Below, in pieces: positions 1-64,000 of a DNA stretch of 64,000 bases. The translations under genes and the position numbers were made by a program. The stretch comes from an uncultured Candidatus Rokubacteria bacterium. GTDB taxonomy: Bacteria > Methylomirabilota > Methylomirabilia > Rokubacteriales > CSP1-6. Numbering within the stretch: the first letter of the stretch is position 1; the number at the start of each line of letters is the position of its first letter. The DNA lies in the NCBI GenBank assembly GCA_963840495.1, contig CAWIZN010000044.1, positions 194,055 to 258,054 of the forward strand. The letters are read 5' to 3'. The notes beneath the pieces are model-generated. The model was not told where the DNA came from. It saw nothing but the letters and a program-made list of their open reading frames with translations, and made no database searches.

Positions 1-2
1 TC

Positions 3-212
3 GGCCGCGCGGACGGCGATGGCCTCACGAGGCCGCACGCCTTCTGCGTCTTGAAGGACGGCGCGCACGGCGACGACGCGCTGCGGGATGCGCTCCGCGC
101 GACGGTCAAGCAGCGCCTGGCCGGGTACAAGGCCCCGCGCTGGATCGAGTTCGTGGCCGACCTGCCCAAGACCTCGACGGGCAAGATCCAGCGCTTTCGC
201 CTGCGCGAGTGA
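3..212 (+). CDS. AMP-forming acyl/aryl-CoA ligase, C-terminal end (5' part outside window)
   Basis: Translation from position 3 reads ...FCVLKDGAHGDDALRDALRATVKQRLAGYKAPRWIEFVADLPKTSTGKIQRFRLRE, followed by TGA at 210-212. The PKT.(S/T)GKI.R tail is the conserved C-terminal motif of adenylate-forming CoA ligases. Confidence 0.8.
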   Translation, partial: GRADGDGLTRPHAFCVLKDGAHGDDALRDALRATVKQRLAGYKAPRWIEFVADLPKTSTGKIQRFRLRE

Positions 213-221
213 CCCGCTCGT

Positions 222-650
222 TCAGCCGCCGGCGGCCTTCCAGCGCTTCAGCTTGTCCTCGAGGCGGGGCAGGCGCTGCGCGCCGTCGATGATGAAGCGC
301 TCGTGGGTGCCCTTGCCGGCCTCGTCGAGCTCGTCGCGCACCTCGACCCGGAACGCCAGGCGCCGGCGATCGACCTCGGTGAGCTCGACGGTGATGGTCA
401 CCGTCATGCCGACCGGTGTCGCGGCGAGGTGGGCGATGTCCACGCGCGTCCCCACCGTGGTCTGGCCGGGGGCGAGATGGGGCGCCACCGCCTCGATGGC
501 GGTCTGCTCGACGAGCCGGATCATGTCCGGCGTGGACAGGACGCGGATCGGATCCTGGCGCAGATGCGCCGGCGTCAGGTCGTCGGTGACGGTGACCGAT
601 CGGGAATGCCTGAGTCCCGCGGCGAGCGGGCCCTTCGCGCTGTCACTCAT
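222..650 (-). CDS. hotdog-fold thioesterase family protein
   Basis: 142-aa track ORF. The stretch ...RVLSTPDMIRLVEQTAIEAV...GQTTVGTRVDIAHLAATPVGMTVTITVELTEVDRRRLAFRVEVRDE fits the single-hotdog thioesterase (FlK/4HBT-like) pattern from memory. It is convergent with the ligase gene. Confidence 0.7.
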   Translation of the reverse strand: MSDSAKGPLAAGLRHSRSVTVTDDLTPAHLRQDPIRVLSTPDMIRLVEQTAIEAVAPHLAPGQTTVGTRVDIAHLAATPVGMTVTITVELTEVDRRRLAFRVEVRDELDEAGKGTHERFIIDGAQRLPRLEDKLKRWKAAGG

Positions 651-926
651 GACGCAGGACTATGGACGGCTTCCCCGAGCGTGTCAAGCCGCGCCCGCTC
701 CCACCGGCTCACGCATTCTCCGCTTGACAACGCTGGCGCGGTAGCTCGGCGAGTGTCGGCTGCGCTCGGTGGATGCCGGCCCAGCGGCCCGCACGGGCCC
801 GGTGCTTGGCGGCCGGGCAGGCCCGAACGAAAAATCATCGCTCATTCCCGCATCGCCCGTCCTGAGCGCTCCAGGGCGGCTCCGAAACCCGGGTGTAGAG
901 TCGCCTCAGTAGAAGGGAGGCTCGCC

Positions 927-1175
927 ATGGAGATCCACTCGACACCCATCCGCATGACCCTCGGACCCGTCGCGGAACTGGACCGGCTCGGCGATGAGAT
1001 CGCCGAGCTGTCGGCGCATCTCGAGGCCGCCTCCGCCCGCCTCCTCGACCTCATCCGCGAGTTCGATGCCCGCGGCGGCTGGTGTAACGGGTTCCGCTCC
1101 TGCGCCGACTGGCTGGGCTGGCGGATCGGCCTCGACCTCGGCACGGCCCGCGAGAAGAGTCCGCGTGGCGCGCGC
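927..1175 (+). pseudogene. DUF222 / HNH-endonuclease-family N-terminal fragment (relic)
   Basis: ATG at 927, inside track ORF 303..1439: MEIHSTPIRMTLGPVAELDRLGDEIAELSAHLEAASARLLDLIREFDARGGWCNGFRSCADWLGWRIGLDLGTAREK. This is the typical DUF222 N-terminus. Similarity ends near 1155-1175 and no HNH domain follows. Confidence 0.55.
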
Positions 1176-1189
1176 CTGACTGGCGCTGG

Positions 1190-3382
1190 CGGCCGATCCT
1201 GCCGGCGTTGCTGGCATTGCTGGACCTCCCGGTGGAGGACGCCGCCTGGCAGACCCTCGACCCGCTGCTCCGTCGCCAGCGCACGCTCGAGGCCGTCAAG
1301 CGCCTGTTGCTCCGGGAGAGTCAGGTGCAGCCGGTGCTGGTCGTGTTCGAGGATCTCCACTGGATCGACTCGGAGACCCAGGCGCTGCTCGACAGCCTGG
1401 TGGAGAGCCTGCCGACGGCGCGGCTCCTGCTCCTCGTGAACTATCGTCCGGAGTATCGGCACGCGTGGGGCAGCAAGACCTACTACCGGCAGCTCCACAT
1501 CGATCCCCTGCCGCCCGAGAGCGCGGACGTGCTGCTGCATGGGCTGCTCGGCGGCGATGCGACGCTCCACCCGCTGCGGGCCCTGCTCATTCCTCGCACC
1601 GGGGGCAACCCATTCTTTCTCGAGGAGAGCGTGCGCACCCTGGTCGAGACCGGCGTCCTGGTCGGCGAGCGCGGGGCATACCACCTGGCCCGAGAGGCAG
1701 GCGAGCATTCAGATTCCCGAGACGGTCCAGGCGGTGCTGGCCGCCCGCATTGACCGGCTGCCACCCGAGGAGAAGCGGCTGCTGCAATGTGCGGCCGCCG
1801 TCGGCAAGGACGTGCCGTTCAGCGTGCTCACGGCGATCGCCGACGGACCGGAGTCGGAGCTGCGGCGCCGCCTCGTCAACCTCCAGGCCGCTGAGTTCCT
1901 GTACGAGGCCCGGCTCTTCCCGGACCTGGAATACGTGTTCAAGCACGCGCTGACCCAGGAAGTGGCGTACGCGGGCCTGACAAGCGATCGCCGGCGCGCG
2001 CTCGACACGGCGATCGTCGGCGTCCTCGAGCAGGTGGCGGTCGAGCGAGCCCGACGAACACGTCGAGCGCTTGGCGCACCACGCGTTCAGGGGAGAGAGC
2101 TGGTCCAAGGCGGCCACCTACCTTCAGCAGGCGGGCGACAAAGCATTGACGCGGTCCGCATATCGTCAAGCGATCGCCCATTTCGAGCGGGCGCTGCTCG
2201 CCCTCGCGCATCAGCCGGAAGCGGCGAGAACGCTCGAGCAGTTCGTCGACATCAAGATGAGCGCCCGCGTCGCCATGACTGGCCCTCGGTGAGCTCGAAG
2301 CGCGCTCGTCCATATGCGCGACGCGTTGTCGGCCGCGGAGCGGTTGCAGGACTCGGTCCGTATTGCGCTCAGCTCCAGCGGGATCGCCCACATCCTTTGC
2401 TATACTCGGGCGCGCTGTCGAAGCCCTGCCGTACGGGCGTCGCGCGGTCGAGGCCGCAACCATTCTCAACGAGAGACGGTCCACCATTCGCGCGCATATG
2501 GTGCTCGGCGCCACACATTGGCTGCTGGGGCACTATCGTCAGGCGACGGATCATCTCGAGAAGAGTCGCGAGCTGACGAAGAGTGACATTCGACGTGGAG
2601 CCGCCTTGCCGTTTTCGTTCATGGCCGACTGCGCGACCTCGCGCGCGTGGCTGGCGTTGAATCTGGTCGAGCTGGGAGAGTTCGATCTGGCCATCCGCGT
2701 GGCCGACGAAGCGGTGGAGCTCGCAGAGTCCGCCCAGCATCCTCACCTACTCGCCCGGTTCGCGGTGTCCTGGGTGCGCCTCAGGCGTGGGGAAGGGACG
2801 AGCGTCATCCCGGAGCTGGAACAGGGGTTGGCTCGGTGCAGAGCGATGAACCACCTGAATATGGCGACTCCGGATAGCGCCGCGCTGGGCCGGGCGTACA
2901 CGCTGGCGGGGCGCTCGGCGGACGCTGTCGCCCTGCTCGAAGACACCGTGATCAGAGCCGAGACCTACAACCGCGCCAATCGGGCCTTGTGGCTGAGCTT
3001 TCTGAGCGACGCGTATCTGCTCGCCGGGCGCTCCAGCGACGCCGCCGAGACCGCCCGTCGGGGCATCGAGGGAGCGCGGGCGCGGCAGGAGCGGGGTGAA
3101 GAGGCCTGGAACCTCCATGCCCTTGCTGAGGCGCTGTGTGCGGATGCTTCCGATGTGAGCGGGGCCGAAGGCCACTACCGCGAGGCCCTCGCCCTCGCCG
3201 AGGAGCTCAGCATGCGCCCCCTCGTGGCTCGCTGCCACGCCGGCCTCGCGAATCTCTACCGGCGGACCGGTCAACATCAGCAGGCTCGCGAGCTCCTCAC
3301 CACGGCGATGACGATGTACCGCGAGATGGGCATGCGCTTCTGGCTGAGCGAGGCGGAAGCTGAGATGAAAGCGTTGGAGTAG
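1190..3382 (+). pseudogene. large ATPase/TPR signal-transduction regulator (adenylate-cyclase/AAA/TPR family), 5'-truncated and frameshifted
   Basis: Pieces in three frames (track ORFs 1208..1753, 1539..2576, 2071..2292, 2314..2586, 2363..3382) join into four segments. They are ...ILPALLALLDLPVEDAAWQTLDPLLRRQRTLEAVKRLLLRESQVQPVLVVFEDLHWIDSETQALLDSLV..., then ...IQIPETVQAVLAARIDRLPPEEKRLLQCAAAVGKDVPF..., then ...HVERLAHHAFRGESWSKAATYLQQAG..., then TPR-like repeats ending RFWLSEAEAEMKALE*. The cyclase/P-loop N-terminus is missing. Frame changes are needed near 1705, 2040, 2290 and 2400. Confidence 0.65.
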
Positions 3383-3400
3383 CCGCGCGCCCGTTCCGCG

Positions 3401-3430
3401 TTGCCGCCTCCGTTCTACTCCTGATATCAT
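3401..3430 (+). promoter_or_regulatory. sigma70-type promoter TTGCCG-N18-TATCAT, positioned for a leaderless accC transcript
   Basis: TTGCCG at 3401-3406 and TATCAT at 3425-3430. The GTG start at 3440 lies 9 nt after the -10 element, with no Shine-Dalgarno in between. Confidence 0.45.
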
Positions 3431-3439
3431 GCGGGCGCC

Positions 3440-4946
3440 GTGACGCCGCCCTTCAGAAAAGTCCTCATCGCCAATCGCGGGGAGATCGCCGTCCGGGTCA
3501 TCCGGGCCTGCCGCGAGATGGGCATCGCCACGGTCGCCGTCTACTCGGAGGCCGACCGGGAATCGCTCCACGTCCTGCTCGCCGACGAGGCGGTGCTGCT
3601 GGGGCCGCCTCCCGCGGCGGAGAGCTATCTCGCCATCGACAAGCTCATCGCGGCGGCGCGGGCCGCGGGCGCCGATGCGGTGCATCCCGGCTACGGCTTC
3701 CTCGCCGAGAACGCCGCCTTCGCCGAGGCGTGTGTCGCCGCTCAGCTCGTGTGGATCGGCCCGCCGCCCTCGGCCATCCGGTCCATGGGCGACAAGATGG
3801 CCGCGCGCCGCGTGGCGATGAAGATGAAGGTGCCGGTGGTGCCGGGCACCACGGAGCCCCTCGCGGACGATGCCGAGGCGGCCCGCGTGGCGGCCGAGGT
3901 CGGCTATCCGGTGATGATCAAGGCGGCGATGGGCGGCGGCGGCAAGGGCATGCGCCTGGTCCGCGCGCCCGGCTGAGCTCGCCGGGGCGCTGCGCGCGGC
4001 GCGCTCCGAGGCCGGCGCGGCCTTCGGCGACGCCGCGGTCTACGTCGAGCGCTACGTCGAGGAGCCGCGCCACATCGAGATCCAGATCCTCGCCGACGGG
4101 CACGGCAATGTCGTGCACCTGGGCGAGCGGGAATGCTCGATCCAGCGCCGGCACCAGAAGCTGATCGAGGAGAGCCCCTCGCCCTTCGTCACGCCCGAGA
4201 TGCGGGCGCGCATGGGCGAGGCGGCGTGCGCGGTGGCGGCGGCCGTCGGCTACGTGAATGCCGGCACCGTCGAGTTCCTCGTCGACCGGGAGCGGCGCTT
4301 CTACTTCCTCGAGATGAACACCCGCCTGCAGGTCGAGCATCCGGTGACCGAGCTGGTCACGGGGCGCGATCTGGTCAAGGAGCAGCTCCGGATCGCCGCG
4401 GGCGACAAGCTCGGCTTCACCCAGGACGACGTCGTCGCGACGGGGTGGGCCATCGAGTGCCGCATCAATGCCGAGGACCCGCACGCCGGCTTCATCCCGT
4501 CGCCCGGGCGCATCACCAGCCTGCGGCCGGCGAGCGGGCCCTGGGTGCGCGACGACTCCGGCGTCTACGGCGGCTACACCATTCCGCGCTTCTACGACAC
4601 GCTCATGGCCAAGCTCGTGGTGTGGGGCCCGGACCGCGAGGCGGCCATCGCGCGCATGGCGCGGGCGCTCGCCGAGTACAAGGTGGTCGGTGTGCGGACC
4701 ACGATCCCGCTGCTCGAGCACATCGTGGCGGATCCGGACTTCGCCGCGGGGCGGCTCTCCACGGCCTTCCTCGACCGGCTGCTCGACCGGGCCCGGCCCG
4801 AGGCGCAGGGCCGGCGGCGGAGCATCGCACTGATCGCGGCCGCGCTCGCCGCCTATGACCGCGCGGGCGTGCAGGCGGCGCCGCCCGCCCCCGCCGCGAC
4901 GGGGGCGTGGAGGCAGGCGGTGCGGCCGGGCTGGAGGAGCCGGTGA
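3440..4946 (+). pseudogene. accC: biotin carboxylase (acetyl/acyl-CoA carboxylase ATP-grasp subunit), one frameshift as sequenced
   Basis: Track ORFs 3440..3976 ([29 protein letters not shown]...[20 protein letters not shown]) and 4113..4946 ([23 protein letters not shown]...[14 protein letters not shown]...) are the two halves of a biotin carboxylase. The missing link, [47 protein letters not shown], is readable in the second frame. The break is near 3970. Confidence 0.85.
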
Positions 4947-5440
4947 AGTTCCGGGCGGAGCTGGCCGGCGAGACCATCCCCATCGAGGTGACGGGCGAGG
5001 GCGGGCGATACCGCGTCGTCGTCGGCGATGCTGCGTCCGACGTCGACGCGCGCCAGGTCGCCGAGGGCATCTGGTCGATCCTCATCGGGGGCGCCTCCCA
5101 CATCGTCGACGTGAGCGAGGAGGACGGCGTCTCGCTCGTCGAGGTGGACGGAGAGAGCTATTCCATCCGGGTGGAGGAAGAGACGCGCTACATCATCCGC
5201 ACGCGCGGCGGCAAGGCGGGCGCCAGCGGCCAGGTGCTCAAGGCCCCCATGCCGGGCAAGGTCGTGCTCGTCGAGGTGGAGGTCGGGCAGGTCGTCGCGG
5301 CGGGCGACGGGCTCATCGTCCTCGAGGCCATGAAGATGGAGAACGAGTTTCGCGCGGTGGCGGCGGGGACGGTCGTGGAGATCCGCGTCGAGGCCGGCCA
5401 GGCCGTCAATCTCGGCGACGTCCTCGTCGTGATCGAGTAG
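4907..5440 (+). CDS. biotin/lipoyl-attachment (BCCP-like) protein; possibly the C-terminal part of a fused carboxylase alpha chain
   Basis: 177-aa track ORF ending ...[43 protein letters not shown]..., which contains the biotinylation motif EAMKM. It overlaps the accC 3' end by 40 nt in another frame. Confidence 0.75.
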
Positions 5441-5454
5441 CGGGAGCCCGCGCC

Positions 5455-6193
5455 GTGGCCCAGGCCATCCAGTTCAAGAGCGTCGACAAGTGGTTCGGCC
5501 CGCTCCACGTCCTCGCCGACGTGAGCCTCGACGTGGAGGCGGGCGAGGTCATCGTGGTGTGCGGGCCCTCGGGCTCGGGGAAGAGCACGCTGATCCGCTG
5601 CGTCAACCGCCTGGAGCCGATCCAGAAGGGCGAGATCCTCGTCCACGGGGAGTCCATCACGGCGCCGCGGGTCGATCTCGCGCGGCTGCGCGCCGAGGTG
5701 GGCATGGTCTTTCAGTCCTTCAACCTGTTCCCGCACATGACGGCGCTCGAGAACATCATGCTCGCGCCGGTGAAGGTCAAGGGCATCCCGCGGGCGGAGG
5801 CGCGAGAAGACCGCGCGCGAGCTCCTGGCGCGGGTGCGCATCCCCGACCGCGCGGGCTCGTATCCCGCCAACATGTCGGGGGGGCAGCAGCAGCGCGTGG
5901 CCATCGCCCGGGCGCTCGCCATGCAGCCGAGGATCATGCTCTTCGACGAGCCGACCTCGGCGCTCGACCCCGAGATGATCAACGAGGTGCTCGACGTCAT
6001 GACCGACCTCGCCCGCTCGGGCATGACCATGATGGTGGTGACCCACGAGATGGGCTTCGCGCGCCGGGTCGCCCACCGCGTCGTGTTCATGGACGCGGGC
6101 CGCATCGTCGAGGTGCAGGAGCCGGAGCCGTTCTTCGCCGCGCCGCGGTCCGAGCGGGCGAAGGAATTCCTGTCGAAGATCCTCTCCCACTAG
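5455..6193 (+). pseudogene. polar amino-acid ABC transporter ATP-binding protein (GlnQ/GltL type), one frameshift
   Basis: GTG at 5455, preceded by GGGAG. N-terminal half: VAQAIQFKSVDKWFGPLHVLADVSLDVEAGEVIVVCGPSGSGKSTLIRCVNRLEP...[24 protein letters not shown], with a Walker A motif. It continues in track ORF 5834..6193 ([33 protein letters not shown]...) with the ABC signature and Walker B. The shift is near 5802. Confidence 0.85.
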
Positions 6194-6223
6194 TCGACCA
6201 CCCAACCTCAAAGGAGAACGCAG

Positions 6224-7084
6224 ATGCGGAAGATCATCGCCGCCGTCCTGACGCTGGCCGTCGCCCTCGCCGGGGCGGCCGGGTCCGCTCTCGCCGAGAC
6301 CACGCTCGAGAAGATCGCGCGGACCGACACGCTGACGATCGGCACGCGGACGGGCTCGCCGCCCTTCGCCTACGTCAACAGCAAGAACGAGTGGGTGGGG
6401 TTCTCGATCGACCTGGTCGAGCAGCTCGTGCTGCCCGAGGTGTCGAAGAAGCTCGGCAAGCCGATCAAGCTCGAGAAGAAGGAATCGACGCCGCCCACGC
6501 GGATCCCGCTCCTGTCGTCCAATGCCGTGGACCTCATCGCGGGCACGATGACGGATACCCGGCCGCGCCGGGACAGCGTGGACTTTTCCCTGACGTTCTT
6601 CGTGACGGGCGCCCAGTTCCTCGTCAAGAAGGGGAGCCCGATCAAGAGCATCAAGAACATCGACGGCAAGCGGATCGCGGCCCAGCAGGGGTCGACGAAT
6701 GCGCGGATCCTGCGCGAGAAGGCGCCGAAGGCGATGCTGCGGGAGTTTCCGGACCAGCCGGCGGCATTCCAGGCGCTCTTGCAGGGGCAGGTGGACGCGT
6801 TCACGAACGACGGCATCCAGCTCGCGGGGCTGAAGCTGAAGGCGCCGAAGCCGGAGCAATGGGAGGTGGTGGGGGACTTCTACTCCTATGAGCCGTACGG
6901 GATGGCGATGCGGAAGAACGACTCGGACTTTCGCGCGGTCGTGAACAATGGGCTGATGGACGGGATCGAGTCGGGGAGGTTCTTCGAGATCTACGACAAG
7001 TGGTTCGGGCCCAAGGGCGAGCTGCCCTATCCCATGAGCGCCCAGGTCCGCAGCTTCATGCTCCTGCAGGTCGTCCCCAAGTAA
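6224..7084 (+). CDS. amino-acid ABC transporter substrate-binding protein (family 3)
   Basis: 286-aa ORF with a signal peptide (MRKIIAAVLTLAVALAGAAGSALA) and an AAGGAG RBS. The body is typical of glutamate/aspartate-type periplasmic binding proteins, and it sits between the ATPase and permease genes. Confidence 0.85.
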   Translation: MRKIIAAVLTLAVALAGAAGSALAETTLEKIARTDTLTIGTRTGSPPFAYVNSKNEWVGFSIDLVEQLVLPEVSKKLGKPIKLEKKESTPPTRIPLLSSNAVDLIAGTMTDTRPRRDSVDFSLTFFVTGAQFLVKKGSPIKSIKNIDGKRIAAQQGSTNARILREKAPKAMLREFPDQPAAFQALLQGQVDAFTNDGIQLAGLKLKAPKPEQWEVVGDFYSYEPYGMAMRKNDSDFRAVVNNGLMDGIESGRFFEIYDKWFGPKGELPYPMSAQVRSFMLLQVVPK

Positions 7085-7115
7085 CGCCCGAAGTAACGCC
7101 GGGGGACGTTCGGCC

Positions 7116-7838
7116 GTGCAGTACAAGTTCGATTGGTCGGTGTTGTGGACGGGGCAGTCCGGGGAGTGGCTGCTCAGCGGCCTCATCGTCACGCTCGAGC
7201 TGTCGGCGCTGGGCTGGCTGCTCGCCGTCGTCCTCGGCATCGTGTCGGGGGCGCTCCGGACGGTGCCCTACCGGCCGCTCCGGGCGCTGGCCACCTTCTA
7301 CGTCGAGTTCTTCCGGAACGTGCCGCTGCTCGTGTGGATGTTCTTCTGGTACTTCGCGGTGCCGCCGCTCCTGCCCGAGACGACCCAGGAGTTCCTCTTC
7401 GCCCACTCGCTGGAGTTCTGGGCGGCGGTGGTCGCCCTCGGGGTCTACAGCGGCGCGCGCTTCTCGGAGGTGCTGCGCTCCGGCATCCAGGCCATCCCCA
7501 AGACCCAGTTCGAGGCCTCCGTCGCCTCCGGGCTCACCACCTTCCAGTCCTACCGCTACGTGATCCTGCCCGTCGCGCTCCGGCTCATCCTTCCCCCCGC
7601 CACCAGCGAGTCCCTGAACCTCCTCAAGAACTCCTCCGTGGCCCTCACCATCAGCGTCGCCGAGCTGACCTTCCAGACCCGCCAGATCGAGACCTACACC
7701 GCCAAGGCCATCGAAGCCCTCACCGCGGGCACGCTCATCTACCTGGTCCTCTGCGTCTCCCTCGCGACCATCATGGGCTGGGTGGAGCGCCGCACAGCCA
7801 TCCCCGGCCTCATCACGGCGGGCCGCCAACAGCGATGA
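7116..7838 (+). CDS. amino-acid ABC transporter permease (HisMQ/GltJ type)
   Basis: 240-aa hydrophobic ORF with the conserved EAA-loop region ...GLTTFQSYRYVILPVALRLILPPATSESLNLLKNSSVALTISVAELT. Confidence 0.85.
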   Translation: MQYKFDWSVLWTGQSGEWLLSGLIVTLELSALGWLLAVVLGIVSGALRTVPYRPLRALATFYVEFFRNVPLLVWMFFWYFAVPPLLPETTQEFLFAHSLEFWAAVVALGVYSGARFSEVLRSGIQAIPKTQFEASVASGLTTFQSYRYVILPVALRLILPPATSESLNLLKNSSVALTISVAELTFQTRQIETYTAKAIEALTAGTLIYLVLCVSLATIMGWVERRTAIPGLITAGRQQR

Positions 7839-7899
7839 AGCCGTCCCCCGCAGAGTCGAGCGTCCACCGTCCTGTCCGATCGATCGACCGCAGCGCGGA

Positions 7900-8063
7900 G
7901 CCGCGGGGTCGGGGCGGGAGGGGGCGCTCTCCCCGGGACCGTATCTTCTGCGCATCTTCGAAGCCGCCAAACCAACCTCTCGTGGCCCGTCCTAGAGTGC
8001 TGTCGACGGTTGCGAGTCAGCGTGTCCCGGGGAGAGCGCCCCCTCCCGCCCCGGCCCCGCGGC
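7900..8063. repeat. MITE-like element / long hairpin with 40-bp near-perfect terminal inverted repeats
   Basis: 7900-7939 (gccgcggggtcggggcgggagggggcgctctccccgggac) is the reverse complement of 8024-8063 with one mismatch. The arms are 84 bp apart. The element fills the spacer between the two permease genes. Confidence 0.8.
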
Positions 8064-8067
8064 GTCG

Positions 8068-8778
8068 ATGTCCGCCAACCGATACGGAGCACGCGGTACG
8101 GACGTGGACCTCGACGTCATCTGGCGCAACCTCCCGTTCCTGATGATCCAGGGCTTCCTGGGCTTCGGGAACTTCGTGGGCGGCACCGTGCGCCTGGCCA
8201 TCCCCGCGATCGTGCTCGGCTTCCTGCTCGGGATCTTCATCGGGATCGGCCGCCTCGCCCCGCAATGGTGGATCCGGCTGCCCGCCACGCTCTACGTCGA
8301 GTTCTTCCGCGGCGTGCCCCTCGTCATGGTGATCTTCTGGATGTGGTTCGTCATGCCGATGGTGCTCGGGACGGCCATTCCCGAGTTCGGCGTGGCCCTC
8401 GCCGCCTTCGTCATCTTCGAGGCGGCGTACTTCGGCGAGATCGTCCGCGCGGGCATCCAGTCCGTGGCGCGCGGGCAGGTGGAGGCCGGCCGGGCGCTCG
8501 GGCTCACGGGGACGCAATCGATGCGCTTCGTGGTCCTGCCCCAGGCCTTGAAGAACATGATCCCGTCGCTCGTGACCCAGTTCATCGTGCTCTTCAAGGA
8601 CACCTCGCTCGCCTCCATCATCGGCTTCATGGACCTGACCAAGGCCGCCCAGGTCGTGAACAACCGCGAGATCCGCCCGTTCCAGCTCTACCTCTTCATC
8701 GCCGTCGTCTACTGGATCTGCACCTACTCGATGTCGCGCTACGCCCGCTACCTGGAGAAGAGGCTCGGCCCTGCCTGA
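8068..8778 (+). CDS. amino-acid ABC transporter permease (GltK type)
   Basis: 236-aa ORF containing ...AAYFGEIVRAGIQSVARGQVEAGRALGLTGTQSMRFVVLPQALKNMIPSLVTQFIVLFKDTSLASIIG..., the EAA-loop signature of polar amino-acid permeases. Confidence 0.85.
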   Translation: MSANRYGARGTDVDLDVIWRNLPFLMIQGFLGFGNFVGGTVRLAIPAIVLGFLLGIFIGIGRLAPQWWIRLPATLYVEFFRGVPLVMVIFWMWFVMPMVLGTAIPEFGVALAAFVIFEAAYFGEIVRAGIQSVARGQVEAGRALGLTGTQSMRFVVLPQALKNMIPSLVTQFIVLFKDTSLASIIGFMDLTKAAQVVNNREIRPFQLYLFIAVVYWICTYSMSRYARYLEKRLGPA

Positions 8779-8779
8779 G

Positions 8780-9025
8780 GTGACGCTCCCGACGGGCGTC
8801 CGCCTGCACTGGCGGGAGGCCGGTGACCCCGCGTCGCCCGCCGTGGTCTGGATCCACGGCGGCTCGGTGGAGGACTCCTCGTTCATGCTCCCGGACCTCG
8901 AGCCCTTCCTGCCCCGGATCCGGGCGCTCTTCCCCGACACCAGGGGCACTCGAAGCCATCGCGCCGAGGTGCAGTCGGTGATCGCAGATTTTTTCGCGGC
9001 AATCGCGTTCGCGTCGCCGATATAG
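8780..9025 (+). pseudogene. alpha/beta-hydrolase N-terminal fragment (relic)
   Basis: 81-aa ORF: MTLPTGVRLHWREAGDPASPAVVWIHGGSVEDSSF...RALFPDTRG. It matches only the first ~60 residues of alpha/beta-fold hydrolases (HGG oxyanion region). No nucleophile elbow follows and the tail is AT-rich junk. Confidence 0.5.
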
Positions 9026-9055
9026 TTGACACTTCGCGCAACGTCTGACCATAGT
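9026..9055 (+). promoter_or_regulatory. sigma70-type promoter TTGACA-N18-CATAGT, leaderless layout for the DUF898 gene
   Basis: TTGACA at 9026-9031 and CATAGT at 9050-9055. The ATG at 9062 lies 6 nt after the -10 element. Confidence 0.45.
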
Positions 9056-9061
9056 GCGCTC

Positions 9062-10142
9062 ATGGCGCAACACGCGGGATCGGCCGGATCGTTCTTCCGG
9101 AAACCGGCCCCGCCGGCCGCTCCACCGCCGCCCACGTTTCGACCACCCCTGCCGCCGTCCGGCCTGGGCGTTCCCGACGCGGTCCCACCGCCGCTGCCGG
9201 CGGCCCGGCGCCGCCTGTCCTTCCACGGCACGGGCGGGACGCTCTTCGGGATCCACGTCGTCAACGTGCTCTTCACCGTGCTCACGCTCGGCGTCTACTA
9301 CTTCTGGGGCAAGACGCGCATCCGGCGCTATCTCTTCGGCGAGAGCGCCTTCGAAGGGGACCGCTTCGCCTATCACGGCACCGCGCAGGAGCTCCTCCTC
9401 GGCTTCGTGAAGGCCTTCGTGGTCTTCTTCGTGCCCATCGTCGTCCTGACGGTGGTGCGCGACGTGCTCGACGTCGGCCCGGTGATCAAGGGGGCGGCGG
9501 CGGTGTCGATCTCGCTCCTGTTCCTGATGTTCCTCCCCGTGGCGATGGTGGGCGCTCGCCGGTACCGGCTGAGCCGCACCTCCTGGCGGGGCATCCGCTT
9601 CTCCTTCCGCGGGGCCGCCTTCGAGTTCGTCAAGATCTTCGTCAAGGGCACCTTCCTCACCGGGCTGACGTTCGGGCTCTACTACCCGTTCTTCGTGACC
9701 CGGCGGCAGGCCTTCATGATCGCGCACTCCTACTTCGGCAATGAGCGGTTCGACTTCGACGGGCGGGGCCGGGAGCTGTTCGGCCCCTACCTCCTCTCGG
9801 TCCTGCTCACGCTGCCCACGCTCGGGCTCTGCTGGGTCTGGTTCCTCGCCCGCAAGCGGCGGTTCTTCTGGGAGCACACCACCTTCGGGCGCGGCCCGGT
9901 TCGGCTCGACGGTCACGGGCGGCGCGCTGCTCGGCCTCTGGGTGGTCAATGCCATCCTGCTCGTCTGCACGCTTGGCCTCGCCTGGCCGTGGGTGCGGGT
10001 GAGGAATATCAACTTCGCCTTCCGCTACCTCGCGCTGGACGGACCGCTCGACCTCGAGCGCATCCGGCAGCAGGCCCAGCAGGCGTCCGCCACGGGCGAG
10101 GGCCTGGCCGGCTTCCTCGACACCGGCTTCGACCTCGGCTAG
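9062..10142 (+). pseudogene. DUF898 (YjgN-family) multi-pass membrane protein, one frameshift
   Basis: MAQHAGSAGSFFRKP...LSFHGTGGTLFGIHVVNVLFTVLTLGVYYFWGKTRIRRYLFGES...YRLSRTSWRGIRFSFRG... continues in track ORF 9741..10142 (ARFGSTVTGGALLGLWVVNAILLVCTLGLAWPWVRVRNINFAFRYLALDG...). This is the duplicated YjgN/DUF898 repeat pattern. The shift is at the ggg run 9887-9889. Confidence 0.75.
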
Positions 10143-10277
10143 AGCGATGATAAGGGCCCATCTGCTTCGTTGGCGCCCTCGACCGCCGCCACGTAGGCTT
10201 GCGAGACCGTCTCGGGGCCCGACGGCCTCGCGTGCGGCTCGGGCGCCGCCTCGCAGCTGGACCCTCTCATCGCTCTA
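10140..10277 (+). repeat. MITE-like repeat family A, copy 1 (138 bp)
   Basis: It begins tagagcgatgataagggcccatctgcttcgttggcgccctcg and ends gggcgccgcctcgcagctggaccctctcatcgctcta. The outer 11 bp are perfect inverted repeats and the next ~27 bp are imperfect. Its first three bases are the TAG stop of the DUF898 gene. Confidence 0.85.
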
Positions 10278-10306
10278 CGGTTTCTCACGGAGGCGGTGGC
10301 ATCTCG

Positions 10307-11431
10307 ATGGCCGGGCTCGTGCGGCGCGAGTGGGCGGCGCACTACCTGGACGGGCAGACCGCCATCCGCTATCCCGCGACCGTCCGGCTGATGGGCGAGG
10401 GGCTCGAGGTGACCACGGCCTCGGGGTGGGTGCGGCTCTGGCCCTACCGGGACATCCGCCAGACGCAGGGATTCTACGAAGGCGAGGAGGTCCGGCTCGA
10501 GCGGGGCGGGGAGCTGGCGGAGGCCGTCATCGTGTCGGATCCGGCATTTCTGCACAGCCTCCACGAGGCGGCGCCCCAGGCCTCCGGCTTCCACGATCCC
10601 GCGGGACGAGGCCGGCGGGTGCGCCTCACCGCCCTGGCGGGCGTTGCGGTCATCGGCATCACGGCGGCGCTCTATCTCTGGGGCATTCCGCTCATCGCCG
10701 CCCTCGCCGCCCCCCGGGTGCCCGTGGCCTGGGAGGAGAGCCTGGGGCGCGCCGTGACCGACCAGCTCGCCCCGCCCGACCGCATGTGCGCGAGTCCGAG
10801 CGGGCAGCGCGCGCTCGACACGATCGTGGCCCGCCTGACGGCGGCGGCGCCGCCCTCTCCCTACACGTTTCGCGCGCGCGTGGTCAATGCCCCTGACGTC
10901 AATGCGCTCGCCGCGCCGGGCGGCTACATCGTGGTCTTCCGCGGCCTGGTCGAGCGGGCGCGCACGCCCGACGAGCTCGCGGGGGTCCTCGCCCACGAGA
11001 TCGAGCACGTCCTGCACCGGCACACGACCCGCGCGGTGATCCAGCACGCGTCGACCGGGCTCCTGCTCGCGGCCCTCACCGGCGACATGACGGGGCCGCT
11101 CGCCTACGGGCTCGAGAGCGCGCGGGTTCTCGGCCAGCTCCAGTACAGCCGCCGTGCCGAGGAGGAGGCGGACCGGGACGGGATGAAGCTGCTCCTCGCC
11201 GCCCGCGTTGCTCCCGACGGGATGATCGGCTTCTTCGACGAGCTGGCCAAGGGCGACCACCCGCGGCGCGTGCTGCGCTATCTGTCGACCCATCCGAGTC
11301 CGAGCGATCGGATCGCCACCCTGCGCGAGCTCGCGGCCCGGGCCCCCGGGCCCCCGACCCCCGTCCTGACCGATCAGCAGTGGCAGGACCTGAAGGCGAT
11401 CTGCACCGCCGCCCCGCCCCCAGCGCCCTGA
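10307..11431 (+). CDS. M48-family zinc metallopeptidase with N-terminal accessory domain and TM segment
   Basis: ATG at 10307 after GGAGG (in frame within track ORF 10199..11431). It carries the HExxH motif in ...ELAGVLAHEIEHVLHRHTTR... plus a downstream EEEADRDG glutamate. A TM helix (LTALAGVAVIGITAALYLWGIPLIAAL) precedes the catalytic domain. Confidence 0.85.
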   Translation: MAGLVRREWAAHYLDGQTAIRYPATVRLMGEGLEVTTASGWVRLWPYRDIRQTQGFYEGEEVRLERGGELAEAVIVSDPAFLHSLHEAAPQASGFHDPAGRGRRVRLTALAGVAVIGITAALYLWGIPLIAALAAPRVPVAWEESLGRAVTDQLAPPDRMCASPSGQRALDTIVARLTAAAPPSPYTFRARVVNAPDVNALAAPGGYIVVFRGLVERARTPDELAGVLAHEIEHVLHRHTTRAVIQHASTGLLLAALTGDMTGPLAYGLESARVLGQLQYSRRAEEEADRDGMKLLLAARVAPDGMIGFFDELAKGDHPRRVLRYLSTHPSPSDRIATLRELAARAPGPPTPVLTDQQWQDLKAICTAAPPPAP

Positions 11432-11453
11432 CGCGCCGCTGACCGCCGCCAGG

Positions 11454-11828
11454 CTACACCAGGATCGTGTGGAGACCGCCGTTCGAGCGCCGGCTTCGCC
11501 GGCGAATCCGCTGTTCGGCGAGGCATCGGAAGCGGAGCGGAGACCTCGCGCCTCTCAGGTCGGCGGTCCCGCGCGCCGGGGCTGCCCCCCCACCGCGTCC
11601 TGCCCCGACGAGGCGGAAGATGGGGTGGTCGCGGGTCAGGGGTGGGATCTCCTGCCGCGAGCGAAGGCGTGCCCGGCTCGTCAGCCCGTCGGCGAGCACG
11701 AGGCGGCGGCCACGTTGACGGACGCTCGGCAGGTCGCCCCGTCGGATCATCCGCCAGACGGTGGAGGGGGAGACCCCCAGCGCCTGCCCGGCTTCCTCGA
11801 CGCTGACCCGCCGACCCGCGGTCGCCAT
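11454..11828 (-). CDS. excisionase-type (HTH_17/MerR-like) DNA-binding protein
   Basis: 124-aa ORF. The N-terminus, [37 protein letters not shown], is the classic excisionase-family helix-turn-helix. The C-terminal ~70 aa are low complexity and uncertain. Confidence 0.5.
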
Positions 11829-11859
11829 GCCCTGAACCTATCAACGACCGATCACTCTG

Positions 11860-13485
11860 TCAATCGTGTGCGTCCTTGAAGCGCTCGCGCAGGACCTTCT
11901 TGTCGAACTTGCCCACGCTGGTCTTGGGCACCGCCTCGATGAAGACGACGCGGTCGGGCAGCCACCACTTGGCGACCCGCGGGGTCAGGTATTCGAGAAT
12001 CTCCTCGGCGGTGAGCTGGCCGGCGAACTCGGGCTTGGGCACGACGCAGGCCAGGGGCCGCTCCACCCAGGTGGGGTGGGGCACCGCGATCACCGCGGCC
12101 TCGAGCACCTTCGGGTGGCCCATGATCGTGGTCTCCATGTCGACGCTCGAGATCCACTCGCCGCCGGACTTGATCAGGTCCTTGGTGCGATCGGTGATCT
12201 GGATATAGCCGTCGGGGTCGAGGGAGGCGACGTCGCCCGTGCGGAACCAGCCGTCCTCGGTGAACTGGGCCGCGCCCTCCGGGTTGTTGTAGTACCCGCT
12301 CGTCACCCACGGCCCGCGCACCTGGATCTCGCCGACGCTCTTGCCGTCCCACGGCAGCACCCGGCCCGTGTCGTCGACGATCCGCATGTCCACCCCCGCG
12401 ATGGGCGCCCCCTGCTTGGCGCGGACGTCGTAGCGCTCCGCCTCCGGCCGGTCGTCCATGTAGGAGCGCGGCCGGCACACGCTGCCGAGCGGGGACATCT
12501 CGGTCATGCCCCAGGCGTGGAGCATATAGGCCCCGTACTTCTTGTCGAAGAGCTCGATCAGGCTCTTGGGCGCCGCCGAGCCGCCGATGGGGATGCAGCG
12601 GATGGAGGAGATGTCCCACTGGGGCTCCTTCTCGAGGATGCCCTGGATGGCGATCCACACGGTGGGCACCGCCCCCACCACGGTGACCTTCTCGTTGTGG
12701 ACGATCTCGATGATGTCGCGCGGCTGGGGATTGGGGCCGCCGAAGAGCTGGGTGGAGCCGTTCATGACGCCCGCGAAGGGCACGCACCAGGCATTGGCGT
12801 GGAACATGGGCACGATGTGCAGGATCACGTCCCGCTCCGACAGCCCGAGCACGTCCGCGGTGGACGACGCGAAGCAGTGCAGATAGATGCCGCGGTGGCT
12901 GTAGAGGACGCCCTTGGGATGGCCCGTCGTGCCGGAGGTGTAGCACATGCCCGCGGCGTCCGTCTCCTCGAGCGTCGGCCACGCCTCGACGGGCGCGGCG
13001 TCGGCGAGGAGCGCCTCGTAGTCGATCGCGCCCGGCGGGATCTCGGCGCCCGGCGTGTCCTTCATGACGATGAAGTGCTCGACGGTCTTCAGATCCTTCT
13101 TGATCGGCTCGAGCAGGGGCCAGACGCTGGCATCCACGATCAGGACCCGGTCCTCGGCGTGGTTGACGATATAGGTGATGTCCTGGGCGGAGAGCCGGAT
13201 GTTCACCGTGTGCAGCACCATGCCCATGAGCGGCGCCGCGAAGTACGCCTCGAGATGCCGGTGGGAGTTCCACGCGAAGGTCCCCACGCGGTCGCCCTTC
13301 CGGATGCCGAGCTTGGCGAGCGCCGCGGCGAGGCGGCAGACGCGATCCGCATAGTCGGCGTAGGTGTAGCGCTGAAGGCCGACCCCCGGCACGCGCGTCG
13401 CGAGCGTCTTTTTGTGGAACAGCTTCCGCGTCCGCTCGAAGAACTGGGTGAGCGTGAGCGGATAGTCCATGATCAAGCCCTTCAT
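11860..13485 (-). CDS. long/medium-chain fatty-acid--CoA ligase
   Basis: Start moved to ATG 13485 ([19 protein letters not shown]...), preceded by GGGAGAA. AMP-binding motifs are present: [18 protein letters not shown], ...GWFRTGDVA... and ...[15 protein letters not shown]. The frame is intact. Confidence 0.85.
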
Positions 13486-13617
13486 CGCATCGTTCTCCCG
13501 GGTCCTTCGAGGTGACGCGGCGAAAGCGCACGGATGGTGGCCGCGGGCCGTTCCCCGCCCTAACATAGGAGGGCCGCGCGAGCCTGTCAATTCGGCCTGT
13601 CCCGGGGTGCGACCCCT

Positions 13618-13646
13618 TTGCGCCCGGCCGCCCCTTGCGGTAAGGT
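13618..13646 (+). promoter_or_regulatory. sigma70-type promoter TTGCGC-N17-TAAGGT, leaderless layout
   Basis: TTGCGC at 13618-13623 and TAAGGT at 13641-13646. The ATG at 13654 lies 7 nt after the -10 element, with no SD. Confidence 0.4.
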
Positions 13647-13653
13647 GTCGGCC

Positions 13654-15716
13654 ATGAACTCACGCTGGGACGACGCCGCGGCGCAGGGCCTCTCCGATCT
13701 CGATCTGCTCGTGTACGCCTCGCGCCTGATCGGCGCCGAGACCTCGCTCGTCGTCTGGGGCGGCGGGAACACGTCGGTCAAGCGCACGGAGCGCGATCAC
13801 CGCGGCCGCGAGGTGCGGGTGCTCCGCGTCAAGGGCAGCGGCTCCGATCTGAAGAGCATCCAGAAGAAGGACTTCCCCGGCGTCGTGATCGACGACATCC
13901 GGGCCCTCCTCGAGCGCCCGGACATGGACGACCAGGTGATGGTCGACTACTTCGCTCATGCCCTGCTCGAGCCCGCGAGCCCGCGCCCGTCCATCGAGAC
14001 GCCGCTCCACGGCTTCCTCGCCCCCGACGCGATCATCCACACCCATGCCGACGCGGTCGTCTCGCTCACCAACAATGACCGCTGCGCCGAGGTGCTCCGA
14101 GAGGTGTACGGCGGCGACGTCGTCTCGCTCGCCTATCTGCGCCCGGGCTTCCCCATCGCCAAGCAGGTGGCCCAGACCTTCGAGGCGCATCCCGAGGCGC
14201 GCGCCATCCTGCTCGAGAAGCACGGGACCATCTGCTGGGGCGCCACGGTGAAGGAGGCCTATCTCTCGACGATCGAGCTGATCAGCCGCGCCGAGGAGGC
14301 CATCGCCCATCGCGCGAAGGGCCGGGCGCGCTTCGGCGGCGTCGCCGTGACGGCGCCGGCGCCCGAGGCGCGGCGCCGCGTGGCCCTCGCCGTGGCGCCC
14401 CGGCTGCGCGGCCTGCTCGGCCGCGACCGGCGCGTGATCCTGACCTTCGACGACAGCGCCGACGTGCTCGAGTTCGCGGCCTCGAAGGACGCGCGCGAGC
14501 TCTGCCATGTCGGCCCCGCCACGCCCGACCACACGATCTACACCAAGCGGCTGCCGTGCTTCGCCGCGTGCGACCGGCCGGACGATCCCGACGCGGTGCA
14601 GGCGGCGGTCGCAGACGGCGGTGGACGCGTTCGTCGCGGACTACACGGCGTACTTCAACGGGCACAATCGCTACGGCGCGACCCTCACCGATCCGTTTCC
14701 GCGGGTCGTCGCGGTGGCCGGGCTCGGCATGTTCACGGCGGGGAAGGATCGCCGGACCTCGGGCATCGTCAGCGACATCTACCACCACACGATCTCCGTG
14801 CTCGGCGCGGCCGAGCAGCTTCGGGCGCTACGTCTCGCTCTCCGCCCAGGACGCCTTCGACATCGAGTACTGGCCGCTCGAGCTGTACAAGCTCACGCTG
14901 GCGCCGCCGGAGCGCGAGCTGGCCCGGCGCATCGCGCTGGTCACGGGCGGGGCGAGCGGGATCGGCCGCGCCGCCGCCCTGCGGCTGGCCGCCGAGGGCG
15001 CCCACGTGGTCGTGACCGACCTGGACGCGGCGGGCGCGCGCAAGGTCGCCGACGAGGTGACGGCGGCCTCGGGGGCCGGGCGCGCCGTCGGCGTCGGGAT
15101 GGACGTGGCGCGCGAGGACTCCGTGCGGGCGGCCTTCGAGGAAGCCGTCCTCGCCTATGGCGGCATCGACATCGTGGTCTCCAATGCCGGGATCGCGCAC
15201 TCGACGCCCATCGACCAGCTCACGCTGTCCGACTGGGAGCGCTCGTTCTCCGTGAACTCGACGGGCCACTTCCTGGTGGCGCGCGAGGGGCTGCGCATCA
15301 TGAAGGCCCAGGGCCTCGGCGGCGCCTTCGTCTTCGTCGCCACGAAGAACGTCATGTCGCCCGGCAAGGACTTCGCCGCGTACTCGGCATCGAAGGCCGC
15401 CGAGGCCCAGCTCGCCAAGGTGCTGGCGCTCGAGGGCGGCCCCCACGGCATCCGGTCGAATCTGGTCAATCCCGATGCCGTCTTCCGCGACTCCAAGCTC
15501 TGGTCGGAGGAGATCCGGCGCGAGCGCGCCCGGGCCCAGGGCATCGCGGTCGAGGATCTCGAGGACTTCTACCGCAAGCGCAATATCCTGGCCCGGCCCA
15601 TCCTCGCCGAGGACGTGGCCGAGGCGGTGCTGTTCCTCGCGTCCGACCGCTCGGCCAAGACCACCGGCTGCACCATCACGGTGGATGGCGGCGTCAAGGA
15701 CGCCTTCCCCCGCTAG
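13654..15716 (+). pseudogene. bifunctional class II aldolase/adducin-domain + short-chain dehydrogenase (rhamnulose-1-phosphate aldolase/alcohol dehydrogenase type), two frameshifts
   Basis: The N-terminal part is MNSRWDDAAAQGLSDLDLLVYASRLIGAETSLVVWGGGNTSVK...IIHTHADAVVSL... (aldolase_II). The middle piece is in track ORF 14507.. (AVDAFVADYTAYFNGHNRYGATLTDPFPRVVAVAGLGMFTAGKD...). The C-terminal SDR is in ORF 14556..15716 (ALVTGGASGIGRAAA...YSASKAA...). Shifts are near 14615 and 14818. Confidence 0.8.
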
Positions 15717-15892
15717 AGCGATGATAAGGGCCCATCTGCTTCGTTGGCGCCCTCGACTGCCGGCCACGTAACGCGCGGTGTCGACCGACGACTTTCGTCT
15801 CGACCAACTGGCCCCGCACTCGCCCTACGAGAGTACGCCTCGCGTGCGGCTGTCGGGCGCCGCCTCGCAGCTGGACCCTTCTCATCGCTCTA
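15714..15892 (+). repeat. MITE-like repeat family A, copy 2 (179 bp, longest)
   Basis: It has the same termini as copy 1 (tagagcgatgataagggcccatctgcttcgttggcgccctcg ... cgggcgccgcctcgcagctggacccttctcatcgctcta) and a longer core. Its first TAG is the stop codon of the aldolase/SDR gene. Confidence 0.85.
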
Positions 15893-15928
15893 GCCGCGCG
15901 TTTTTCCGACAGACTCCTAGGCTAGATC

Positions 15929-16855
15929 GTGGCGCTCCGCTTCGGTGCTTTTCTGTCGCTGCATGCGCCCGAGGCGCAGTTCGCGCTGGCGCGGCGCGTG
16001 GAGGAGCTCGGCTTCGACTCGGTGTGGACGGGCGACCACGTGTCCTTTCACAACCCGATCTACGAGTCGCTGACGCTGCTCGCCGCCTACGCCGGCATCA
16101 CGCGGCGGATCAAGCTCGGCAGCGCGGTCTATCTCCTGGCCCTCCGCCATCCCACGGTGGCGGCCAAGATCACCGGGACGCTCGACACGCTGTCGGGCGG
16201 CCGGCTCATCTTCGGCGTCGGCGTGGGCGGGGAGAACCCCAAGGAGTTCGAGGCCTGCGGCATTCCGCACCACGAGCGCGGCGCCCGGGTCACGGAGGGG
16301 ATCGAGGTGGTGCGCGCGCTCTGGCGCGACTCGCCCGCCACCTTCAAGGGCCGCTTCACCCAGTTCGAGGGCGTGAGCATCGATCCCAAGCCCGTGCAGC
16401 GCCCCGCGCCCCCCATCTGGATCGGGGGTCGGTCCGACGCCGCGCTGGCGCGCGCGGGGCGGCAGGGGGATGGCTGGGTGTCCTACGTCGTCCAGCCCGA
16501 TCGCTACCGGCAGAGCCTCGACAAGATCCGCGCGGCGGCCGCGGAGGCCGGTCGATCCCTCGACGGGTTCGTGGCCGCGCATCTCACGTTCATCACGGTG
16601 GGGCGTGACTACGAGAGCGCCGAGCGGCGCTGGGTCGAGCGGCTCAGCCGGCGCTATGCGCAGGACTTCGGGCCGCTCGCCCGGAAGTACGGCGTCATCG
16701 GCACGCCCGAGCAATGTCTCGAGCAGCTCGATCGCTTCGCCTCGGCGGGCTGCGGCTATTTTCTGATGAATCCCATCGGCGACCCCGCGGACGAGCGCGA
16801 CCAGATCGAGGCCATCGCCGCCGACATCCTCCCGCGCCTCCCAGGAGGCCGATAA
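15929..16855 (+). CDS. LLM-class (luciferase-like) F420-dependent oxidoreductase
   Basis: 308-aa intact ORF (GTG start): ...LGFDSVWTGDHVSFHNPIYESLTLLAAYAGITRRIKLGSAVYLLALRHPTVAAKITGTLDTLSGGRLIFGVGVGG... This is typical of the luciferase-like monooxygenase family. Confidence 0.8.
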   Translation: MALRFGAFLSLHAPEAQFALARRVEELGFDSVWTGDHVSFHNPIYESLTLLAAYAGITRRIKLGSAVYLLALRHPTVAAKITGTLDTLSGGRLIFGVGVGGENPKEFEACGIPHHERGARVTEGIEVVRALWRDSPATFKGRFTQFEGVSIDPKPVQRPAPPIWIGGRSDAALARAGRQGDGWVSYVVQPDRYRQSLDKIRAAAAEAGRSLDGFVAAHLTFITVGRDYESAERRWVERLSRRYAQDFGPLARKYGVIGTPEQCLEQLDRFASAGCGYFLMNPIGDPADERDQIEAIAADILPRLPGGR

Positions 16856-16957
16856 CGGCCCATCTGCTTCGTTGGCGCCCTCGGCCGGGCGCTCAACGTA
16901 GAGGGACTACGCCTCGCGCCCGGCCTTCGGGCGCCGCCTCGCAGCTGGACCGTTCTC
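16851..16957 (+). repeat. MITE-like repeat family A, copy 3 (truncated, ~107 bp)
   Basis: gataacggcccatctgcttcgttggcgccctcgg ... ttcgggcgccgcctcgcagctggaccgttctc. It shares the inner arms with copies 1 and 2 but lacks the outermost tagagcgatga / tcatcgctcta. The TAA inside its left end (16853-16855) is the stop codon of the LLM gene. Confidence 0.7.
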
Positions 16958-17015
16958 GGCCTCCTGGGGCCCTTGGCGGTAGATACAGAAAGGCCAGAGC
17001 AGGGGGTGGGGTGTT

Positions 17016-18038
17016 GTGAGGGTTACGTTTCTTTGTCCTCATTTGCGGATTGCTGGGGGCGTGCGGGCGATCTTGACTCATGCCGACCGGCTGGCCGCGC
17101 GCGGCCATCAGGTGAGCATCGTGGTGCCGGCGCGGCGGGCGCTTCGGGCTTGGTGGCGGAACCGGTTTCCGCGCGCGCCGGTCTGGATGCCGACGTTGCG
17201 GGCCCGCGTCGTCTGGGTTCCCGCGTGGAGCGCGGCGGATCTGCCGGACGGGGACGCGTTGATCGCGACCGCCTGGCAATCGGCGGGGCCGGTGGCCGAG
17301 GCGCCGGCGCGGTGCGGCGCCAAGTTCTACCTCGTCCAGCACTACGAGAGCCTCTACCACGGCGACGCGGCGCGGGTGGACGAGACGTACCGCCTGCCGC
17401 TCAGGAAGATCGTCATCTCCACATGGCTCGCCGACGTCATGGCGGAGCGCTTCGCGAGCCCCGCGGCGGTGGTCGTCACCCCCGTCGACCCCGCGTTGTT
17501 TCATCCCGTCCCCGAGGCGCGGGATGGCGGCCTCTCGATGCTCATGCTCCACCACGAGTACCCGTGGAAAGGGGTGGCCGAGGGGATCGAGGTCGCGCGG
17601 CGGGTGAAGGCGCAGAACCCCGGCCTGCGGCTCATCGGCTTCGGCGTCAAGCCGCCGGCCGGCGCCTCGCCGTACGACGAGTTCTTCGCCGATCCGCCAC
17701 AGGAGCGGCTGGCCTGGCTCTATAGCCGCTGCCCGATCTATCTCTGCCCGTCCTGGGACGAGGGGCTCGGCATGCCGCCCATGGAGGCGATGGCCTGCGG
17801 CGCCGCGCTCTGCACGTACGACAATGGCGGCTGCCGGGACTACGCGATCGACGGCCGCACGGCGGTGGTGGCGCCGCGCCGCGACGTGGACGCCCTGGCC
17901 CGGGGGCTGGGGCGGCTGGTCGAGGACGGAGCCCTCCGGGACCGGATCGCCCGCGACGGCCAGACCTTCGTCACGACGCAGTTCGATTGGGCGCGGGCCA
18001 CGGCGCGATTCGAGGCCTTGCTGCTGGCCGGGCGGTAG
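17016..18038 (+). CDS. glycosyltransferase (GT4/GT1-type)
   Basis: 340-aa intact ORF: MRVTFLCPHLRIAGGVRAILTHADRLAARGHQVSIV... with a C-terminal ...CPSWDEGLGMPPMEAMACGAALCTYDNGG... (the E-x7-E-like retaining-GT motif). Confidence 0.8.
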   Translation: MRVTFLCPHLRIAGGVRAILTHADRLAARGHQVSIVVPARRALRAWWRNRFPRAPVWMPTLRARVVWVPAWSAADLPDGDALIATAWQSAGPVAEAPARCGAKFYLVQHYESLYHGDAARVDETYRLPLRKIVISTWLADVMAERFASPAAVVVTPVDPALFHPVPEARDGGLSMLMLHHEYPWKGVAEGIEVARRVKAQNPGLRLIGFGVKPPAGASPYDEFFADPPQERLAWLYSRCPIYLCPSWDEGLGMPPMEAMACGAALCTYDNGGCRDYAIDGRTAVVAPRRDVDALARGLGRLVEDGALRDRIARDGQTFVTTQFDWARATARFEALLLAGR

Positions 18039-18060
18039 CCCCCGGGCTCAGAGGGTCCTT

Positions 18061-19698
18061 CTACTCCGAGAGCCACACCGTGTCGAGCTGACTATTGATG
18101 TAGTGGCTCGGCGTTATCGTCCAGCCGCGCACCCGCGTGCTGTGCGGTACGATCCGGTGCCACTGGAGCGTGTAGATGTAGTGCGCCTCCTCGTCCAGGA
18201 GCCGCTTTTCGAAGGCTCGGATATGCCGCCGCCGTTGCTCAGGATCCACCGTGCGGCTCTGGAGCCGGTAGAGATCGTCCAGGACTGGATCGGTGTACCG
18301 GCTGTAGTTGGAGTCGCTCAGGTGTTGAGATTGGAACTTGTAGAGATCCAGGTCGGGATCGACGACGTAGCCGCACTGAAAATCGGTGCTGACATCGAAG
18401 TTGCCGGCGCGGAGATCCTTGAAATACAGGCCCGATTCCTGGATCTCCTGGCGCACCTTCAGCCCGATTTGACGCCACTGGTCCACGAGCCATGTGCCGA
18501 CGTACTCGTAGGGCATCGGGATGTTGCGGTTCTTCAGCACGAACGAAAACCCGTCGTCGACGCCGGTCTCGGCCAGCAAGCGTCGTGCCTCGGCCCGTGA
18601 TTTCCGGATGTCGCGCCAATAGCCGGCGAGCTTGACGAGCTCGGCGGGCGGGGTGGCGAACGGCGAGCTTGGGACCTGCACGCCGGCAACATCCCGGACG
18701 ATGGCGATCTTCGACAGCGCGCCGGCGGCCTGATAGCGATCGAGCGCGAGCGAGAGGGCCCGGCGCAGGCGCCGGTCGTCGAACGGCTTCTTCTCATGGT
18801 TGAGGGCGACGACCAGTCCGCAGTTCCACGGGCTCTCCTGCACGGTGACCTTATCGCCGAGCGTCCGGACGATGTCGTCTCGCTGCGCCGGCGAGAACCC
18901 GCGGAACTGAATATGAGCGCGCCCGGCTCTGATGGCGAACGCCTGAGCGGCGTCGTCGCGGACAAAGAGCGCCCGGTAGCCGTCGAGATAGGGTTTGCCG
19001 CTGTCCCAGTAGTGTGGGTTCCGTCGCCCGACCCAGTGGGAGCCTCTGACGTGTTCGACGAAGATGAAGGGGCCCGTCCCCATGATGTGCGTCTCGTACC
19101 AGCGAATATCCCGCTCGAGGATGTCCGCCTTATAAATCCAATTCCACGGCGATGCCAGCGAGTGGATGAACGAGGGCGATGGCCACTTGAGCTTGAACGC
19201 GACGAGGTACGGTTCAGGCGTCTGGATCGTCTCGATCTCGAGGTATTCGCCCTTGCGGACCGACGTGATCCCCGGCGGGGGATTGATGATCTTCTCGTAG
19301 GTGGCTCGCACGTCCCGCGAGGTCATCTCGCTCCCGTCGTGGAACTTCACCCCGCGACGGAGCTTGAGAATATACGTGCGCTTGTCAGATGAGACCGCCC
19401 ACGACTCGGCGAGGTCGCCGACGACACGGGTGCCGGTCCTGTCGACCGGGTCGATACGGAGCAACGTATTGTAGTGCGGCGCCGCCGGGTGGATCAGCGC
19501 AAAGGTTTCCTCCCGGTGGGCATCATATGAAGGCGGCTCGGCGGGGACGAGAAACGTGAGCTCGCCGCCGGCGCGGGGGATGGTAGGGGCGATGGCCGGC
19601 GACCTCTCCGCCGATGGCGGAGGCGGCGAGCCCTCGTGAGGGCGTCCGACGGTCGCATCAGGAACGTCCGTCTTCGTCGGCGGCGTGGTCCTGGGCAA
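18061..19698 (-). CDS. ABC-type substrate-binding protein, family 5 (peptide/nickel type) domain without its own signal peptide
   Basis: 545-aa ORF. The mature-domain start, ...RAGGELTFLVPAEPPSYDAHREETFALIHPAAPHYNTLLRIDPVDRTGT..., is collinear with the paralogue at 44132..45737. The N-terminal 45 aa are a Pro/Thr-rich linker with no hydrophobic leader. Confidence 0.8.
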   Translation of the reverse strand: MPRTTPPTKTDVPDATVGRPHEGSPPPPSAERSPAIAPTIPRAGGELTFLVPAEPPSYDAHREETFALIHPAAPHYNTLLRIDPVDRTGTRVVGDLAESWAVSSDKRTYILKLRRGVKFHDGSEMTSRDVRATYEKIINPPPGITSVRKGEYLEIETIQTPEPYLVAFKLKWPSPSFIHSLASPWNWIYKADILERDIRWYETHIMGTGPFIFVEHVRGSHWVGRRNPHYWDSGKPYLDGYRALFVRDDAAQAFAIRAGRAHIQFRGFSPAQRDDIVRTLGDKVTVQESPWNCGLVVALNHEKKPFDDRRLRRALSLALDRYQAAGALSKIAIVRDVAGVQVPSSPFATPPAELVKLAGYWRDIRKSRAEARRLLAETGVDDGFSFVLKNRNIPMPYEYVGTWLVDQWRQIGLKVRQEIQESGLYFKDLRAGNFDVSTDFQCGYVVDPDLDLYKFQSQHLSDSNYSRYTDPVLDDLYRLQSRTVDPEQRRRHIRAFEKRLLDEEAHYIYTLQWHRIVPHSTRVRGWTITPSHYINSQLDTVWLSE

Positions 19699-20381
19699 CG
19701 GCCGGAACCTCGATGCGTTCCGCCCCTGTGGCCTGCCTCGGTTTTGGTTCGAAGCGATGGCGGGGACGCGGCCCCTGGCCCGTATTGATCCGGTTTGAGT
19801 ACGTTCCGCCCCTGTTCATTGTCCCGTGGTGGGACCGCAGGTAGATTCTCGCCGCCGCTCGACGTCGCTATTGGGGTAGGGACCGAATCCCCGCCCTGAC
19901 TGCCGGCAGGTACTGCGACCATCGCACCGGCGCTTCTGTCCGCTCCCGGCCGCGCGCGCGACGGGACTCCACCAAACAACAGGGTGGCGCCGAAAACTCC
20001 GATGCCGATGGCCGCGCTCGCGGCCCCAAGCCACACCCACCGTCGCCGCGCAAGTCTACGACGCTCGCGCACTCGCCCGATCAGCTCGCGCGTTTTCTCG
20101 GACTCGTCCACAACCCGTTGTCCGTCCGCCATCCGAGGAAACGCGCCGAAGGATTCCGGTCCGGGCGCGCTCTTGTTCTCTGCCCGTCTCGCGGGTACCG
20201 ATGTTTCGGGTGTTGCCGGGACGGGCCCCGACGCGGGAATAGGAGGGCGGTCCGTCGATGCGCGGGACGGAGCGATGGGTGGAGTGGCGTGGGGTTGCTG
20301 GGAATCACGGAGTGCGGTCCCGCAGTTGCCGCAGAAGTTCGCTTCTTCTCGGTTGATCGCGTGACAACGGAGGCATTGCAT
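19494..20381 (-). CDS. zinc-ribbon + single-TM protein, probably the N-terminal part of the downstream SBP gene (frame break in linker)
   Basis: MQCLRCHAINREEANFCGNCGTAL (CxxC...CxxC zinc ribbon; ATG at 20381). After a Pro-rich spacer there is a charged stop-transfer plus TM helix, RRRLARRRWVWLGAASAAIGIGVFGATLLFGGV. The tail after ~19720 is Arg-rich and overlaps the SBP ORF out of frame. Confidence 0.55.
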   Translation of the reverse strand: MQCLRCHAINREEANFCGNCGTALRDSQQPHATPPIAPSRASTDRPPIPASGPVPATPETSVPARRAENKSAPGPESFGAFPRMADGQRVVDESEKTRELIGRVRERRRLARRRWVWLGAASAAIGIGVFGATLLFGGVPSRARPGADRSAGAMVAVPAGSQGGDSVPTPIATSSGGENLPAVPPRDNEQGRNVLKPDQYGPGAASPPSLRTKTEAGHRGGTHRGSGRCPGPRRRRRRTFLMRPSDALTRARRLRHRRRGRRPSPLPSPAPAASSRFSSPPSRLHMMPTGRKPLR

Positions 20382-20883
20382 CGGCAACTTGACGCCACAC
20401 ACATCGCAGAAGCGAGAATTCGGTGGATTACGGTGCCCGCAAGACGAATGTGGACTTCTCGAGACTCCGCCGCCTCTCTGCGTTCATCGCGATGCCCTCT
20501 CGTTACCGGCAGAGACCGAGCTGGTGTTCACGACGACCTCCAATATCTTGTCCATGTGTCCCTCCTGACCAAGACGCCGACATCTGCGCGGCGGCTTCGC
20601 CAGCTCCGGTACGCCGGAGCTTCCTCAGCCGAGCACCAGATAAAGCCCAACTCTGATCGTGCTCCCACTGCGATCCTGCTCCCGCGCCAAGGGCGTCGTC
20701 AAGGGCCGCGGCGGTCACTTGACACGCGTCTGCTTCAGGCAGAGTGTCGTGCCCGGACGACTCGCGTGGCGCCACGAACGATCAAGCCAGCCGCGAGGAG
20801 GCCTGCTGGCGGAGCAAGGAGGGAGGAGGAGGCGGATATCGAGAATCTCCGATGAGAACTCAACGACGAGAGGAGATTACAGG

Positions 20884-23004
20884 ATGCTACCGAACCGGCC
20901 CGACCTGTTCCGGCAATCCGTACTGCTCGGCATCACCGCGCTCGCGCTGCTGGCGTGGGCGCCGCCGACGCAAGCCCGCGTGACACGCATTATCATCGAC
21001 ACGAAGACGTCGCCCGCCTTCGGCGGCCAGTCCTTCGGTGCCGCCGGCCAGTACGAGACGCTGGCCGGCCGCGCCTTCGGCGAGCTCGATCCGGACGATC
21101 CGCACAACGCGATCATCCAGGACATCGACCTGGCGCCGAAGAACGCGAACGGCAACGTGGAGTACATGGCCACGTTCTTCCTGGTCAAGCCGATCGACAT
21201 GTCGAAGAGCAGCCGCCTGATGTGGCACGACGTGCCGAACCGCGGCGGCCGGCTCACGCATCGCGGCCGCCAGCCGCGATGGACGGCGACGTCGGGCTTG
21301 AGCAGCGGGTGGCAAGGTGACAACTCGGGCGCGACGGTGCCCGGGCCCAACAACGACTACGTCGTGGTGCCCATCGCGAAGAATCCGGACGGCTCGTCGA
21401 TCACCGGGCTCAGTCCTGGGGCGAATCGTCAACGCGAGCGGCGTCGATTCGCAGCGGATGTTCGTGCACACGAACCCGGTGCCGTATCGGCCGGTCGACC
21501 CTCGATACGACGCAGGCCACCCTGACCACGCATGCCTCCGAGACCATCGAGGGCAAGATCGGCGAAGACGGCCAAGATACGCGACACCGACTGGGCCTGG
21601 GCGAGCTGCAGCGCAGCCAACCCGTTTCCGGGGACGCCCGACCCGACCCAGATCTGCCTCAAGAACGGCTTCGATCCGGCGCTGCTCTATCAGGTGGTGT
21701 TCACGGCCAAGGATCCCTATGTGCTCGGCGTCGGGCTTCGCCGCGTTCCGCGACGTCGCGTCCTTCTTCAAGAACGCAGCCCAAGACGACGTCGGTACGC
21801 CCAACCCGCTGGCCGGCGAGCATCTCGTGGGTCATCGGCCGCGGGTGTTCGCAGTCGGGGAACTTCCTCAGAGGCTTTCTGCACCTCGGCTTCAACCAGG
21901 ACGAAGCCGGGCGGCAGGTGTACGACGGCGCCTGGCCGATCATCGCCGGGCCGGCGCATCGCCCTGAATTTCCGCTTCGCCATGCCCGACGGCGTGCTGA
22001 AGCTGTACGAGCCGGGCAGCGAGGGCCCGCAGTGGTGGGTGCCGTGGCCCGATCCGGTGCGCGATCTGCCGACGAGGGGCATCCTCGATCGCTGCACCGC
22101 CAGCCACACGTGCCCGAAGGTCGTCGAGCACTTCGGCGCGGCGGAGGTCTGGGGCGCTGAAGCTGACGCCCGGAATGGGTGGGCACGAAGGCCGATGCCG
22201 ACATCCCGCTGACCGACGAAGTCCGCCGGTACTACATCCCCAGCACCCAGCACGGCGGCGGGAACGGCGGCTTCAACGTCAATCCGCTGCCGCCCGCCGA
22301 ATTGCCCCAGCACCGAACTACGGTCAGGGCACGTTCGCCGCCAATCCGGTCCCGCACACGCGAGACGGTCAACGCGATACGGGTCCATTTCCGCAACTGG
22401 GTCATGCACGGGACACCCCGCCCCCGAGCCGCTACCCGCTGCTGGGCGGTCACAGTGGGCCCGACGGCAACCTGGTCGACGCGACGAAGAAGGACATGGG
22501 GTTCCCGACCATCCCGGGCGTGCCGCCGTCGGCGCCGACCGGCTTGATCAACCCGGTCCTTCGAGTACGACTTCGGCCCCGATTTCGACTACAGCGACGC
22601 ATCGGGCGTCCAGACGGTGGTGCCGCCGAAGATCAAGAAGGTCATTCGAATGCTCGTCCCGAGAGTGGATGCCGACGGCAACGAGCTCGGCGGGGTGCCG
22701 GTGGTGCTGCGGGATGCGCCGCTCGGCACGTATCTGGGATGGAACATCACCGCGGCAGGGTTCCACAAGGGCAAGATCTGCAACTATGCCGGAGGCATGA
22801 TCCCGTTCGCGAAGACGCAGGCTGAGCGGGTGGCCAGCGGCGACCCGCGCCTGTCCCTGGAAGAGCGGTACGGGGACTCACGCGGGCTACGTCGCCGCGG
22901 TGCAGGCGGCCGCGGCCAAGGCGGTCGCTCAGGGCTTCCTGCTGCAGAGCGACGCGGATGCGCTCATCGCGCAGGCCGCCGCGAGCAACGTGCTGAATCC
23001 GTAG
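20884..23004 (+). pseudogene. secreted protein of unknown function (alpha/beta-hydrolase-domain-like family, by recollection), heavily frameshifted
   Basis: ATG at 20884 after GAGGAG, with a signal peptide MLPNRPDLFRQSVLLGITALALLAWAPPTQA. Protein-like segments alternate among all three frames. Examples are ...VTRIIIDTKTSPAFGGQSFGAAGQYETLAGRAFGELDPDDPHNAIIQDIDLAPKNANGNVEYMATFFLVKP..., ...ISWVIGRG.SQSGNFLRGFLHLGFNQDEAGRQVYDGAWPIIAG..., ...RRIALNFRFAMPDGVLKLYEPGSEGPQWWVPWPDPV..., ...VVPPKIKKVIRMLVPRVDADGNELGGVPVVLRDAPLGTYLGWNITAAGFHKGKICNYAGGMIPFAKTQAERVASGDPRLSLEERYG... and the C-terminal end ...LIAQAAASNVLNP* (TAG 23002-23004). I traced about 12 frame changes. Confidence 0.6.
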
Positions 23005-23034
23005 GACCAGCTCGGAAGCCCGCATCGAGCCGCG

Positions 23035-23072
23035 GGGGCGCGTGTCGCGAGGCACGCGCCCCGGCGTTTTTT
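23035..23072 (+). terminator. rho-independent terminator
   Basis: A GC stem, ggggcgcgtg (23035-23044) paired with cacgcgcccc (23053-23062), has an 8-nt loop and is followed by a T-run (tttttt, 23067-23072). It lies 30 nt after the upstream stop codon. Confidence 0.7.
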
Positions 23073-23078
23073 GGGCCG

Positions 23079-23107
23079 TTGACTACTCAACAAATGACGT
23101 GTAGTTT
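23079..23107 (+). promoter_or_regulatory. sigma70-type promoter TTGACT-N17-TAGTTT with overlapping palindrome (candidate SOS operator) upstream of imuA
   Basis: TTGACT at 23079-23084 and TAGTTT at 23102-23107. The inverted repeat ACTAC-N14-GTAGT (23082-23105) spans the spacer. This patch is AT-rich in an otherwise GC-rich genome. Confidence 0.6.
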
Positions 23108-23135
23108 AGGCTCACTCGGACAACGGCTCGATCAC

Positions 23136-23759
23136 ATGGCTATCTCGGTGGAATCCTTGCCCCCGCCAGGGTGGGACCCTCGAGGGATAGATCTCTTGCT
23201 CAGCGCTTTCCCCGCGGGAAGGCTCAGCGAGATCGTCGGTCCCCGGTCCTCCGGAGGCAGCAGCCTGCTCCTGGCCTTGCTCGCCCGCGCCACGGCGGCG
23301 GGCGGCCAGGTCGCGCTGGTCGATGCCGCCGACGCGCTCGATGCCGCCTCGGCCATGGCGTCGGGCGTGGAGCTCTCGCGCCTGCTGTGGGTGAAGTGCG
23401 GCGGGCGGCTCGAGTCGGCCCTTCGCGCCGCCGATCTCCTCGCCCGCTGTCCGGGCTTCGCGGTGGTGGCGCTCGATCTCGGCGAGGGGCCGCTCACCCG
23501 GGATCATGGCGTCTCGTCCTCGCTCGGCCTCAGGCTGCAGCGCGCGGTGGAGGGGACGTCCGCCATCCTGGTCCTCCGCGTCCCGCATCGCCTGACCGGT
23601 AGCGCCGCGGCCCTCGTGGTCGAGCTGCATCGGCGGCAGGCGCGATGGATGGGCGTGCCGCGTCCCACCCGCCTCGCGGGCCTGGATTCCGAGGCCCGGA
23701 TCCTCCGCTCTCGCTCGGGGGGCGCGCCGGGCGCGTGGGCGATCGAGTGGCGGCTATGA
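23136..23759 (+). CDS. imuA: ImuA-like RecA-fold/SulA-like protein of the mutasome cassette
   Basis: ATG at 23136 (in frame within track ORF 22617..23759): ...[62 protein letters not shown]...GFAVVALDLGEG... This is the ImuA pattern. Its stop overlaps the imuB start (ATGA at 23756-23759). Confidence 0.75.
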   Translation: MAISVESLPPPGWDPRGIDLLLSAFPAGRLSEIVGPRSSGGSSLLLALLARATAAGGQVALVDAADALDAASAMASGVELSRLLWVKCGGRLESALRAADLLARCPGFAVVALDLGEGPLTRDHGVSSSLGLRLQRAVEGTSAILVLRVPHRLTGSAAALVVELHRRQARWMGVPRPTRLAGLDSEARILRSRSGGAPGAWAIEWRL

Positions 23760-25046
23760 GGCGCATCGCCTGTCTCCTCGTCCATGAGCCGGCGGCGGTG
23801 CCACCCGCCTCGCGCGAGCTGCTCGAGGTCGCGCTCGCCCACTCGCCACGAGTGGAGGAAGGCGGCGCCGATCACGTGTATCTCGACGCCACCGGGCTCC
23901 GCGGGCTCTTTGGCAGCGAGGAGCAGCTCGCCCGGCGTCTCGTGGCGGCGGCGGGCGAGCGCGGGCAGGGGATCCGGGTGGGCATCGCGGGCAGCCGGAT
24001 CAGCGCGCGCTTCGCCTGCCGCTTGCGCGATGGCATCACCGTCGTCGAGCCCGAGGGCGATGCGGCGTATCTGGCGCCGGCTCCGGTGGCGCTCCTCGAT
24101 CTCTCCCCCGAGATGGCGGCGCGGCTCGACCGCTGGGGCATCCGCACCCTGGGCGAGCTGGCCGCCCTGCCCCCCGCCGCGCTCTTCGAGCGCCTCGGCG
24201 GTGAAGGGCCGCGCTTGCAGCAGCTCGCGCGGGGCGAGGATCCCCGCCCGCTCCGCCCCTGGGCGCCGCCGCCGATCCTCGAGGAGACGGCGGCGCTCGA
24301 CGATGCGGTGGAGGCGCTCGGGCCGCTCGTCGAGCTGCTGGCGACGCTCGCCGGGCGGATCTGCGATCAGCTCGCCCGGCGCGGGCGCTCGGCGGATCAG
24401 TTCGAGTGGGTCTGCCACCTGGCCGATCGCCGCCGTCACGAGGGAAGCTGCGTGCCGGCCGTTCCCCTGAGCGAGCGCGCGGCCGTCACGGCGCTGCTCC
24501 GGGCCTCCCTCGAAGCCCATCCCCCCGGCGGCGCGGTGGTGGCGGTGACGCTCCGGGCGCGGCCGGTGCGGGTCCCCGCCGCGCAGACGTCACTGGGCGA
24601 TCCCTCGCGCCCGAGCCCGCGGCTCGTCACGGCGACGCTCGCCCGGCTCGCCGCCCTGGTCGGCGCGCAGCAGATCGGCGTCCCCGTGCCGCTCGACAGC
24701 CATCGCCCCGACGCGGTCGAGCTCGCGCCCTATCAGTGTCCCCGACGCATTCCTCGACGAGCACAGCGGGCCGGGGGAAGGAGTCCGCGCGGCGCTCGCC
24801 TTGCGCCGCTTCCGCCCGCCGCTTCCCGCCAGCGTCACGCTGGTCGCCGGCCGCCCGGTCGAGCTTCGCTCGCGGCGGCTCGCCGCGCGGATCGTCATCA
24901 GCGCGGGGCCGTGGCGCGTGTCGGGGGAGTGGTGGACCGAGCGCCCCTGGCTGCACGACGAATGGGACGTGGAGCTGGGCGAGGGCGTGATCTGCCGGCT
25001 CACTCAAGACGGCTCCGCCTGGTGGCTCGACGGCATCTACGACTGA
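23756..25046 (+). pseudogene. imuB: ImuB, Y-family-polymerase-like mutasome subunit, one frameshift
   Basis: MRRIACLLVHEPAAVPPASRELLEVALAHSPRVEEGGADHVYLDATGLRGLFGSEEQLARRLV...LDLSPEMAARLDRWGIRTLGELAALPPAALFERLG... is the ImuB/DinB-like fold without catalytic acidic residues checked. The C-terminus is in track ORF 24801..25046 (...AGPWRVSGEWWTERPWLHDEWDVELGEGVICRLTQDGSAWWLDGIYD*). The shift is near 24735. Confidence 0.8.
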
Positions 25047-25139
25047 GCCCGCATCGAATGACTCTCGCAGAATTCTGCCAACGCCATGGGACGCGTATCG
25101 TCCCACCGTTGGGGCTGGTCTGATCCGCGGGGCTCAGGG

Positions 25140-28100
25140 ATGTACGTCGAGCTGCACGCCCGGAGCGCCTTCAGCTTTCTCGAGGCGACGCCCTTGCCGG
25201 AGGCCCTGGCCGAGCGGGCGGCGCAGCTCGAGCAGCCCGCCGTGGCGCTCGTCGACGCCGACGGCCTCTACGGCGCGCCCCAGCTCTACCGCGCGTGCAC
25301 GCGCCTCGGCCTCAAGGCCATCGTCGGCGCCGAGGTGACGCTCGACGGCGGCGGTCGGCTCCCGCTCCTGGTCGAGGACCGCGAGGGGTACAAGAACCTC
25401 TGCCGGCTCTTGACCCGCATCAAGATGCGCGCGCCCAAGGGCGAGGGCGCGGCCACCGTCGACGATCTCGTCGAGCACGCGGCGGGGCTGGTCTGCCTCA
25501 CGGGCGGCGCCGGGGGCCCGGTGGCGGCGCACCTGGCCCGGGGTGACGACGGAGGGCGCGGGCGATCTCCTCCAGCGCCTGGTGACCGTCTACGGCCGCT
25601 TCAACGTCCACGTCGAGCTGCAGCGCCATCTGTCCCGCGCCCAGGAGGCGCAGAACGACTGGCTGCGCGCGCGGGCGTCCGGCCTCCGCCTGCCGCTCGT
25701 CGCCACCAATGCGCCCCGGCTCGTCGCCCGCGAGGACCGGCCGCTGCTCGACGTCTTGACGTGCATCCGGGAGCACACGACCCTCGATGCCGCGGGGCGG
25801 CTCCTCTCGCAGAACAGCGAGCGCTTCATGAAGAGCGGGCGGGTGATGGAGCGGCTCTTCGCGGACTGCCCGGAAGCCGTGGCGAACGCAGGCGAGCTGT
25901 CGCTCCGGCTCGGCTTCACCCTCAAGGACCTCGGCTACCAGTTCCCCGACTATCCGCTGCCGCCGGGCGAGACGCCCATCGGCTACCTCCGCGCGCTCTC
26001 GGAGGCGGGCGCGCGCACGCGCTACGGCACGGGGCCGCTCGCGGAGCAAGGCCCGCCGCCAGATCGCGCACGAGCTCGACGTGATCGGGCGCCTCGATCT
26101 GGCCGGCTACTTCCTCATCGTCTGGGACCTGGTCCAGTACTGCGGCCGGAACGAGATCCTCGTGCAGGGGCGGGGCTCGGCGGCCAATAGCGCCGTGTGC
26201 TACGCGCTCGGGCTCACCGCCGTCGATCCGGTGGGGATGGAGCTGCTCTTCGAGCGCTTCCTCTCCGAGGAGCGCGGGGAGTGGCCGGACATCGACCTCG
26301 ACCTGCCGAGCGGCGACCGCCGCGAGAAGGTCATCCAGTACGTCTACGAGCGCTATGGCCGCCTCGGCGCGGCGATGACCGCCAACGTCATCACCTATCG
26401 CGGCCGGAGCGCGGCGCGGGAGGTCGGCAAGGCGCTCGCGCTGCCCGCCGATCTCATCGAGCGGCTGTCCCAGCTCGTCAGCAACTGGGAGTACAAGGAC
26501 CCCGGCGATACGCTCACCGCGCATCTCGGCGAGGCCGGCTGCGATCCCGGCGACCTGCGCATCCAGCACTTCGCGCGCGTGTGGACGGCGATCCAGGACC
26601 TGCCGCGGCATCTCGGCCAGCACTCCGGCGGCATGGTGATCTGTCAGGGACGACTCGATAGCGTGGTGCCGCTCGAGCCCGCCACCATGCCGGGCCGCTC
26701 GGTGATCCAGTGGGACAAGGACGACTGCGCCGCCCTCGGCATCGTCAAGGTGGACCTCCTCGGCCTCGGCATGATGGCGCTCCTGGAAGACGCGCTCGAG
26801 ATGATCCGCCGCGCGCGGCGGCTCGGTCGACCTCGCCCATCTGCCCCAGGACCGCGAGGTGTACGAGATGCTGAAGAAGGCCGACACCATCGGCGTCTTC
26901 CAGGTCGAGAGCCGCGCCCAGATGGCCACCTTGCCGCGCCTGCGGCCCGAGTGCTTCTACGACCTCGTGGTGCAGGTGGCGATCATCCGGCCGGGCCCCA
27001 TCGTCGGCGACATGGTGCACCCCTATCTCCGCCGCCGCGCCGGGCGCGAGAAGCCGACGGTGCCCCATCCCGCCCTCGAGGAGATCTTGAAGCGCACGCT
27101 CGGCGTGCCCCTCTTCCAGGAGCAGCTCCTGCGCATGGCCATGGCGACGGCGGGCTTCACCGGCGGCGAGGCCGAGGAATTGCGGCGCGCCTTCGGCTTC
27201 AAGCGCTCCGAGCGCGCCATGAAGGCCGTGGAGACAAAGCTCCGCGCCGGCATGACCCGCCAGGGCATCGTGGGCGAGCAGGCCGAGAGCATCATCCGCT
27301 CCATCACCGCCTTCGCGCTCTACGGGTTTCCGGAATGCGTCGTCGGCGAGACCCGGGTGATCGACGCCGACACCGGCGGATGGGTGAGGATCGAGGACAT
27401 CGTGAACGGACGCGTGCGCGTCGAGCACACGCTCGCCTGCGACCCGGACATGAAGCTGCGCAAGCGCCGCGTGCTCGCCGCCACGTCGAGCGGCCCGCGG
27501 ATGGTCTATCGCCTGCGCACCGCGCTCGGCCGGGAGCTGTTGGCGACGCCCGAGCATCCGTTGCTCACGATGGACGGCTGGCGCCCCCTGGGAGCCCTCA
27601 AGGAGGGAGACCATATTGCGGCATCGCGTGAGCTTGCACCCCTCGGTCGCAAACGCTGGCCTCAGTACCGGCTCATCGTGCTCGCCGATCTCATCGCCGA
27701 AGGCAATCTGTGTCATCCGAGCACACTGTACTTCTACACGACGGATCCTCAGTATCGAGACGAATTTGTGAGCGCTGTCGAGAGATTCGAGAACACACGA
27801 GCAACCATAGCCTTCACAAGAAAACTGCTACAGCGTGCATGTCCGGCGGGCCGACGCCACGAGGCCGATCGGAGTAGTCGAATGGGTGAAGCAGCTTGGA
27901 ATTTGGGGGGACGGCGCGCGCACGAAGCATCTACCAGAGGAAATATTCCTCCTGCGAAGCAGCGATCTCGGTCTGCTGCTTGCTCGGCTGTGGGAAGGCG
28001 ACGGATCTTTGTCGCTCGCTGGCCATGCTTCGTACGACACTGTATCGCGCCGACTCGCTCAGGAAATCCAACACCTGCTCCTGCGAATGGGAATTGTGTC

Positions 28101-29511
28101 GCGATTGTATAAACGGGCTCGGCCATGCCGCGATGGAATTGCGATAGGGTTTGTCGTCACGATTACCGGGCAGAGGAACCTCCGTCGATTCCATCGTGTG
28201 ATTGCTAGACGGTTTCTCAACGCGAGCAAGCGCCGGCTGATGGAGCAGATAGTTCAGCGTCGAAGAGATGGCCGCGCCTCTCGAGACGTCATCCCAGTGG
28301 CGGTGAGGGCCATGGTCGATTCAGCTCGGCAGAAGCCGGCGGCTGACTGGGATAGGCTCGGGCGAGGAGACGAGGCTATCGATGCGTGCCATCTGCTCAC
28401 CAGATGGATCGAAACGTGGATACCGTCGACGAACGATTGTCCGCTTGGCCCGGTATTCGAGTGCCGGATGGCGCCTGGCGGGGTCCGATGTCTGCTGGGA
28501 TCGGGTCACCGCGGTCGAGCTGGTCGGTGAGCGGGACACGTACGACCTGCACGTCGAGGAGGACCACAACTTCATCGCCAATGATCTCGTGGTGCACAAC
28601 TCGCACGCGGCGAGCTTTGCGCTGCTCGCGTATGCCAGCGCCTACCTCAAGCGGCATCATCCGGCCGCGTTCTACGCCGCGCTCCTCAACAATCAGCCGA
28701 TGGGGTTCTATCACCCGGCCACCATCGTGCGGGACGCCCAGCGGCACGGGCAGGTGATCCATCCCGCCGACGTCAACTTCTCGGGATGGCTCTGCGCCAT
28801 CGAGCCCGACGAGGCGGTGCGGCTCGGGCTGCGCTACGTCAAGGGCTTGAGAGAGGAAATGGGCAAGCGCATCGAGGAGGAGCGCCGGCGGGGGCCCTTC
28901 GCCTCGGCGGCCGATCTGGTCAAGCGCACGGAGGTGCGCCGCGACGAGCTGACCCAGCTCGCCCGGGTCGGCGCCCTCGCGAGCCTCGAGCCCGAGCGGC
29001 GCGCGGCGCTCTGGGACGCCGAGCGCGCCGTCCGTCCTCGCGGGGTCTTGTATGACGCGCTCCCGGATCCCCGGAGGCCTCCCCACTTCGGGTGATGACG
29101 CCGGGAGAGCTGATCGTCGCGGATTACGAGGGCACCGGCTTGAGCCTGGGGCCTCATCCGATGGAGTTTCACCGGGCGCGGCTCGACCGGATGCGCGCGT
29201 CGCGGGCGTCGGATCTGGCGACGATGCCCCACGGCATCCTCGTGCGCGTGGCGGGCGCGGTGGTGGTGCGCCAGCGTCCGGGCACCGCCAAGGGCTTCGT
29301 CTTCCTGAACCTGGAGGACGAGACCGGGCTCATGAACGTGATCGTGCGCCCCGCCCTGTTCCACCGCTACCGGCTCGCGCTGGTGAACGAGCCGTTCCTC
29401 TACGTGGAAGGCACGCTCCAGCACCAGGACAATGTCGTCTCCGTCAAGGCCGAGCGCCTCGCCCCGCTGCGCCACCGCCTCACGCCGGTTCCCTCTCACG
29501 ACTTCCACTGA
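25140..29511 (+). pseudogene. dnaE2: error-prone DNA polymerase III alpha-like DnaE2, intein-containing, multiple frameshifts as sequenced
   Basis: The PHP start is MYVELHARSAFSFLEATPLPEALAERAAQLEQPAVALVDADGLYG. It continues through track ORFs 25543.., 26081.. (GRGSAANSAVCYALGLTAVDP...PDIDLDLPS...), 26859.. (GVFQVESRAQMATL...IIRPGPI...), 28382.. (SHAASFALLAYASAYLKRHHPAAFYAALLNNQPMGFY...) and 29092..29511 (OB-fold end). Extein frame changes are near 25540, 26050, 26820 and 29070. It sits directly after imuA-imuB. Confidence 0.9.
27336..28600 (+). mobile_element. intein with LAGLIDADG homing-endonuclease domain inside DnaE2
   Basis: The N-extein/intein junction is YGFPE|CVVGETRVIDADTGGWVRIEDIV (Cys1 at 27336). 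The dodecapeptide motifs are LIVLADLIAEGNL and LGLLLARLWEGDGSL. The C-terminal block is TYDLHVEEDHNFIANDLVVHN|SHAAS (Asn at 28598-28600, +1 Ser). The region is visibly AT-richer than its flanks. There are two internal frame changes, near 27820 and 28420. Confidence 0.85.
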
Positions 29512-29771
29512 GGCGCGGCGACGGCCGTGCATCTCACGCCGGTGGGACAAAGCTGGACCGTGGGGGGATGGGGGCTGCCGGCGCATCGGCCGCCACCCGG
29601 CGAGGGCGCCTGCTCGGCCCCGCAGGCGATGCACCACGCCACCCCCTCGGCGAGGAGCCGAGCCTTCATCCGGTAAAACGTCGGACGCTCAGCCGCATCG
29701 CCTACACGCCTTGTGCCGCTAACTGAATCTTTCCCGTCAGCACGGCTCGAGCAGCCAACGGCCGCCGCCAC

Positions 29772-29800
29772 GAGGTGACGGAATTTCCCGCCGTCACCTC
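29772..29800. other. perfect 10-bp stem hairpin (gaggtgacgg / ccgtcacctc, 9-nt loop)
   Basis: Arms at 29772-29781 and 29791-29800. The hairpin lies at the boundary where GC content drops, downstream of dnaE2. Confidence 0.5.
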
Positions 29801-29876
29801 ATGGCAGCCGAGCGCGCGCGTCACTTCTTGGGGGGTGGGGTGCCGACGCTCGTGCAGCGTGGGTCGAGAAAATCAG

Positions 29877-30407
29877 TCAGGCTCTTCGTGCCAGCTCGTT
29901 GGTCACGTAGGTCGTGAAGAGCTGCGCACCTGGGCGAACCTCATACGCAGCGATGAGAACCGCGAAGAGAGTCTTGTTGGCGCAGAGAAATCCGGCAAGC
30001 TCCGGGACCGAGTTGATGTCGGTCTGCCACTCGAGATCGTCGAGGATGCTCCTGCGTAGCCCGTTGGGTCGCTCGGCTTCGTGAAGATCAGGCCGGCGGC
30101 CGGCGTGCAACGCCGCGATGACCGAGTCGATGAAGGCGCTCGACGCGCCGTCGAGGGTGTTCAGTTCGGCAAGACAGGCAGTCTTGGCCGCCGCCAGGGC
30201 TGCCTCCTTGGCCGGGCTGTTCTGGATGTTGGCAAATAGGAATTGCTTGGCGCACATCCTGAACGACCCCGAGTTCCCTGCCGAGGAAGTCCTGCTGAGC
30301 GTCCATGATCGCGATCTCACAGTTCTGATCTTTGTCTGCTTCGCTGCGGGCAGTGCGGTCGCCTGGCCGGCCGACGTCGCGAGGACACCGGCGAAGACGA
30401 GCGTCAT
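29877..30407 (-). CDS. hypothetical protein with signal-peptide-like N-terminus (lower-GC island)
   Basis: 176-aa track ORF, MTLVFAGVLATSAGQATALPAA...; I recognise no family. The middle 30 aa are odd (basic, Ser/Arg-rich). An overlapping frame (ORF 30088..30477) reads more protein-like there (CEIAIMDAQQDFLGRELGVVQDV), so two compensating frameshifts are possible. Confidence 0.35.
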   Translation of the reverse strand: MTLVFAGVLATSAGQATALPAAKQTKIRTVRSRSWTLSRTSSAGNSGSFRMCAKQFLFANIQNSPAKEAALAAAKTACLAELNTLDGASSAFIDSVIAALHAGRRPDLHEAERPNGLRRSILDDLEWQTDINSVPELAGFLCANKTLFAVLIAAYEVRPGAQLFTTYVTNELARRA

Positions 30408-30771
30408 AGCCGGGACGAGCGTGAGTCTGATCGCGCATTCGACTCCTCCTTCCGTCGCTGTTCGATCCGGTCGTCACTGTGACACGAGCCGCCGGATGCC
30501 TGGGGGCAGGACCTCCAACGAAGGGATTGGCGGCGTCGGCTCGACAGTCGAACGCACACTTGGCGATTCGTCCAAAGGGAGCCGTGGCTGATCGCGGACC
30601 AAGTTAGGCCGAGGAAAGATCGGTCTCAATGCGTGCCAAGTCGGATACAGGTTGCGGCAGGCGGTAAACAGGCCCTCAGGCGCGATCTACACGGCTCCCG
30701 TCGCTGAGCACCGCTCACCGCAGTTCCTCCCAAGAGTCTCATCGACCCTGTTCGCCAGAGCGCCTGAACAC

Positions 30772-30835
30772 CAGCCGATCGGGTTCTATCACGGCCACCA
30801 TCGTGCGGGATGCCCAGCGGCACGGGCAGGTGATC
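30772..30835 (+). repeat. dnaE2-derived direct repeat / gene relic (copy of 28694..28759)
   Basis: cagccgatcgggttctatcacggccaccatcgtgcgggatgcccagcggcacgggcaggtgatc matches dnaE2 28694-28759 with 2 substitutions and a 2-bp gap. That dnaE2 segment encodes NQPMGFYHPATIVRDAQRHGQVI. Weaker similarity extends ~20 bp on each side. Confidence 0.75.
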
Positions 30836-30968
30836 GATGCACCTCCGTGAGAACTGCCGTAGCGTCATGACCCGGAGCAGACCGCGCGCCCGATCCATCA
30901 GGAACGCGAGGACCGTTCCTGGTAGAGTGGCCGGGAAACCCGAGCCCAACGACGAGGGGAGACTGCGC

Positions 30969-32984
30969 ATGGAGCCTCGCGAGGAGACGATGTCGGTCGG
31001 CGGTGTCGACGTCCACGTGTGGACAGGCGGGCGCGGCGATCCGCTGCTGGTGCTGCACGGCGCCGGCGGCAATCGCGGCTTCACGCGATGGCTCCGGCAG
31101 GTGGCGGAGCGCTACACGGTGTGGGCGCCCACGCATCCGGGCTTCGGGCGATCGGGCGACGCGGACTGGATGGAGACGGTCGACGACCTCGCGCGGTTCT
31201 ACCTCTGGTTCATCGAGGCCGCCGGTCTCGGCCGCCCCCACCTGCTCGGCCAATCGATCGGCGGGTGGACGGCGGCGGAGATGGCGGCCATGAGCCCGCG
31301 CGCGATCGACCGGCTCGTGCTGGTGTCGCCCGCCGGGCTCAAGCCCGAGACCGGCGAGATCCTCGACGTCTTCTACTACCCGGCGCTGCAGCTCCGGGCG
31401 ATGACCGTCCACGACCCGAAGACGATTCCCGAGTGGGAGGAGCTCTACGGCCGGCCGCCGACGCCCGCCGAGATGGAGATCGCCACGCGCAACCAGGAAA
31501 TGACGGCGCGCCTGGCGTGGAAGCCCTACATGCACAATCCGCGGCTCGCGCATTTCCTGCCGCGCGTGACGAACCCGGCGCTGATCGTGTGGGGGCGTGA
31601 GGACCGCATCGTGCCCGTCGAGTGCGGCGAGCAGTACCGCCGGCTCCTGCCGAACGCCACGCTGTCCGTGCTCGAGGGCTGTGGCCACCTGCCGCCCATC
31701 GAGCAGCCCGACGCCGTCGCGCGCCTCGTGATCGACTTCCTGGGAAGGGGCCCGGCCATGAAGCTCTACTACTTCAGCGAGATGCCGCATCACGAGTTCC
31801 CCGACGAGGAGGGCCTCAAGTACCCCTCGCTCCGCCTCGAGTTCCCCAACCGCTTCTTCAACCCCGCCATCGCCGCGTCGAACTACCAGCGCTATCTGGA
31901 CGAGTACGAGCTCGCCGATCAGGCGGGCTTCGACGGGCTCATGATCAACGAGCATCACTCCACGCCCTCGTGCGTGAACGTGGGCGTGAACATGACCGCG
32001 GCCGTGCTCGGTCGCATCACGCGGCGGGCGAAGATCCTGCTCCTCGGCAATATCCTGCCCATCGAGGACAACCCCGTGCGCATGGCCGAGCAGATCGCCA
32101 TGGCGGATCTCATCTCCGGCGGCCGCGTGCTCTCGGGCTTCGTGCGCGGCGTCGGCGTCGAGACGTGGTGGGCCAATACCAATCCCGTGCACAATCGCGA
32201 GCGCTTCGAGGAGTGCCACGACCTGGTGCTCAAGTGCTGGACGGAGCCCGGGCCGTTTCGCTGGGAGGGCAAGCACTACCACTTCCGCCACGTCAATCCG
32301 TGGTGCCTGCCGCTTCAGAAGCCGCATCCGCCGATCTGGGTGCCGGGCACGGCGAGCCCGGAGACGGCGATCTGGGCGGGGCAGCGCGGCTACACGTACG
32401 TGCCCTTCCTGGTGCCCTTCGACATCGCCCGCGAGCTCTTCGACTACTATCGTCAGGGCGCCGCCGAGGCCGGGCGCACCGTCACGCCGGACAACCTGGG
32501 CTTTCTCATCTGCGCCGTCACCGCGGACACGCGGGCCAAGGCGCTCGAGGCGGGGCGCCACTTCGTCTGGCGCATGGGGCCGACCCTGCGCGCGCCGCTC
32601 GAGTTCATGTCGCCCGTCGGCATGCGCTCGCGCGCGGGCAATCAGTTCGCCCTGCGCGCCCGGCCGCGCTCGCTCGCCGCGATGAGCTACGAGGAGCTGA
32701 TCGCCGAGCACTTCATCATCGCGAGCACGCCCGACGAGGTGGCCGACCGCTTCGCGTACATCCAGAAGGAGCTCGGCATCGGCCATCTCCTCCTCGAGGC
32801 CCAGGAGTCGCGGATGGACCACCCGACGACGATGCGCTCGATCGAGCTCATGGGCGCCAAGGTCATCCCCGCGATGGGCGCGCTCGCCTGCAGGATCGCC
32901 TCGGCATTCCGAGCCATCGCCACGCGAGTGGCGCCCGCCTTGCGGAACCACTCGTCGATCACCGCGTCGTGCCGTCGGCCGTAG
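30969..32984 (+). CDS. alpha/beta-fold hydrolase fused in frame to an LLM-class flavin/F420-dependent oxidoreductase
   Basis: ATG at 30969 after GAGGGGAG. Residues 1-263 are hydrolase-like: ...PLLVLHGAGGN...HLLGQSIGGWTAAEMAA...GCGHLPPIEQP (GxSxG elbow and a C-terminal His). This runs directly into FLGRGPA-MKLYYFSEMPHHEFPDEEGLKYPSLRLEFPNRFFNP...DGLMINEHHSTP... (luciferase-like). There is no stop in frame. A TGA at the junction exists only in the +1 frame (ccATGAag). Confidence 0.75.
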   Translation: MEPREETMSVGGVDVHVWTGGRGDPLLVLHGAGGNRGFTRWLRQVAERYTVWAPTHPGFGRSGDADWMETVDDLARFYLWFIEAAGLGRPHLLGQSIGGWTAAEMAAMSPRAIDRLVLVSPAGLKPETGEILDVFYYPALQLRAMTVHDPKTIPEWEELYGRPPTPAEMEIATRNQEMTARLAWKPYMHNPRLAHFLPRVTNPALIVWGREDRIVPVECGEQYRRLLPNATLSVLEGCGHLPPIEQPDAVARLVIDFLGRGPAMKLYYFSEMPHHEFPDEEGLKYPSLRLEFPNRFFNPAIAASNYQRYLDEYELADQAGFDGLMINEHHSTPSCVNVGVNMTAAVLGRITRRAKILLLGNILPIEDNPVRMAEQIAMADLISGGRVLSGFVRGVGVETWWANTNPVHNRERFEECHDLVLKCWTEPGPFRWEGKHYHFRHVNPWCLPLQKPHPPIWVPGTASPETAIWAGQRGYTYVPFLVPFDIARELFDYYRQGAAEAGRTVTPDNLGFLICAVTADTRAKALEAGRHFVWRMGPTLRAPLEFMSPVGMRSRAGNQFALRARPRSLAAMSYEELIAEHFIIASTPDEVADRFAYIQKELGIGHLLLEAQESRMDHPTTMRSIELMGAKVIPAMGALACRIASAFRAIATRVAPALRNHSSITASCRRP

Positions 32985-33004
32985 AACCCTGGTACCTTGG
33001 GGCG

Positions 33005-34018
33005 ATGGCTCCGCTCGTCCACTACACGCCGCCCGCGCCCGTCTCGACGGAGTACCGCGTCGGGCTCTGCGCCTGGCAGGACAAGAGCATGGTCGACGAG
33101 GGGACCTTCTACCCCATCAAGAGCATGAAGGCGGAGGAGCGCCTCTGGTGGTACAGCCGCTTCTTCGATTGCGTCGAGGTCAACTCGACCTTCTACGCCC
33201 CGCTGTCCGCTCAGAACGCGGTGCTGTGGGCGAAGCGGACGCCGCCCGGCTTCCTGTTCAGCGTCAAGGCCTATGCGCTCCTCACCGGGCACCACCTCGA
33301 CGCAGGAAGGCTGCCCGAGCCGCTCGCCGGGATGCTGCCGGCGGCCGCGAAGGCGGACGCGCGCGGCCGGATCGACAATGCCGTCTTCCCCGCCGAGGCC
33401 CGCGACTGGGCATTCGCCACGTTCCGCGAGGCGCTGCGGCCGCTCGCCGACGCGGGCAAGCTCGGCTATGTCCTGTTCCAGATGGCGCCGTGGTTCCGCC
33501 ATGGCCGTGAGTCGCTCGACTATCTCGCGACCCTTCCCGAGCGGCTGCCCGGGATCACCGTCGCCGTCGAATTTCGGGACGCCTCGTGGCTGCCGGGCCA
33601 CACCGACGAGGTGCTGCGCTTCCTGGTCGAGCGCGGGCTCACCTATGTCTCGGTGGACGCGCCGCACACCCCCGCCAACGTGTCGAGCGACCTCGCGCTG
33701 ACGTCGCCGGTCGCCGTGATCCGGCTCCACGGGCGCAATGTGCAGGGCTTCATGAAGCAGCTCCGCGGGCAGGCGCCGACCGTGGCCGAGAAGTACGGCT
33801 ATCTGTACGATTCGAAGGAGATCGCGGAGATCGTCGCCCGCGGCCGCGGGCTCGACGGGCAGGCGAGCCGCATCTACTTCAAGCTGAACAACAATGTCGG
33901 CGATGCCCCCGCCATCAATGGCATCCAGATCCGGGAGCTGCTCGGCCAGGACACGGCCGACCGCGCCCAGGTGGAGGCGGAGTGGCGACAGCGCCGGCGC
34001 CCCGCCCGCCGATCGTGA
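33005..34018 (+). CDS. DUF72 (UPF0759) family protein
   Basis: ATG at 33005 (in frame within track ORF 31622..34018): ...VGLCAWQDKSMVDEGTFYPIKSMKAEERLWWYSRFFDCVEVNSTFYAPLSAQNAVLWAKRTPPGFLFSVKAYALLTGH...VAVEFRDASW... This is the characteristic DUF72 pattern. Confidence 0.8.
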   Translation: MAPLVHYTPPAPVSTEYRVGLCAWQDKSMVDEGTFYPIKSMKAEERLWWYSRFFDCVEVNSTFYAPLSAQNAVLWAKRTPPGFLFSVKAYALLTGHHLDAGRLPEPLAGMLPAAAKADARGRIDNAVFPAEARDWAFATFREALRPLADAGKLGYVLFQMAPWFRHGRESLDYLATLPERLPGITVAVEFRDASWLPGHTDEVLRFLVERGLTYVSVDAPHTPANVSSDLALTSPVAVIRLHGRNVQGFMKQLRGQAPTVAEKYGYLYDSKEIAEIVARGRGLDGQASRIYFKLNNNVGDAPAINGIQIRELLGQDTADRAQVEAEWRQRRRPARRS

Positions 34019-34035
34019 TCGGCCCTGAATCGGCG

Positions 34036-34044
34036 TGCTAGAAT
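34036..34044 (+). promoter_or_regulatory. extended -10 promoter element TGcTAGAAT upstream of the FmdB-GNAT-GT4 operon
   Basis: TGCTAGAAT at 34036-34044. An SD (GGGGAGGA, ~34069) and the GTG start at 34084 lie downstream. The -35 region is weak. Confidence 0.4.
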
Positions 34045-34083
34045 CACGCATCAAAAAGCCGAAGTCCCGGGGAGGACCACCGA

Positions 34084-34479
34084 GTGCCGATCTACGAGTA
34101 TGACTGTCGGGGATGTCGTCGCCGGGTGAGCATCCTGGTGCGCTCCCTGTCCAGCCAGGAGGCCCCCCGATGTCCGCGCTGCGATAGCGCCGAGCTGCAC
34201 CGCCTCATGTCCCGCTTCGCCACCGTCAAATCCGAAGACGCCCGCCTCGACTCCCTGTCCGACCCCTCCCAGTTCGGAGACCTCGACGAAAACGACCCCC
34301 GCAGCGTCGCGCGCATGATGAAGCGCATGGGCGACGAGATGGGGGAGGATCTCGGCGAGGACCTCGAAGGGGCGATGGACGAGGCCATGGCCGAGGGCGA
34401 CGGCGATGGCCAAGGCGCCGGAATGTACGGCGATGGCGAGGGAAGCATGGCCGACGCGGCGGGTGCCGATGAAGGTTGA
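34084..34479 (+). CDS. FmdB-family zinc-ribbon putative regulatory protein with acidic tail
   Basis: MPIYEYDCRGCRRRVSILVRSLSSQEAPRCPRCDSAELHRLMS is the CxxC_CxxC_SSSS zinc-ribbon signature (YEY.C..C). The C-terminal half is Asp/Glu/Gly-rich. Confidence 0.8.
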   Translation: MPIYEYDCRGCRRRVSILVRSLSSQEAPRCPRCDSAELHRLMSRFATVKSEDARLDSLSDPSQFGDLDENDPRSVARMMKRMGDEMGEDLGEDLEGAMDEAMAEGDGDGQGAGMYGDGEGSMADAAGADEG

Positions 34480-35453
34480 CGTCCTGCCGGCGCTGACCGG
34501 CCTCGACGAAGCGTCCTGGAACGGCTTGCTCGATCGCTCGGTGGCGCCGTCCGTCTTCCTCACCTGGACGTGGCAGACGGAGTGGGCGCGCGCCTTCACT
34601 CCCGATCATTCGCTGCAGATCCTCGCGGTCACGGGCGACGACGGCGGCCTCGCCGGCCTCCTGCCGCTCTACGAAGACGGGCCGGAGCGGCTTCGCGTCC
34701 TCGGCGGGGTCGACGTCTCCGACTATCTCGACCTGATCGCCCCGGCGGGCAGCGAGGAAGACGTCTGGCAGGCCCTCTTGCAGCACCGCGCCGCGCAACG
34801 GGTCGAGTGGGACCTCCACGCCGTCCGCGCGGCATCGCCCACCGCCGAGATCCTGCCCCGGATCGCGCCGTCCTGGGGGCTGCGCGTGGTCGCCGAGGTC
34901 GAGGAGCGCTGCCCGGTGCTGGCGCTGCCCGCGACGTGGGACGAATACCTGGCGCGGCTGTCCGGCAAGGATCGCCACGAGCTCAAGCGGAAGATGCGCA
35001 AGCTCGAGCGCGAGCTGCCCGCCGTCACCGTGAGCGTCCATGCGGGCGCCGAGGGATGGGACGAGGCGCTCGGCCGGTTCCTCACCCTCCACCGGCTGTC
35101 CAAGGTCGGCAAGGCGCGCTTCATGGACGCGCGCATGGAGCGCTTCTTCCGCGACGTCACCCTCGTCGCTCGCGCGCAAGGGCTGGGGGCGGCTGTGGTT
35201 TCTCGAGTCCGAGGGCGTCCCCGTGGCGAGCTTTCTCTGCGCGGAGCATGGCGGCAGCGTCGGGCTGTACAATTCGGGCTTCGATCCCGCGCACGCGCGC
35301 CTGGCGCCGGGGATCGTGCTGCTCGCCCACATGATTCGGGACGCCATCGAGCGCGGCGTGCCCGTCTTCGACTTCCTGCGCGGCGAGGAGTCGTACAAGC
35401 GGGACTTCGGGCCGACGCCTGAGCCGCTCCTCAATATCCGGATCTTGCCGTGA
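34469..35453 (+). pseudogene. GNAT-fold acetyltransferase of the CelD/BioF2-like (FemAB-like) type, one frameshift
   Basis: MKVDVLPALTGLDEASWNGLLDRSVAPSVFLTWTWQTEWARAF...LSGKDRHELKRKMRKLE... continues in track ORF 35040..35453 (...GWGRLWFLESEGVPVASFLCAEHGGSVGLYNSGFDPAHARLAPGIVLLAHMIRDAIERGVPVFDFLRGEESYKRDFG...). The shift is near 35165. Confidence 0.7.
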
Positions 35454-36694
35454 AGCTGCGGGTCGCGATCCTGTCCGTGCACACGTGCCCCCTCGCCGCG
35501 CCCGGCGGCAAGGAGACGGGCGGGATGAACGTGTACGTCCGCGAGACGGCGCGCGAGCTGTGCCGCATGGGCGCGCACGTCGACGTGTTCACCCGCTCGC
35601 AGAACTCCGCCATCCCGCGCGTCGTGGAGATGGGGCACGGGGCGCGCGTCATCCACCTCTCGGCGGGGCCCCAGGCCCCGATGCCGCGCGAGGACGTGCA
35701 CGCCCACCTGGGCGACTTCGTGGCGGGCGTGGAGCAGTTCCGGCGCGAGCAGGGACTCGAGTACGATCTGATTCACGCGCACTACTGGCTCTCCGGCGTG
35801 GCCGGGCTCGCCCTGCGCGAGATGTGGGACGCGCCGCTCGTGCAGATGTTCCACACCCTCGGGCGGCTCAAGAACACGGTCGCGCAGTCGGCGGCCGAGG
35901 TCGAGCCCGAGCTGCGGATCGCCGAGGAGTCGCGGATCATCGCCGAGGCCGACCGCATCGTCGCCGCCAACGTGGTGGAGCGCGCGCACCTGGTCTGGTA
36001 CTACGGCGCGCGCGCCGAGCGCGTCGAGGTCATCCCGTGCGGCGTCGACACGGAGCTGTTCCAGCCGATGAGTCGCGCGGCGGCCAAGGACTTGCTCGAG
36101 CTCGGGCCCGAGCCCTTGCTGATCTACGTGGGGCGACTGCAGCCGATCAAGGGACTCGAGACCCTGCTCGACGCGATGGTGCGGCTGCCGGAGGCCACGC
36201 TGCTCATCATCGGCGGCGATCAGGATGAGCCCGACAATGGACATGGCGCCCTGATGCGCGAGCAGGTCAGGGCGCTCGGCCTCGAGCGGCGCGTCCGCTT
36301 TCTCGGCGCCCAGCCGCAGCGCCGGCTCCGGCTCTTCTACGCGGCGGCCGACGCGACGGTCATGCCGTCGTACTACGAGTCCTTCGGCATGGTGGCGCTC
36401 GAAGCGATGGCCTGCGGCAGCCCCGTGGTCGCCTCGCGCGTGGGCGGGCTCACGACGACGATCCAGGACGGCATCACCGGCCACCTCGTGCCGGAGGGCG
36501 ATCCCATCGCGCTCGCAGACTGTCTGGCCATGCTCCTCGCCGATGACGAGGCCGGCGCGCGGCTCGGGCGCGAGGCCGTCCGGTGGGCCGCCGAGCACCG
36601 CTGGCCCTGCGTCGCCGAGAAGATCTGCGAGCTCTACTCGACCCTGCGGCCCGCGGCCCTCCGCCACCTAGGCCAGGGCCGCTGCTTCACGTAA
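35450..36694 (+). CDS. GT4 glycosyltransferase, MshA-like (D-inositol-3-phosphate glycosyltransferase-like)
   Basis: 414-aa intact ORF whose GTG start overlaps the upstream stop. [49 protein letters not shown]...[11 protein letters not shown]...[30 protein letters not shown]... closely follows the MshA-type pattern. Confidence 0.8.
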   Translation: [414 protein letters not shown]

Positions 36695-36803
36695 GGGTTT
36701 CACGCTGACGCCGCCGCTCGTCATCACCCGGGACGAGCTCGAGCGGGCGCTCGCGATCGTCGACGACTGGTCGAGCGCGCGTGAGCGCGCCGAGCGCCCA
36801 TGA
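36672..36803 (+). pseudogene. class-III aminotransferase C-terminal relic (~43 codons)
   Basis: The frame ending at TGA 36801-36803 reads [43 protein letters not shown]. The (L/F)TPPL.IT..E.D.A motif is the typical C-terminus of class-III (omega) aminotransferases. The rest of the gene is absent. Its stop overlaps the phnW ATG (ATGA). Confidence 0.5.
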
Positions 36804-37978
36804 CCCCGAACGGAGGCGACACGATGCGACGCGATCCATTCCTGCTCACCCCGGGTCCACTGACGACCTCGCGGTCGACCAAGGAGGCGATGCTCCACGA
36901 CTGGGGCTCCCGCGACGGCGAGTTCATCGCGATGAACGCCCGCGTGTGCGAGCGGCTGCTGGACCTGGCGGGGGGCGGGGGAGTCACGTGTGCGTGCCGC
37001 TTCAGGGCAGCGGGACCTTCATCGTCGAGGCGATGATCGGCACGCTCGTGCCGGCCGACGGCAAGCTCCTCATCCTCGCCAATGGGGCCTATGGGCAGCG
37101 GATGGCTGCGCATCGCCGAGCGCTACCGGCGGCCGGTCATCATCCAGGAGACGCCCGAGGACGTGCCGGTCTCGGTCGCCGCCCTCGACCACGCGCTCGG
37201 CGACGATCCCTCGATCACCCACGTGGCGGTGGTCCAGTGCGAGACGACCTCGGGCATCCTGAATCCCGTCGACGACGTCGCACAGGTCACCGCGCGTCAC
37301 CGGCGGCGCCTGCTGATCGACGCCATGAGCGCCTTCGGCGCGCTCCCACTCGACGCCGCGCGCACGCCGTTCGACGCCCTCGTCGCCTCGTCGAACAAGT
37401 GCCTCGAGGGCGTGCCCGGGATCGGCTTCGCCATCATCCGGCGGTCCGCGCTCGAGGCGGCCCGCGGCCAGGCGCCGTCGGTCTCGCTCGACCTCCACGA
37501 CCAGTGGGCGTCCATGGAGAAGACGCGGCAGTGGCGCTTCACGCCGCCGACGCACGTCATCGCCGCGCTCGATCAGGCCCTGGCCGAGCACGCGGCGGAG
37601 GGCGGCGTGGCGGGGCGCGGCGCCCGCTATCGCCGGAACTGCGAGGTGCTGGTGGCCGGGCTCCGGGCGCTCGGCTTCGAGACCCTCCTGCCCGACGCCC
37701 TGCAGGCGCCGATCATCGTCACCGTCCGGATGCCGGCGGACCCGCGGTTTCAGTTCGAGGTCCTCTACGACCGGCTGAGCCGGCGCGGCTTCGTGATCTA
37801 TCCCGGCAAGCTCACCGTGGCCGACAGCTTCCGCATCGGCTGCATCGGCCGTCTCGGCGAGGCCGAGATGCGCGGCGTGCTCGACGCCATCCGCGACATC
37901 CTGGCCGAGATGGGCGTCACCCGCTGCGCGCCCGCGGCCGCCGAGCCCGCCGGCGCGCGACTATCCCGAACGATCTGA
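36800..37978 (+). pseudogene. phnW: 2-aminoethylphosphonate--pyruvate transaminase (class V aminotransferase), two frameshifts
   Basis: ...[49 protein letters not shown]... is followed by [41 protein letters not shown] (frame of ORF 36781..). It then continues in track ORF 37082..37978 (...[21 protein letters not shown]...). Shifts are near 36980 and 37095. Confidence 0.8.
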
Positions 37979-38050
37979 TATGCTGCAGGTCGTGAAGGCT
38001 TCTCCCACCATCGCATCACCCACCACTGCACCGCCCTACCGGAGACCATT

Positions 38051-39515
38051 GTGAAGAAGAAAAAGACATCAAAAACAGTTCCCAAGCGGCAGCCCGCGCG
38101 CGCAGAGTCGCGCGCGCACGAAGCCGAAGCCGCAGCCGCGGCGCGGAAGACGCAGCCGCCGAAGAAGGCCCCGACCCGTCGCCGCGCGCCCGCGCCCACC
38201 CCCGTCGAGGCGGCCGTGGTCGAGGCCGCTCCCGAGCGGGCGCTGGCCCCCAAGTCGCCGGTGGACGTGCCGGTGGACGAGGTCATCGTCCTCGAGACGC
38301 CGGAGCCGCGCTTCGCCTCGCGGGTGCTGCCGCCCGAGGCCGACCGCCCCTTTCCCGCGCCCCGGCGCGCGATCTTCTTCGACGTCGAGAATGCGAGCCG
38401 GCCGGAGCACATCGCGCGCGTGATCGAGCACCTCGAGGTGGACCGGACGGGGCGCCGCACCGACTTCGTGGCCGTCGGTAACTGGCGGGTGATCGGCCAT
38501 GACTCCGCGCGCCTGCTCGCGCGCCATGGCGCCCACCTCATCCACAGCGCGCCGTCGGTCGGTGTGCGCGACTGGAGCGATCTCAGGATCGCCGTCGGCG
38601 CCGGCGTGTGGCTGGCGAGCGCGCGCGCGGGCGACGTGCTCGAGATCATCACCAGCGACCGGGCCTTCGATGCCGTGGGTGACGTGGCGGCGAGCCTTGG
38701 CATCGAGTTCCGGCGCCTGTCCCACCAGGGCATCACGGGCGCGGCGGAAGCGCGCGCCCCGGTCAGGGAGGCGCCGACCGCATCGCGGTCAGCGGGCTAT
38801 CGCGGTCGCAGCCGGCGGCGCGGTCCCTGGCGCGATCGGGCCGCGCCCAGCGCGCCCGCTCCCGTCGCCTCCGCTCCTGTCATCTCGGCGCCCGTAGACC
38901 CGGCTCCACCTCGCGAGGTCGAGCCCGTGGTCATCGCCCCGCCGCCTCCGCCCCTCGCCGCCGGGCATCCCGCCGAGCCACGCAGCCGCGCAGACCACGC
39001 ACACCGCGCAGACCGCGCCGCGCGACGAGCTGATCGCACTGGTGCACGACCTGATGCAGCGCTCGCCGGGGCGGCCGTTGACGCTCGACACGCTGGCCAA
39101 TGCGCTCAAATCTCGCGGCTTCAGCCGCCCACCCGGCTCGCCCCGGCTCATCACCCGGCTGCGGCGCATCAAGGAGATCGCCCTGAGCCGCACCGGTGTC
39201 GTCACGCTGGTGGGCAGTCAAGATGCGGTCTCCGCGGAGGAGTTCGGCGCGGTCCAGCCCGACGTCGACGCGAGGGATGTCGACGCCGAAGACGTCGAGC
39301 CGGGCAATGTCCTGGTCAAGGACGTCGAGCCGCAAGACGTCGAAGCCCAGGACCTCGACGCCCTCGATGCCGACGAGGGCCCCGGGCCGGGGAACGAGGC
39401 GGTTCCAGGCCAGACCGCGGCCGCACCGGTGCTTCAGGATCCCCGCCGTCGCCGGTCCCGCCGCGGCGGCCGTGGTGGCCGCCGCCCTCGCCCCGAGACC
39501 GCCCGAGCGGGCTGA
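38051..39515 (+). pseudogene. NYN-domain (LabA/PIN-like RNase) protein with OST-HTH/LOTUS-like C-terminal module, one frameshift
   Basis: The N-terminus is Lys/Arg-rich. A NYN-like core follows: ...RRAIFFDVENASRPEHIARVIEHLEVDRTGRRTDFVAVGNWRVIGHDSARLLARHGAHLIHSAPSVGVRDWSDLRIAVGAGVWLASARAGDVLEIITSDRAFDAVGDVAASLGIEFRRL. After a Pro-rich linker the protein continues in track ORF 39042..39515 frame: DELIALVHDLMQRSPGRPLTLDTLANALKSRGFSRPPGSPRLITRLRRIKEIALSRTGVVTLVG. It ends with acidic DV(D/E)-rich repeats and an Arg-rich tail. The shift is near 38975. Confidence 0.6.
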
Positions 39516-39520
39516 GCGAG

Positions 39521-39699
39521 GCGAGGGCCGCAGCCGCAGGCGAGGTGAGCGGATCCGGGAATGGGTGCGAGCGGAGCGAGGGCGAGCCGCAGCCGCAGGC
39601 GAGGTGAGCGGATCCGGGAATGGGTGCGAGCGGCGCGAGGGGCGAGCCGCAGCCGCAGGCGAGGTGAGCGGATCCGGGAATGGGTCCGAGCGGAGCGAG
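39521..39699. repeat. tandem repeat, 3 copies, period 59-60 bp
   Basis: The unit is gcgagccgcagccgcaggcgaggtgagcggatccgggaatgggtgcgagcggagcgagg. The ccgcagccgcagg landmark recurs at 39527, 39586 and 39646. The 59-bp period breaks any reading frame. The repeat lies between convergent stop codons (39515 and 39744). Confidence 0.85.
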
Positions 39700-39743
39700 G
39701 ACGGCCCGGCCGGCGCCGCCGCGATCGAGCGGGGCGGCGCCGG

Positions 39744-40604
39744 TCAGCGGCCGTAGTGGTCGATGATGTAGCGCGAGATGCTGTGGCGGGAGGGCAGGCC
39801 CGGCAGCTCGCCCCTCGGGAACCAGCGCGCGTCTTCCAGCTCGTCCGGGTCCACCTTGATCTCGCCGCCGGCATAGGTCGCCACGAAGCCCACCATGATC
39901 TGGCTCGGGAACGGCCAGTTCTGGCTGCCCACGTAGCGGATATCCGTCACGTCGACCCCGACCTCTTCCTTCACCTCGCGTGCGACCGTGCCTTCGAACG
40001 ACTCGCCATTGTCGACGAAGCCCGCGACCAGCGCGTAGCGCCCGGGTGCCCAGCCCGCCTTCCGGGCGAGCAGGCACCGGTCGCCGTCCGTCACGAGCAC
40101 GATGACCGCGGGGTGCAGGTGGGGATAGTGCTCGTAGCGGCACCGCGGACAGCGCTTGCCCCACTCGCCGGCGAGGCGCTCGGTGCGCTCGCCGCAGCGG
40201 GGACAGTGCCCGCTCGTCGCCTCCCACCAGAGCGCCTGCATGGCCATGCCGCCGAGCGAGAGCAGCTCGTCGGGCAGCCGCGTCCCTTGCATGGGCACCA
40301 GGGTCTCGGTGCGGTAGCCCTCGGGCAGCGGGTGGTCGCGCGGCACGGCCGCGACCCAGCATGGGTCGCCCTCGAGCGTGCCGAGCCAGAACGGCGCGTC
40401 GAGCGCCGGCCCGAAGCCCGCCGGCGCCTCCCCGGTCGGCAGCCGGATGGCGTCGCCGTCGGCGAGCACGATGAGGCGCTGGTCCTGGACGAGGAGCCAG
40501 CGGCCGCGGCCGACGTCCGGCTTGCCCCCGCTCTTGGCGGGGACGAACGCCTCGCCGAGGCAGTCCCGGTTGAACGGCAGATAGACCGACAGCGGGGTCG
40601 TCAC
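39744..40604 (-). CDS. nudC: NAD(+) diphosphatase (NADH pyrophosphatase, Nudix + zinc ribbon)
   Basis: GTG at 40604 (the last 287 codons of track ORF 39744..42668). It has the zinc ribbon HCPRCGERTERLAGEWGKRCPRCRYEHYP and the Nudix box GFVDNGESFEGTVAREVKEEVGV. The C-terminal end reads SISRYIIDHY. Confidence 0.85.
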   Translation of the reverse strand: MTTPLSVYLPFNRDCLGEAFVPAKSGGKPDVGRGRWLLVQDQRLIVLADGDAIRLPTGEAPAGFGPALDAPFWLGTLEGDPCWVAAVPRDHPLPEGYRTETLVPMQGTRLPDELLSLGGMAMQALWWEATSGHCPRCGERTERLAGEWGKRCPRCRYEHYPHLHPAVIVLVTDGDRCLLARKAGWAPGRYALVAGFVDNGESFEGTVAREVKEEVGVDVTDIRYVGSQNWPFPSQIMVGFVATYAGGEIKVDPDELEDARWFPRGELPGLPSRHSISRYIIDHYGR

Positions 40605-40606
40605 GG

Positions 40607-41842
40607 CTAGAGCTTGAGGCGGGTCCTGATCCGCTCGACGGCCTCGACCGTCTGATCCCGCTGCCCGAAGGCGGTGAGGCGGAGATAGCCCTCGCCGCTC
40701 GGGCCGAAGCCGGCCCCCGGCGTGCTCACCACGTGCGCCTCGTTCAGGAGCTTGTCGAAGAGCTGCCAGGAGCCCAGGCCCGGCGGCGTCTTCACCCAGA
40801 TGTACGGCGCATTGCGCGCGCCGTAGACGGTGAGGCCGACGGCGACGAGCCCGTCGCGGATGATGCGGGCATTTTCCATGTAGAAGTCGACCGCCTCGCG
40901 CACCTGCCGTTGCCCGTCGGGGGTGTAGACGGCCGCGCTGGCCTTCTGGATGATGTACGGCACGCCGTTGAACTTGGTGGACTGCCGCCGGAACCACAGC
41001 GCGTGGAGGCTCACGGCCTCGCCCGTGGCCGACTGCCCCATCAGCTCCTTCGGCACCACGGTGAAGGCGCAGCGCGTGCCCGTGAATCCCGCCGTCTTCG
41101 AGAAGCTCCTGAACTCGATCGCCACCTCGCGCGCGCCGTCGATCTCGAAGATCGAGTGCGGCACGTCGGCGTCGCGGATATACGCCTCGTACGCGGCGTC
41201 GTAGAGGATCACGGCCTGGTGGCGCCGCGCATAGTCCACCCACTCGGCGAGGGCCTCGCGGCTGAGCACCGCGCCCGTCGGATTGTTCGGATAGCAGAGG
41301 TAGATGAGGTCGACTTGCCGGGTGGGGAGCGCGGGCCTGAAGGCGTTCTCGGCGGTCGCCGGCAGATAGACCAGGCGATCGTAGCGCCCCGTCGCGTCGG
41401 CGCGGCCGGCGCGGCCCGCCATCACGTTGCTGTCGACGTAGGCCGGATACACGGGATCGGTGAGCGCCACCGTGCAGTCGGCGCCGAAGATCTCCTGGAT
41501 ATTGGTGGTGTCGCACTTGGCGCCGTCGCTGACGAAGATCTCGTCGGGGGCGACCTTGACGCCGAGGGCGCCGTAGTCGTGCGCGGCGATCAGCTCGGTG
41601 AGGAAGGGATAGCCGGTTTCCGGCCCGTAGCCCTTGAAGCTCTCGGGGCGCGCCATCTCGTCGGCGGCCTCGTGGAGCGCCTTGACCACGGCGGAGGGCA
41701 AGGGGCGCGTCACGTCGCCGATGCCGAGCCGGATGAGCTTGGCGCCGGGATGGGCCTCGCCGAAGGCGGCCACGCGCTTGGCGATGTCGGAGAAGAGATA
41801 GCTGGACTTGAGCTCGAGGTAGTGGTCGTTGACGCGCGCCAA
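40607..41842 (-). CDS. dapL: LL-diaminopimelate aminotransferase
   Basis: 411-aa intact ORF (TTG start, GGAGA SD): [49 protein letters not shown]...[12 protein letters not shown]...[15 protein letters not shown]... This matches the DapL family pattern. Confidence 0.85.
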
Positions 41843-41931
41843 GGTCGTCTCCTCTGGTCTCGGGTGTGCGGCAGGGGGATTTTAACAGGAATGCCGCCCG
41901 TCGCCCACGCGACGGGTCTGCGGGGCGCCTG

Positions 41932-41940
41932 TGGTAGACT
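41932..41940 (+). promoter_or_regulatory. extended -10 element TGgTAGACT, leaderless layout for the peptide-ABC ATPase gene
   Basis: TGGTAGACT at 41932-41940. The ATG at 41949 lies 8 nt downstream, with no SD. Confidence 0.4.
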
Positions 41941-41948
41941 GCCGCCCG

Positions 41949-42945
41949 ATGAGCGAGGTCCTCCTGGACGTCCGGGACCTGCACACCCACTTCGCGATCT
42001 CCGGGGCGGTGGTCCGCGCCGTCGACGGCGTCTCCTGGGACGTGTGGCCGGGCGAGACGGTGGCGCTGGTCGGCGAGTCCGGCTGCGGGAAATCCGTGAG
42101 CGCGCTGTCCGTCATGCGCCTCGTGACCCGGCCGGCCGGGCGCATCGTCAGCGGGCGCATCATCTTCAAGGGCCGGGATCTCCTCGAGCTGTCCGAGGAC
42201 GAGATGCGCCGCGTCCGCGGCAAGGACATCGGCATGATCTTCCAGGAGCCGATGACGTCCCTGAACCCCGTGCTCACGGTCGGGCGCCAGCTCACGGAGA
42301 CCGTGGAGATCCATCTCGGCATGACGCCCGCCCAGTCGCGCGCGCGGGCCATCGAGCTGCTCACGCTGGTGGGGGTCTCCGACGCCGAGCGGCGCCTCCG
42401 CCAGTACCCGCACCAGTTCAGCGGGGGGATGCGCCAGCGCATGATGATCGCCATGGCGCTGTCGTGCAATCCGGCCCTGATCCTCGCGGACGAGCCCACG
42501 ACGGCGCTGGACGTGACCATCCAGGCGCAGATCCTCGAGCTGATGAAGGGGCTCTCCGCGCCGGCTCGGAGCGGCCATGCTGATGATCACGCACAACCTC
42601 GGGGTGGTCGCCCGGTATGCCGATCGCGTGAACGTGATGTACGCGGGGAAGATCGTCGAGCGCGCCACGGCCCGCGAGCTCTACGCCAATCCGCGGCATC
42701 CCTATACGCTCGGGCTCTTGCACTCGGTGCCGCGGCTCGACGAGCCGCGGCGGGCGAAGCTCGATCCCATTCCCGGCCAGCCCCCGGACCTGAGTCGGCT
42801 CCCGGGCGGGTGCTCCTTCGCCCCGCGCTGTCCCTACGTCATCGAGCGGTGCCGCGCGGAGGTGCCGCCACTCGATCTCGTCGGCGCCGAGCACCTGAGC
42901 GCGTGCTGGGTGGCGAGCGAGCTCGGCAAGGCGGTTCCCGCATGA
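41949..42945 (+). pseudogene. oligopeptide/dipeptide ABC transporter ATP-binding protein (DppD/OppD type), one frameshift
   Basis: [58 protein letters not shown]...[50 protein letters not shown] continues in track ORF 42577..42945 ([28 protein letters not shown]...HPYTLGLL...C-terminal oligopeptide domain). The shift is near 42560. Confidence 0.85.
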
Positions 42946-43919
42946 CCGGCGAGCTGATCCTCGAGGTGCGCGATCTCGTCAAGCATTTCGAGGTCGGCGG
43001 CGGCCTGTTCGGCGGCCCGCCCGGCCTGGTCAAGGCGGTGGACGGCGTCAGCTTCGCCATTCGCCGGGGCGAGACCCTCGGGCTCGTGGGCGAGTCCGGC
43101 TGCGGCAAGACGACCACGGGGCGCTGCATCCTCCAGCTCGAGCGGCCGACCAGCGGCCAGGTGATCTTCGAGGGCGTCGACCTGACGACGCTCGGGCAAG
43201 TCGAGCTGCGGGCGGTGCGGCGGCGGGTCCAGGTCATCTTCCAGGATCCGTACAGCTCGCTCAACCCGCGGATGACCGTCGGCCAGATCATCGCCGAGCC
43301 CCTGGGCGTCCACGGGATCGTCCCCGAGCGGCGCGCCCGCGAGGTGCGGATGAAGTCGCTCCTGGAGCGGTGCGGGCTCCTGCCCGCGATGGCCCTGCGC
43401 TACCCGCACGAGCTGTCGGGGGGCCAGCGCCAGCGGGTCGGGATCGCGCGGGCGCTCGCCATGGAGCCCTCGCTCATCGTCTGCGACGAGCCCGTGTCGG
43501 CGCTCGACGTCTCGATCCAGGCGCAGATCATCAACCTGCTCGAGGAGCTGCAGGCCGATTTCGGCCTGACCTACCTCTTCGTCGCGCACGACCTGTCGGT
43601 GGTGCGGCATATCTCGGATCGAGTCGCCGTGATGTATCTGGGCAAGATCGTGGAGATCACGGACCGCAAGTCGCTCTACGACAACCCGCTGCACCCCTAT
43701 ACCCAGGCGCTGCTCTCCGCCGTCCCCATCCCGGACCCGGCGGTCGAGGCCGGGCGGGAGCGGACGGTGCTGGGCGGTGAGGTGCCGAGCCCCCTCAATC
43801 CTCCCGCGGGCTGTGTCTTTCACCCCCGCTGTCCCATTGCCATCGACGACTGCCGCCGTGCCGTCCCCGAGCTCCGGGAGATCCACCCGGAGCATCGGGT
43901 GGCCTGTATCCGGGTCTAG
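42942..43919 (+). CDS. oligopeptide/dipeptide ABC transporter ATP-binding protein (DppF/OppF type)
   Basis: ATG at 42942 overlaps the upstream stop (ATGA). The frame is intact: ...[25 protein letters not shown]...[43 protein letters not shown]...[12 protein letters not shown]... Confidence 0.9.
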
Positions 43920-43942
43920 CCAAGTGCTTGACGCCCGCCGAC

Positions 43943-43971
43943 TTGACGGCCGCCGAATGGACCGCTAATCT
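43943..43971 (+). promoter_or_regulatory. sigma70-type promoter TTGACG-N17-TAATCT with ~155-nt leader before the SBP gene
   Basis: TTGACG at 43943-43948 and TAATCT at 43966-43971. A direct repeat, ggcacttcc x2, lies just downstream (~43974-43994). The SBP start at 44132 has an AAGGAGGA SD. Confidence 0.5.
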
Positions 43972-44131
43972 ACGGCACTTCCGGGCACTTCCTGGAACCC
44001 TTGTCCTGCCTCACGCATTCAATAGCTGCGAAGCCTCCGATCTCGAGGGAGAGATGACAGACCGTGGCCCTAGCCGGCCCGCCCAAGGACTACCCACAAC
44101 GCCGCCTTCCGGCGGATTGAAGGAGGACGAC

Positions 44132-45737
44132 ATGAGACATGCGAACCGGTGGTGGCTGCTGTCGGTGGCCGCGGTGGCCTTCATGACGCTGGTCGGGACC
44201 GCGGGGTCCGCGCGCGCTCAGGACAAGCCGCGCTACGGCGGTGAGCTGCAGTTCGTGGTGCCGTCGGAGCCCCCGTCCTACGATGCTCACCGCGAGGAAA
44301 CCTTCGGCGTCACCCATCCCATGTCCCCGCACTACAACACGCTCCTGCGCGTGGATCCCTTCGACAAGACGGGCACGAAGCCGGTCGGGGACCTGGCGGA
44401 GTCCTGGACGATCGCCAAGGACGGCATGGTCTACACCTTCAAGCTTCGGCAGGGCGTGAAGTTCCACGACGGCACCCCCATGACCGCGCGGGACGTCAAG
44501 GCCTCCTACGACAAGATCATCTTTCCGCCCCAGGGCGTCGGGTCCTCGCGGAAGAGCGCCTACCGGGCGGTCGAGGTGGTCGAGGCCCCCGATGCCCAGA
44601 CCATCCGCTTCCGGCTGAAGTGGCCGGAGTCGTCCTTCCTGCTGAACCTCGCATCGCCCTGGAACTGGATCTACAAGGCCGACATCCTCGCCAAGGACAT
44701 GCACTGGTACGAGAAGAACGTGATGGGCACGGGCCCCTTCCTCTTCGTGGAGCACGTCAAGGGCTCGCACTGGGCGGGCAAGAAGAACCCGGACTACTGG
44801 GACAAGGGCAAGCCCTATCTCGACGGCTACCGCGCCACGTTCGTCAGCTCGTCCTCGGCTCAGGTAGCGGCGGTGCGCGGCGAGCGGGCGCACATCCAGT
44901 TCCGAGGCTTCGCCCCCGCCGATCGCGACAGCCTGGTCTCCGCCCTGGGCAACAAGATCACCGTCCAGGAGAGCCCCTGGGACTGCATCCTGATGGTGGC
45001 GATGAACCACGGCAAGAAGCCCTTCGACGACAAGCGGGTGCGCCGCGCCCTCTCGCTGGCGCTGGACCGCTACGAGGGTTCGAAGGCGCTCTCCAAGATC
45101 GCCATCGTCAAGGAAGTGGCGGGCATCCAGGTGCCGGGAACGCCGTGGGCCACACCGCCCGATGAGCTTGCCAAGCTGGCCGGTTATGGCCGGGACATCA
45201 ACGCCTCGCGCGCGGAGGCGAAGCGGCTCCTCAAGGAGGCGGGCGTCGAGGGGCTGTCGTTCACGTTCAAGAACCGCGGCATCCCGCAGCCCTACGAGCC
45301 CACGGGCATCTGGCTCATCGATCAGTGGCGGCAGGTCGGGGATCACGGCCAAGCAGGAGATCATCGAGGCCTCCGCCTACCATCCCATGCTCAAGCGCGG
45401 CGACTTCGAGGTCGCCATGGACTTCCAGTGCGGCTTCATCGTCGAGCCTGACCTCGACCTGCCCCGCTTCCTGTCCGATTCCGACGCCAACTACGGCAAG
45501 TCGAACGACAAGGTGCTCGACGACCTCTTCGTCAAGCAGGCGCGCGCCACCGATCCCGAGGAGCGCAAGAAGTACCTGCGCGCGTTCGAGAAGCGGCTGC
45601 TCGACGAGGAGGTGCACACGTTCATGACGCTGCAGTGGCACCGGATCATCCCGCACAGCTCCAAGGTCAAGGGCTGGACGATCACGCCGAGCCACTACCT
45701 CAACAACATGCTCGACACGGTGTGGCTCAGCGAATAG
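44132..45737 (+). pseudogene. ABC transporter substrate-binding protein, family 5 (peptide/nickel type), one frameshift
   Basis: ATG at 44132 with a signal peptide, MRHANRWWLLSVAAVAFMTLVGTAGSARA. The mature part is collinear with 18061..19698. The C-terminal part is in track ORF 45162..45737. The shift is at the gggg run 45338-45341 (expected ...WRQVGITAKQEIIE...). Confidence 0.85.
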
Positions 45738-45752
45738 CGCAACGCAACCCGC

Positions 45753-45786
45753 TCCTCGGGGAGAGGCCGGGAGGTCTCTCCCCGAG
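45753..45786 (+). other. GC-rich hairpin after the SBP stop (possible intra-operon attenuator or mRNA stabiliser; no T-tract)
   Basis: The stem cctcggggagag (45753-45764) pairs with ctctccccgagg (45775-45786), with a 10-nt loop. Confidence 0.4.
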
Positions 45787-45813
45787 GGAGTGAAGGCAGG
45801 GTGAGGGGAGCCG

Positions 45814-46764
45814 ATGGCCCGGTACATCGTCAAGCGTTTCCTGCTGATGATCCCGACCATGATCGGGGTCGCCGCGCTCATCTTCTTCCTGATGCGCGTC
45901 GTGCCCGGCGACATCGTCGAGCTGCGCATGTCCGGGGAGAGCGGGTTTGCGTCCAAGGAGCAGATCGCGATCGAGCGGGCGCGCTTCGGACTCGACCGGC
46001 CGCTGTGGCGGCAGTTCGCGGAGTGGATGTGGGGGCTGGCCCGCCTCGACTTCGGGCGCTCCATGTGGACGGGGGCGTCGATCGGCTCGGAGATCCAGCT
46101 CCGCTTCCTGCTCTCCCTCGAGCTGGCCATCCTGGCCACCTCGGTGGCCGTGCTGCTCGCCATTCCCCTGGGCGTCATCGCCGCGCTCAAGCAGGACACC
46201 TGGGTGGACTATGCCGTGCGCATCTTCTCCATCGCGGGGATTGCCACGCCCTCGTTCTGGCTCGGCATCGTGTTGATCCTGGGCCTGCTCATCGTCTTCA
46301 AGTGGCTGCCGCCGATGGTGTACACGCCGCCGTGGGTCAACCCGTGGCAGAACCTCGCCCAGCTCATCTGGCCGGCGCTCGCCGTGGGCTATCGCTACTC
46401 GGCGGTGGCGACGCGCATGACGCGCTCGGCGATGCTCGAGGTCCTGCGCGAGGACTATATCCGCACCGCCCGCGCCAAGGGGCTCTGGGAGAAGCTGATC
46501 CTGACGCGCCACGCGCTGAAGAACGCGATGCTGCCCGTTCTGACCGTGGTCGGTCTGGAGTTCGCGTTCCTGATGGGCGGGCTCGTGGTGACCGAGCAGG
46601 TGTTCAACCTGAACGGCCTCGGCCTCCTCTTCGTCCAGTCGGTGGCCCACCGAGACTACACGCTCACCCAGGCCCTGGTGCTCCTGGTGGCGGCCATCTT
46701 CATCCTCGTCAACTTCCTGATGGACCTGATGTACGCCTGGCTCGACCCGCGGATCCGGTACTAG
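45814..46764 (+). CDS. peptide ABC transporter permease (DppB/OppB type)
   Basis: 316-aa intact ORF: MARYIVKRFLLMIPTMIGVAALIFFLMRVVPGD...EDYIRTARAKGLWEKLILTRHALKNAMLPVLTVVGLEF... Confidence 0.9.
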   Translation: MARYIVKRFLLMIPTMIGVAALIFFLMRVVPGDIVELRMSGESGFASKEQIAIERARFGLDRPLWRQFAEWMWGLARLDFGRSMWTGASIGSEIQLRFLLSLELAILATSVAVLLAIPLGVIAALKQDTWVDYAVRIFSIAGIATPSFWLGIVLILGLLIVFKWLPPMVYTPPWVNPWQNLAQLIWPALAVGYRYSAVATRMTRSAMLEVLREDYIRTARAKGLWEKLILTRHALKNAMLPVLTVVGLEFAFLMGGLVVTEQVFNLNGLGLLFVQSVAHRDYTLTQALVLLVAAIFILVNFLMDLMYAWLDPRIRY

Positions 46765-46768
46765 ATCG

Positions 46769-47672
46769 ATGGCGATCAACCCCGCGATCGACGTCGCGTC
46801 CGAGGCTCCCACCGCCGAGCCGCGTTCGCGGTGGGTGTCCGCGCTCCTCACCTTCTGTCGCCGGCGGCCACTCGGCGCCATCGGCGCCGGCATCGTCGTG
46901 ATCATGCTGCTCGTCGCCGCGTTCGCGCCCTGGCTGGCGCCGTATGACCCGGTCACGGTGGACTTCGGCGCCATGTTGTCGCCCCCGGGCGCCAAGCACT
47001 GGCTCGGCACCGACGCGTTTGGACGCGACGTCTTGTCCCGGCTCATCTACGGATCGCGCACCGCGCTCCTGGTCGGCTTCGGCTCGGCCCTGCTCGGGGC
47101 CACCGCGGGCGCGGTGCTCGGCGTGGGGAGCGCGTACTTCGGCGGCAGGATCGACCTCTATCTGCAGCGCCTCATGGACGTGCTGCTGTGCTTCCCCCTG
47201 ATCATCCTGGCGCTCGCGATCGTCGCCATCCTGGGCAATAACCTGTCGAACCTGATCCTGGCCATCACCATCCCGATGATTCCGCGATGCGCCCTCGTCA
47301 TCCGATCCAGTGCCTTGTCCATTCGCGAGATGCCGTACGTGGACGCGGCGCGGGCCTCCGGATTCACGCACAGGCGCATCATCCTCCGGCACATGCTGCC
47401 CAACGTGATGGCGCCGTACCTCATCATGCTGACGGCCTTCCTCGGCCAGGCCATCCTGCTCGAGGCCTCGCTGTCCTTCCTGGGGCTGGGTGTCCAGGAG
47501 CCTACGCGCGGCCTGGGGGCTCATGCTTCGCGGGGCGGCCGTCGAGTTCGCGGAGACGGCGCCGTGGATGGCCATCTTCCCGGGCGTGGCGATCAGCCTG
47601 TCTGTCTTCGCCTTCAACCTCTTCGGCGATTCGCTGCGGGATGCGCTCGATCCGAAGCTCCGCACGCTCTGA
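46769..47672 (+). pseudogene. peptide ABC transporter permease (DppC/OppC type), one frameshift
   Basis: ...HWLGTDAFGRDVLSRLIYGSRTALLVGF...MPYVDAARASGFTHRRIILRHMLPNVMAPYLIMLTAFLGQAILLEASLSFLGLGVQEPT continues in track ORF 47490..47672 (AWGLMLRGAAVEFAETAPWMAIFPGVAISLSVFAFNLFGDSLRDALDPKLRTL*). The shift is near 47505. Confidence 0.85.
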
Positions 47673-47675
47673 CGC

Positions 47676-47704
47676 TTGACACCCCGTATGCAAGTTGGTA
47701 TAAA
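47676..47704 (+). promoter_or_regulatory. near-consensus sigma70 promoter TTGACA-N17-TATAAA upstream of the ferredoxin gene
   Basis: TTGACA at 47676-47681 and TATAAA at 47699-47704. The downstream SD GAGGAGG (47767-47773) precedes the ATG at 47779. Confidence 0.65.
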
Positions 47705-47778
47705 CACGCTGGCTTTCGCGGGATGGCAGCCGAGGCGTGCCCGGAAGCTTCGAGGGTGACCGTGAAGAGGAGGCCTAG

Positions 47779-48045
47779 ATGGCGTACGTGATCGCTGAGC
47801 CCTGTGTCGACGTGAAGGACAAGGCATGTGTCGAGGTGTGCCCCGTGGATTGCATCTACGAGGGCGAGACCATGCTGTACATCCATCCGGAGGAGTGCAT
47901 CGACTGCGGCGCCTGCGAGCCGGTATGCCCGGTCAAGGCGATCTTCGTCGATGACGAGCTCCCCGCCGAGTGGAAGCAGTACACGGAGATCAACAAGCAG
48001 TTCTTCGTGGACAATCCCGGAGTGAAGCCGGCCACCAAGGGCTAG
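47779..48045 (+). CDS. 7Fe-type ferredoxin (FdxA-like, 3Fe-4S + 4Fe-4S)
   Basis: MAYVIAEPCVDVKDKACVEVCPVDCIYEGETMLYIHPEECIDCGACEPVCPVKAIFVDDELPAEW shows the CxxxxxxC...CP and CxxCxxCxxxCP cluster motifs of actinobacterial-type FdxA. Confidence 0.85.
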   Translation: MAYVIAEPCVDVKDKACVEVCPVDCIYEGETMLYIHPEECIDCGACEPVCPVKAIFVDDELPAEWKQYTEINKQFFVDNPGVKPATKG

Positions 48046-48294
48046 CGTCAACCCGGCTGTTCGCCGTTCGGACGGGGACTCGCTCTCGGGTCCCCGTCGT
48101 CGCGTTCTGGGCCGGGTGGTCGCCTGCGTCCGCCGCTCCGTCGCCCCTCGGCAATCCGCTCTGCCACGCGTCGAATGCAACCCTCTCCGCGCTCTGCCCA
48201 TGCGCCGGTGCAGTGCCGACGGCCATGCCTTTCGCATCTACGCGAATTGATGTATGCGGTGCTCGTGGCACTTCGCTTGCGTTCGCGATGCGGC

Positions 48295-48819
48295 ATGAAG
48301 ATCGCGCCGAGGACTCCCGTCTTGCTCTCGCGGCGGCCGGTCGCCGCCTCACCATCGGCCGAGGCTCGCCGGCCGACCGTGCGCCCGCTGACGGCCGCGC
48401 GCAGCGGTGTCCGCGAGCGCGCGGTGCTGTTTGCCGGGGGCATGGCGCCCCGCGGGCCCGAGGCCGCGGCCCCTGTCGCGCCCGCCCGTCCGCCCGATCG
48501 GCCCGTGTCGGGTGCGCCGGCCGATCGGCCGGCCCTGACATCGCCCCCGGTCAGCAGCGGTCGCGCGGAGGCCGCCGGCGGTCCCAAGCCCGCGCCGGGG
48601 TTTCATGGTGCGGTGACCGAGTTCAAGCGGCGGCTGATCGAGACGACGCTGACCGAGCTCGGCGGCAACCGCACGCGGGCGGCGCGGGCGCTGGGGCTGC
48701 AGCGGACGTACTTGCTGCGCCTCATGCGGGAGTTCGCCGTCCACGTGCCGGCGGGCGCTGTGCCGCCACGGCGGGCGGCAGAGCCGCAGGGCACGGCGCC
48801 GAGCCTCGCGCCACGATAA
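48295..48819 (+). CDS. Fis-type (HTH_8) DNA-binding protein; N-terminal extent uncertain, may be the relic of an NtrC-family activator
   Basis: Only the C-terminal ~50 aa are recognisable: VTEFKRRLIETTLTELGGNRTRAARALGLQRTYLLRLMREF (Fis/NtrC C-terminal HTH). The upstream part is Arg/Pro/Ala low complexity with no AAA+ motifs. Confidence 0.4.
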   Translation: MKIAPRTPVLLSRRPVAASPSAEARRPTVRPLTAARSGVRERAVLFAGGMAPRGPEAAAPVAPARPPDRPVSGAPADRPALTSPPVSSGRAEAAGGPKPAPGFHGAVTEFKRRLIETTLTELGGNRTRAARALGLQRTYLLRLMREFAVHVPAGAVPPRRAAEPQGTAPSLAPR

Positions 48820-48821
48820 CG

Positions 48822-48849
48822 TTGACACTGGTCCCGCCTCCGGTTTAAT
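48822..48849 (+). promoter_or_regulatory. sigma70-type promoter TTGACA-N16-TTTAAT, leaderless layout for the thiolase gene
   Basis: TTGACA at 48822-48827 and TTTAAT at 48844-48849. The GTG at 48857 lies 7 nt after the -10 element, with no SD. Confidence 0.55.
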
Positions 48850-48856
48850 TGGGGGC

Positions 48857-49985
48857 GTGACGGACGTGTGGATCGCGGGCGCAGGGATGACTCGCTTCGG
48901 CAAGCGGGAGGAGAGCTTGCCCGCGCTGATGGCGGAGGCGTCGGGGCTGGCGCTGGCCGACGCCGGGATCGAGCGGCCGGGGTCGATCGTCGTCGCCGCG
49001 ATGAACCCCGAGGAGTTCACCGGCGAGGGGAACTACGGCTCGCTCATCGCCACGCACCTCGGCCTGTCCCACGTGCCGACCATCCGCGTGGAGACGGCGA
49101 CGTCCTCCGGCATGGCGGCCGTGTACGCGGGCTATGCCACCATCGCCGTCCGGTCTTCAAGATTCCGTGCTCGTGGTGGGCGGCGAGAAGATGACGCACT
49201 TGCCCACGCCGCGCGTCTCGGAGATCATCGGGCGCTCGATCGATGCCCACGAGCGCAGCTATGGCTCGACGATGCCGGCGCTGGCCGGCCTCATCACCCG
49301 CGCGGCGATGCAGCGCCGCGGGCTCACGCTCAAGGAGATCTCCCTGGTCGCCGTCAAGAACCACGCGCACGCCGCGCGGAACCCGTTCGCGCACTTCCAG
49401 GAGCCCGTCACGCTCGAGACGGTGATGGAGAGCCGGCTCGTCGCCGATCCCCTGCGGCTCTACCACTGTTGCCCGATGTCGGACGGGGCGGCCGCCGTGG
49501 TGCTGCGGGCCGAGCCGGCGCCGGTGCGCATCGCGGGAATCGGGCAGGGGATGGAGTCCATCGCCATCCGCTACCGGTCGGACCTCACATCGTTCCGGGC
49601 GACCCAGGTGGCGGCCGAGGCCGCCTATCGCATGGCCGGGTTCGGCCCCGAGCGAGTCGACGTCGCGGAGCTGCACGACGCGTTCACGCCGTTCGAGCTG
49701 TTGTCCCTCGAGGACACGGGGCTCGTGCCGCCGGGCAAGTCGGGGCGGGCCATCCTCGACGGCGACACGGCCATCGGCGGCCGGCTCCCCGTGAACCCGT
49801 CGGGCGGGCTCAAGGCGCGGGGGCATCCGCTGGCCGCCACCGGCGTCTCGCAGATCGTCGAGCTCGTCTGGCAGCTCCGCGGCCTCGCCGAAGGGCGCCA
49901 GGTGGACGCGCGCATCGGGCTGGCCCAGTCGATCGGCGGCCTCGCCACCAATAATTGGGTCGCGCTGCTCGAGGGGCGCCGGTGA
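48857..49985 (+). pseudogene. thiolase-fold protein (SCP-x/acetyl-CoA acetyltransferase-like), one frameshift
   Basis: MTDVWIAGAGMTRFGKREESLPALMAEASGLALADAGIERP...ETATSSGMAAVYAGYATIA continues in track ORF 49134..49985 (SGLQDSVLVVGGEKMTH...LYHCCPMSDGAAAVVL...NPSGGLKARGHPLAATGVSQIVELVWQLRG...). The shift is near 49148. Confidence 0.8.
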
Positions 49986-50413
49986 CGCAAGACGTGCTGG
50001 GCGCCTCGCGCTGCCCCCGCTGCCGGCGCGTCGTCGCCCCGCCCGCGCTCATGTGTCCCGATCACCCCGTGGCGATGGAGCCGCACCTCGTGCCCGCGGT
50101 CGGCGAGGTGGTGTCGTTCACCACGCTCTACTCACCGCCCGAGGGCTTTCGCTCGCCCCTGCACATCGCGATCGTCGAGCTGGACGGCGGCGCGCGGCTC
50201 TTCTGCCACGGCGAGGAGACGCGCGGTGTCAAGATCGGCTCGCGCGTGTCCGTCGAGGACGTCAACTCGATCTTCTACTTCTCCCACATGGGGTTCGCCG
50301 CTCGGGCGCGCCTCTTCTGGCGGCGGACCGGCTACCGAGGTGAGAAGGTGGCGGCCATCGGCAAGAGCTTCGTCAAAGGCTTCTGGAAAGGAACGTCACG
50401 TGAAGATCGTTAA
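49982..50413 (+). CDS. Zn-ribbon + OB-fold protein (DUF35 family), thiolase partner
   Basis: GTG at 49982 overlaps the thiolase stop (GTGA): VTQDVLGASRCPRCRRVVAPPALMCPDHP...GEVVSFTTLYSPPEGFRSPLHIAIVELDGGARLFCHG... This is the rubredoxin-like zinc ribbon followed by the OB fold typical of DUF35. Confidence 0.8.
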   Translation: MTQDVLGASRCPRCRRVVAPPALMCPDHPVAMEPHLVPAVGEVVSFTTLYSPPEGFRSPLHIAIVELDGGARLFCHGEETRGVKIGSRVSVEDVNSIFYFSHMGFAARARLFWRRTGYRGEKVAAIGKSFVKGFWKGTSREDR

Positions 50414-51639
50414 GCAGAAGTCCCGCGGCGACCGGCGCACCGCGGAAGACCGGCCGGGCCCCGCTGTCCGGCATCCGCGTCATCGACCTCACGCGCGTCC
50501 TCGCCGGCCCCTTCTGCGCCATGTCCCTCGGCGACATGGGCGCCGAGGTGATCAAGATCGAGGAGCCCGGCAAGGGCGACGACACGCGCGGCTGGCCGCC
50601 CTTCGTGGGTGGCGAGGCGACATACTTCCTCGCCGTGAACCGGAACAAGAAGAGCCTGACGCTCAACATGAAGCCGGCGGAGGGGCAGGAGATCCTGCGC
50701 GCGCTCATCGCGAAGGCCGACGTCGTGCTGGAGAACTTCCGCCCCGGCACGATGGAGCGGCTCGGCTTCGGCTATGACAAGCTGCGGAAGGGCAATCCCC
50801 GCCTCGTCTACTGCTCGATCTCGGGCTTCGGGGAGAGCGGCCCCGAATCGCACCGGCCCGGCTACGACCTCATCGTCCAGGGCGAGTCGGGGGTCATGGA
50901 TCTGACGGGCTTCCCCGATGGCCCGCCCGTCAAGGTCGGCAACTCGATCGGCGATCTCGTCGCCGGGATGGCGGCGGCACAGGGGATCGTGCTCGCGCTC
51001 CTCGCGCGCGAGCGCACGGGCAAGGGACAGAAGGTCGAGATCGGGATGCTCGACGTGATGGCCTCGCTGCTCACGTACCAGGCCGGGCTCTACTGGAATG
51101 GCGGCGGCCGGCCCACGCGGCGCGGCAACCAGCATCCCTCCATCGTTCCGTACGAGGTCTTCCAGGCCAAGGATGCGTACCTCACGCTGGGCGTCGCCAA
51201 TAACTCGCTCTGGGGGCGCGCCTGCCGCGCCATCGGCCGCGAGGATCTCATCCACGACCCGCGCTTCGACACCGAGGCGAACCGGGTGACCAACCGGGCG
51301 GTGCTCATCCCGATCCTGAACGAGACGTTCGGCGCCCGCCCCGCCGGCGAGTGGCTCGCCCAGCTCGAGGAGCACGGCGTGCCCGCGGGCCGGATCAAGA
51401 CCGTGCCCGAGGTGTGCGAGAGCCCGCACCTCAAGGAGCGCGGCATGGTGGTCAGCCTGCCGCATCCCAAGGCCGGCTCCGTCACCGTGATGGGCGTGCC
51501 CATTCGCCTCGGCGAGACACCCGGCGCGGCCGTCCTGCCACCGCCGCTGCTCGGCGAGCACACCGACGAGATCTTGACGCGCCTCCTGCGCCTGCCCAAG
51601 GGCAAGGTCGACAAGCTCCGAGCGGCGGGCGTCGTCTAG
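50400..51639 (+). pseudogene. family III CoA-transferase (CaiB/BaiF type), frameshift near the 5' end
   Basis: Track ORF 50521..51639 lacks the conserved N-terminus. That segment (GPLSGIRVIDLTRVLAGPFCAMSLGDMGAEVIKIE) is readable upstream in the same frame but has no start codon. A GTG at 50400 (after GGAAAGGAA) in another frame joins it through the cccc run at 50459-50462. Confidence 0.8.
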
Positions 51640-51692
51640 CTGCATACTCAGGACGGCCTCGCATGCGGCGAGCCGGGGCCGCGCGGGGGCCG

Positions 51693-51802
51693 GGATGGGT
51701 CCTCCGACCACCGCCGACTTCGTACCGGTCACCCGGAGAGCCGTCCCACTCCGGCCGCTGTGTCGTCGTCTCGCGGGGCGGGAAGGGCTCTGGGACCCAT
51801 CC
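51693..51802 (+). repeat. repeat family B, copy 1 (~110 bp, 10-bp terminal inverted repeats ggatgggtcc / ggacccatcc)
   Basis: ggatgggtcctccgaccaccgccgacttcgtaccggtcacccggagagccgtcccactccggccgctgtgtcgtcgtctcgcggggcgggaagggctctgggacccatcc lies between convergent stops (51639 and 51892). A second copy is at 61163. Confidence 0.75.
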
Positions 51803-51891
51803 GGCCCCGCGCGGCCCCGCTCGACCACGGATGCGCGTTCCTGAACAGTGCGGGCCAGGCGTCCTTAGGCGATCGGGCGGCGCGGCGTGGT

Positions 51892-53623
51892 TCACCAGCC
51901 CATCGCGCGGGCGGCCCGGCGCGGGTCGGCTCCGCCGTAGAGCACGCCTCGCTCGCGGTCGGCCGCGATCGCGCAGACGCCGGCTGTCCCGATGGAGAGA
52001 TCGGGGAGCCACTCGACTCGGTGGCCGCTGGCCTCGAGCGTCGCGCCCGCGATGTCCCCGATTCCCCGCTCGAGGTCGAGCCGGCCCGGGTGATACGGAT
52101 GCGGCTCGAAGCTGCCCGGGAAGCTGTGCGTGACGAAGCGCGGGGCCTCCACCGCCTCCTGCACGCTCATCCCGAACACGGTGTGATTGAGAAAGACCTG
52201 GAGCATGGCTTGCGGCTGGAGATCGCCCCCCGGCCCGCCGAACGGCATCACCCATCGGCCGCGTCTGCAGGGCCATCGCCGGATTCGGCGTGAGCCGCGG
52301 CCGCTTGCCGGGCGCCACGCACGAGGGATGGCCGGGCACCGCCCAGGACTGCGACCCGCGCGACGAGGGACAGAAGCCGAGGCCGGGGATCACCGGGCTC
52401 TCCCAGGAGACGTCGCTCGGCGTCGCGGACAGGGCATTGCCGTGCCGGTCGACGACGCAGACATAGGAGGTGTCTCCGGGCAGCGCGGGGCTCGCCTCGG
52501 CGAGCGCCGAGGGCGACGGCGGTCGGCTCGCCCGAGCGGCCGGGCGGTCGAAGCCCGGGACGTCGCCGGCCGGCGGCATCTCGGCCCACGCCGTCTCCGG
52601 CCGCACGAGGCGCCGGCGCTCGGCGGCGTACGACGGAGCGAGCAGCGCGTCCATCGGCACGTGCACGAAGCGCGGGTCGCCGTAGTAGCGCTCGCGGTCG
52701 GCGAAGCAGAGCTTCATGACCTCGGCGACGAGATGGACGTAGGCCGGGGTATTGTGGCCGAGCGCGGCGAGATCGTCGGCGGCGAGCAGGGACAGCATCT
52801 GGAGCAGGACCGGCCCCTGGCACCACGGGCCGCAGGAGAGCACCTCGACGCCGCGGAAGCTGGTCGACAGCGGGCGCTCGATCTCGGAATGGTAGTCCTC
52901 CAGGTCGCGCGCGGTGAGCCAGCCGCCGTGCTCGGCGTGGTAGCGCACCATGGCCGCCGCCAGGTCGCCGCGATAGAAGGCGTCGCGCGCCGCGCGAAGC
53001 CCGGCGATCCGTCCGCCGCGGCTCGCCGCGCGCTCCTCGTCCACCATGAACTGCAGCGAGCGGGCGAGATCCGCCTGGACGAACAGCTCGCCCTCGCGGG
53101 GCGCCCGTCCCTGGGGCAGGTAGATGGCGGCATTGTCCGGCCAGCGGCGATAGGTCTCGGCGTTCTTCGCGATGTAGTGGGCCATCACCGGATGCATGGT
53201 GAAGCCCTCGCGCGCATAGCGGATCGCGGCGCCCGCGACGTCGCCGAAGCTCATGGTGCCGTAGCGCTCGAGCGCCAGGATCCACGCGTCCGGCGCCGCC
53301 GGCACCACCGTGCGGAGGATGCCCAGCGGGATCACGCCGCCGTGCTCGCCGAGGAAGGCCTCGAGCCGCGCGGCCCGCGGCCATCCGCCGAGGCCGCTGA
53401 TGACCACCGCCTCGTCGCGCTCGGCGAGGTAGATGATCATGGGCGCCACGCCCGAGCACTGCACCTGGTCGCTGTGGACGACGCCGAGCGCGATGCCCGC
53501 GGCGACCCCCGCGTCGACGGCATTGCCCCCGGCTTCGAGCACGGCGTGGCCCGCCTGGGTCGCGAGGTAGTGCCCGGCCGAGATCATGTGGCGCGCGCCC
53601 GTGATCATGGGCTGAAGGGGCAT
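51892..53623 (-). pseudogene. ggt: gamma-glutamyltransferase family protein, one frameshift
   Basis: Track ORF 51482..53623 reads MPLQPMITGARHMISAGHYLATQAGHAVLEAGGNAVDAGVAAGIALGVV...ALPGDTSYVCVVDRHGNALSATPS... (catalytic Thr/Ser region). The small-subunit end is in ORF 51892..52251 (MMPFGGPGGDLQPQAMLQVFLNHTVFGMSVQEAVEAPRF...). The shift is near 52255. Confidence 0.85.
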
Positions 53624-53627
53624 CGCC

Positions 53628-54501
53628 CTACCTCCCGCGAAGGCGATACCAGGGATGGGGCTGTCCCGGCACCTTGACGCGGAGCGAATAGACCGACGTG
53701 CGGGCGGTGAAGAACAGCGTCCGGAGATCGGGGCCGCCGAAGGCCAGGTTCGCGGGGACCTCGGGGGTGCGGATGATGCCGAGCCGGGTGCCGTCGGGCG
53801 CGAAGACCCAGGTGCCGCCGGGGCCGGTGCAGTAGACGCGGCCCTGCACGTCGACCTTCATCCCGTCGGGCACGCCGTCGGTCTCGTCGGAGGACATGTC
53901 GGCGAAGATGCGGCGCCGGACCATCGCGCCGTCGGCGCCGATCTCGAGCGCGTGGATGTACTGCGCCCACCGCGTATTGGCGACGTAGAGGGTGCGCTCG
54001 TCCGGCGAGAAGGCGAGCCCGTTCGGATACTCGAAGTCGGCGAGCATGGAGACCGCGCCGCTCCGATCGATGCGATAGATCGCGGCATACGGCAGCTCCC
54101 GCTCGGCGAGCGGCACGCGCAGGCCCGGGTCGGTGAAGTAGATGCTCCCGTCGGAGCGGCACACGACGTCGTTGGGCCGGTTGAGGCGCTTGCCCTCGAA
54201 GCGGTCGCAGAGGACCTCGATCTTCCCGTCCGCGCCCGTGCGGGTGATGCGCCGATTGCCGCCCTCGCACATGATGAGCCGACCCTGGAGATCGAACGTC
54301 GTGCCATTGCCCTCGCCGGTGTTCTCGCGGAGGACCTCGGGCTTGCCGCCGGGCGTCAGCCGGTAGAACATGCTCTTCCGGACGTCGACGAAGTAGTAGA
54401 AGCCGTCGGGATGCCACAACGGTCCCTCGGTGAAGACGAATCCGGTGGCCAGGCGCTCCGCCTCCGACGATTCGAGCGATGGCCGACAGGTTATCTGCCA
54501 T
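53628..54501 (-). pseudogene. SMP-30/gluconolactonase/LRE-family beta-propeller protein, frameshift near the 5' end
   Basis: Track ORF 53628..54419 reads ...WHPDGFYYFVDVRKSMFYRLTPGGK...NRPNDVVCRSDGSIYFTDPG...YPNGLAFSPDERTLYVANT...PDGMKVDVQGRVYCTGPGG... The likely start is ATG 54501 (after GGAGG): MADNLSAIA.. in another frame, joining ...ESSEAERLATGFVFTEGPLWHP. The shift is near 54475. Confidence 0.75.
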
Positions 54502-54512
54502 GGCGTCGCCTC

Positions 54513-55448
54513 CTACCGGAAGGCCGGCGCGATCTCGGCGATGAAGCGGTCGAGGTCGCGGCGCAGGTCGGGAAGCGGCCGGAACAGGCTCGGGATGAAG
54601 ACCACGCCGGCGCCGGCCGCCCGGAGCTGCTGGAGCTGCTCTCGGATCTGGTCCGGCGTGCCCGCGAGGCAGGTGTCGCGCGCGTCGTCGGCGTGGCGGC
54701 CCATGCGCGTCGCGATGGTGTCGGCGAGGCGATCGACGTCTTCCTTCTTGTCCGTGATGTGCAGCGCCATGTTGACGGAGCGCGTGATGGTCGTCGGGTC
54801 GCGGCCGACGGCCCGGCAGTGCTCGTCGAGGATGGCGCCCTTCTTGGCCATCACCTTCGGGCCGCCCCACACGTTCCAGTGATCCGCGTGCTTGGCCACG
54901 ATGCGCAGGGTCACGCGCTCGCCGCCGCCGCCGATCATCAGCTCGGGATGCGGCGTCTGCACCGGCTTCGGATCGAGCGGGGCGTCGGAGAGCTGGTAGT
55001 ACTTCCCCTGGAAGTCGCTGCGCGCCTTGGTCCAGAGCGACCGCATCACCTGGCAGGCCTCCTCCAGGCGGTCGAGCCGCTCGCGCATCGTGTAGAAGGG
55101 GATGCCGTAGGCGGCGTGCTCGTTCTCCTGCCAGCCCGCGCCGAGCCCGAGGATGAGGCGGCCGCCCGAGATGATGTCGACCTGGGCGGCCATCTTCGCG
55201 ACGATCGCGGGATGGCGGTACGTATTGCCGAGCACGATGGTGCCGACGCGCATCCGCGGCACCAGCGCGGCGAGCGCGCTCAGCGTGCTCCACGACTCGA
55301 GCATGGCGCCCTCGCGCTCCTTGGTGTTCGGCATGAAGTGATCCGTCACGCAGGCGATGTCCCACCCGGTGGATTCCAGCTGCCGCCAGAGGTCGAGCAC
55401 GCCGGACCAGGTCTGGGCGCCCATGCTCGTGAACAGGCCGAAGCGCAT
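54513..55448 (-). CDS. LLM-class F420-dependent oxidoreductase
   Basis: ATG at 55448 after AAAGGAGA (the last 311 codons of track ORF 54513..56213): MRFGLFTSMGAQTWSGVLDLWRQLESTGWDIACVTDHFMP...GTIVLGNTYRHPAIVAKMAAQVDIISGGRLILGLGAGWQENEH... The frame is intact. Confidence 0.85.
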   Translation of the reverse strand: MRFGLFTSMGAQTWSGVLDLWRQLESTGWDIACVTDHFMPNTKEREGAMLESWSTLSALAALVPRMRVGTIVLGNTYRHPAIVAKMAAQVDIISGGRLILGLGAGWQENEHAAYGIPFYTMRERLDRLEEACQVMRSLWTKARSDFQGKYYQLSDAPLDPKPVQTPHPELMIGGGGERVTLRIVAKHADHWNVWGGPKVMAKKGAILDEHCRAVGRDPTTITRSVNMALHITDKKEDVDRLADTIATRMGRHADDARDTCLAGTPDQIREQLQQLRAAGAGVVFIPSLFRPLPDLRRDLDRFIAEIAPAFR

Positions 55449-55620
55449 GTGTGTCTCCTTTTTAGTCGGAGGGGGCCTCGACGGGCCCCCTCCGAGCCTC
55501 CCCTGAAAAGCGGATTGCGCCGGCGAAGCCGGCGCTCGGATCGTGGTCGCATTGCCGAGGCGATAGTGCAGGAGGTCCGGGTTGTGGTCAAGGCGCCGCC
55601 GACGGAGTCCGAGTGCGCCG

Positions 55621-57727
55621 TCAGGCTCGGTTGCTGCCGAGGGCGGAGAAGGCGCGGAGGAACTCTTCCGGAGTGATCTTGCGCGCGCTCGACCTCCACC
55701 CGATTGTCGTGGAAGACCGCGCCCCGGCCCATGTCGGCGTCCTTCTCCATCACCGTGGCCGCGATGCTCGTGCCGCCCGGATTGAGCTTGGGCCAATGCC
55801 CCTTGGCGCCGCCCACGATGCCGGGAGGGACGCGGTCGCTGATCTGAACAAGGGCCAGGTACTCGCCGCGGTCGTTCCAGACGCGGGCCACGTCGCCGTC
55901 CGACAGCCCGCGCGGGGCCGCGTCGTCGGCGTGCAGGAGGACGCGCTGGGGGCCCGCCTTGTCGCGCAGCGCGGGGAGGTTCGAGAACTCCGTGTTCAGG
56001 AAGTGCGGGCCCGCGGGGGCGATGAGCGCGAGCGGAAAGCGCCGGCCGAGATCGGCATCGGCGGTCACCGCCTCGTAGGGCGGCGTATAGGCGGGCAGGG
56101 GATCGAGGCCGGCCGCCGCCGCGCGCTCGGAGTAGAACTCGAGCCGCCCCGACGGCGAGGGGAAGCCCTTGGCGAGCGGCGCCCAGGGCTGGGGCTCGCC
56201 GAGCCGCATCCACCCGCGCTCGGCGAGCGTCTCGAGCGTGATCCCCGCCAGGCGCAGCTCGTCGCCGTCCAGCACGGCGCGCGCGAGGTCCTCGTCCGAG
56301 TCGTACACGCAGGGCTCGGTCACGCCGAGCGCGCGCGCCAGGCGCCGGAAGATCTCGCTATTGGACAGGCACTCGCCCGGCGCGGCCACCGCCGGGGCAT
56401 TCCACGCGAGATACGCGTGCCCGTAGGAATTGTGCAGGTCGGCGTGCTCGATCTGCATCGTCGCCGGGAGCAGGAGATCGGCGAAGTCGGCGGTGTCGGT
56501 CTGGAAGTGGTCGATGACCACGGTGAAGAGATCCTCGCGGGCGAGGCCCTGCCGGACCCGGCCCTGGTCCGGCGCGCTCGCCGCCGGATTGCTGCCGTAG
56601 ACGAGGAGCGCCTGCACCGGCTGATCGCGCGGGGTGAGGAGCGCCTCCGCGAGGCGCGTCATCGCGAGCACGCGCGTGCCCGGCGGCCGGAGATCGTCGC
56701 GCCAGAGCGCGGGCCAGTTCCCCTTGAAGAAGGCTCCGCGTGTCGTAGGCCGCGCCGCCGCCCGGGTAGCGCCAGTCGCCGGTGACGCCCGGGATGCACG
56801 TGATCGTCCGCACCGCCATGCCCCCGCCCGCATGCCGCTGCATGCCGGGGCCGATCCGGATGGCCGTGGGGCGCGCCGTGGCCAGCCGCTCGCCGAGGGC
56901 CTCGATGCGCTCGACGGGCAGTCCCGTGATCTCGGCGACGCGGGCAGGAGGATAGGCCTGGATGCGCTCGCGGAACGCGTCCCAGCCGAGCGTGTGCGCC
57001 TCGATGAACTCGCGGTCCTCGGCGCCCCGGGCGACCACCACGTGCAGCAGTCCGAGCGCCAGCGCCGCATCGGTGCCCGGCCTCGGCGCCAGATGCTCGT
57101 CGGCTCGATCCGCGCTGCGCGTGCGGACCGGATCGATCACGACCACGTGGGCGCCCTTGCTGCCGGGCGGCCTCCACGAACTTCCAGATGTGATGATGCG
57201 TGACGAGCGGATTCGCGCCCCAGAGGATGACGAGCTGCGGCCTCGGCGATGCCCTCGGGGTCCATGCCGATGCGGTTGTCGCCGAGGGTATAGCCGGTGG
57301 CGAAGCCCCCCGCGCTCATGCAGATGGAGAGATGGTGCTGCGTCGTGCCGAGGACGTTCCAGAGGCGCCGGCCGGCGCCCGCCAGCCCCTGGATCATCCC
57401 GAGGGTGCCGGTCCCGTAGTACGGCCAGATGGCCTGGGGCCCGTCGCGCTCGATGATCGCCCGCCAGCGGGCCGCGATCTCGCCCAGCGCCTCGTCCCAG
57501 GAGATCCGCGCGAAGCGCCCCTCGCCCTTCTTCCCGGTGCGGCGCATGGGCCACAGGAGCCGGTCGGGCTGGCGCGTGTGCTCGAGGTAGCGGTTCACCT
57601 TCTCGCACAGGGCGCCGCGCGTATAGGGGTGCTCGCGGTTGCCCAGGAGCTTGACCGCCCGGCCGTCCTCCACGGTGACGACCCAGCTACAGGTGTCGGG
57701 GCAATCGAGCGGGCAGACGCCGTGCAC
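55621..57727 (-). pseudogene. molybdopterin (MGD)-dependent oxidoreductase, several frameshifts; exact ends uncertain
   Basis: The N-terminus carries a 4Fe-4S motif, HGVCPLDCPDTCSWVVTVEDGRAVKLLGNREHPYTRGALCEKV (ORF 57137..57898). It is followed by ...LVILWGANPLVTHHHIWKFVEAARQQG, then AHVVVIDPVRTRSADRADEHLAPRPGTDAALALGLLHVV... (ORF 56358..57608), then ...LLVYGSNPAASAPDQ...LPATMQIEHADL...ADDAAPRGLSDGDVARVWNDRGEYLALVQISDRVPPGIV... (ORF 55346..57070). Shifts are near 57235, 57150 and 56745, with possibly another near 55685. A GTG at 57727 is proposed as the start. Confidence 0.75.
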
Positions 57728-57843
57728 ATGGCGCGTGGCCGGTCGCCGAGACGGCGGGAAGCGATTGATGAATGGCCATGCAGGGATACTGTCGGGTCGA
57801 TGAGGGGCTGTCAAGGGACCGGCTGCAGGCTGATCGGCCAACC

Positions 57844-57873
57844 TTGACACCCGGCCCGGCCCGGCGGGATGAT
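57844..57873 (+). promoter_or_regulatory. sigma70-type promoter TTGACA-N18-GATGAT, leaderless layout for cimA
   Basis: TTGACA at 57844-57849 and GATGAT at 57868-57873. The ATG at 57882 lies 8 nt after the -10 element, with no SD. Confidence 0.4.
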
Positions 57874-57881
57874 GGCGGCCT

Positions 57882-59471
57882 ATGACGCGAGAAATCAAGA
57901 TCTACGACACGACGCTCCGCGACGGGACCCAGGGCGAAGGGGTGTCCTTCTCCATGGAGGACAAGGTCCGGATCGCCCAGCGCCTCGACAGGCTCGGCGT
58001 CCACTACATCGAGGGCGGCTGGCCGGGCAGCAATCCCAAAGATTTGCGCTTCTTCAAGCGCGTCCAGGACGCGGTGTTCAAGTCGGCGAAGATCACCGCC
58101 TTCGGCTCGACGCGGCGGCCCGGCGTCCGGCCCCAGGAAGACACGAACATCCAGTCCCTCGTCGAGGCGGGGCCCCCGGTGGTCACCATCTTCGGCAAGT
58201 CCTGGGACTTCCACGTGACCTCGGCGCTCAATACGACGCTCGAGGAAAACCTCGCGATGATCGGCGATTCCGTCGCCTACCTCCTGAAGCACTTCGAGGA
58301 GGTGATCTACGACGCCGAGCACTTCTTCGACGGCTTCAAGAAGAACCGCGACTACGCCATCCAGACGCTCCTGGCGGCGGAGGCCGCGGGCGCGCACTGC
58401 CTGGTCCTGTGCGACACCAATGGCGGGAGCCTGCCCCACGAGATCGCCGGGATCATCCGCGAGGTCAAGCGGATCGTGAAGGCCGACACGCCGCTCGGCA
58501 TCCACGTCCACAATGACACCGACTGCGCGGTCGCCAACTCGCTCGCCGCCGTGAGCGAGGGGATCAGCCACGTCCAGGGGACCATGAACGGCTACGGCGA
58601 GCGCTGCGGCAATGCCAACCTGGTCTCGATCATCCCGAACCTCATGCTGAAGATGGGGCTCGAGTGCATCCCGCAGGCGAACCTGCGCGAGCTGCGCGAC
58701 GTGTCGCGCTTCGTCTCGGAGCTGGCCAACCGCAAGCCCTGGTCGGCTCAGCCCTATGTCGGGGACTCCGCCTTCGCCCACAAGGGCGGCATCCACGTGT
58801 CCGCCGTGCTGAAGCATCCGGAGACGTACGAGCACACCGATCCGGACCTGGTGGGCAATCATCGCCGGGTGCTCGTCTCCGAGCTGGCCGGGCAGTCGAA
58901 TATCCTGTGGAAAGCGCGGGAGTACGGGATCGACCTCGACAAGAACACCCCGGAGGCCCGCCGCATTCTCGAGATGCTGAAGCGCATGGAGGACGAGGGC
59001 TTCCAGTTCGAGGGGGCGGAGGCCTCGTTCGAGCTCCTGATGGAGCGGGCGCTCGGCAATCACCGGCCGTACTTCGACCTGGACGGCTACCGCGTGATCG
59101 TCGAGGAGGACAATGGCGACGAGGAGCCGGTGGCGGAGGCCACCGTGCGGCTGCGCGTCAAGGGCATTGCCGAGCACACCGCGGCGGCGGGCAATGGGCC
59201 GGTCAATGCGCTCGACCACGCCCTGCGCAAGGCCCTCGGCGACTTCTACCCCAACCTGAGGGAGATGTCGCTCCTCGACTACAAGGTCCGCATCCTGGAC
59301 GAGTCCAAGGGCACCGGCGCCAAGACGCGCGTCCTCGTCACCTCGGGGGACGGCAACGAGACCTGGGGGACGGTCGGCGTCGCCGACAATATCATCGAGG
59401 CGTCGTGGCAGGCGCTGGTGGATTCGATCGAGTACAAGCTGCGGCGCGACGAGCGCAAGGGGCAGCGCTGA
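57882..59471 (+). CDS. cimA: citramalate synthase (long-form, LeuA-dimer C-terminal domain)
   Basis: 529-aa intact ORF: [61 protein letters not shown]...[17 protein letters not shown]...[15 protein letters not shown]... This is the CimA-type pattern within the IPMS/HMGL family. Confidence 0.85.
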
Positions 59472-59482
59472 CGCGTTGACGA

Positions 59483-60410
59483 TTGCCGCGAAGGCTGATC
59501 GAGGATGTCGCGCGGGAGTTGATGGCGCGGGCGGCCATCGATATTCCCGCCGACTACCGCGAGGGCGTTCGGCTGGCGCGGGATCGCGAGACGGGGAAGC
59601 TGCCGCGGTTCGTGCTCACCGAGATGCTCAGAAACTGGGACGTGGCGGCGGCGGAGCGGCGGCCCATGTGCGCGGACACGGGGCTGCCGCGGTACTACGT
59701 GCGGCTCGGGCAATGAGGCGGTGGTCGAGGGCGGGCTGGTGGCGCTCGAGCGGGCCCTCCGCCGGGCGACGGCCGACGCGACGGCGAGCATTCCCCTTCG
59801 CCCCAACCGCGTGCACCCGCTGACGCGCGCGCCTTCGAATGACAACGTGGGCGTGCACGCGCCCGAGGTCACCTACGCGGTCGAGCCCCTCGCCGACTGG
59901 ATCGACGTCACCGCCGTGCACAAGGGCGGCTTGTTCGGGAGCGACTACCGGATGCTCTTTCCCGGCGATGGCATCGCGGGGATCAAGCGGTTCTTCGTGG
60001 ACACCCTGATCGAGTCGGGCAAGCGCGGGCTCGCCTGCCAGCCCGCCATCGTCGGCGTCGGCATCGGGGGCGCCAAGGATACGTGCGTGCGGCTCGGCAA
60101 GGAGGCGGCGTGCCTGCGCGTCGTCGGCAGCCGCAACCCCGATCCCGACGCCGCCGCGCTCGAGGACGAGCTGACCGCGCTCGGCAACTATATCGGGATC
60201 GGCGCGATGGGCTTCGCGGGCACGTCGATGGTCGTGGCGACCCACGTGGAGCTGGCGCACACGCATACGGGCGGCCTGCCCGTCGGCATCCACCAGTTCT
60301 GCCTCTCGTCGCGCCGGGCCACCGCGCGCCTCTTCCCCGACGGCCGCGCGGAGTTTCGCGGCGATCCCGGGTGGTTCACGGACTACTACCGCCGGCAGGG
60401 CGTCGAATGA
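59483..60410 (+). pseudogene. Fe-S type hydro-lyase alpha subunit (class I fumarate hydratase / L(+)-tartrate dehydratase family), one frameshift
   Basis: ...RRPMCADTGLPRYYVRLG (track ORF 59483..59716) is followed by NEAVVEGGLVALERALRRATADATASIPLRPNRVHPLT...VHKGGLFGSDY...VGVGIGG... (ORF 59721..60410). The shift is at the ggg run 59708-59710. The start codon is uncertain (TTG 59483). Confidence 0.8.
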
Positions 60411-61099
60411 CGCGGATCGAGCGGCTCGACGACGTGGCGATGGACGAGGTGCACCTGACCACGCCCGTCTCCGCCGAGGCGATCGCCGGGCTCAAGCTCG
60501 GCGACGTCGTCTACGTGAGCGGCGTGGTCTACACCGCCCGCGAGGGGGTGTACCACCAGGTGGTGGACAAGGGCGTCCCGCTCCCCGACGGCCTGCGCGA
60601 GCTGTCCAACGTGAACTTCCAGTGCGCGCCCGCGGCCAGCGTGCGGCCCGACGGCGGCTATCACGTGGAGGCGGTGACGGCGACGGCGAGCTTTCGGTTC
60701 GGGCGCTCCATGTCCGCCTGGTTCGAGCGCTCCGGCGCCCGCGTCATCATCGGCAAGGCGGGCCTCACGGAGCTGGCCTACCGCGAGTGGTTCGTCCCTC
60801 ACGGCGCGGTGTACTTGACCACGGTGGGCTACGGGATGGGCGCGGCCTACGGCCACTGCATCACGCGCGTCCGCGACGTCTACTGGCTCCGCGAGCTGGG
60901 CATCGCGCAGGCCCTCTGGGTGCTCGAGGTCGACAAGATCGGGCCGTTCCTGGTGGAGGGCGATGCGGAGGGCCGGAGCCTCTTCGCCCTCGCCAACCGC
61001 GAGATCGACGCCCGGATCGACGAGATCTATCGCGACCTGCCCCCGCCGGCCCTGTCGCGGTTCGGCGAGGTCCTCTCGCGCAAGGGCGAGGTGATCTAG
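60407..61099 (+). CDS. Fe-S type hydro-lyase beta subunit (fumarate hydratase class I C-terminal domain type)
   Basis: ATG at 60407 overlaps the upstream stop (ATGA): MTRIERLDDVAMDEVHLTTPVSAEAIAGLKLGDVVYVSGVVYTAREGVYHQVV...VIIGKAGL...LGIAQALWVLEVDKIGPFLV... (230 aa). Confidence 0.8.
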   Translation: MTRIERLDDVAMDEVHLTTPVSAEAIAGLKLGDVVYVSGVVYTAREGVYHQVVDKGVPLPDGLRELSNVNFQCAPAASVRPDGGYHVEAVTATASFRFGRSMSAWFERSGARVIIGKAGLTELAYREWFVPHGAVYLTTVGYGMGAAYGHCITRVRDVYWLRELGIAQALWVLEVDKIGPFLVEGDAEGRSLFALANREIDARIDEIYRDLPPPALSRFGEVLSRKGEVI

Positions 61100-61162
61100 C
61101 GCCCACGATTCGCGAACGGAGCACGCCCGCGGCGGTGCGGATGACGCGGCGGGGGCCGAGGG

Positions 61163-61277
61163 CGATGGGTCCTCCGACCACCGCCGACTCCGTACCGGTC
61201 ACCCGTGGAGCCGTTCCCATCCTCGGCCGCTATGTCGTCGTCTCAGGCAGAGCGGAAGGGCTCTGACGGACTCCATC
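61163..61277 (+). repeat. repeat family B, copy 2
   Basis: gatgggtcctccgaccaccgccgactccgtaccggtcacccgtggagccgttcccatcctcggccgctatgtcgtcgtctcaggcagagcggaagggctctgacggactccatc is collinear with 51693..51802 with scattered substitutions and indels. It lies between convergent genes and overlaps the 3' end of the GNAT ORF. Confidence 0.7.
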
Positions 61278-61813
61278 CCCCCGGCTCCCGCCGCGTCACC
61301 CGCCCGGTCACCGTATGCGCTGCACGAACCGTGGCGGGCCAGTACTCGCGTGGACGTCGGGGTCGGTGTGTGGGTCAGGCGCTGCCTGCGGGGTGGGATG
61401 CGGCGGTAGAAGAGGAGCTCGCGGGTGCCCTGGGGCAGGTTGTCGATATGCCCGCTCGGCGTGAAGCCGAGGGCCGTGTGCATCCGGATCGACACGCCGT
61501 TGGTCTCCTCCGTCGACGAGAAGAGGCGCGGCGTGGGGGAGATCACCTCGACGGACTTGAAGAACTCCCGCGCGATGCCCTTGCGCCGATACTCCTCGCG
61601 CACCACCACCAGGGTGACGAAGGTGCACTGAAACCAATCGGTGCGGTACGCGAGGAAGCCGACGATCTGGCCGTCGGCCTCGGCGACGACGAGGTGATGC
61701 CGCTCCATGTGCGAGCGGATGAAGGCGCCGGCGCGCTCCTCGCCGATGGCGAGCGCGGCGAGCTCGGCGCATCCCGCGGCATCGGCGATGCGGGGCAGCC
61801 TGACCTCGATCAT
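61199..61813 (-). CDS. GNAT-family N-acetyltransferase (C-terminal ~70 aa probably read-through into repeat B)
   Basis: ATG at 61813: MIEVRLPRIADAAGCAELAALAIGEERAGAFIRSHMERHHLVVAEADGQIVGFLAYRTDWFQCTFVTLVVVREEYRRKGIAREFFKSVE...ALGFTPSG... shows the GNAT motif A, R-x-x-G-x-A. The tail beyond ...LLFYRRI has no family character. Confidence 0.7.
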   Translation of the reverse strand: MIEVRLPRIADAAGCAELAALAIGEERAGAFIRSHMERHHLVVAEADGQIVGFLAYRTDWFQCTFVTLVVVREEYRRKGIAREFFKSVEVISPTPRLFSSTEETNGVSIRMHTALGFTPSGHIDNLPQGTRELLFYRRIPPRRQRLTHTPTPTSTRVLARHGSCSAYGDRAGDAAGAGGMESVRALPLCLRRRHSGRGWERLHG

Positions 61814-61928
61814 GGCGATATCCGGCGGCGGCGCCCCGTCGGGATCGCTCGAGCGAGGCGATGCTCGCCGCTCGAGCGATCCGACACCGGTCACCCCTGC
61901 GATCCGCGAATCTCTCGCGGCGCTCCGA

Positions 61929-62624
61929 TCAATACGTCCCCGGGCGGATCTGCTGGTACAGCGCCTTCAGCTTGTCCGGGGTGAAGTCCTTCGACTGGCA
62001 GAGGGAGATGATCTTCCTCTCGTCGGCCTCGACCTTGGCGATGGCCTCGGGGATCTGGGGGGCGATCTCGTGGGGAATGGTGACGACGCCGTGCTGGTCG
62101 GCGTGGACGAGGTCGCCGGGCTTGATCCAGACGCCGCCGACCTTGACGGGGATGCCGAAGTCGACCATGTGCACGTTGGCGTGCGACACCGAGACGTGGG
62201 CCGCGCAGAACTGGAACTTGAGCGCCCGGACCTCGTCGAGGTCCCGCACGGAGCCGTCGGTGACCACCCCCACGCAGCCGAGGGCGCGGTGGATATTGGC
62301 CTGGACCTCGCCCCACTGGGCCCCCTGGCCGCGCGGCTCGTCGAGGTCGTGGACCACGATCACGCGCGGGGCGGGGATGGTCTGGACGAAGTCCCACCAG
62401 CCATAGGTGCTGGCGCGGTGCCCGTCGATCGGCCCCGCCTCGGCGCGGATGATGGCGGTGACGGCATAGCCCACCATCGGGCCCATCTCGGGGAAGAGCG
62501 CCTTGATGTCGGAGGAGAGGTTGCCCTGCTCGCGCGGCCGCACCTTGAACGTCTCGATGGCATTGGCCACGCTGGGGCTGGTGATCTTCTTGAGCGCGTC
62601 GACCTGCTGGGATGTGAGCGTCAC
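61929..62624 (-). CDS. RraA-family protein (4-hydroxy-4-methyl-2-oxoglutarate aldolase / RNase E inhibitor-like fold)
   Basis: 231-aa intact ORF: ...ITSPSVANAIETFKV...GYAVTAIIRAE...VIVVHDLDEPRGQGAQWGEVQANIHRALGCVGVVTDGSVRDLDEV...PVKVGGVWIKPGDLVHADQHGVVTIP... Confidence 0.8.
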   Translation of the reverse strand: MTLTSQQVDALKKITSPSVANAIETFKVRPREQGNLSSDIKALFPEMGPMVGYAVTAIIRAEAGPIDGHRASTYGWWDFVQTIPAPRVIVVHDLDEPRGQGAQWGEVQANIHRALGCVGVVTDGSVRDLDEVRALKFQFCAAHVSVSHANVHMVDFGIPVKVGGVWIKPGDLVHADQHGVVTIPHEIAPQIPEAIAKVEADERKIISLCQSKDFTPDKLKALYQQIRPGTY

Positions 62625-62660
62625 TGGCGCATCCTCCTTGTTCGGGTGAGACGACGGATG

Positions 62661-64000
<1,340 letters not shown>

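Follow-up and report, generated by a model that had tools for sequence, protein, structure and literature searches.

A CTAG-targeting palindromic repeat family on the stop codons of Rokubacteria genes: probable copies of a non-autonomous mobile element

The three repeats carried by a 64,000-nt stretch of DNA from an uncultured Candidatus Rokubacteria bacterium (the window, analysed at its full length) are, with a probability of roughly three in four, copies of a non-autonomous palindromic mobile element of ∼125–150 bp that resembles MITEs and REPINs, is abundant in Rokubacteria (Methylomirabilota) and targets CTAG/TA. The element, termed family A, inserts next to or into 5′-CTAG-3′ and leaves TA or TAG on both sides. 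Family A is a new repeat family of a familiar mobile hairpin kind; no description of it was found in the searchable literature. Rokubacteria are a phylum of uncultured soil bacteria noted for their large genomes.

All three copies in the window lie on the plus strand, and an nhmmer search of the window with the family profile revealed no fourth. The inner arms GGCCCATCTGCTTCGTTGGCGCCCTCG and GGGCGCCGCCTCGCAGCTGGACC (27 nt and 23 nt) each occur exactly three times in the whole window without a mismatch, compared with 0.00 and 0.01 matches in shuffled sequence, so the chance expectation is nil. The hairpin of copy 1 (10140–10277; nhmmer E=1e-19) consists of an outer stem TAGAGCGATGA/TCATCGCTCTA, the conserved inner arms and a rearranged apex; that of copy 2 (15714–15892), also matched by nhmmer, has the same outer stem and an enlarged apex. 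The preliminary description had located these two hairpins correctly but had placed copy 3 at 16851–16957, whereas its hairpin spans 16839–16969 (E=2.5e-34) and belongs to another subfamily. The outer stem of copy 3 (16841–16852 paired with 16956–16967) reads CCAGGAGGCCGA/TCGGCCTCCTGG, which differs from the termini of copies 1 and 2 and yet is perfectly complementary; the inverted termini once thought common to all three are therefore a property of copies 1 and 2 only, and across the family the ends vary with compensating changes. In each copy the outer arms pair perfectly over 11–12 bp, within an element that as a whole is imperfectly palindromic. As anticipated, every copy is predicted to form a long imperfect hairpin, 130–180 nt in length, with plus-strand energies of −78, −97, and −97 kcal/mol (z = −4.4, −7.0, and −9.4); the minus strand folds more strongly than the plus strand.

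The insertions at copies 1 and 2 reach further to the right than had been proposed, each including a tail (R2) beyond the hairpin. The tail of copy 1 is a degenerate remnant (10278–10292), its limit being the insertion end relative to an empty site at locus L107. In copy 2 the tail (15893–15925) reads gccgcgcgtttttccgacagactcctaggctag, ends in CTAG, is missing from empty sites and matches the subfamily tail CTAG-CCGGGTTTCTCCGACAGGCTC-CTAG; its final CTAG lies 3 nt upstream of the GTG at 15929 with which the LLM gene starts. Copies 1 and 2 take up the whole interval before the gene downstream, as had been supposed of every copy, whereas ∼47 nt are spare between copy 3 and the first possible GT4 start.

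The genes interrupted by the element form a conserved operon that is uninterrupted in relatives, where the SDR–LLM and DUF898–M48 pairs are tightly coupled with spacers of 2–13 nt. In the window, the upstream genes do stop at the codons originally assigned to them: TAG at 10140–10142 for the DUF898 gene, TAG at 15714–15716 for the aldolase/short-chain dehydrogenase (SDR) gene and TAA at 16853–16855 for the LLM gene, all on the plus strand. The first of these is both the insertion point and the first three bases of the left arm of copy 1, with the Pfam DUF898 match ending 10 residues short of it; the second is the insertion point of copy 2, and the match to the adh_short_C2 profile extends to residue 380 of 386 in the aldolase/SDR protein. 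Empty sites contradict the idea that the element supplies these two TAG codons. For copy 1 they occur at L107 (95% nucleotide identity) and L108; L107 has a TAG at the position of copy 1 and no element, its junction reading gga TAG g|gcggcaatctcgATG against ggc TAG (10143–10292) gcggtggcatctcgATG in the window. For copy 2, empty sites are found at L078 and L103–L106, the latter four with a TAG at the position where copy 2 starts and the LLM start 2–4 nt further on. Each empty site has one TAG, while filled copy 2 reads CTAG...CTAG and filled copy 1 reads TAG...GAG. Judged by orthologous sequence, the TAG stop at copies 1 and 2 belongs to the host, and its exact coincidence with the start of the element bears out the insertion-site preference that had been raised as one possibility. 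The existence of orthologous sites without the element in close relatives also indicates that the element is mobile.

The other consequence foreseen, replacement of a host C-terminus, emerged from orthologue comparison at copy 3. There the LLM gene ends in element-encoded codons, PGGR followed by TAA (16841–16855, plus strand), the TAA falling where the left arm has its conserved GATAA mismatch. LLM orthologues without the element end in ...PRL-GGR-TGA or ...PRF-RGR-TAG, and by this comparison copy 3 has replaced a short LLM C-terminus, native GGR-TGA becoming PGGR-TAA. At locus L102 the same 15 nt end both the LLM gene and a neighbouring glyoxalase gene, giving PGGR-TAA in each; in the glyoxalase gene this has replaced a native ESAGPAVA-TAG ending. 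The window arrangement equals a deletion between the two L102 copies that flank the glyoxalase gene, and copy 3 lies, on this evidence, at a deletion junction between two element copies. A copy that lands in the last codons of a gene, or is fused to it by an adjacent deletion, ends translation within a few codons, copy 3 being an example.

Family A extends far beyond the window. A core 20-mer was found in more than 101 stretches from at least 41 species-representative assemblies, of which at least 33 of 41 are labelled Rokubacteria/Methylomirabilota, and the left arm of the window subfamily was found in at least 120 metagenome stretches; the repeat is a dispersed MITE-like family, as first proposed, and not a local duplication. 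At least 109 copies from at least 41 genomes and at least 127 from metagenomes were gathered. The modal length is 125–150 bp. A canonical copy consists of (C)TAG, a variable outer arm of 10–12 nt, GA(A/T)AA, a core of ∼100 nt and the complement of the outer arm (R1). In at least 41 species the structured core is near-invariant, down to its internal loops and mismatches; the outermost 10–12 bp vary between subfamilies, so the outer-arm sequence is not constant family-wide. Frequently R1 is followed by R2, a tail of 20–26 nt with inverted left-arm-like sequence and CTAG at its end. R1 and R2 together make the right end asymmetric; in the window subfamily, where the tail consensus derives from 48 of 84 copies, R2 does not match the left arm. 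Stop codons block two of the three frames at the left end, the left arm providing TGA or TAA in the second reading frame, and the right end provides TAGs. In the commonest subfamily the inner stem is preceded by A5 and followed by T5, whichever strand is read. Some copies are truncated or have lost core sequence, and others are nested or stand in tandem, with tandem clusters at L158, L121, L048, and L061. The uniform orientation noted for the three copies holds in the window and is not a family property: orientations divide 16 to 11 in tandem gene contexts and 6 to 3 among unselected copies, and at L114 a single contig carries two oppositely oriented copies separated by 6 kb.

The association with stop codons and with CTAG is evident throughout the family. 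TAG stands at the left terminus of 64 of 92 copies, against 5.7% expected; its context is CTAG in 50 of these 64 and GTAG in 9, and in the window subfamily C precedes the terminal TAG in 85 of 87 copies. The base before TAG is host sequence, the third position of the last codon, and is C in 78–98% of copies compared with 74 of 201 (37%) other TAG stops. On the right, CTA occurs in 53 of 92 copies, peaking at the R1 and R2 ends, and is followed by G in 39/53 and 79/87 copies. These ends favour an IS630-like TA/CTAG target, in line with the TA target suggested at the outset. A left TAG is combined with a right CTA in 37 of 92 copies, the TA being palindromic and paired within the stem. Among co-oriented upstream genes, 50 of 58 stop in the left arm (43 TAG, 4 TAA, 3 TGA), which extends to the family the stop-codon association seen in the window; 30 of 42 convergent genes stop in R1 or R2. 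The 48 gene contexts that were resolved comprise 27 tandem, 20 convergent, and 1 divergent. The stop-frame bias of ∼43:3:0 indicates that the stops are not the result of random frame capture. CTAG itself is ∼10-fold rarer in the window than expected (19 versus 177), 10 of the 19 being at gene stops, and of 165 free CTAGs in 774 kb about half (79) are at stops. The element therefore sits on TAG stops because its target is the rare CTAG, for which there are few other landing sites at 70% G+C. Insertions into CTAGs within genes would mostly be purged by selection, leaving survivors on co-directional and convergent stops.

A DDE transposase of the IS630/Tc1 type acting in trans could mobilise the element, a proposal that the CTAG/TA signature fits; IS630 has a CTAG target and a 2-bp duplication on record (PMC2577343). 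The autonomous IS630-like partner with the same inverted repeats that the preliminary description envisaged was not found: among at least 236 copies (109 + 127), with 607 gene-like ORFs clustered, there was no autonomous element with family-A ends and no left end followed by a transposase gene. Two IS630-family elements are present in the fetched loci, with inverted repeats GTGTACTGTCCC (L115) and GAGTCTCGCAGAATAGACTAACGG (L227); they were rejected as parents, their repeats being unrelated to the family-A arms. The L115 element (Pfam DDE_3) is flanked by CTAG on both sides and lies precisely within the CTAG at the end of a family-A copy, a sign that IS630-type elements are active in the same communities. 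An enzyme of the HUH/Y1 type that recognises the hairpin would be an alternative mobiliser. Any effect on mRNA, whether through a hairpin at the 3′ end or through added distance between coupled cistrons, would likely be a by-product.

Family A shares with MITEs derived from IS630/Tc1-mariner elements, such as the Correia elements of Neisseria, a small, non-coding, high-copy nature, long inverted arms that fold as a hairpin with TA at both ends, a preferred palindromic CTAG target (for IS630, PMC2577343), nested or adjoining copies, copy-mediated deletions, and residence in intergenic spacers co-transcribed with flanking genes. Unlike those MITEs, it has no parent transposon with matching ends among the copies gathered, its conservation is lowest in the terminal 10–12 bp, which co-vary between the arms, while the core is conserved in at least 41 species, it carries the extra one-sided R2 tail, and its copies lie almost exclusively on stop codons. 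Several of these features sit awkwardly with the preferred reading. Outer arms that vary between subfamilies, with 19 of 35 arm pairs changing together, are unexpected for repeats bound by sequence by a DDE transposase; the terminal TA pair may itself co-vary (CAG...CTG in L142); the right end is asymmetric and its TA is missing in many copies, copy 1 having GAG there; and, with a palindromic TA, a target duplication is indistinguishable from stem ends.

The strongest rival, in our view rather unlikely, is that family A is of the REP/REPIN type: a RAYT-like HUH/Y1 transposase would recognise the whole hairpin in single-stranded DNA, cut next to an unpaired CTAG tag and insert the element 3′ of the same tetranucleotide with no true duplication. 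GTAG REPs are extragenic, lie between co-directional or convergent genes and often provide with their TAG the stop of the flanking gene (PMC3733652). Family A palindromes are likewise extragenic and have at the stem foot a tetranucleotide that ends in TAG; the family uses TAG as a flanking stop, prefers co-directional and convergent contexts, almost never divergent ones, and forms clusters, including the four tandem ones. Its hairpin is kept by compensating changes around conserved internal mismatches and loops, with 96% of cells paired and 157 double changes against 31 in shuffles; the tag stands at the foot of stems of differing length (−18 to −24), and the asymmetric right end has a tail closing in the same tetranucleotide. 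An IS110-family element targets the repeat apex in two different copies. IS110/IS1111 elements likewise use REPs as targets. In contrast to REPs, whose unpaired tag is GTAG or CGTC, family A has CTAG as its tag, with a host-derived C, and CTAG stands on both flanks, as after a TA duplication. The unit is also one hairpin of ∼125 nt with conserved internal loops rather than a REP of 20–40 bp or a pair of these, and the family-A arm alone is not a foldable palindrome. The opposite orientations at L114 do not agree with a strict lagging-strand bias. Searches with E. coli RayT (tblastn/phmmer) gave no RAYT homologue in the window and the first 108 loci, the best E being 0.5; the ∼0.8 Mb covered is small for a single-copy gene, which makes this a weak test.

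Improbable, and less favoured than the preceding alternative, is a functional RNA element (a bidirectional terminator, 3′ mRNA stabiliser, or translation de- or recoupler) that is selected at the transcript level and mobile only secondarily. The hairpins are very stable and the stems covary strongly. Copies lie at gene 3′ ends and within operons, and folding of copies 1 and 2 would draw together the stop of the upstream gene and the start of the downstream one. Like ERIC, BIME, and SPRITE-type repeats, family A consists of imperfect palindromes transcribed in operons or at 3′ ends, and its commonest subfamily, with A5, stem and T5 on both strands, resembles a two-way terminator; it differs from them in having no sequence relationship. 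To our knowledge, a precise stop-codon target has not been described for those families. Against this reading, mismatches of the G-U type (33) and the A-C type (39) occur without wobble strand asymmetry, which indicates base-pairing without a strand-specific signal. Both orientations relative to transcription are used, presence varies between 95%-identical genomes whose spacers are otherwise 2–13 nt, and the cores tolerate deletions and nested insertions. Rfam 15 gave no match in the whole window at the gathering threshold and none at E≤1 in 10000–17100, with one chance hit elsewhere. An intrinsic terminator was rejected for the window copies: the scan marked none of them as terminator-like, and their right arms read CCCTCTC or CCCTTCTC with no T-run after the stem, in contrast to the TTTTT of the commonest subfamily elsewhere.

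The grouping of the three copies within 7 kb of a single strand, each immediately downstream of a gene, might suggest integron attC sites, an inverted repeat arisen by chance or a local segmental duplication, a set of readings with practically no standing given hundreds of copies at unrelated loci in at least 41 genomes, zero matches expected by chance, relatives whose conserved operon lacks the element, and, against attC, the absence by eye of RYYYAAC/GTTRRRY core sites from the arms, the interruption of a conserved operon and the occurrence of both orientations in the family.

A more speculative proposal, which we hold only tentatively, is that family A is a CTAG-tagged REPIN-like replicator, a third kind of tagged palindrome. 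Its core would be the recognition structure for an enzyme, possibly host-resident and single-copy, that cuts at the hairpin foot and leaves the outer stem free to vary; homing to stops would then be an evolved safe-site strategy, with built-in stops on both strands, and not only a by-product of CTAG scarcity.

The reading of family A as a CTAG-specific mobile element explains why a repeat seems to own the stop codons of its hosts: at 70% G+C there are few sites for it besides NNC-TAG stops. With family A the uncultured Rokubacteria gain a very abundant class of repeat, one that remodels genes by splitting cistrons translationally coupled in relatives, rewriting C-termini and causing gene loss through inter-copy recombination, and in which IS110- and IS630-family elements find a landing pad. 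Masking family A in Rokubacteria annotation should clear spurious ORFs and account for odd C-terminal tetrapeptides, and the combination of a conserved core with co-varying outer stems makes the family well suited to a search for the mobilising enzyme.

Family A, a palindromic hairpin repeat, is present in three copies on the plus strand of the window, at 10140–10277 (copy 1), 15714–15892 (copy 2) and 16839–16969 (copy 3), the last span correcting the limits first assigned in the preliminary description. The common inner arms that had been noticed were recovered exactly: two arms each occur three times in the window (70% G+C), all on the plus strand and with no mismatch, and shuffled sequences give essentially no matches. 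A profile built from 77 family-A members found the same three copies and no others. All three copies fold, as had been predicted, into long imperfect hairpins far more stable than shuffled controls, and the complementary strand folds more strongly still. The copies do not share one set of termini, as had been thought; copy 3 carries CCAGGAGGCCGA/TCGGCCTCCTGG where copies 1 and 2 carry TAGAGCGATGA/TCATCGCTCTA, and the termini of copy 3 are perfectly complementary despite this difference. According to Pfam, the upstream genes encode a DUF898 protein (copy 1; C-terminal frame stop TAG at 10140), a class II aldolase/short-chain dehydrogenase (SDR) (copy 2; stop TAG at 15714) and a luciferase-like monooxygenase (LLM) (copy 3; stop TAA at 16853), and the domain model is complete ahead of the stop in each. 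The DUF898 gene (9026–10142) has one extra base, a frameshift, near 9890 relative to L107, one of the comparison loci (L-numbers) fetched from species-representative genomes or metagenomes. The aldolase/SDR gene (13618–15716) is split over three frames, near 14610–14630 and 14812; its orthologue in L104 and L106 is a single 686-aa ORF. These frameshifts reflect either pseudogenes or assembly indel errors.

The commonest form of family A reads (c)TAG-CAGGCTGCTGAAAAAGG-CCCATCTGC-ttcgtt-GGCGCC-ctc-GGCCGCACGC-tcaac-GTAC-agnga-GTAC-gcctc-GCGTGCGGCC-gtc-GGGCGCC-gcctc-GCATCTGGACC-TTTTTGAGCAGCCTGC, the last arm being the complementary right arm, R1. Beyond R1 there is often, after 3 nt, a further arm, R2 (TTTTTCAGCAACCTGCTAG), which is the left arm in reverse complement. 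The window copies belong to 'GATAA' subfamilies (…GATAAGGG/CCCTTCTC…). The modal hairpin of the window's own subfamily is 125 nt long, and a conserved tail, CTAG-CCGGGTTTCTCCGACAGGCTC-CTAG, comes after its R1; the tail is present in copies 1 and 2 and degenerate in copy 1. In an alignment of 79 family-A copies, 96% of cells are paired, compared with only 21–46% when the partner is slid by a few columns; compensating double changes affect 19 of 35 pairs, with 157 double-change cells versus 31 in shuffles. The variable and co-varying part is mainly the outer 10–12 bp, so fixed termini are not a property of the family. The inner core hardly varies, nor do several of the mismatches, one of which introduces a TGA or TAA into the left arm alone. 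Would-be G-U mismatches are balanced between the strands (33 versus 39), indicating that the constraint on pairing does not act on one transcript strand in particular. Template-switch 'correction' of quasi-palindromes during replication could also generate compensating changes in the absence of selection.

Orthologous sites without the element define the insertion points. The element-free DUF898–M48 peptidase junction of L107 (95% nucleotide identity) reads gga TAG g gcggcaatctcg ATG, and the window reads ggc TAG, 150 nt, gcggtggcatctcg ATG. Sites orthologous to copy 2 read …cgg TAG cgc GTG or …cgc TAG cc ATG, or have an overlapping ATGA; in the window a 209-nt insert abuts the TAG on its 3' side and terminates in CTAG, 3 nt upstream of the GTG. 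The host itself provides the TAG stop at copies 1 and 2, and the element starts immediately 3' of it. Across the family, the left terminus is TAG in 64 of 92 copies (5.7% expected), preceded by C in 50 of the 64, and CTA(G) is found on the right in 53 of 92, with peaks at the R1 and R2 ends. C precedes TAG in 85 of 87 copies of the window's subfamily, compared with only 37% (74/201) of TAG stops away from elements. The window contains 19 CTAGs, 10 of them gene stops, where base composition predicts 177; of the 165 CTAGs outside elements in 774 kb of related sequence, 79 (48%) are gene stops. We consider family A to be a mobile palindromic element with a CTAG/TA target, with a probability of about 0.75.

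The central reading of the preliminary description, that these are MITE-like repeats strongly favouring stop-codon sites, is borne out across the comparison loci. Among confident gene calls, the stop lies within the left arm for 50 of 58 co-oriented upstream genes and within R1/R2 for 30 of 42 convergent genes; both stops fall inside the element in 10 of 20 convergent pairs. In-arm stops are TAG in 43 of 50 cases, and stops away from elements comprise 380 TGA, 201 TAG and 42 TAA. Of the resolved contexts, 20 are convergent, one is divergent and 27 are tandem, the stop lying at the left arm in 16 of these and at the right end in 11. The left arm is entered in the TAG frame about 43 times, in the TGA/TAA frame three times and in the read-through frame never, a split that rules out random landing followed by capping of whichever frame enters. 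Since about half of free CTAGs are stops, a CTAG-specific insertion would meet a stop about half the time before selection, and selection against in-gene insertions would account for the rest of the bias. The uniform orientation of the window copies does not extend to the family, in which both orientations are found. An apparently strong bias in the window's subfamily (27 versus 1) is a product of a search pattern that itself included TAG; among copies not selected in this way the split is 6 versus 3. TAG makes up 32–38% of stops in the window and the 774 kb of related loci (70% G+C), a minority of them with a family-A copy; this share seems high, TGA usually being more dominant. A second repeat family, at 51694–51752 and 61164–61222 (90% identical over 59 nt), lies in each case ∼55–65 nt downstream of a CTAG-ending gene (51636, 61096).

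Copy 3 differs in its relation to the host gene. LLM orthologues without the element end in …PRL-GGR-TGA or …PRF-RGR-TAG, whereas those of the window and its closest relatives end in …PRL-PGGR-TAA, the final 15 nt being the left arm of the element; the suspected replacement of a native C-terminus is thereby confirmed at this copy. In L102, whose LLM is 94% identical to that of the window, LLM is followed by a core-less element remnant, a glyoxalase gene, a complete copy sharing the unusual outer stem of copy 3, a window-like right flank and the GT4 gene, and the ending PGGR-TAA is common to LLM and the glyoxalase gene. Natively, the glyoxalase gene finishes in ESAGPAVA-TAG and precedes a TPP-enzyme gene, which is absent from the L102/window lineage. 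When window positions 16970–17015 are compared with L102–L106, relatives have glyoxalase and TPP-enzyme genes between LLM and GT4, and L106 additionally an FAD/NAD-binding reductase gene; the window has neither glyoxalase nor TPP-enzyme gene there, and the deletion junctions are the positions of element copies. Recombination between two direct copies, deleting the glyoxalase gene, would produce the window arrangement. The core-less hairpin of L102 was rejected as an empty site; it retains the conserved GATAAC/GTTCTC arm parts and is thus a deletion derivative. An outer stem copied from the host coding sequence was also rejected, as the same 15 nt end the L102 glyoxalase gene and show only three differences, all compensated, from the canonical arm. 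The proposal that the element supplies the host stop therefore holds for copy 3, which provides TAA and four codons to LLM and marks deletion junctions, and fails for copies 1 and 2.

As for the mobilising enzyme, IS630 is on record as targeting CTAG and generating a 2-bp duplication (PMC2577343), and family A likewise has a CTAG context with TA on both sides. Two IS630-family elements occur in the same metagenomes as family A. The first (L115:937–2077; Pfam DDE_3, repeat GTGTACTGTCCC) has CTAG on each flank and has inserted precisely into the left-terminal CTAG of a family-A copy, and the ORF for its transposase stops at the TAG of one flanking CTAG; the second (L227, ∼50–1165) has TA flanks. 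The ends of both are unrelated to those of family A. Within the mobile-element reading, an IS630-type enzyme may be the mobiliser, at slightly less than even odds. The autonomous IS630-like partner with matching ends that had been envisaged was found neither in these two elements nor by the parent searches, which covered 236 family-A copies: every left arm lacking a core was an R1/R2 arm or a variant, left cores without a right arm were truncations, nested insertions or contig ends, and clustering of 607 ORFs yielded housekeeping families only. A gene between inverted copies in L048 was discarded as a parent, its motifs looking like those of an alpha/beta hydrolase. The 1.57-kb insert of L206 and L173 was also discarded, being an unrelated insertion of the IS110 family at the apex.

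This IS110-family element (∼1.57 kb; Pfam Transposase_20, E=2e-15; L206:104–1811, minus strand, and L173:4693–5840) interrupts two different family-A copies at the identical apex position, between GGCCGCACGC and TCAACGTAC, with family-A sequence neither duplicated nor lost; the repeat seems to be its specific target. Three tandem repeats of ∼60 nt at window 39507–39708 contain the motif GGCGAGGTGAGCGGATCCGG, whose reverse complement lies in a 61-nt apex insertion of family-A copies in L011, L020 and L081, suggesting that a second small mobile repeat exists. A further repeat, a G+C-rich palindrome (…TCGGAGGGGGCCTC.GCGGCCCCCTCCGA…), lies within family-A cores just after CTGCTTCGTT, spanning ∼230 nt in L137, L148, L189 and L190 and shorter in L122 and L131.

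Mobilisation by an enzyme that recognises a hairpin strand, in the manner of REP/RAYT or IS200/IS605 systems, is less probable and on balance unlikely. Some observations are nonetheless more in keeping with such an enzyme: the outer stems co-vary, including the terminal T-A pair (L142), the core is conserved and the tail is asymmetric. In GTAG REPs the terminal TAG is often the stop codon of a flanking gene (PMC3733652). An E. coli RayT query, a weak test, found nothing in the ∼0.8 Mb searched. The evidence counts against a primary RNA function, such as the putative mRNA stabiliser or translational decoupler proposed from the stable hairpins: insertion occurs in either orientation, a strand-specific wobble signal is absent, presence varies among near-identical genomes in which the flanking genes are otherwise 2–13 nt apart, core deletions and nested insertions are tolerated, and the window copies have no T-tract. 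Side effects of the elements on transcripts are likely. Integron attC sites were dismissed, as no core sites are visible by eye and the copies interrupt a conserved operon.

Family A, which we regard as a mobile element, is widespread. Its core 20-mer CCATCTGCTTCGTTGGCGCC matched more than 101 stretches in a one-genome-per-species collection, and the matches listed come from 41 assemblies, 33 of them labelled Rokubacteria, Rokuibacteriota, Methylomirabilota or NC10; at least 120 metagenome stretches carry the left arm of the window's subfamily. The other eight assemblies are labelled Acidoferrum, Limnocylindria, Actinomycetes, Binatia, Gemmatimonadales, Planctomycetota or 'uncultured bacterium'. 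Loci with the exact 20-mer under other phylum labels (L006, L013, L014, L049, L063, L064, L065, L091 and L092) represent either mis-binned Rokubacteria contigs or horizontal spread. Head-to-tail tandem arrays occur at L158:11554–11909 (three copies, 148-nt period), L121:4326–4566, L048:696–1000 and in L061. Viral contigs scanned with the core 20-mer and plasmids searched with copy 1 (blastn) gave no match, Rfam returned nothing at the gathering threshold over the whole window or in E-value mode over 10–17 kb, and no description of family A or of Rokubacteria repeats was found in the searchable literature. Family A represents a new family within a known kind of element, and what sets it apart is a core conserved across the phylum and its exact positioning at stop codons.

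Follow-up and report, generated by a model that had tools for sequence, protein, structure and literature searches.

The 64,000-nt stretch of DNA analysed here (the window), which belongs to a Rokubacteriales (Methylomirabilota) MAG, carries on its forward strand an imuA-imuB-dnaE2 cassette that is quite probably a LexA-repressed 'mutasome' operon with an intein in DnaE2, and the frame changes seen in its genes are most likely assembly errors. As a system it is an SOS mutagenesis cassette of a known kind, whose operator is a new variant. Cassettes of imuA-imuB-dnaE2 under SOS control are textbook knowledge and the operon itself therefore adds nothing new. The new element is a concrete candidate LexA operator for the Rokubacteriales, an abundant uncultured soil lineage, and it would allow the prediction of the SOS regulon in hundreds of Rokubacteria MAGs.

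The order and the identities of the three genes were confirmed with Pfam and NCBIfam profiles, in agreement with the first-pass annotation, which had proposed the cassette and the overlap of the imuA stop and imuB start codons (ATGA, 23756-23759). The genes are contiguous and co-oriented. The first one, imuA (23136-23759), encodes a RecA-fold protein of 207 aa (Pfam RecA, 1.8e-12) with 69% identity to the protein heading the cassette of the relative G003. Its Walker A region reads GPRSSGGS, the lysine being gone, and the protein is thus predicted to have the defining trait of ImuA, homology to RecA combined with a non-functional ATPase site; on the NCBIfam ImuA equivalog it reaches 33.6 bits, far under the cut-off of 150. 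The product of imuB (23756-25046; Pfam IMS, 1.3e-7) is predicted to be a Y-family polymerase that is inactive and carries an ImuB-C tail: matches to Pol IV are weak and start at about profile position 80, the N-terminus MRRIACLLVHEPA contains no DxD, and the last 88 residues share 70% identity with the tail of the G003 ImuB. The combination of a catalytically dead Y-family fold and an ImuB-C extension, by which ImuB is recognized, would therefore be present. A gap of 93 nt, in which neither a LexA box nor a terminator was found, separates imuB from dnaE2. The latter consists of an N-extein (25140-27335, from the start MYVELHA to ALYGFPE), an intein of approximately 421 codons (27336-28600) and a C-extein (28601-29511, the stop codon ending at 29511), which has Ser+1, SHAASFALLAYAS and the HHH_6 and OB domains. 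The DnaE2 pieces match the Pfam PHP, pol3_alpha, finger, HHH_6 and OB families and show 71-89% identity to the DnaE2 of G003. Their best NCBIfam model is the error-prone DNA polymerase NF004225 (360, 277 and 182 bits for the three pieces), with scores about twice those of the DnaE1 models (185, 155 and 80 bits), and a separate dnaE1 is present on contig C6 (86-90 kb). The earlier naming of the third gene as DnaE2 therefore stands with the profiles, but approximately 1.26 kb of this 'dnaE2' is intein and had been overlooked.

Upstream of the cassette, an Abhydrolase_10-like gene (C-terminus of the domain in 22617-23002, stop codon at 23003-23005) ends in a rho-independent terminator at 23035-23072. 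Its stem (23035-23062) has 12 pairs, 10 of them G-C, and is followed by GGCGTTTTTT, which includes a run of six T; folding yields -35.9 kcal/mol (z = -2.6), and no second terminator-like site was detected by the terminator scan in 22600-23400. Stem, T-run and z-score all agree with the clean terminator described earlier. The T-run lies directly 5' of the -35 hexamer of imuA, TTGACT (23079-23084), which is separated by a spacer of 17 nt from a -10 hexamer of the TAnnnT type, TAGTTT (23102-23107). This promoter was missed by a generic sigma-70 scan, and its -10 hexamer TAGTTT agrees with TATAAT at just 3 of the 6 bases. The call of the first reading was nevertheless retained on comparative grounds, because the TTGAC...TAnnnT arrangement is conserved among relatives: TTGAC occurs also in the imuA promoters of several of them, and TAnnnT directly follows the box in their lexA promoters.

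The promoter spacer is filled by a candidate LexA operator of 20 bp, TACTCAAC-AAAT-GACGTGTA (23084-23103), which touches both hexamers and is a copy with two mismatches of the palindrome TACTCAAC-N4-GTTGAGTA. With a PWM built from 29 lexA promoters, this site scores 14.3, the sixth rank among 4.83 million genome positions, and it is the only site of the window scoring above 5. Of 28 relatives, 27 have a matching site 5' of imuA, with best scores of 8.1-27.9, the 99.9th percentile of the null being 7.8; in the lone exception the locus ends at a contig edge. A LexA-type operator in the promoter spacer had been expected by the first-pass annotation, and this expectation is borne out by the candidate box. 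The form it had given to the operator is another matter. The inverted repeat ACTAC-N14-GTAGT is indeed present at 23082-23105, but only its inner TAC/GTA (23084-23086 and 23101-23103) belongs to the conserved box, and G003 and G015, the closest relatives, do not retain its outer AC/GT pair. The arm pair of 5 bp is not significant alone, and the weight lies on the comparative data. Across the 4.83-Mb assembly, neither this motif nor its looser N12-16 forms gave any match besides the imuA site itself; being unique in the genome, it is unable to define a regulon. The annotation had proposed to give up the motif if it was absent upstream of lexA and recA; the search was run, it is absent there, and this test taken literally would reject it. 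One could still imagine that ACTAC-N14-GTAGT, a perfect 5-bp dyad across the promoter spacer, is the operator of a cassette-specific regulator other than LexA. We regard this as highly improbable, considering its single genomic copy and unconserved outer pair, the lack of any regulator gene found beside the cassette, and the fact that the conserved positions are accounted for by the LexA box. The operator is thus probably the 20-bp LexA box and not ACTAC-N14-GTAGT as written.

Further support for this box comes from lexA itself. The clade consensus TACTCAAC-N4-GTTGAGTA is found at the same promoter position 5' of lexA in 30 of 30 aligned relatives, within the pattern TTGAC-N3-CTCAAC-N4-GTTGAsTA, and in 28 of the 30 TTGAC has the position that it has at imuA. 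In the genome under study, the lexA box TAGTCAACACCCGTTGAGCA has a score of 29.1 and the first rank. The 10-mer GTTGACTACT has three genomic copies, two of which are at lexA and imuA. Other sites at promoter position in the same genome precede the genes for a radical-SAM/HhH protein (rank 3), an AlkB-like oxygenase (rank 5) and an MrfA-like helicase (rank 15), the radical-SAM gene site being conserved in 9 genomes. From its domains, we take the radical-SAM/HhH gene to be of the COG4277 type, a documented SOS member in other bacteria (PMC8565304). No box was found by the PWM upstream of recA in this genome (best score -2.2), and therefore this would not be a textbook SOS regulon. The LexA encoded reaches 211 bits on the TIGR00498 equivalog (cut-off 111), and its translation shows the AAG, GESM and VKRF motifs, with the Ala-Gly site and the Ser/Lys dyad present. 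A dyad upstream of lexA and of several DNA-damage genes, in a genome encoding a canonical LexA, is what would be expected of an SOS box judged from sequence.

When the search was extended to 80 further lexA loci, 32 of them had YCAAC-N4-GTTGR at a distance of 40-95 nt 5' of lexA. The identity of LexA is 58% or more in all of these but L130 (53%, still labelled Rokubacteria); among the 80 loci the motif is absent from those of Methylomirabilis/NC10 and of Thermodesulfobacteriota. The first reading had matched the site to no LexA consensus, and this holds for the published types (CTGT-N8-ACAG, GAAC-N4-GTTC, GTTC-N7-GTTC and others): in the loci compared, no lexA promoter contains GAAC-N4-GTTC, its 4 matches being elsewhere in the loci, and neither a published LexA motif for Rokubacteria/Methylomirabilota nor a description of this box was found in the literature. 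The suggestion of a lineage-specific SOS box can thus be kept for TACTCAAC-N4-GTTGAGTA 5' of lexA and dropped for ACTAC-N14-GTAGT as its form; the repressor site is probably a previously undescribed, lineage-specific variant of the LexA box. With the Cheo or Gram-positive-type box, CGAAC-N4-GTTCG, which the first reading had excluded, it shares the 4-nt central spacer, the xAAC/GTTx core and the location over the promoter. It differs from it by a CAAC/GTTG core instead of GAAC/GTTC, that is, by one base per half-site, and by conserved outer TACT/AGTA arms.

The copy at imuA is the weaker one. Its score is lower than those of all 29 lexA sites (19-34) and of most imuA sites of the relatives, three of the six positions of its right half-site, GACGTG, differ from GTTGAG, and its two mismatches (T15 to C and A17 to T) fall on otherwise well-kept positions, each being seen in only 3 of the 27 imuA sites. 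These features could be explained by a decayed box that has lost LexA binding, leaving the cassette constitutive or otherwise controlled. We consider this explanation unlikely: no position of the left half or of the outer GTA is changed, the genome-wide rank is still sixth, and G005, which belongs to another genus, has the same GACGTG right half (CACTCAACACATGACGTGTA). Moreover, SOS boxes normally vary in strength. We therefore retain LexA control of the cassette, which would operate as follows. A LexA dimer on the TACTCAAC-AAAT-GACGTGTA box would block RNA polymerase; DNA damage would lead to active RecA and to the self-cleavage of LexA; imuA-imuB-dnaE2 would then be transcribed as a single mRNA, and DnaE2 would splice out its 421-residue LAGLIDADG intein before translesion synthesis with ImuA and ImuB.

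LexA-regulated imuA-imuB-dnaE2 (imuABC) cassettes are known in Caulobacter, Pseudomonas and Mycobacterium (reviewed in PMC6511836). The Rokubacteriales cassette resembles them by the same three proteins in the same order, the imuA-imuB translational coupling, the candidate LexA-type operator on the promoter, a RecA-homologous ImuA whose Walker A lysine is missing, and an ImuB without catalytic acidic residues and with the ImuB-C tail. In contrast, its operator sequence differs, its ImuA is below the NCBIfam cut-off and its DnaE2 is interrupted by an intein. At the scale of the phylum, we lean towards the hypothesis that the LexA of Methylomirabilota changed its specificity with the promoter layout kept, the box being TACTCAAC-N4-GTTGAGTA in the Rokubacteriales and ACCATAC-N4-GTATGGT in the sister Methylomirabilales (NC10). 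The Rokubacteriales regulon would be centred on lexA, the mutasome and base-repair genes, without recA, and in some members the mutasome would also need the splicing of the DnaE2 intein. The different box of the sister order would make a clean pair for studying the drift of LexA specificity under a fixed promoter architecture.

The frameshifts of imuB and dnaE2 as sequenced, reported by the first-pass annotation, which took no stand on their reality, could all be located. The reading of imuB switches once, from frame 2 to frame 0, within 24700-24780, a segment that has a G5 run at 24773. In dnaE2 there are six frame changes, near 25542, 26047 and 26810 in the N-extein, near 27823 (close to an A4 run) and 28365 in the intein, and near 29070 (close to a C4 run) in the C-extein. 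These seven changes are most likely indel errors of the assembly and not gene decay, since the essential dnaE1 is also split (LAAIKNVG in one frame, NRRVLESLIKAGAFD in the next) and a GC3-phase scan gives 754 frameshift-like junctions genome-wide; this crude scan recovered 3 of the 7 known shifts of the cassette, and 754 is a lower bound. There is little probability that the cassette is a true array of pseudogenes, with seven genuine changes and a non-functional mutasome. The density of the changes, seven in 5.75 kb or about 1.2 per kb, is roughly 2-3 times the background of about 0.5 per kb estimated for the rest of the window, so that some real decay may have occurred, and 3 of the 7 sites have no homopolymer of at least 4 bases. 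Against such decay of the whole cassette stand the pervasiveness of frame changes in the genome, dnaE1 included, the high amino-acid identity to relatives and the lack of in-frame stops, none being found in the approximately 1,460 codons of dnaE2. The same analysis is a caution against pseudogene calls in this assembly.

The intein was recognized by the Pfam Intein_splicing (N part 8e-9, C part 8e-10) and LAGLIDADG_3 (1.1e-14) families. Its junctions, FPE|CVVGET...LVVHN|SHAAS, show Cys1, the C-terminal His-Asn and Ser+1, and its two LAGLIDADG motifs, LADLIAEGN and LARLWEGDGS, keep their acidic residues. These are the sequence features of a class 1 LAGLIDADG intein, and splicing and homing are predicted. 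The insertion falls in the conserved host motif GFPE^SHAAS, presumably a few residues from the site of the cyanobacterial DnaE intein. The intein-free allele is found in G003, where DnaE2 reads YGFPEAHAASF without interruption. In a related genus, G020 has an intact full-length intein at the same site, its DnaE2 being one open frame of 1463 aa; G026 has a nearly full-length intein that lacks part of the N-terminal splicing domain, and G012 and G037 have a mini-intein form. An assignment of the G026 intein to dnaE1, that genome having no imuA match, was rejected, the host being a divergent DnaE2. No paper describing a DnaE2 intein was found in the literature. Class 1 LAGLIDADG inteins occur in replication and repair proteins such as the RecA of M. 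tuberculosis (PMC11377839), and a split intein is known from the cyanobacterial DnaE (as cited in PMC3919608). The intein described here is like the class 1 inteins in its Cys1, terminal His-Asn, Ser+1 and two LAGLIDADG motifs, in its highly conserved host motif, in its patchy distribution and in its mini-intein derivatives. It is unlike these examples in its host, DnaE2, a minor new entry among the proteins that carry inteins.

The cassette is probably an ordinary SOS mutagenesis operon, whose candidate operator is a new variant and whose dnaE2 carries an intein, and its gene order is the prototypical imuA-imuB-dnaE2 arrangement described for cassettes of this kind (PMC6511836). The source assembly comprises 4.83 Mb in 83 contigs, with 69.8% G+C and about 80% completeness. 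The layout reported in the first-pass annotation was confirmed at its positions: a strong terminator (23035-23072) lies 3' of an Abhydrolase_10-like gene ending at 23005, TTGACT (23079-23084) is followed after 17 nt by TAGTTT (23102-23107), imuA (start 23136) and imuB overlap in ATGA (23756-23759), and frameshifts are present downstream. imuB starts out in frame 2, switches to frame 0 at about 24770 and reaches its stop at 25046, and dnaE2 occupies 25140-29511, with the same start, MYVELHA, as in the closest relative.

The candidate operator was first indicated by the lexA upstream region. In the present genome this region contains AGTAGTCAAC-ACCC-GTTGAGCACT, and the 10-mer GTTGACTACT, with three copies in the genome, is common to it and to the imuA promoter. 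The LexA itself is canonical, passing TIGR00498 and carrying the Ala-Gly site together with the Ser and Lys motifs. When lexA upstream regions from 30 genomes of the order Rokubacteriales were aligned, one fixed promoter layout was observed, consisting of a T-run, TTGAC, 3 nt, CTCAAC-N4-GTTGA(G/C) and then TAnnnT. YCAAC-N4-GTTGR, again 40-95 nt 5' of lexA, was also present in another 32 lexA loci. Their LexA identity is at least 58%, with the exception of one at 53% (L130), still labelled Rokubacteria. The motif was not found in the Methylomirabilis/NC10 and Thermodesulfobacteriota lexA loci examined. About 10 nt 3' of the lexA box, a half-site-like TGTTGAG/TGTTTAG, which is absent from the present genome, occurs repeatedly among the nearest relatives (G003, G015, G005, G010, G024 and G006) and may be a second, overlapping lexA operator.

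Applied to the imuA upstream regions of 28 relatives, a symmetrised weight matrix built from 29 lexA sites (consensus TACTCAACACGTGTTGAGTA) detected a site in 27, with scores of 8.1-27.9 against a 99.9th percentile of 7.8 for random 250-nt pieces of the present genome; the sole miss is a locus truncated at a contig end. The imuA site of the window, TACTCAACAAATGACGTGTA (23084-23103), scores 14.3, ranks 6 of 4.83 million positions and is the only site scoring above 5 in the 64 kb. When the three sets of sites are compared, conservation is highest at TAC-T-C..C ... T-G...AG-TA; the window's box deviates from this pattern at two positions, 15 and 17, a variant also found in another genus (G005). 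Since this candidate box fills the whole spacer and contacts both hexamers, a LexA dimer bound to it would keep RNA polymerase off the promoter. About 20 nt 5' of the imuA box, most relatives share another conserved stretch, CCCCnAnATCTnGnGGT(C)TTG; the present genome is without it, and there the terminator adjoins the promoter.

The earlier proposal that the spacer holds a LexA operator specific to the lineage is probably right in kind, but the motif then named, ACTAC-N14-GTAGT (23082-23105), is probably not the operator. It is present in the sequence as described, yet occurs once in the whole genome, its outer AC/GT pair is unconserved in the two closest relatives, and its arms share only TAC/GTA with the LexA box. 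The same motif had been expected before lexA and recA; a different box lies at lexA, and the matrix scan of the genome found none upstream of recA (C42:24142). In the genome-wide ranking the lexA site comes first, in promoter position, and further box-like sites in promoter position precede a radical-SAM/HhH gene (C6:100320, rank 3), an AlkB-like 2OG oxygenase (C26:6954, rank 5) and a MrfA-like DEAD-box helicase (C13:30345, rank 15). Nine genomes have kept the radical-SAM site, TACTCGTC-N4-GTATAGTA, and from its domains the gene is taken to be of the COG4277 type; in other phyla, the paired COG1573-COG4277 system has been documented as belonging to the SOS response (PMC8565304). The predicted sites suggest an SOS regulon that is small and does not include recA.

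In the literature searched, no LexA motif was found to have been described for Rokubacteria or Methylomirabilota. The Cheo-type box, GAAC-N4-GTTC, resembles the Rokubacteriales box in its 4-nt spacing and xAAC/GTTx core but is absent from the lexA promoters examined. In the sister order NC10/Methylomirabilales, lexA promoters (L116-L133) contain ACCATAC-N4-GTATGGT about 60-100 nt 5' of lexA, which is probably a second LexA specificity within the phylum. The TTGAC-box-TAnnnT layout is the same there with a different palindrome, so that, judging from these promoter sequences, LexA specificity has apparently shifted inside the phylum.

Regarding the gene products, ImuA matches Pfam RecA (1.8e-12), scores far under the NCBIfam ImuA equivalog cut-off and has a Walker A region, GPRSSGGS, without the lysine; in 28 relatives imuA is the first gene of the orthologous cassette. 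ImuB has a weak Y-family match from about profile position 80 onward, lacks the N-terminal acidic motif and has a C-terminal tail 70% identical to that of ImuB in G003, one of the two closest relatives. In the other, G015 (locus L064, 2461-5446), about 3 kb with other ORFs separates imuB from dnaE2, and the cassette is split. For the DnaE2 pieces, NF004225 (error-prone DNA polymerase) scores about twice the DnaE1 models, and a separate dnaE1 is present on contig C6.

One frame change was found in imuB and six in dnaE2, near 25542 (at G4), 26047, 26810, 27823 (at A4), 28365 and 29070 (at C4). No in-frame stop interrupts the roughly 1,460 codons of the seven dnaE2 pieces, and the six extein alignments with the G003 DnaE2 show 71-89% identity. 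The essential dnaE1 (C6, about 89044) is itself split, with ...GLAAIKNVG and ...NRRVLESLIKAGAFD... read in two successive frames, and a GC3-phase scan counted 754 frameshift-like junctions genome-wide, an under-count because only 3 of the 7 known cassette shifts were recovered. One-nucleotide indels are pervasive in this assembly, which makes pseudogene calls in it unsafe, and the cassette frame changes are likely assembly indel errors; real decay, towards which a frame-change density slightly above the local level would point, appears quite improbable. In the upstream gene, the Abhydrolase_10 match is confined to the C-terminal part (profile positions 343-398), and the ORFs in three successive frames across the rest (21500-23005) suggest that it is likewise broken by frame changes.

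A class 1 intein (27336-28600, about 421 codons) interrupts DnaE2 between ...ALYGFPE and SHAASFALLAYAS (insertion GFPE^SHAAS), and no paper describing an intein in DnaE2 was found in the literature searched. The intein has Cys1 at its start (CVVGET...) and VVHN at its end, after which comes Ser+1, and it contains two LAGLIDADG homing endonuclease motifs, LADLIAEGN and LARLWEGDGS. The site is uninterrupted in G003 (FPEAHAASF), which has no intein, whereas G020, of a different genus, carries a 65%-identical, uninterrupted intein in this position, within an open frame of 1463 aa. A nearly complete intein is found in the divergent DnaE2 of G026, and splicing ends only, that is mini-inteins, in G012 and G037; from these sequences, the patchy distribution is the usual picture of the intein homing cycle.

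Follow-up and report, generated by a model that had tools for sequence, protein, structure and literature searches.

Filler and templated patches arise at repaired double-strand breaks, through Ku/LigD end joining (mycobacterial NHEJ) or microhomology-mediated template switching (MMBIR), and in bacteria they are usually shorter than the patch described here. Scars of homology-facilitated illegitimate recombination (HFIR) and of incomplete-circle integration have been described in Acinetobacter, S. pneumoniae, P. stutzeri and E. coli (PMC3240628). In the E. coli experiments, incomplete circles that integrated by a single crossover left 109 to 950 bp of the homologous locus duplicated (PMC3240628). 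A similar logic has been proposed for the orphan 3' fragments in toxin/immunity arrays, namely, T6SS effector-immunity and Rhs arrays (PMC5361080).

A repeated dnaE2 segment in a Rokubacteria genome

We analyzed a 64,000-nucleotide stretch of a Rokubacteria genome (the window), in which a short piece of dnaE2 recurs downstream of the gene. The features of the locus are as follows, with coordinates, strand where one applies, and identity.

25140-29511, plus strand: dnaE2, error-prone polymerase gene of an imuA-imuB-dnaE2 cassette (tblastn with the DnaE2 of G003)
27336-28597, plus strand: intein with a LAGLIDADG endonuclease, in dnaE2 (alignment gap against intein-less DnaE2)
28694-28759, plus strand: source copy of the repeat, within dnaE2, encoding NQPMGFYHPATIVRDAQRHGQVI and beginning 97 nt past the intein
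29772-29800: hairpin with a perfect 10-bp stem, between dnaE2 and the 202-aa gene, which are convergent
29821-30438, minus strand: gene for a signal-peptide protein of ~202 aa, function unassigned (homologue alignment, synteny)
30439-30763: native intergenic stretch 5' of the 202-aa gene (aligns with L029, L030, L031 and L028 to about 30646-30692)
30764-30917: composite insertion ("patch") of this lineage, about 135 to 155 nt, edges uncertain by 10 to 20 nt
30772-30835, plus strand: relic copy of dnaE2 28694-28759 (repeat comparison and variants in common with the dnaE2 of this genome)
30838-30899, minus strand: remnant of a PIN_3 (VapC-like) toxin gene, last ~22 codons (...MDR.AR..LRVMT.RQF.TEVH)
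30900-30917: 18-nt filler AGGAACGCGAGGACCGTT, which forms an 8-bp inverted repeat with adjoining bases (CAGGAACG/CGTTCCTG)
30970-32984, plus strand: alpha/beta-hydrolase and luciferase-like monooxygenase ORF, the resident right neighbor (Pfam)

The direct repeat is as the earlier note on this DNA had described it: two stretches of 64 to 66 bp, in the same orientation, that differ by 2 substitutions and a 2-nt gap, with weaker similarity reaching out to about 28675-28763 and 30753-30839. They are the only two copies in the genome, and the strength of the match (BLAST within the genome, E=1e-22) rules out a chance origin. A search for signs of a repeat family, an RNA or a tRNA target yielded neither further copies nor an Rfam family nor a tRNA. 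Between the relic and the dnaE2 of its own genome, only 2 kb away, identity is 97%, and both read GCC ACC where L036, L031, L030 and L029 read GCG ACG. Because the relic carries dnaE2 variants of its own lineage, we take it to be a recent copy made within that lineage. The same variants rule out a foreign dnaE2 as its source. They also answer the earlier question of paralogy in favor of this lineage's dnaE2; the dnaE1 paralogue on contig C6, whose protein shares only 33% identity, is ruled out. So is intein homing, since the relic begins 97 nt off the insertion site and is not the homing site. In our reading, the downstream copy has no function today.

Upstream of dnaE2 lie imuA and imuB. The intein within the gene has a GC content of 62%; it starts with CVVGETRV and ends with VVHN, after which the extein resumes with S. 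The dnaE2 of L029 has no intein, and that of L036 lacks only the part matching 27592-28470 of the window. As assembled, our dnaE2 has frame breaks near 25540, 26040, 26810 and 29090, the last of which runs against the earlier view that its 3' end is intact. Residues 1 to 1034 of the 1035-aa DnaE2 of the relative G003 are covered in six pieces in alternating frames (tblastn), and the breaks number at least four in the extein, with more within the intein. A true pseudogene, with at least six frame breaks, was nevertheless judged unlikely because about 1100 similar frameshift-like phase switches occur across this 80% complete MAG (codon-phase HMM), because Pfam domains in neighboring genes are likewise divided between frames, and because the dnaE2 breaks are 1-nt indels with adjoining mismatches. 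The frameshifts in dnaE2 and its neighbors look like assembly indel errors; our MAG and L036 are both indel-rich assemblies, and frame breaks in our MAG should not be taken as pseudogenization.

A composite insertion upstream of the hydrolase gene

The downstream copy belongs to a larger insertion between the 202-aa gene and the hydrolase gene, in which the dnaE2 relic is fused directly to the end of a PIN gene, followed by the 18-nt filler. The patch is absent from L028; there and in the P0006 contig, this intergenic region measures 260 to 269 nt, versus 531 nt in our genome. At the site of the patch, L036 runs CCAGGGTCTCCCTGGTAGAG unbroken. Measured against the L036 sequence upstream of the hydrolase gene, the insertion appears clean and sits at the center of a 6-bp palindrome: once the patch is removed, GCCAGAGCGCC plus CCTGGTAGAG is equal in length to GCCAGGGTCTC plus CCTGGTAGAG of L036, with an alternative alignment moving the edge by 10 to 20 nt. 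That uncertainty arises because immediately to the left of the patch no more than about 17/22 positions match L036; from 30918 onward, identity to L036 is 98%. The left junction falls in an apparent microhomology, GCGC(T)CCT; at the middle junction the overlap is 0 to 2 nt, and the right junction carries the 18-nt hairpin filler, with assembly errors blurring the exact bases. The inverted repeat of the filler folds at -17.3 kcal/mol (z -3.1).

The PIN fragment at 30838-30899, which adjoins the relic, had been overlooked in the earlier note. It contains indels and joins the relic one or two codons short of the native stop. Over 62 to 66 nt it is 89% identical to positions 1931-1866 of L031 and 1998-1933 of L036 (E about 1e-16), and it is 83 to 86% identical to cassettes in L032, L034 and L035. 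The homology begins a few nucleotides from the PIN stop, at the point where cassettes at different loci also cease to match one another. Apart from these ~22 codons, no intact PIN-domain toxin ORF was found at the locus and no MazE-like sequence at 30900-30969, and the only MazE and PIN relatives elsewhere in the genome are distant (30 to 42% aa identity) and on other contigs. Two further candidate pieces were set aside. The filler matches the MazE-side cassette end at about 11/16 positions by eye, which we treated as chance, and a second, inverted copy of the PIN end at 30712-30750 is not significant, since 2 to 20 of 200 shuffles (20/500 in one run) score equally.

Intact relatives of the PIN fragment lie beside dnaE2 in other strains. 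L036 is 97 to 98% identical to our genome over imuA-dnaE2 and over the hydrolase gene; in both it and L031, an intact mazE-PIN module (PF04014, PF13470, TIGR01439) lies 6 to 9 nt past the dnaE2 stop. In L036 the MazE side of this cassette adjoins the hydrolase gene, and in L031 the two copies of a 155-nt stretch from the dnaE2 3' end, directly repeated and 88% identical, stand on either side of the cassette. The same unit of ~770 nt, at 84 to 89% nucleotide identity to the L031 copy and with PIN proteins 82 to 95% identical, stands in different gene neighborhoods of other Rokubacteria, in most genomes beside a zinc-ribbon gene. By its distribution, mazE-PIN is a mobile cassette.

Our preferred reading, to which we assign a probability of about 0.72, is that the patch is a dead composite of a dnaE2 fragment from this genome, a PIN end and filler, left by illegitimate (nonhomologous or microhomology-mediated) recombination or by double-strand-break repair and tied to gain and loss of the cassette. 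The scar would date from a time when the mobile mazE-PIN cassette adjoined dnaE2 downstream, as it does in the closest relatives. Two routes can be envisaged. In route (a), an end broken at the small palindrome (CCAGGG-TCT-CCCTGG) would have been repaired using two short nearby stretches, copied or captured, dnaE2 28694-28759 first and the PIN end next; loss of the cassette, by recombination between duplicated dnaE2 3' ends, would have come later. In route (b), a longer copy comprising the 3' part of dnaE2, PIN and MazE would have been inserted by homology-facilitated illegitimate or single-crossover recombination and then trimmed by two deletions. Route (a) costs a two-template patch, and route (b) costs three events and a coincidence in their breakpoints. 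We slightly favor route (a), although either route is inferred.

Two observations bear on this history. Ku (PF02735) is encoded at two loci of the genome, on contigs C36 and C63. A duplicated dnaE2 segment lies beside nonhomologous DNA in two settings, one being the 64- to 66-nt relic with its PIN fragment in our genome and the other the 155-nt duplication flanking mazE-PIN in L031. No intermediate form turned up: the dnaE2 3' part is nowhere present as a second, complete copy, and position 30838 nowhere carries the full cassette. Windowed substitution distances among the relatives were too noisy for placing recombination breakpoints.

Given the state of the assembly, the patch could in principle be an artefact in which an error-prone long-read consensus mixed two co-occurring strains, one with the 202-aa gene and the other with the toxin-antitoxin (TA) cassette downstream of dnaE2. 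The incompleteness of the MAG, its many phase switches and its split Pfam domains lend this some weight, as does the existence in L036 of a structurally different variant at 97 to 98% identity. A mixture of strains would, however, bring in the MazE side of the cassette rather than a 64-nt internal piece of dnaE2 fused to the far PIN end, and chimeric reads join long pieces, not pieces of 60 nt. Moreover, the relic contains dnaE2 variants specific to our genome, and its junction with PIN belongs to no known variant, being found nowhere else in the metagenome and genome collections or in the 159 family genomes. We regard an artefact as improbable.

A tandem duplication of purely local origin in the 3' region of dnaE2, with later deletions and no mobile cassette involved, would account for the near identity, shared orientation and proximity of the relic and its source. 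It would leave the fused PIN fragment unexplained, however, and would require several exactly placed deletions, and we consider it as poor a prospect as the artefact.

Resident DNA between the two copies

The earlier note had asked whether 28760-30835 is missing from related genomes. Comparison with relatives spoke against this, as the 3' end of dnaE2, the hairpin and the gene of lower GC are all present in related Rokubacteria contigs at 83 to 93% nucleotide identity. Positions 28601-30535 are collinear with L029 without a break, at 89% identity, and the same region is 91% identical in L030, 90 to 93% in L031 and 83 to 86% in L028. The order of dnaE2 3' end, hairpin, convergent 202-aa gene and hydrolase gene recurs in L029, L030, L028, L048 and the P0006 contig; synteny with family-level relatives such as G003 is uninformative downstream of dnaE2. 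The DNA between the repeats is ordinary, resident, ancestral sequence.

The individual parts of this region fit that description. The perfect 10-bp hairpin that had been noticed is backed by its fold energies (-26.4 kcal/mol, z -6.1, on the plus strand; -31.8 kcal/mol, z -6.5, on the minus strand) and is kept in L030 and L031 and in part in L029. A terminator scan found no T-run there; the hairpin probably terminates transcription in both directions, without a U-tract. The secreted-protein ORF at 29877-30407, formerly seen as an orphan, is neither the full gene nor alone: the gene extends over 29821-30438 on the minus strand and belongs to a conserved family, with 10 homologues of which 9 are full length (202 to 207 aa), and as assembled it shows at least five frame switches relative to seven intact homologues. 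GC content does fall over about 29700-30900, to 0.63 from the 0.70 to 0.74 around it, so that the compositional drop stands. Its reading as foreign cargo does not, because the 202-aa gene has a GC content of 61 to 64% in all five lineages, making low GC a trait of this gene family. The supposed HTH-like remnant at 29496-29771 matched nothing in Pfam, PHROGs or NCBIfam, and much of this stretch is missing in relatives. To the right of the 202-aa gene, the native intergenic DNA ends in a degenerate copy, by comparison with L036, of the motif CCCTGTTC..GCCAG.G; a scan for the hydrolase-upstream motif gave only a chance match, in Gallaecimonas.

These results bear directly on the original proposal, that dnaE2 was the target, at 28694-28759, of an integrative element that supplied a replacement 3' end along with cargo, the downstream copy being an attR that holds the displaced fragment. 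Same-orientation repeats do enclose the dnaE2 3' end and a lower-GC stretch, and L031 offers a comparable geometry in the dnaE2 3' duplication around its TA cassette. The enclosed DNA, however, is conserved in relatives that have no relic, and its low-GC gene is equally low in all of them. No dnaE2 similarity continues beyond the relic, so that the displaced 3' end expected at a far att site is replaced by the PIN fragment. Nor does any ORF in 29496-30870 have a match in Pfam, PHROGs or NCBIfam; neither an integrase or recombinase, nor a remnant of one, nor a mobile-element family was found, the absence of an integrase having been correctly observed before. Recombination between the repeats would also truncate DnaE2 at about residue 790. 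Since the arrangement is conserved, the composition is native, and both a displaced 3' end and an integrase are lacking, the repeats bracket no integrated element and are not att sites; we give this proposal very little credence. Only its broader notion, a scar of mobile DNA, survives, in the PIN fusion and in the cassette that stands beside dnaE2 in relatives.

Significance and comparison with known systems

A functional repeat, serving as a reversible excision site for the dnaE2 3' end and the 202-aa gene or as a homology arm of the TA cassette at the mutasome locus, is hardly credible, for although the cassette meets dnaE2 sequence at two different junctions (that of L031 and L036, and our own) and duplicated dnaE2 segments flank DNA in both settings, the cassette in our genome is dead, reduced to ~22 codons, there is no recombinase, the junction occurs in our genome only, and the cassette mostly resides elsewhere, beside the zinc-ribbon gene. 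We think it just as far-fetched that mazE-PIN hitchhikes with the SOS mutasome locus, guided by homology and using dnaE2 pieces as recombination arms, with the 64-nt repeat a still-usable site of excision and restoration; if this were so, it would amount to a population-level on/off switch of error-prone repair.

The illegitimate-recombination or repair scar that we favor makes the present work mainly a correction, in which an apparent decayed island at a mutasome polymerase gene becomes resident DNA plus a recombination scar of ~150 nt. It also points to a place where close Rokubacteria strains differ, as the region 3' of dnaE2 holds the conserved secreted-protein gene, the mazE-PIN cassette or both. 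Small addiction modules may be gained and lost there by illegitimate recombination, leaving duplications of gene fragments as traces.

Among known systems, islands that target tRNA or tmRNA genes and restore the gene with a replacement 3' end share with our locus a direct repeat of gene sequence around downstream DNA. They differ in that our bracketed DNA is ancestral and has no integrase, and in that our repeat is internal to the gene with no displaced 3' end after it. What links our locus to a type II TA system (MazE/AbrB antitoxin with a PIN_3 VapC-like toxin) is 30838-30899, homologous to the toxin gene at its 3' end. In the relatives' intact module, the antitoxin gene overlaps the toxin gene and the operator is palindromic, whereas ours, with ~22 codons, no antitoxin and no promoter, is a pseudogene fragment and not a module.

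Like patches formed at double-strand breaks, ours is a composite of short stretches from nearby DNA with apparent microhomology at a junction, and a snap-back hairpin filler, a palindrome as the apparent site and Ku genes in the host add to the resemblance; the difference is that here the mechanism is read from sequence alone and is not demonstrable in that way. The scars of HFIR and incomplete-circle integration differ from ours in that our cargo is nearly all deleted, no anchor or crossover point is demonstrable here, and the repeated dnaE2 segment comes from within the gene and stands 2 kb away, beyond a resident gene. They agree with ours in leaving a foreign module beside a conserved gene along with a short duplicate of part of that gene, in the size of the duplication (64 to 155 nt, near or inside the range of 109 to 950 bp), in the toxin-type cargo and in needing no dedicated recombinase. 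The finding is an ordinary one.

The repeat and the DNA it encloses

The direct repeat that brackets the 3' end of dnaE2 is real, but the earlier note mostly misread it. The feature is best read as a commonplace scar of recombination, combining a gene fragment with a piece of a toxin gene, and holds little general interest. The two copies of the repeat differ by 2 substitutions and a 2-nt gap, with fainter similarity reaching 28675-28763 and 30753-30839, and BLAST across all 4.8 Mb of the assembly recovered only this pair (E=1e-22). The locus contains the following features.

25140-29511: dnaE2
27336-28597: intein interrupting dnaE2, with a frame change of its own
28694-28759: source copy of the repeat, inside dnaE2
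29772-29800: hairpin
29821-30438, minus strand: gene for a 202-aa protein
30772-30835: downstream copy of the repeat (the relic)
30838-30899: fragment of a PIN_3 toxin gene
30970-32984, plus strand: hydrolase gene

The earlier note raised the possibility that the interval 28694-30835 is the scar of an integrated element, with the downstream copy at its far att site. Its hairpin is genuine and very stable, and GC does fall, to ~0.63 over about 29700-30900. The supposed orphan ORF at 29877-30407 is, however, a piece of the 202-aa gene, which switches frame five times or more relative to seven intact homologues of 202 to 207 aa, and the supposed helix-turn-helix remnant is without any family match, much of its stretch being missing in relatives. 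On L029, a contig from a related Rokubacterium, imuB is followed by an intein-less dnaE2 convergent with the 202-aa gene, and 28601-30535 aligns to it continuously at 89%; two further contigs (L030 and L048) share this convergent arrangement. On L028 and the contig of homologue P0006, the hydrolase gene lies divergently 260 to 269 nt upstream of the 202-aa gene, which is followed by a short minus-strand ORF, and on L028 the stretch after the gene aligns to our dnaE2 at 28883-29523. The hairpin is kept in L030 and L031 and in part in L029, and the GC of the 202-aa gene is 61 to 64% in every lineage (dnaE2, 71%). The earlier note had itself named such an arrangement in relatives as the finding that would count against an island. 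Because gene order, hairpin and low GC recur there, the DNA between the repeats is resident and no island. The att-site model is contradicted, as it fails on four defining features: relatives show no empty site, no integrase family was matched, no displaced dnaE2 3' end follows the downstream copy, and the low GC is not foreign.

The 202-aa family (29821-30438 and P0005-P0013), with homologues from metagenomes only, has a signal peptide, conserved cysteines and a C-terminal PPPKK; searches of Pfam, NCBIfam and PHROGs matched none of it. On every contig checked, the gene adjoins at least one of dnaE2 sequence and the hydrolase gene.

Frame breaks and the intein

The 3' end of dnaE2, which had been called intact, is broken as assembled. 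Aligned to DnaE2 from a relative at family level (1035 aa), the gene covers the whole protein in six pieces, with frame changes near 25540, 26040, 26810 and 29090. Similarly, imuB changes frame at 24800-24856, near its 3' end; it truly ends at 25046 and not 25123. Elsewhere in the window, three genes have Pfam domains divided between frames.

2619-5437: acyl-CoA carboxylase alpha chain (biotin carboxylase, BT and biotinyl domains)
5451-6150: ABC ATPase
41937-42935: oligopeptide ATPase, oligo_HPY domain in another frame

Across the metagenome-assembled genome (80% complete), a hidden Markov model of codon position, trained on long ORFs of the genome itself, found ~1100 phase switches (~0.23 per kb); a switch was counted where coding phase changes within a strand and the stop of the old frame is >60 nt past it. 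Comparison with L036, a contig almost identical to ours, shows the breaks to be indels of one base, accompanied by adjacent mismatches and lying outside homopolymers. They probably reflect an indel-rich assembly rather than biology, and the 2-nt gap and substitutions of the relic may therefore partly be errors too. L036 also has breaks in its dnaE2 and PIN genes.

The intein is polymorphic in presence and size among very close strains, since L036 carries the same intein minus ~880 nt of its endonuclease part (window 27592-28470 versus L036:3053-3085), a mini-intein, L029 has none, and the C-terminal end of one is visible at the end of L030.

A composite patch and the mazE-PIN cassette

The region between the 202-aa and hydrolase genes is 531 nt long, about double that of relatives. 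Directly right of the relic, the 62 nt of 30838-30899 match the 3' end of the PIN_3 toxin gene in L031 and L036 at 89% identity (minus-strand translation ...MDR.AR..LRVMT.RQF.TEVH). This homology begins one or two codons ahead of the toxin stop, so the relic is fused to the extreme 3' end of that gene. An 18-nt filler follows, forming an 8-bp inverted repeat with its flank, and from 30918 onward our sequence is 98% identical to L036. At the corresponding spot L036 reads CCAGGG-TCT-CCCTGGTAGAG, unbroken; in our genome this palindrome is parted, its left half (degenerate) at ~30754-30763 and its right half at 30918. The intervening patch, ~135 to 155 nt, thus resembles a clean insertion into the middle of the palindrome, subject to an alignment uncertainty of 10 to 20 nt. 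Its left junction falls inside a microhomology, GCGC(T)CCT, common to the intergenic site and dnaE2 28678-28686. On L047 (844-1032), a contig from another relative, the 202-aa gene and hairpin precede a 37-nt motif, GACCC.GGCGGGA.CAGGGCCTCGGCC.CTCGAG, also found upstream of the hydrolase gene in L036, and then a gene beginning MDHIGIDVH that resembles a transposase of the IS110 family. The motif could mark a hot spot for insertions.

Within the 66-nt core, GCC ACC is common to our dnaE2 and the relic, against GCG ACG in L036, L031, L030 and L029; remoter relatives differ at 10 to 15 positions. The relic was therefore copied from the dnaE2 of its own lineage and did not come from a paralogue or distant donor. 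A purely local duplication does not explain the feature, as it leaves the PIN fragment unaccounted for, and nothing was seen in favor of the repeat as a functional recombination site.

The toxin gene belongs to a mazE-PIN cassette. L036 matches our sequence at 97 to 98% identity across imuA, imuB, dnaE2 and the hydrolase gene. There dnaE2 is followed by a convergent PIN, then MazE, then 67 nt and the hydrolase gene; the 202-aa gene is missing. L031, a metagenome contig of a close relative, has in order dnaE2, PIN, MazE, a second dnaE2 3' end, hairpin and 202-aa gene. Its intact cassette (881-2100) is inserted after the dnaE2 stop and ahead of the 202-aa gene, and on either side of it stands a copy of the dnaE2 3' end, a direct duplication of 155 nt (978-1129 and 1943-2096, 88% identical). 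Copies of the ~770-nt cassette (operator, mazE, PIN) in other Rokubacteria share 84 to 89% nucleotide identity with that of L031, and their PIN proteins are 82 to 95% identical to its own; they usually lie beside a divergent zinc-ribbon (DZR) gene (L032, L034 and L035, around 4600-5480) and have a palindromic operator, CGGAATT.C.GAAATTC.G, ~25 nt upstream of mazE. This recurrence indicates that the cassette has moved. Our genome holds only distant PIN and MazE relatives elsewhere.

Possible routes to a proposed recombination scar

An assembly chimera of the two strain variants is unlikely: it would be expected to bring MazE-side sequence and would not create a junction of internal dnaE2 with the PIN end that is present in no variant. 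The dnaE2/PIN junction occurs in 0 of 159 family genomes, and the relic/PIN junction was found in neither the genome nor the metagenome collection. On the best reading, the relic has no function and was left as a scar by illegitimate recombination or by repair of a break, in connection with a toxin-antitoxin cassette once beside dnaE2.

Two routes to such a scar fit. In the first, starting from an L031-like ancestor, a break at the intergenic palindrome would have been filled with DNA copied or captured from two stretches close by in the same orientation, dnaE2 28694-28759 and, 776 nt further on, the first 62 to 66 nt past the PIN stop; repair would have ended with snap-back filler, and the two dnaE2 3' ends would later have recombined, removing the cassette. 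Two events are required here, and the clean insertion is accounted for. Two Ku genes are present in the genome, one of them (G000:C36:66732-67270) interrupted by a frame break as assembled. In the second, a longer piece (dnaE2 from ~28685 to its stop, PIN and MazE) would have entered by homology-facilitated illegitimate recombination or when an incomplete circle integrated through a single crossover, and two deletions would then have trimmed it, requiring three events and breakpoints coinciding within about 15 nt. Windowed divergence along the locus was too noisy to discriminate between these routes, and no intermediate form of either turned up.

The bracketed cassette of L031 has the textbook geometry of a single-crossover or homology-facilitated insertion. 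Events like those of the second route duplicate 109 to 950 bp of the homologous locus (PMC3240628), and the same kind of event has been invoked for orphan toxin/immunity fragments (PMC5361080).
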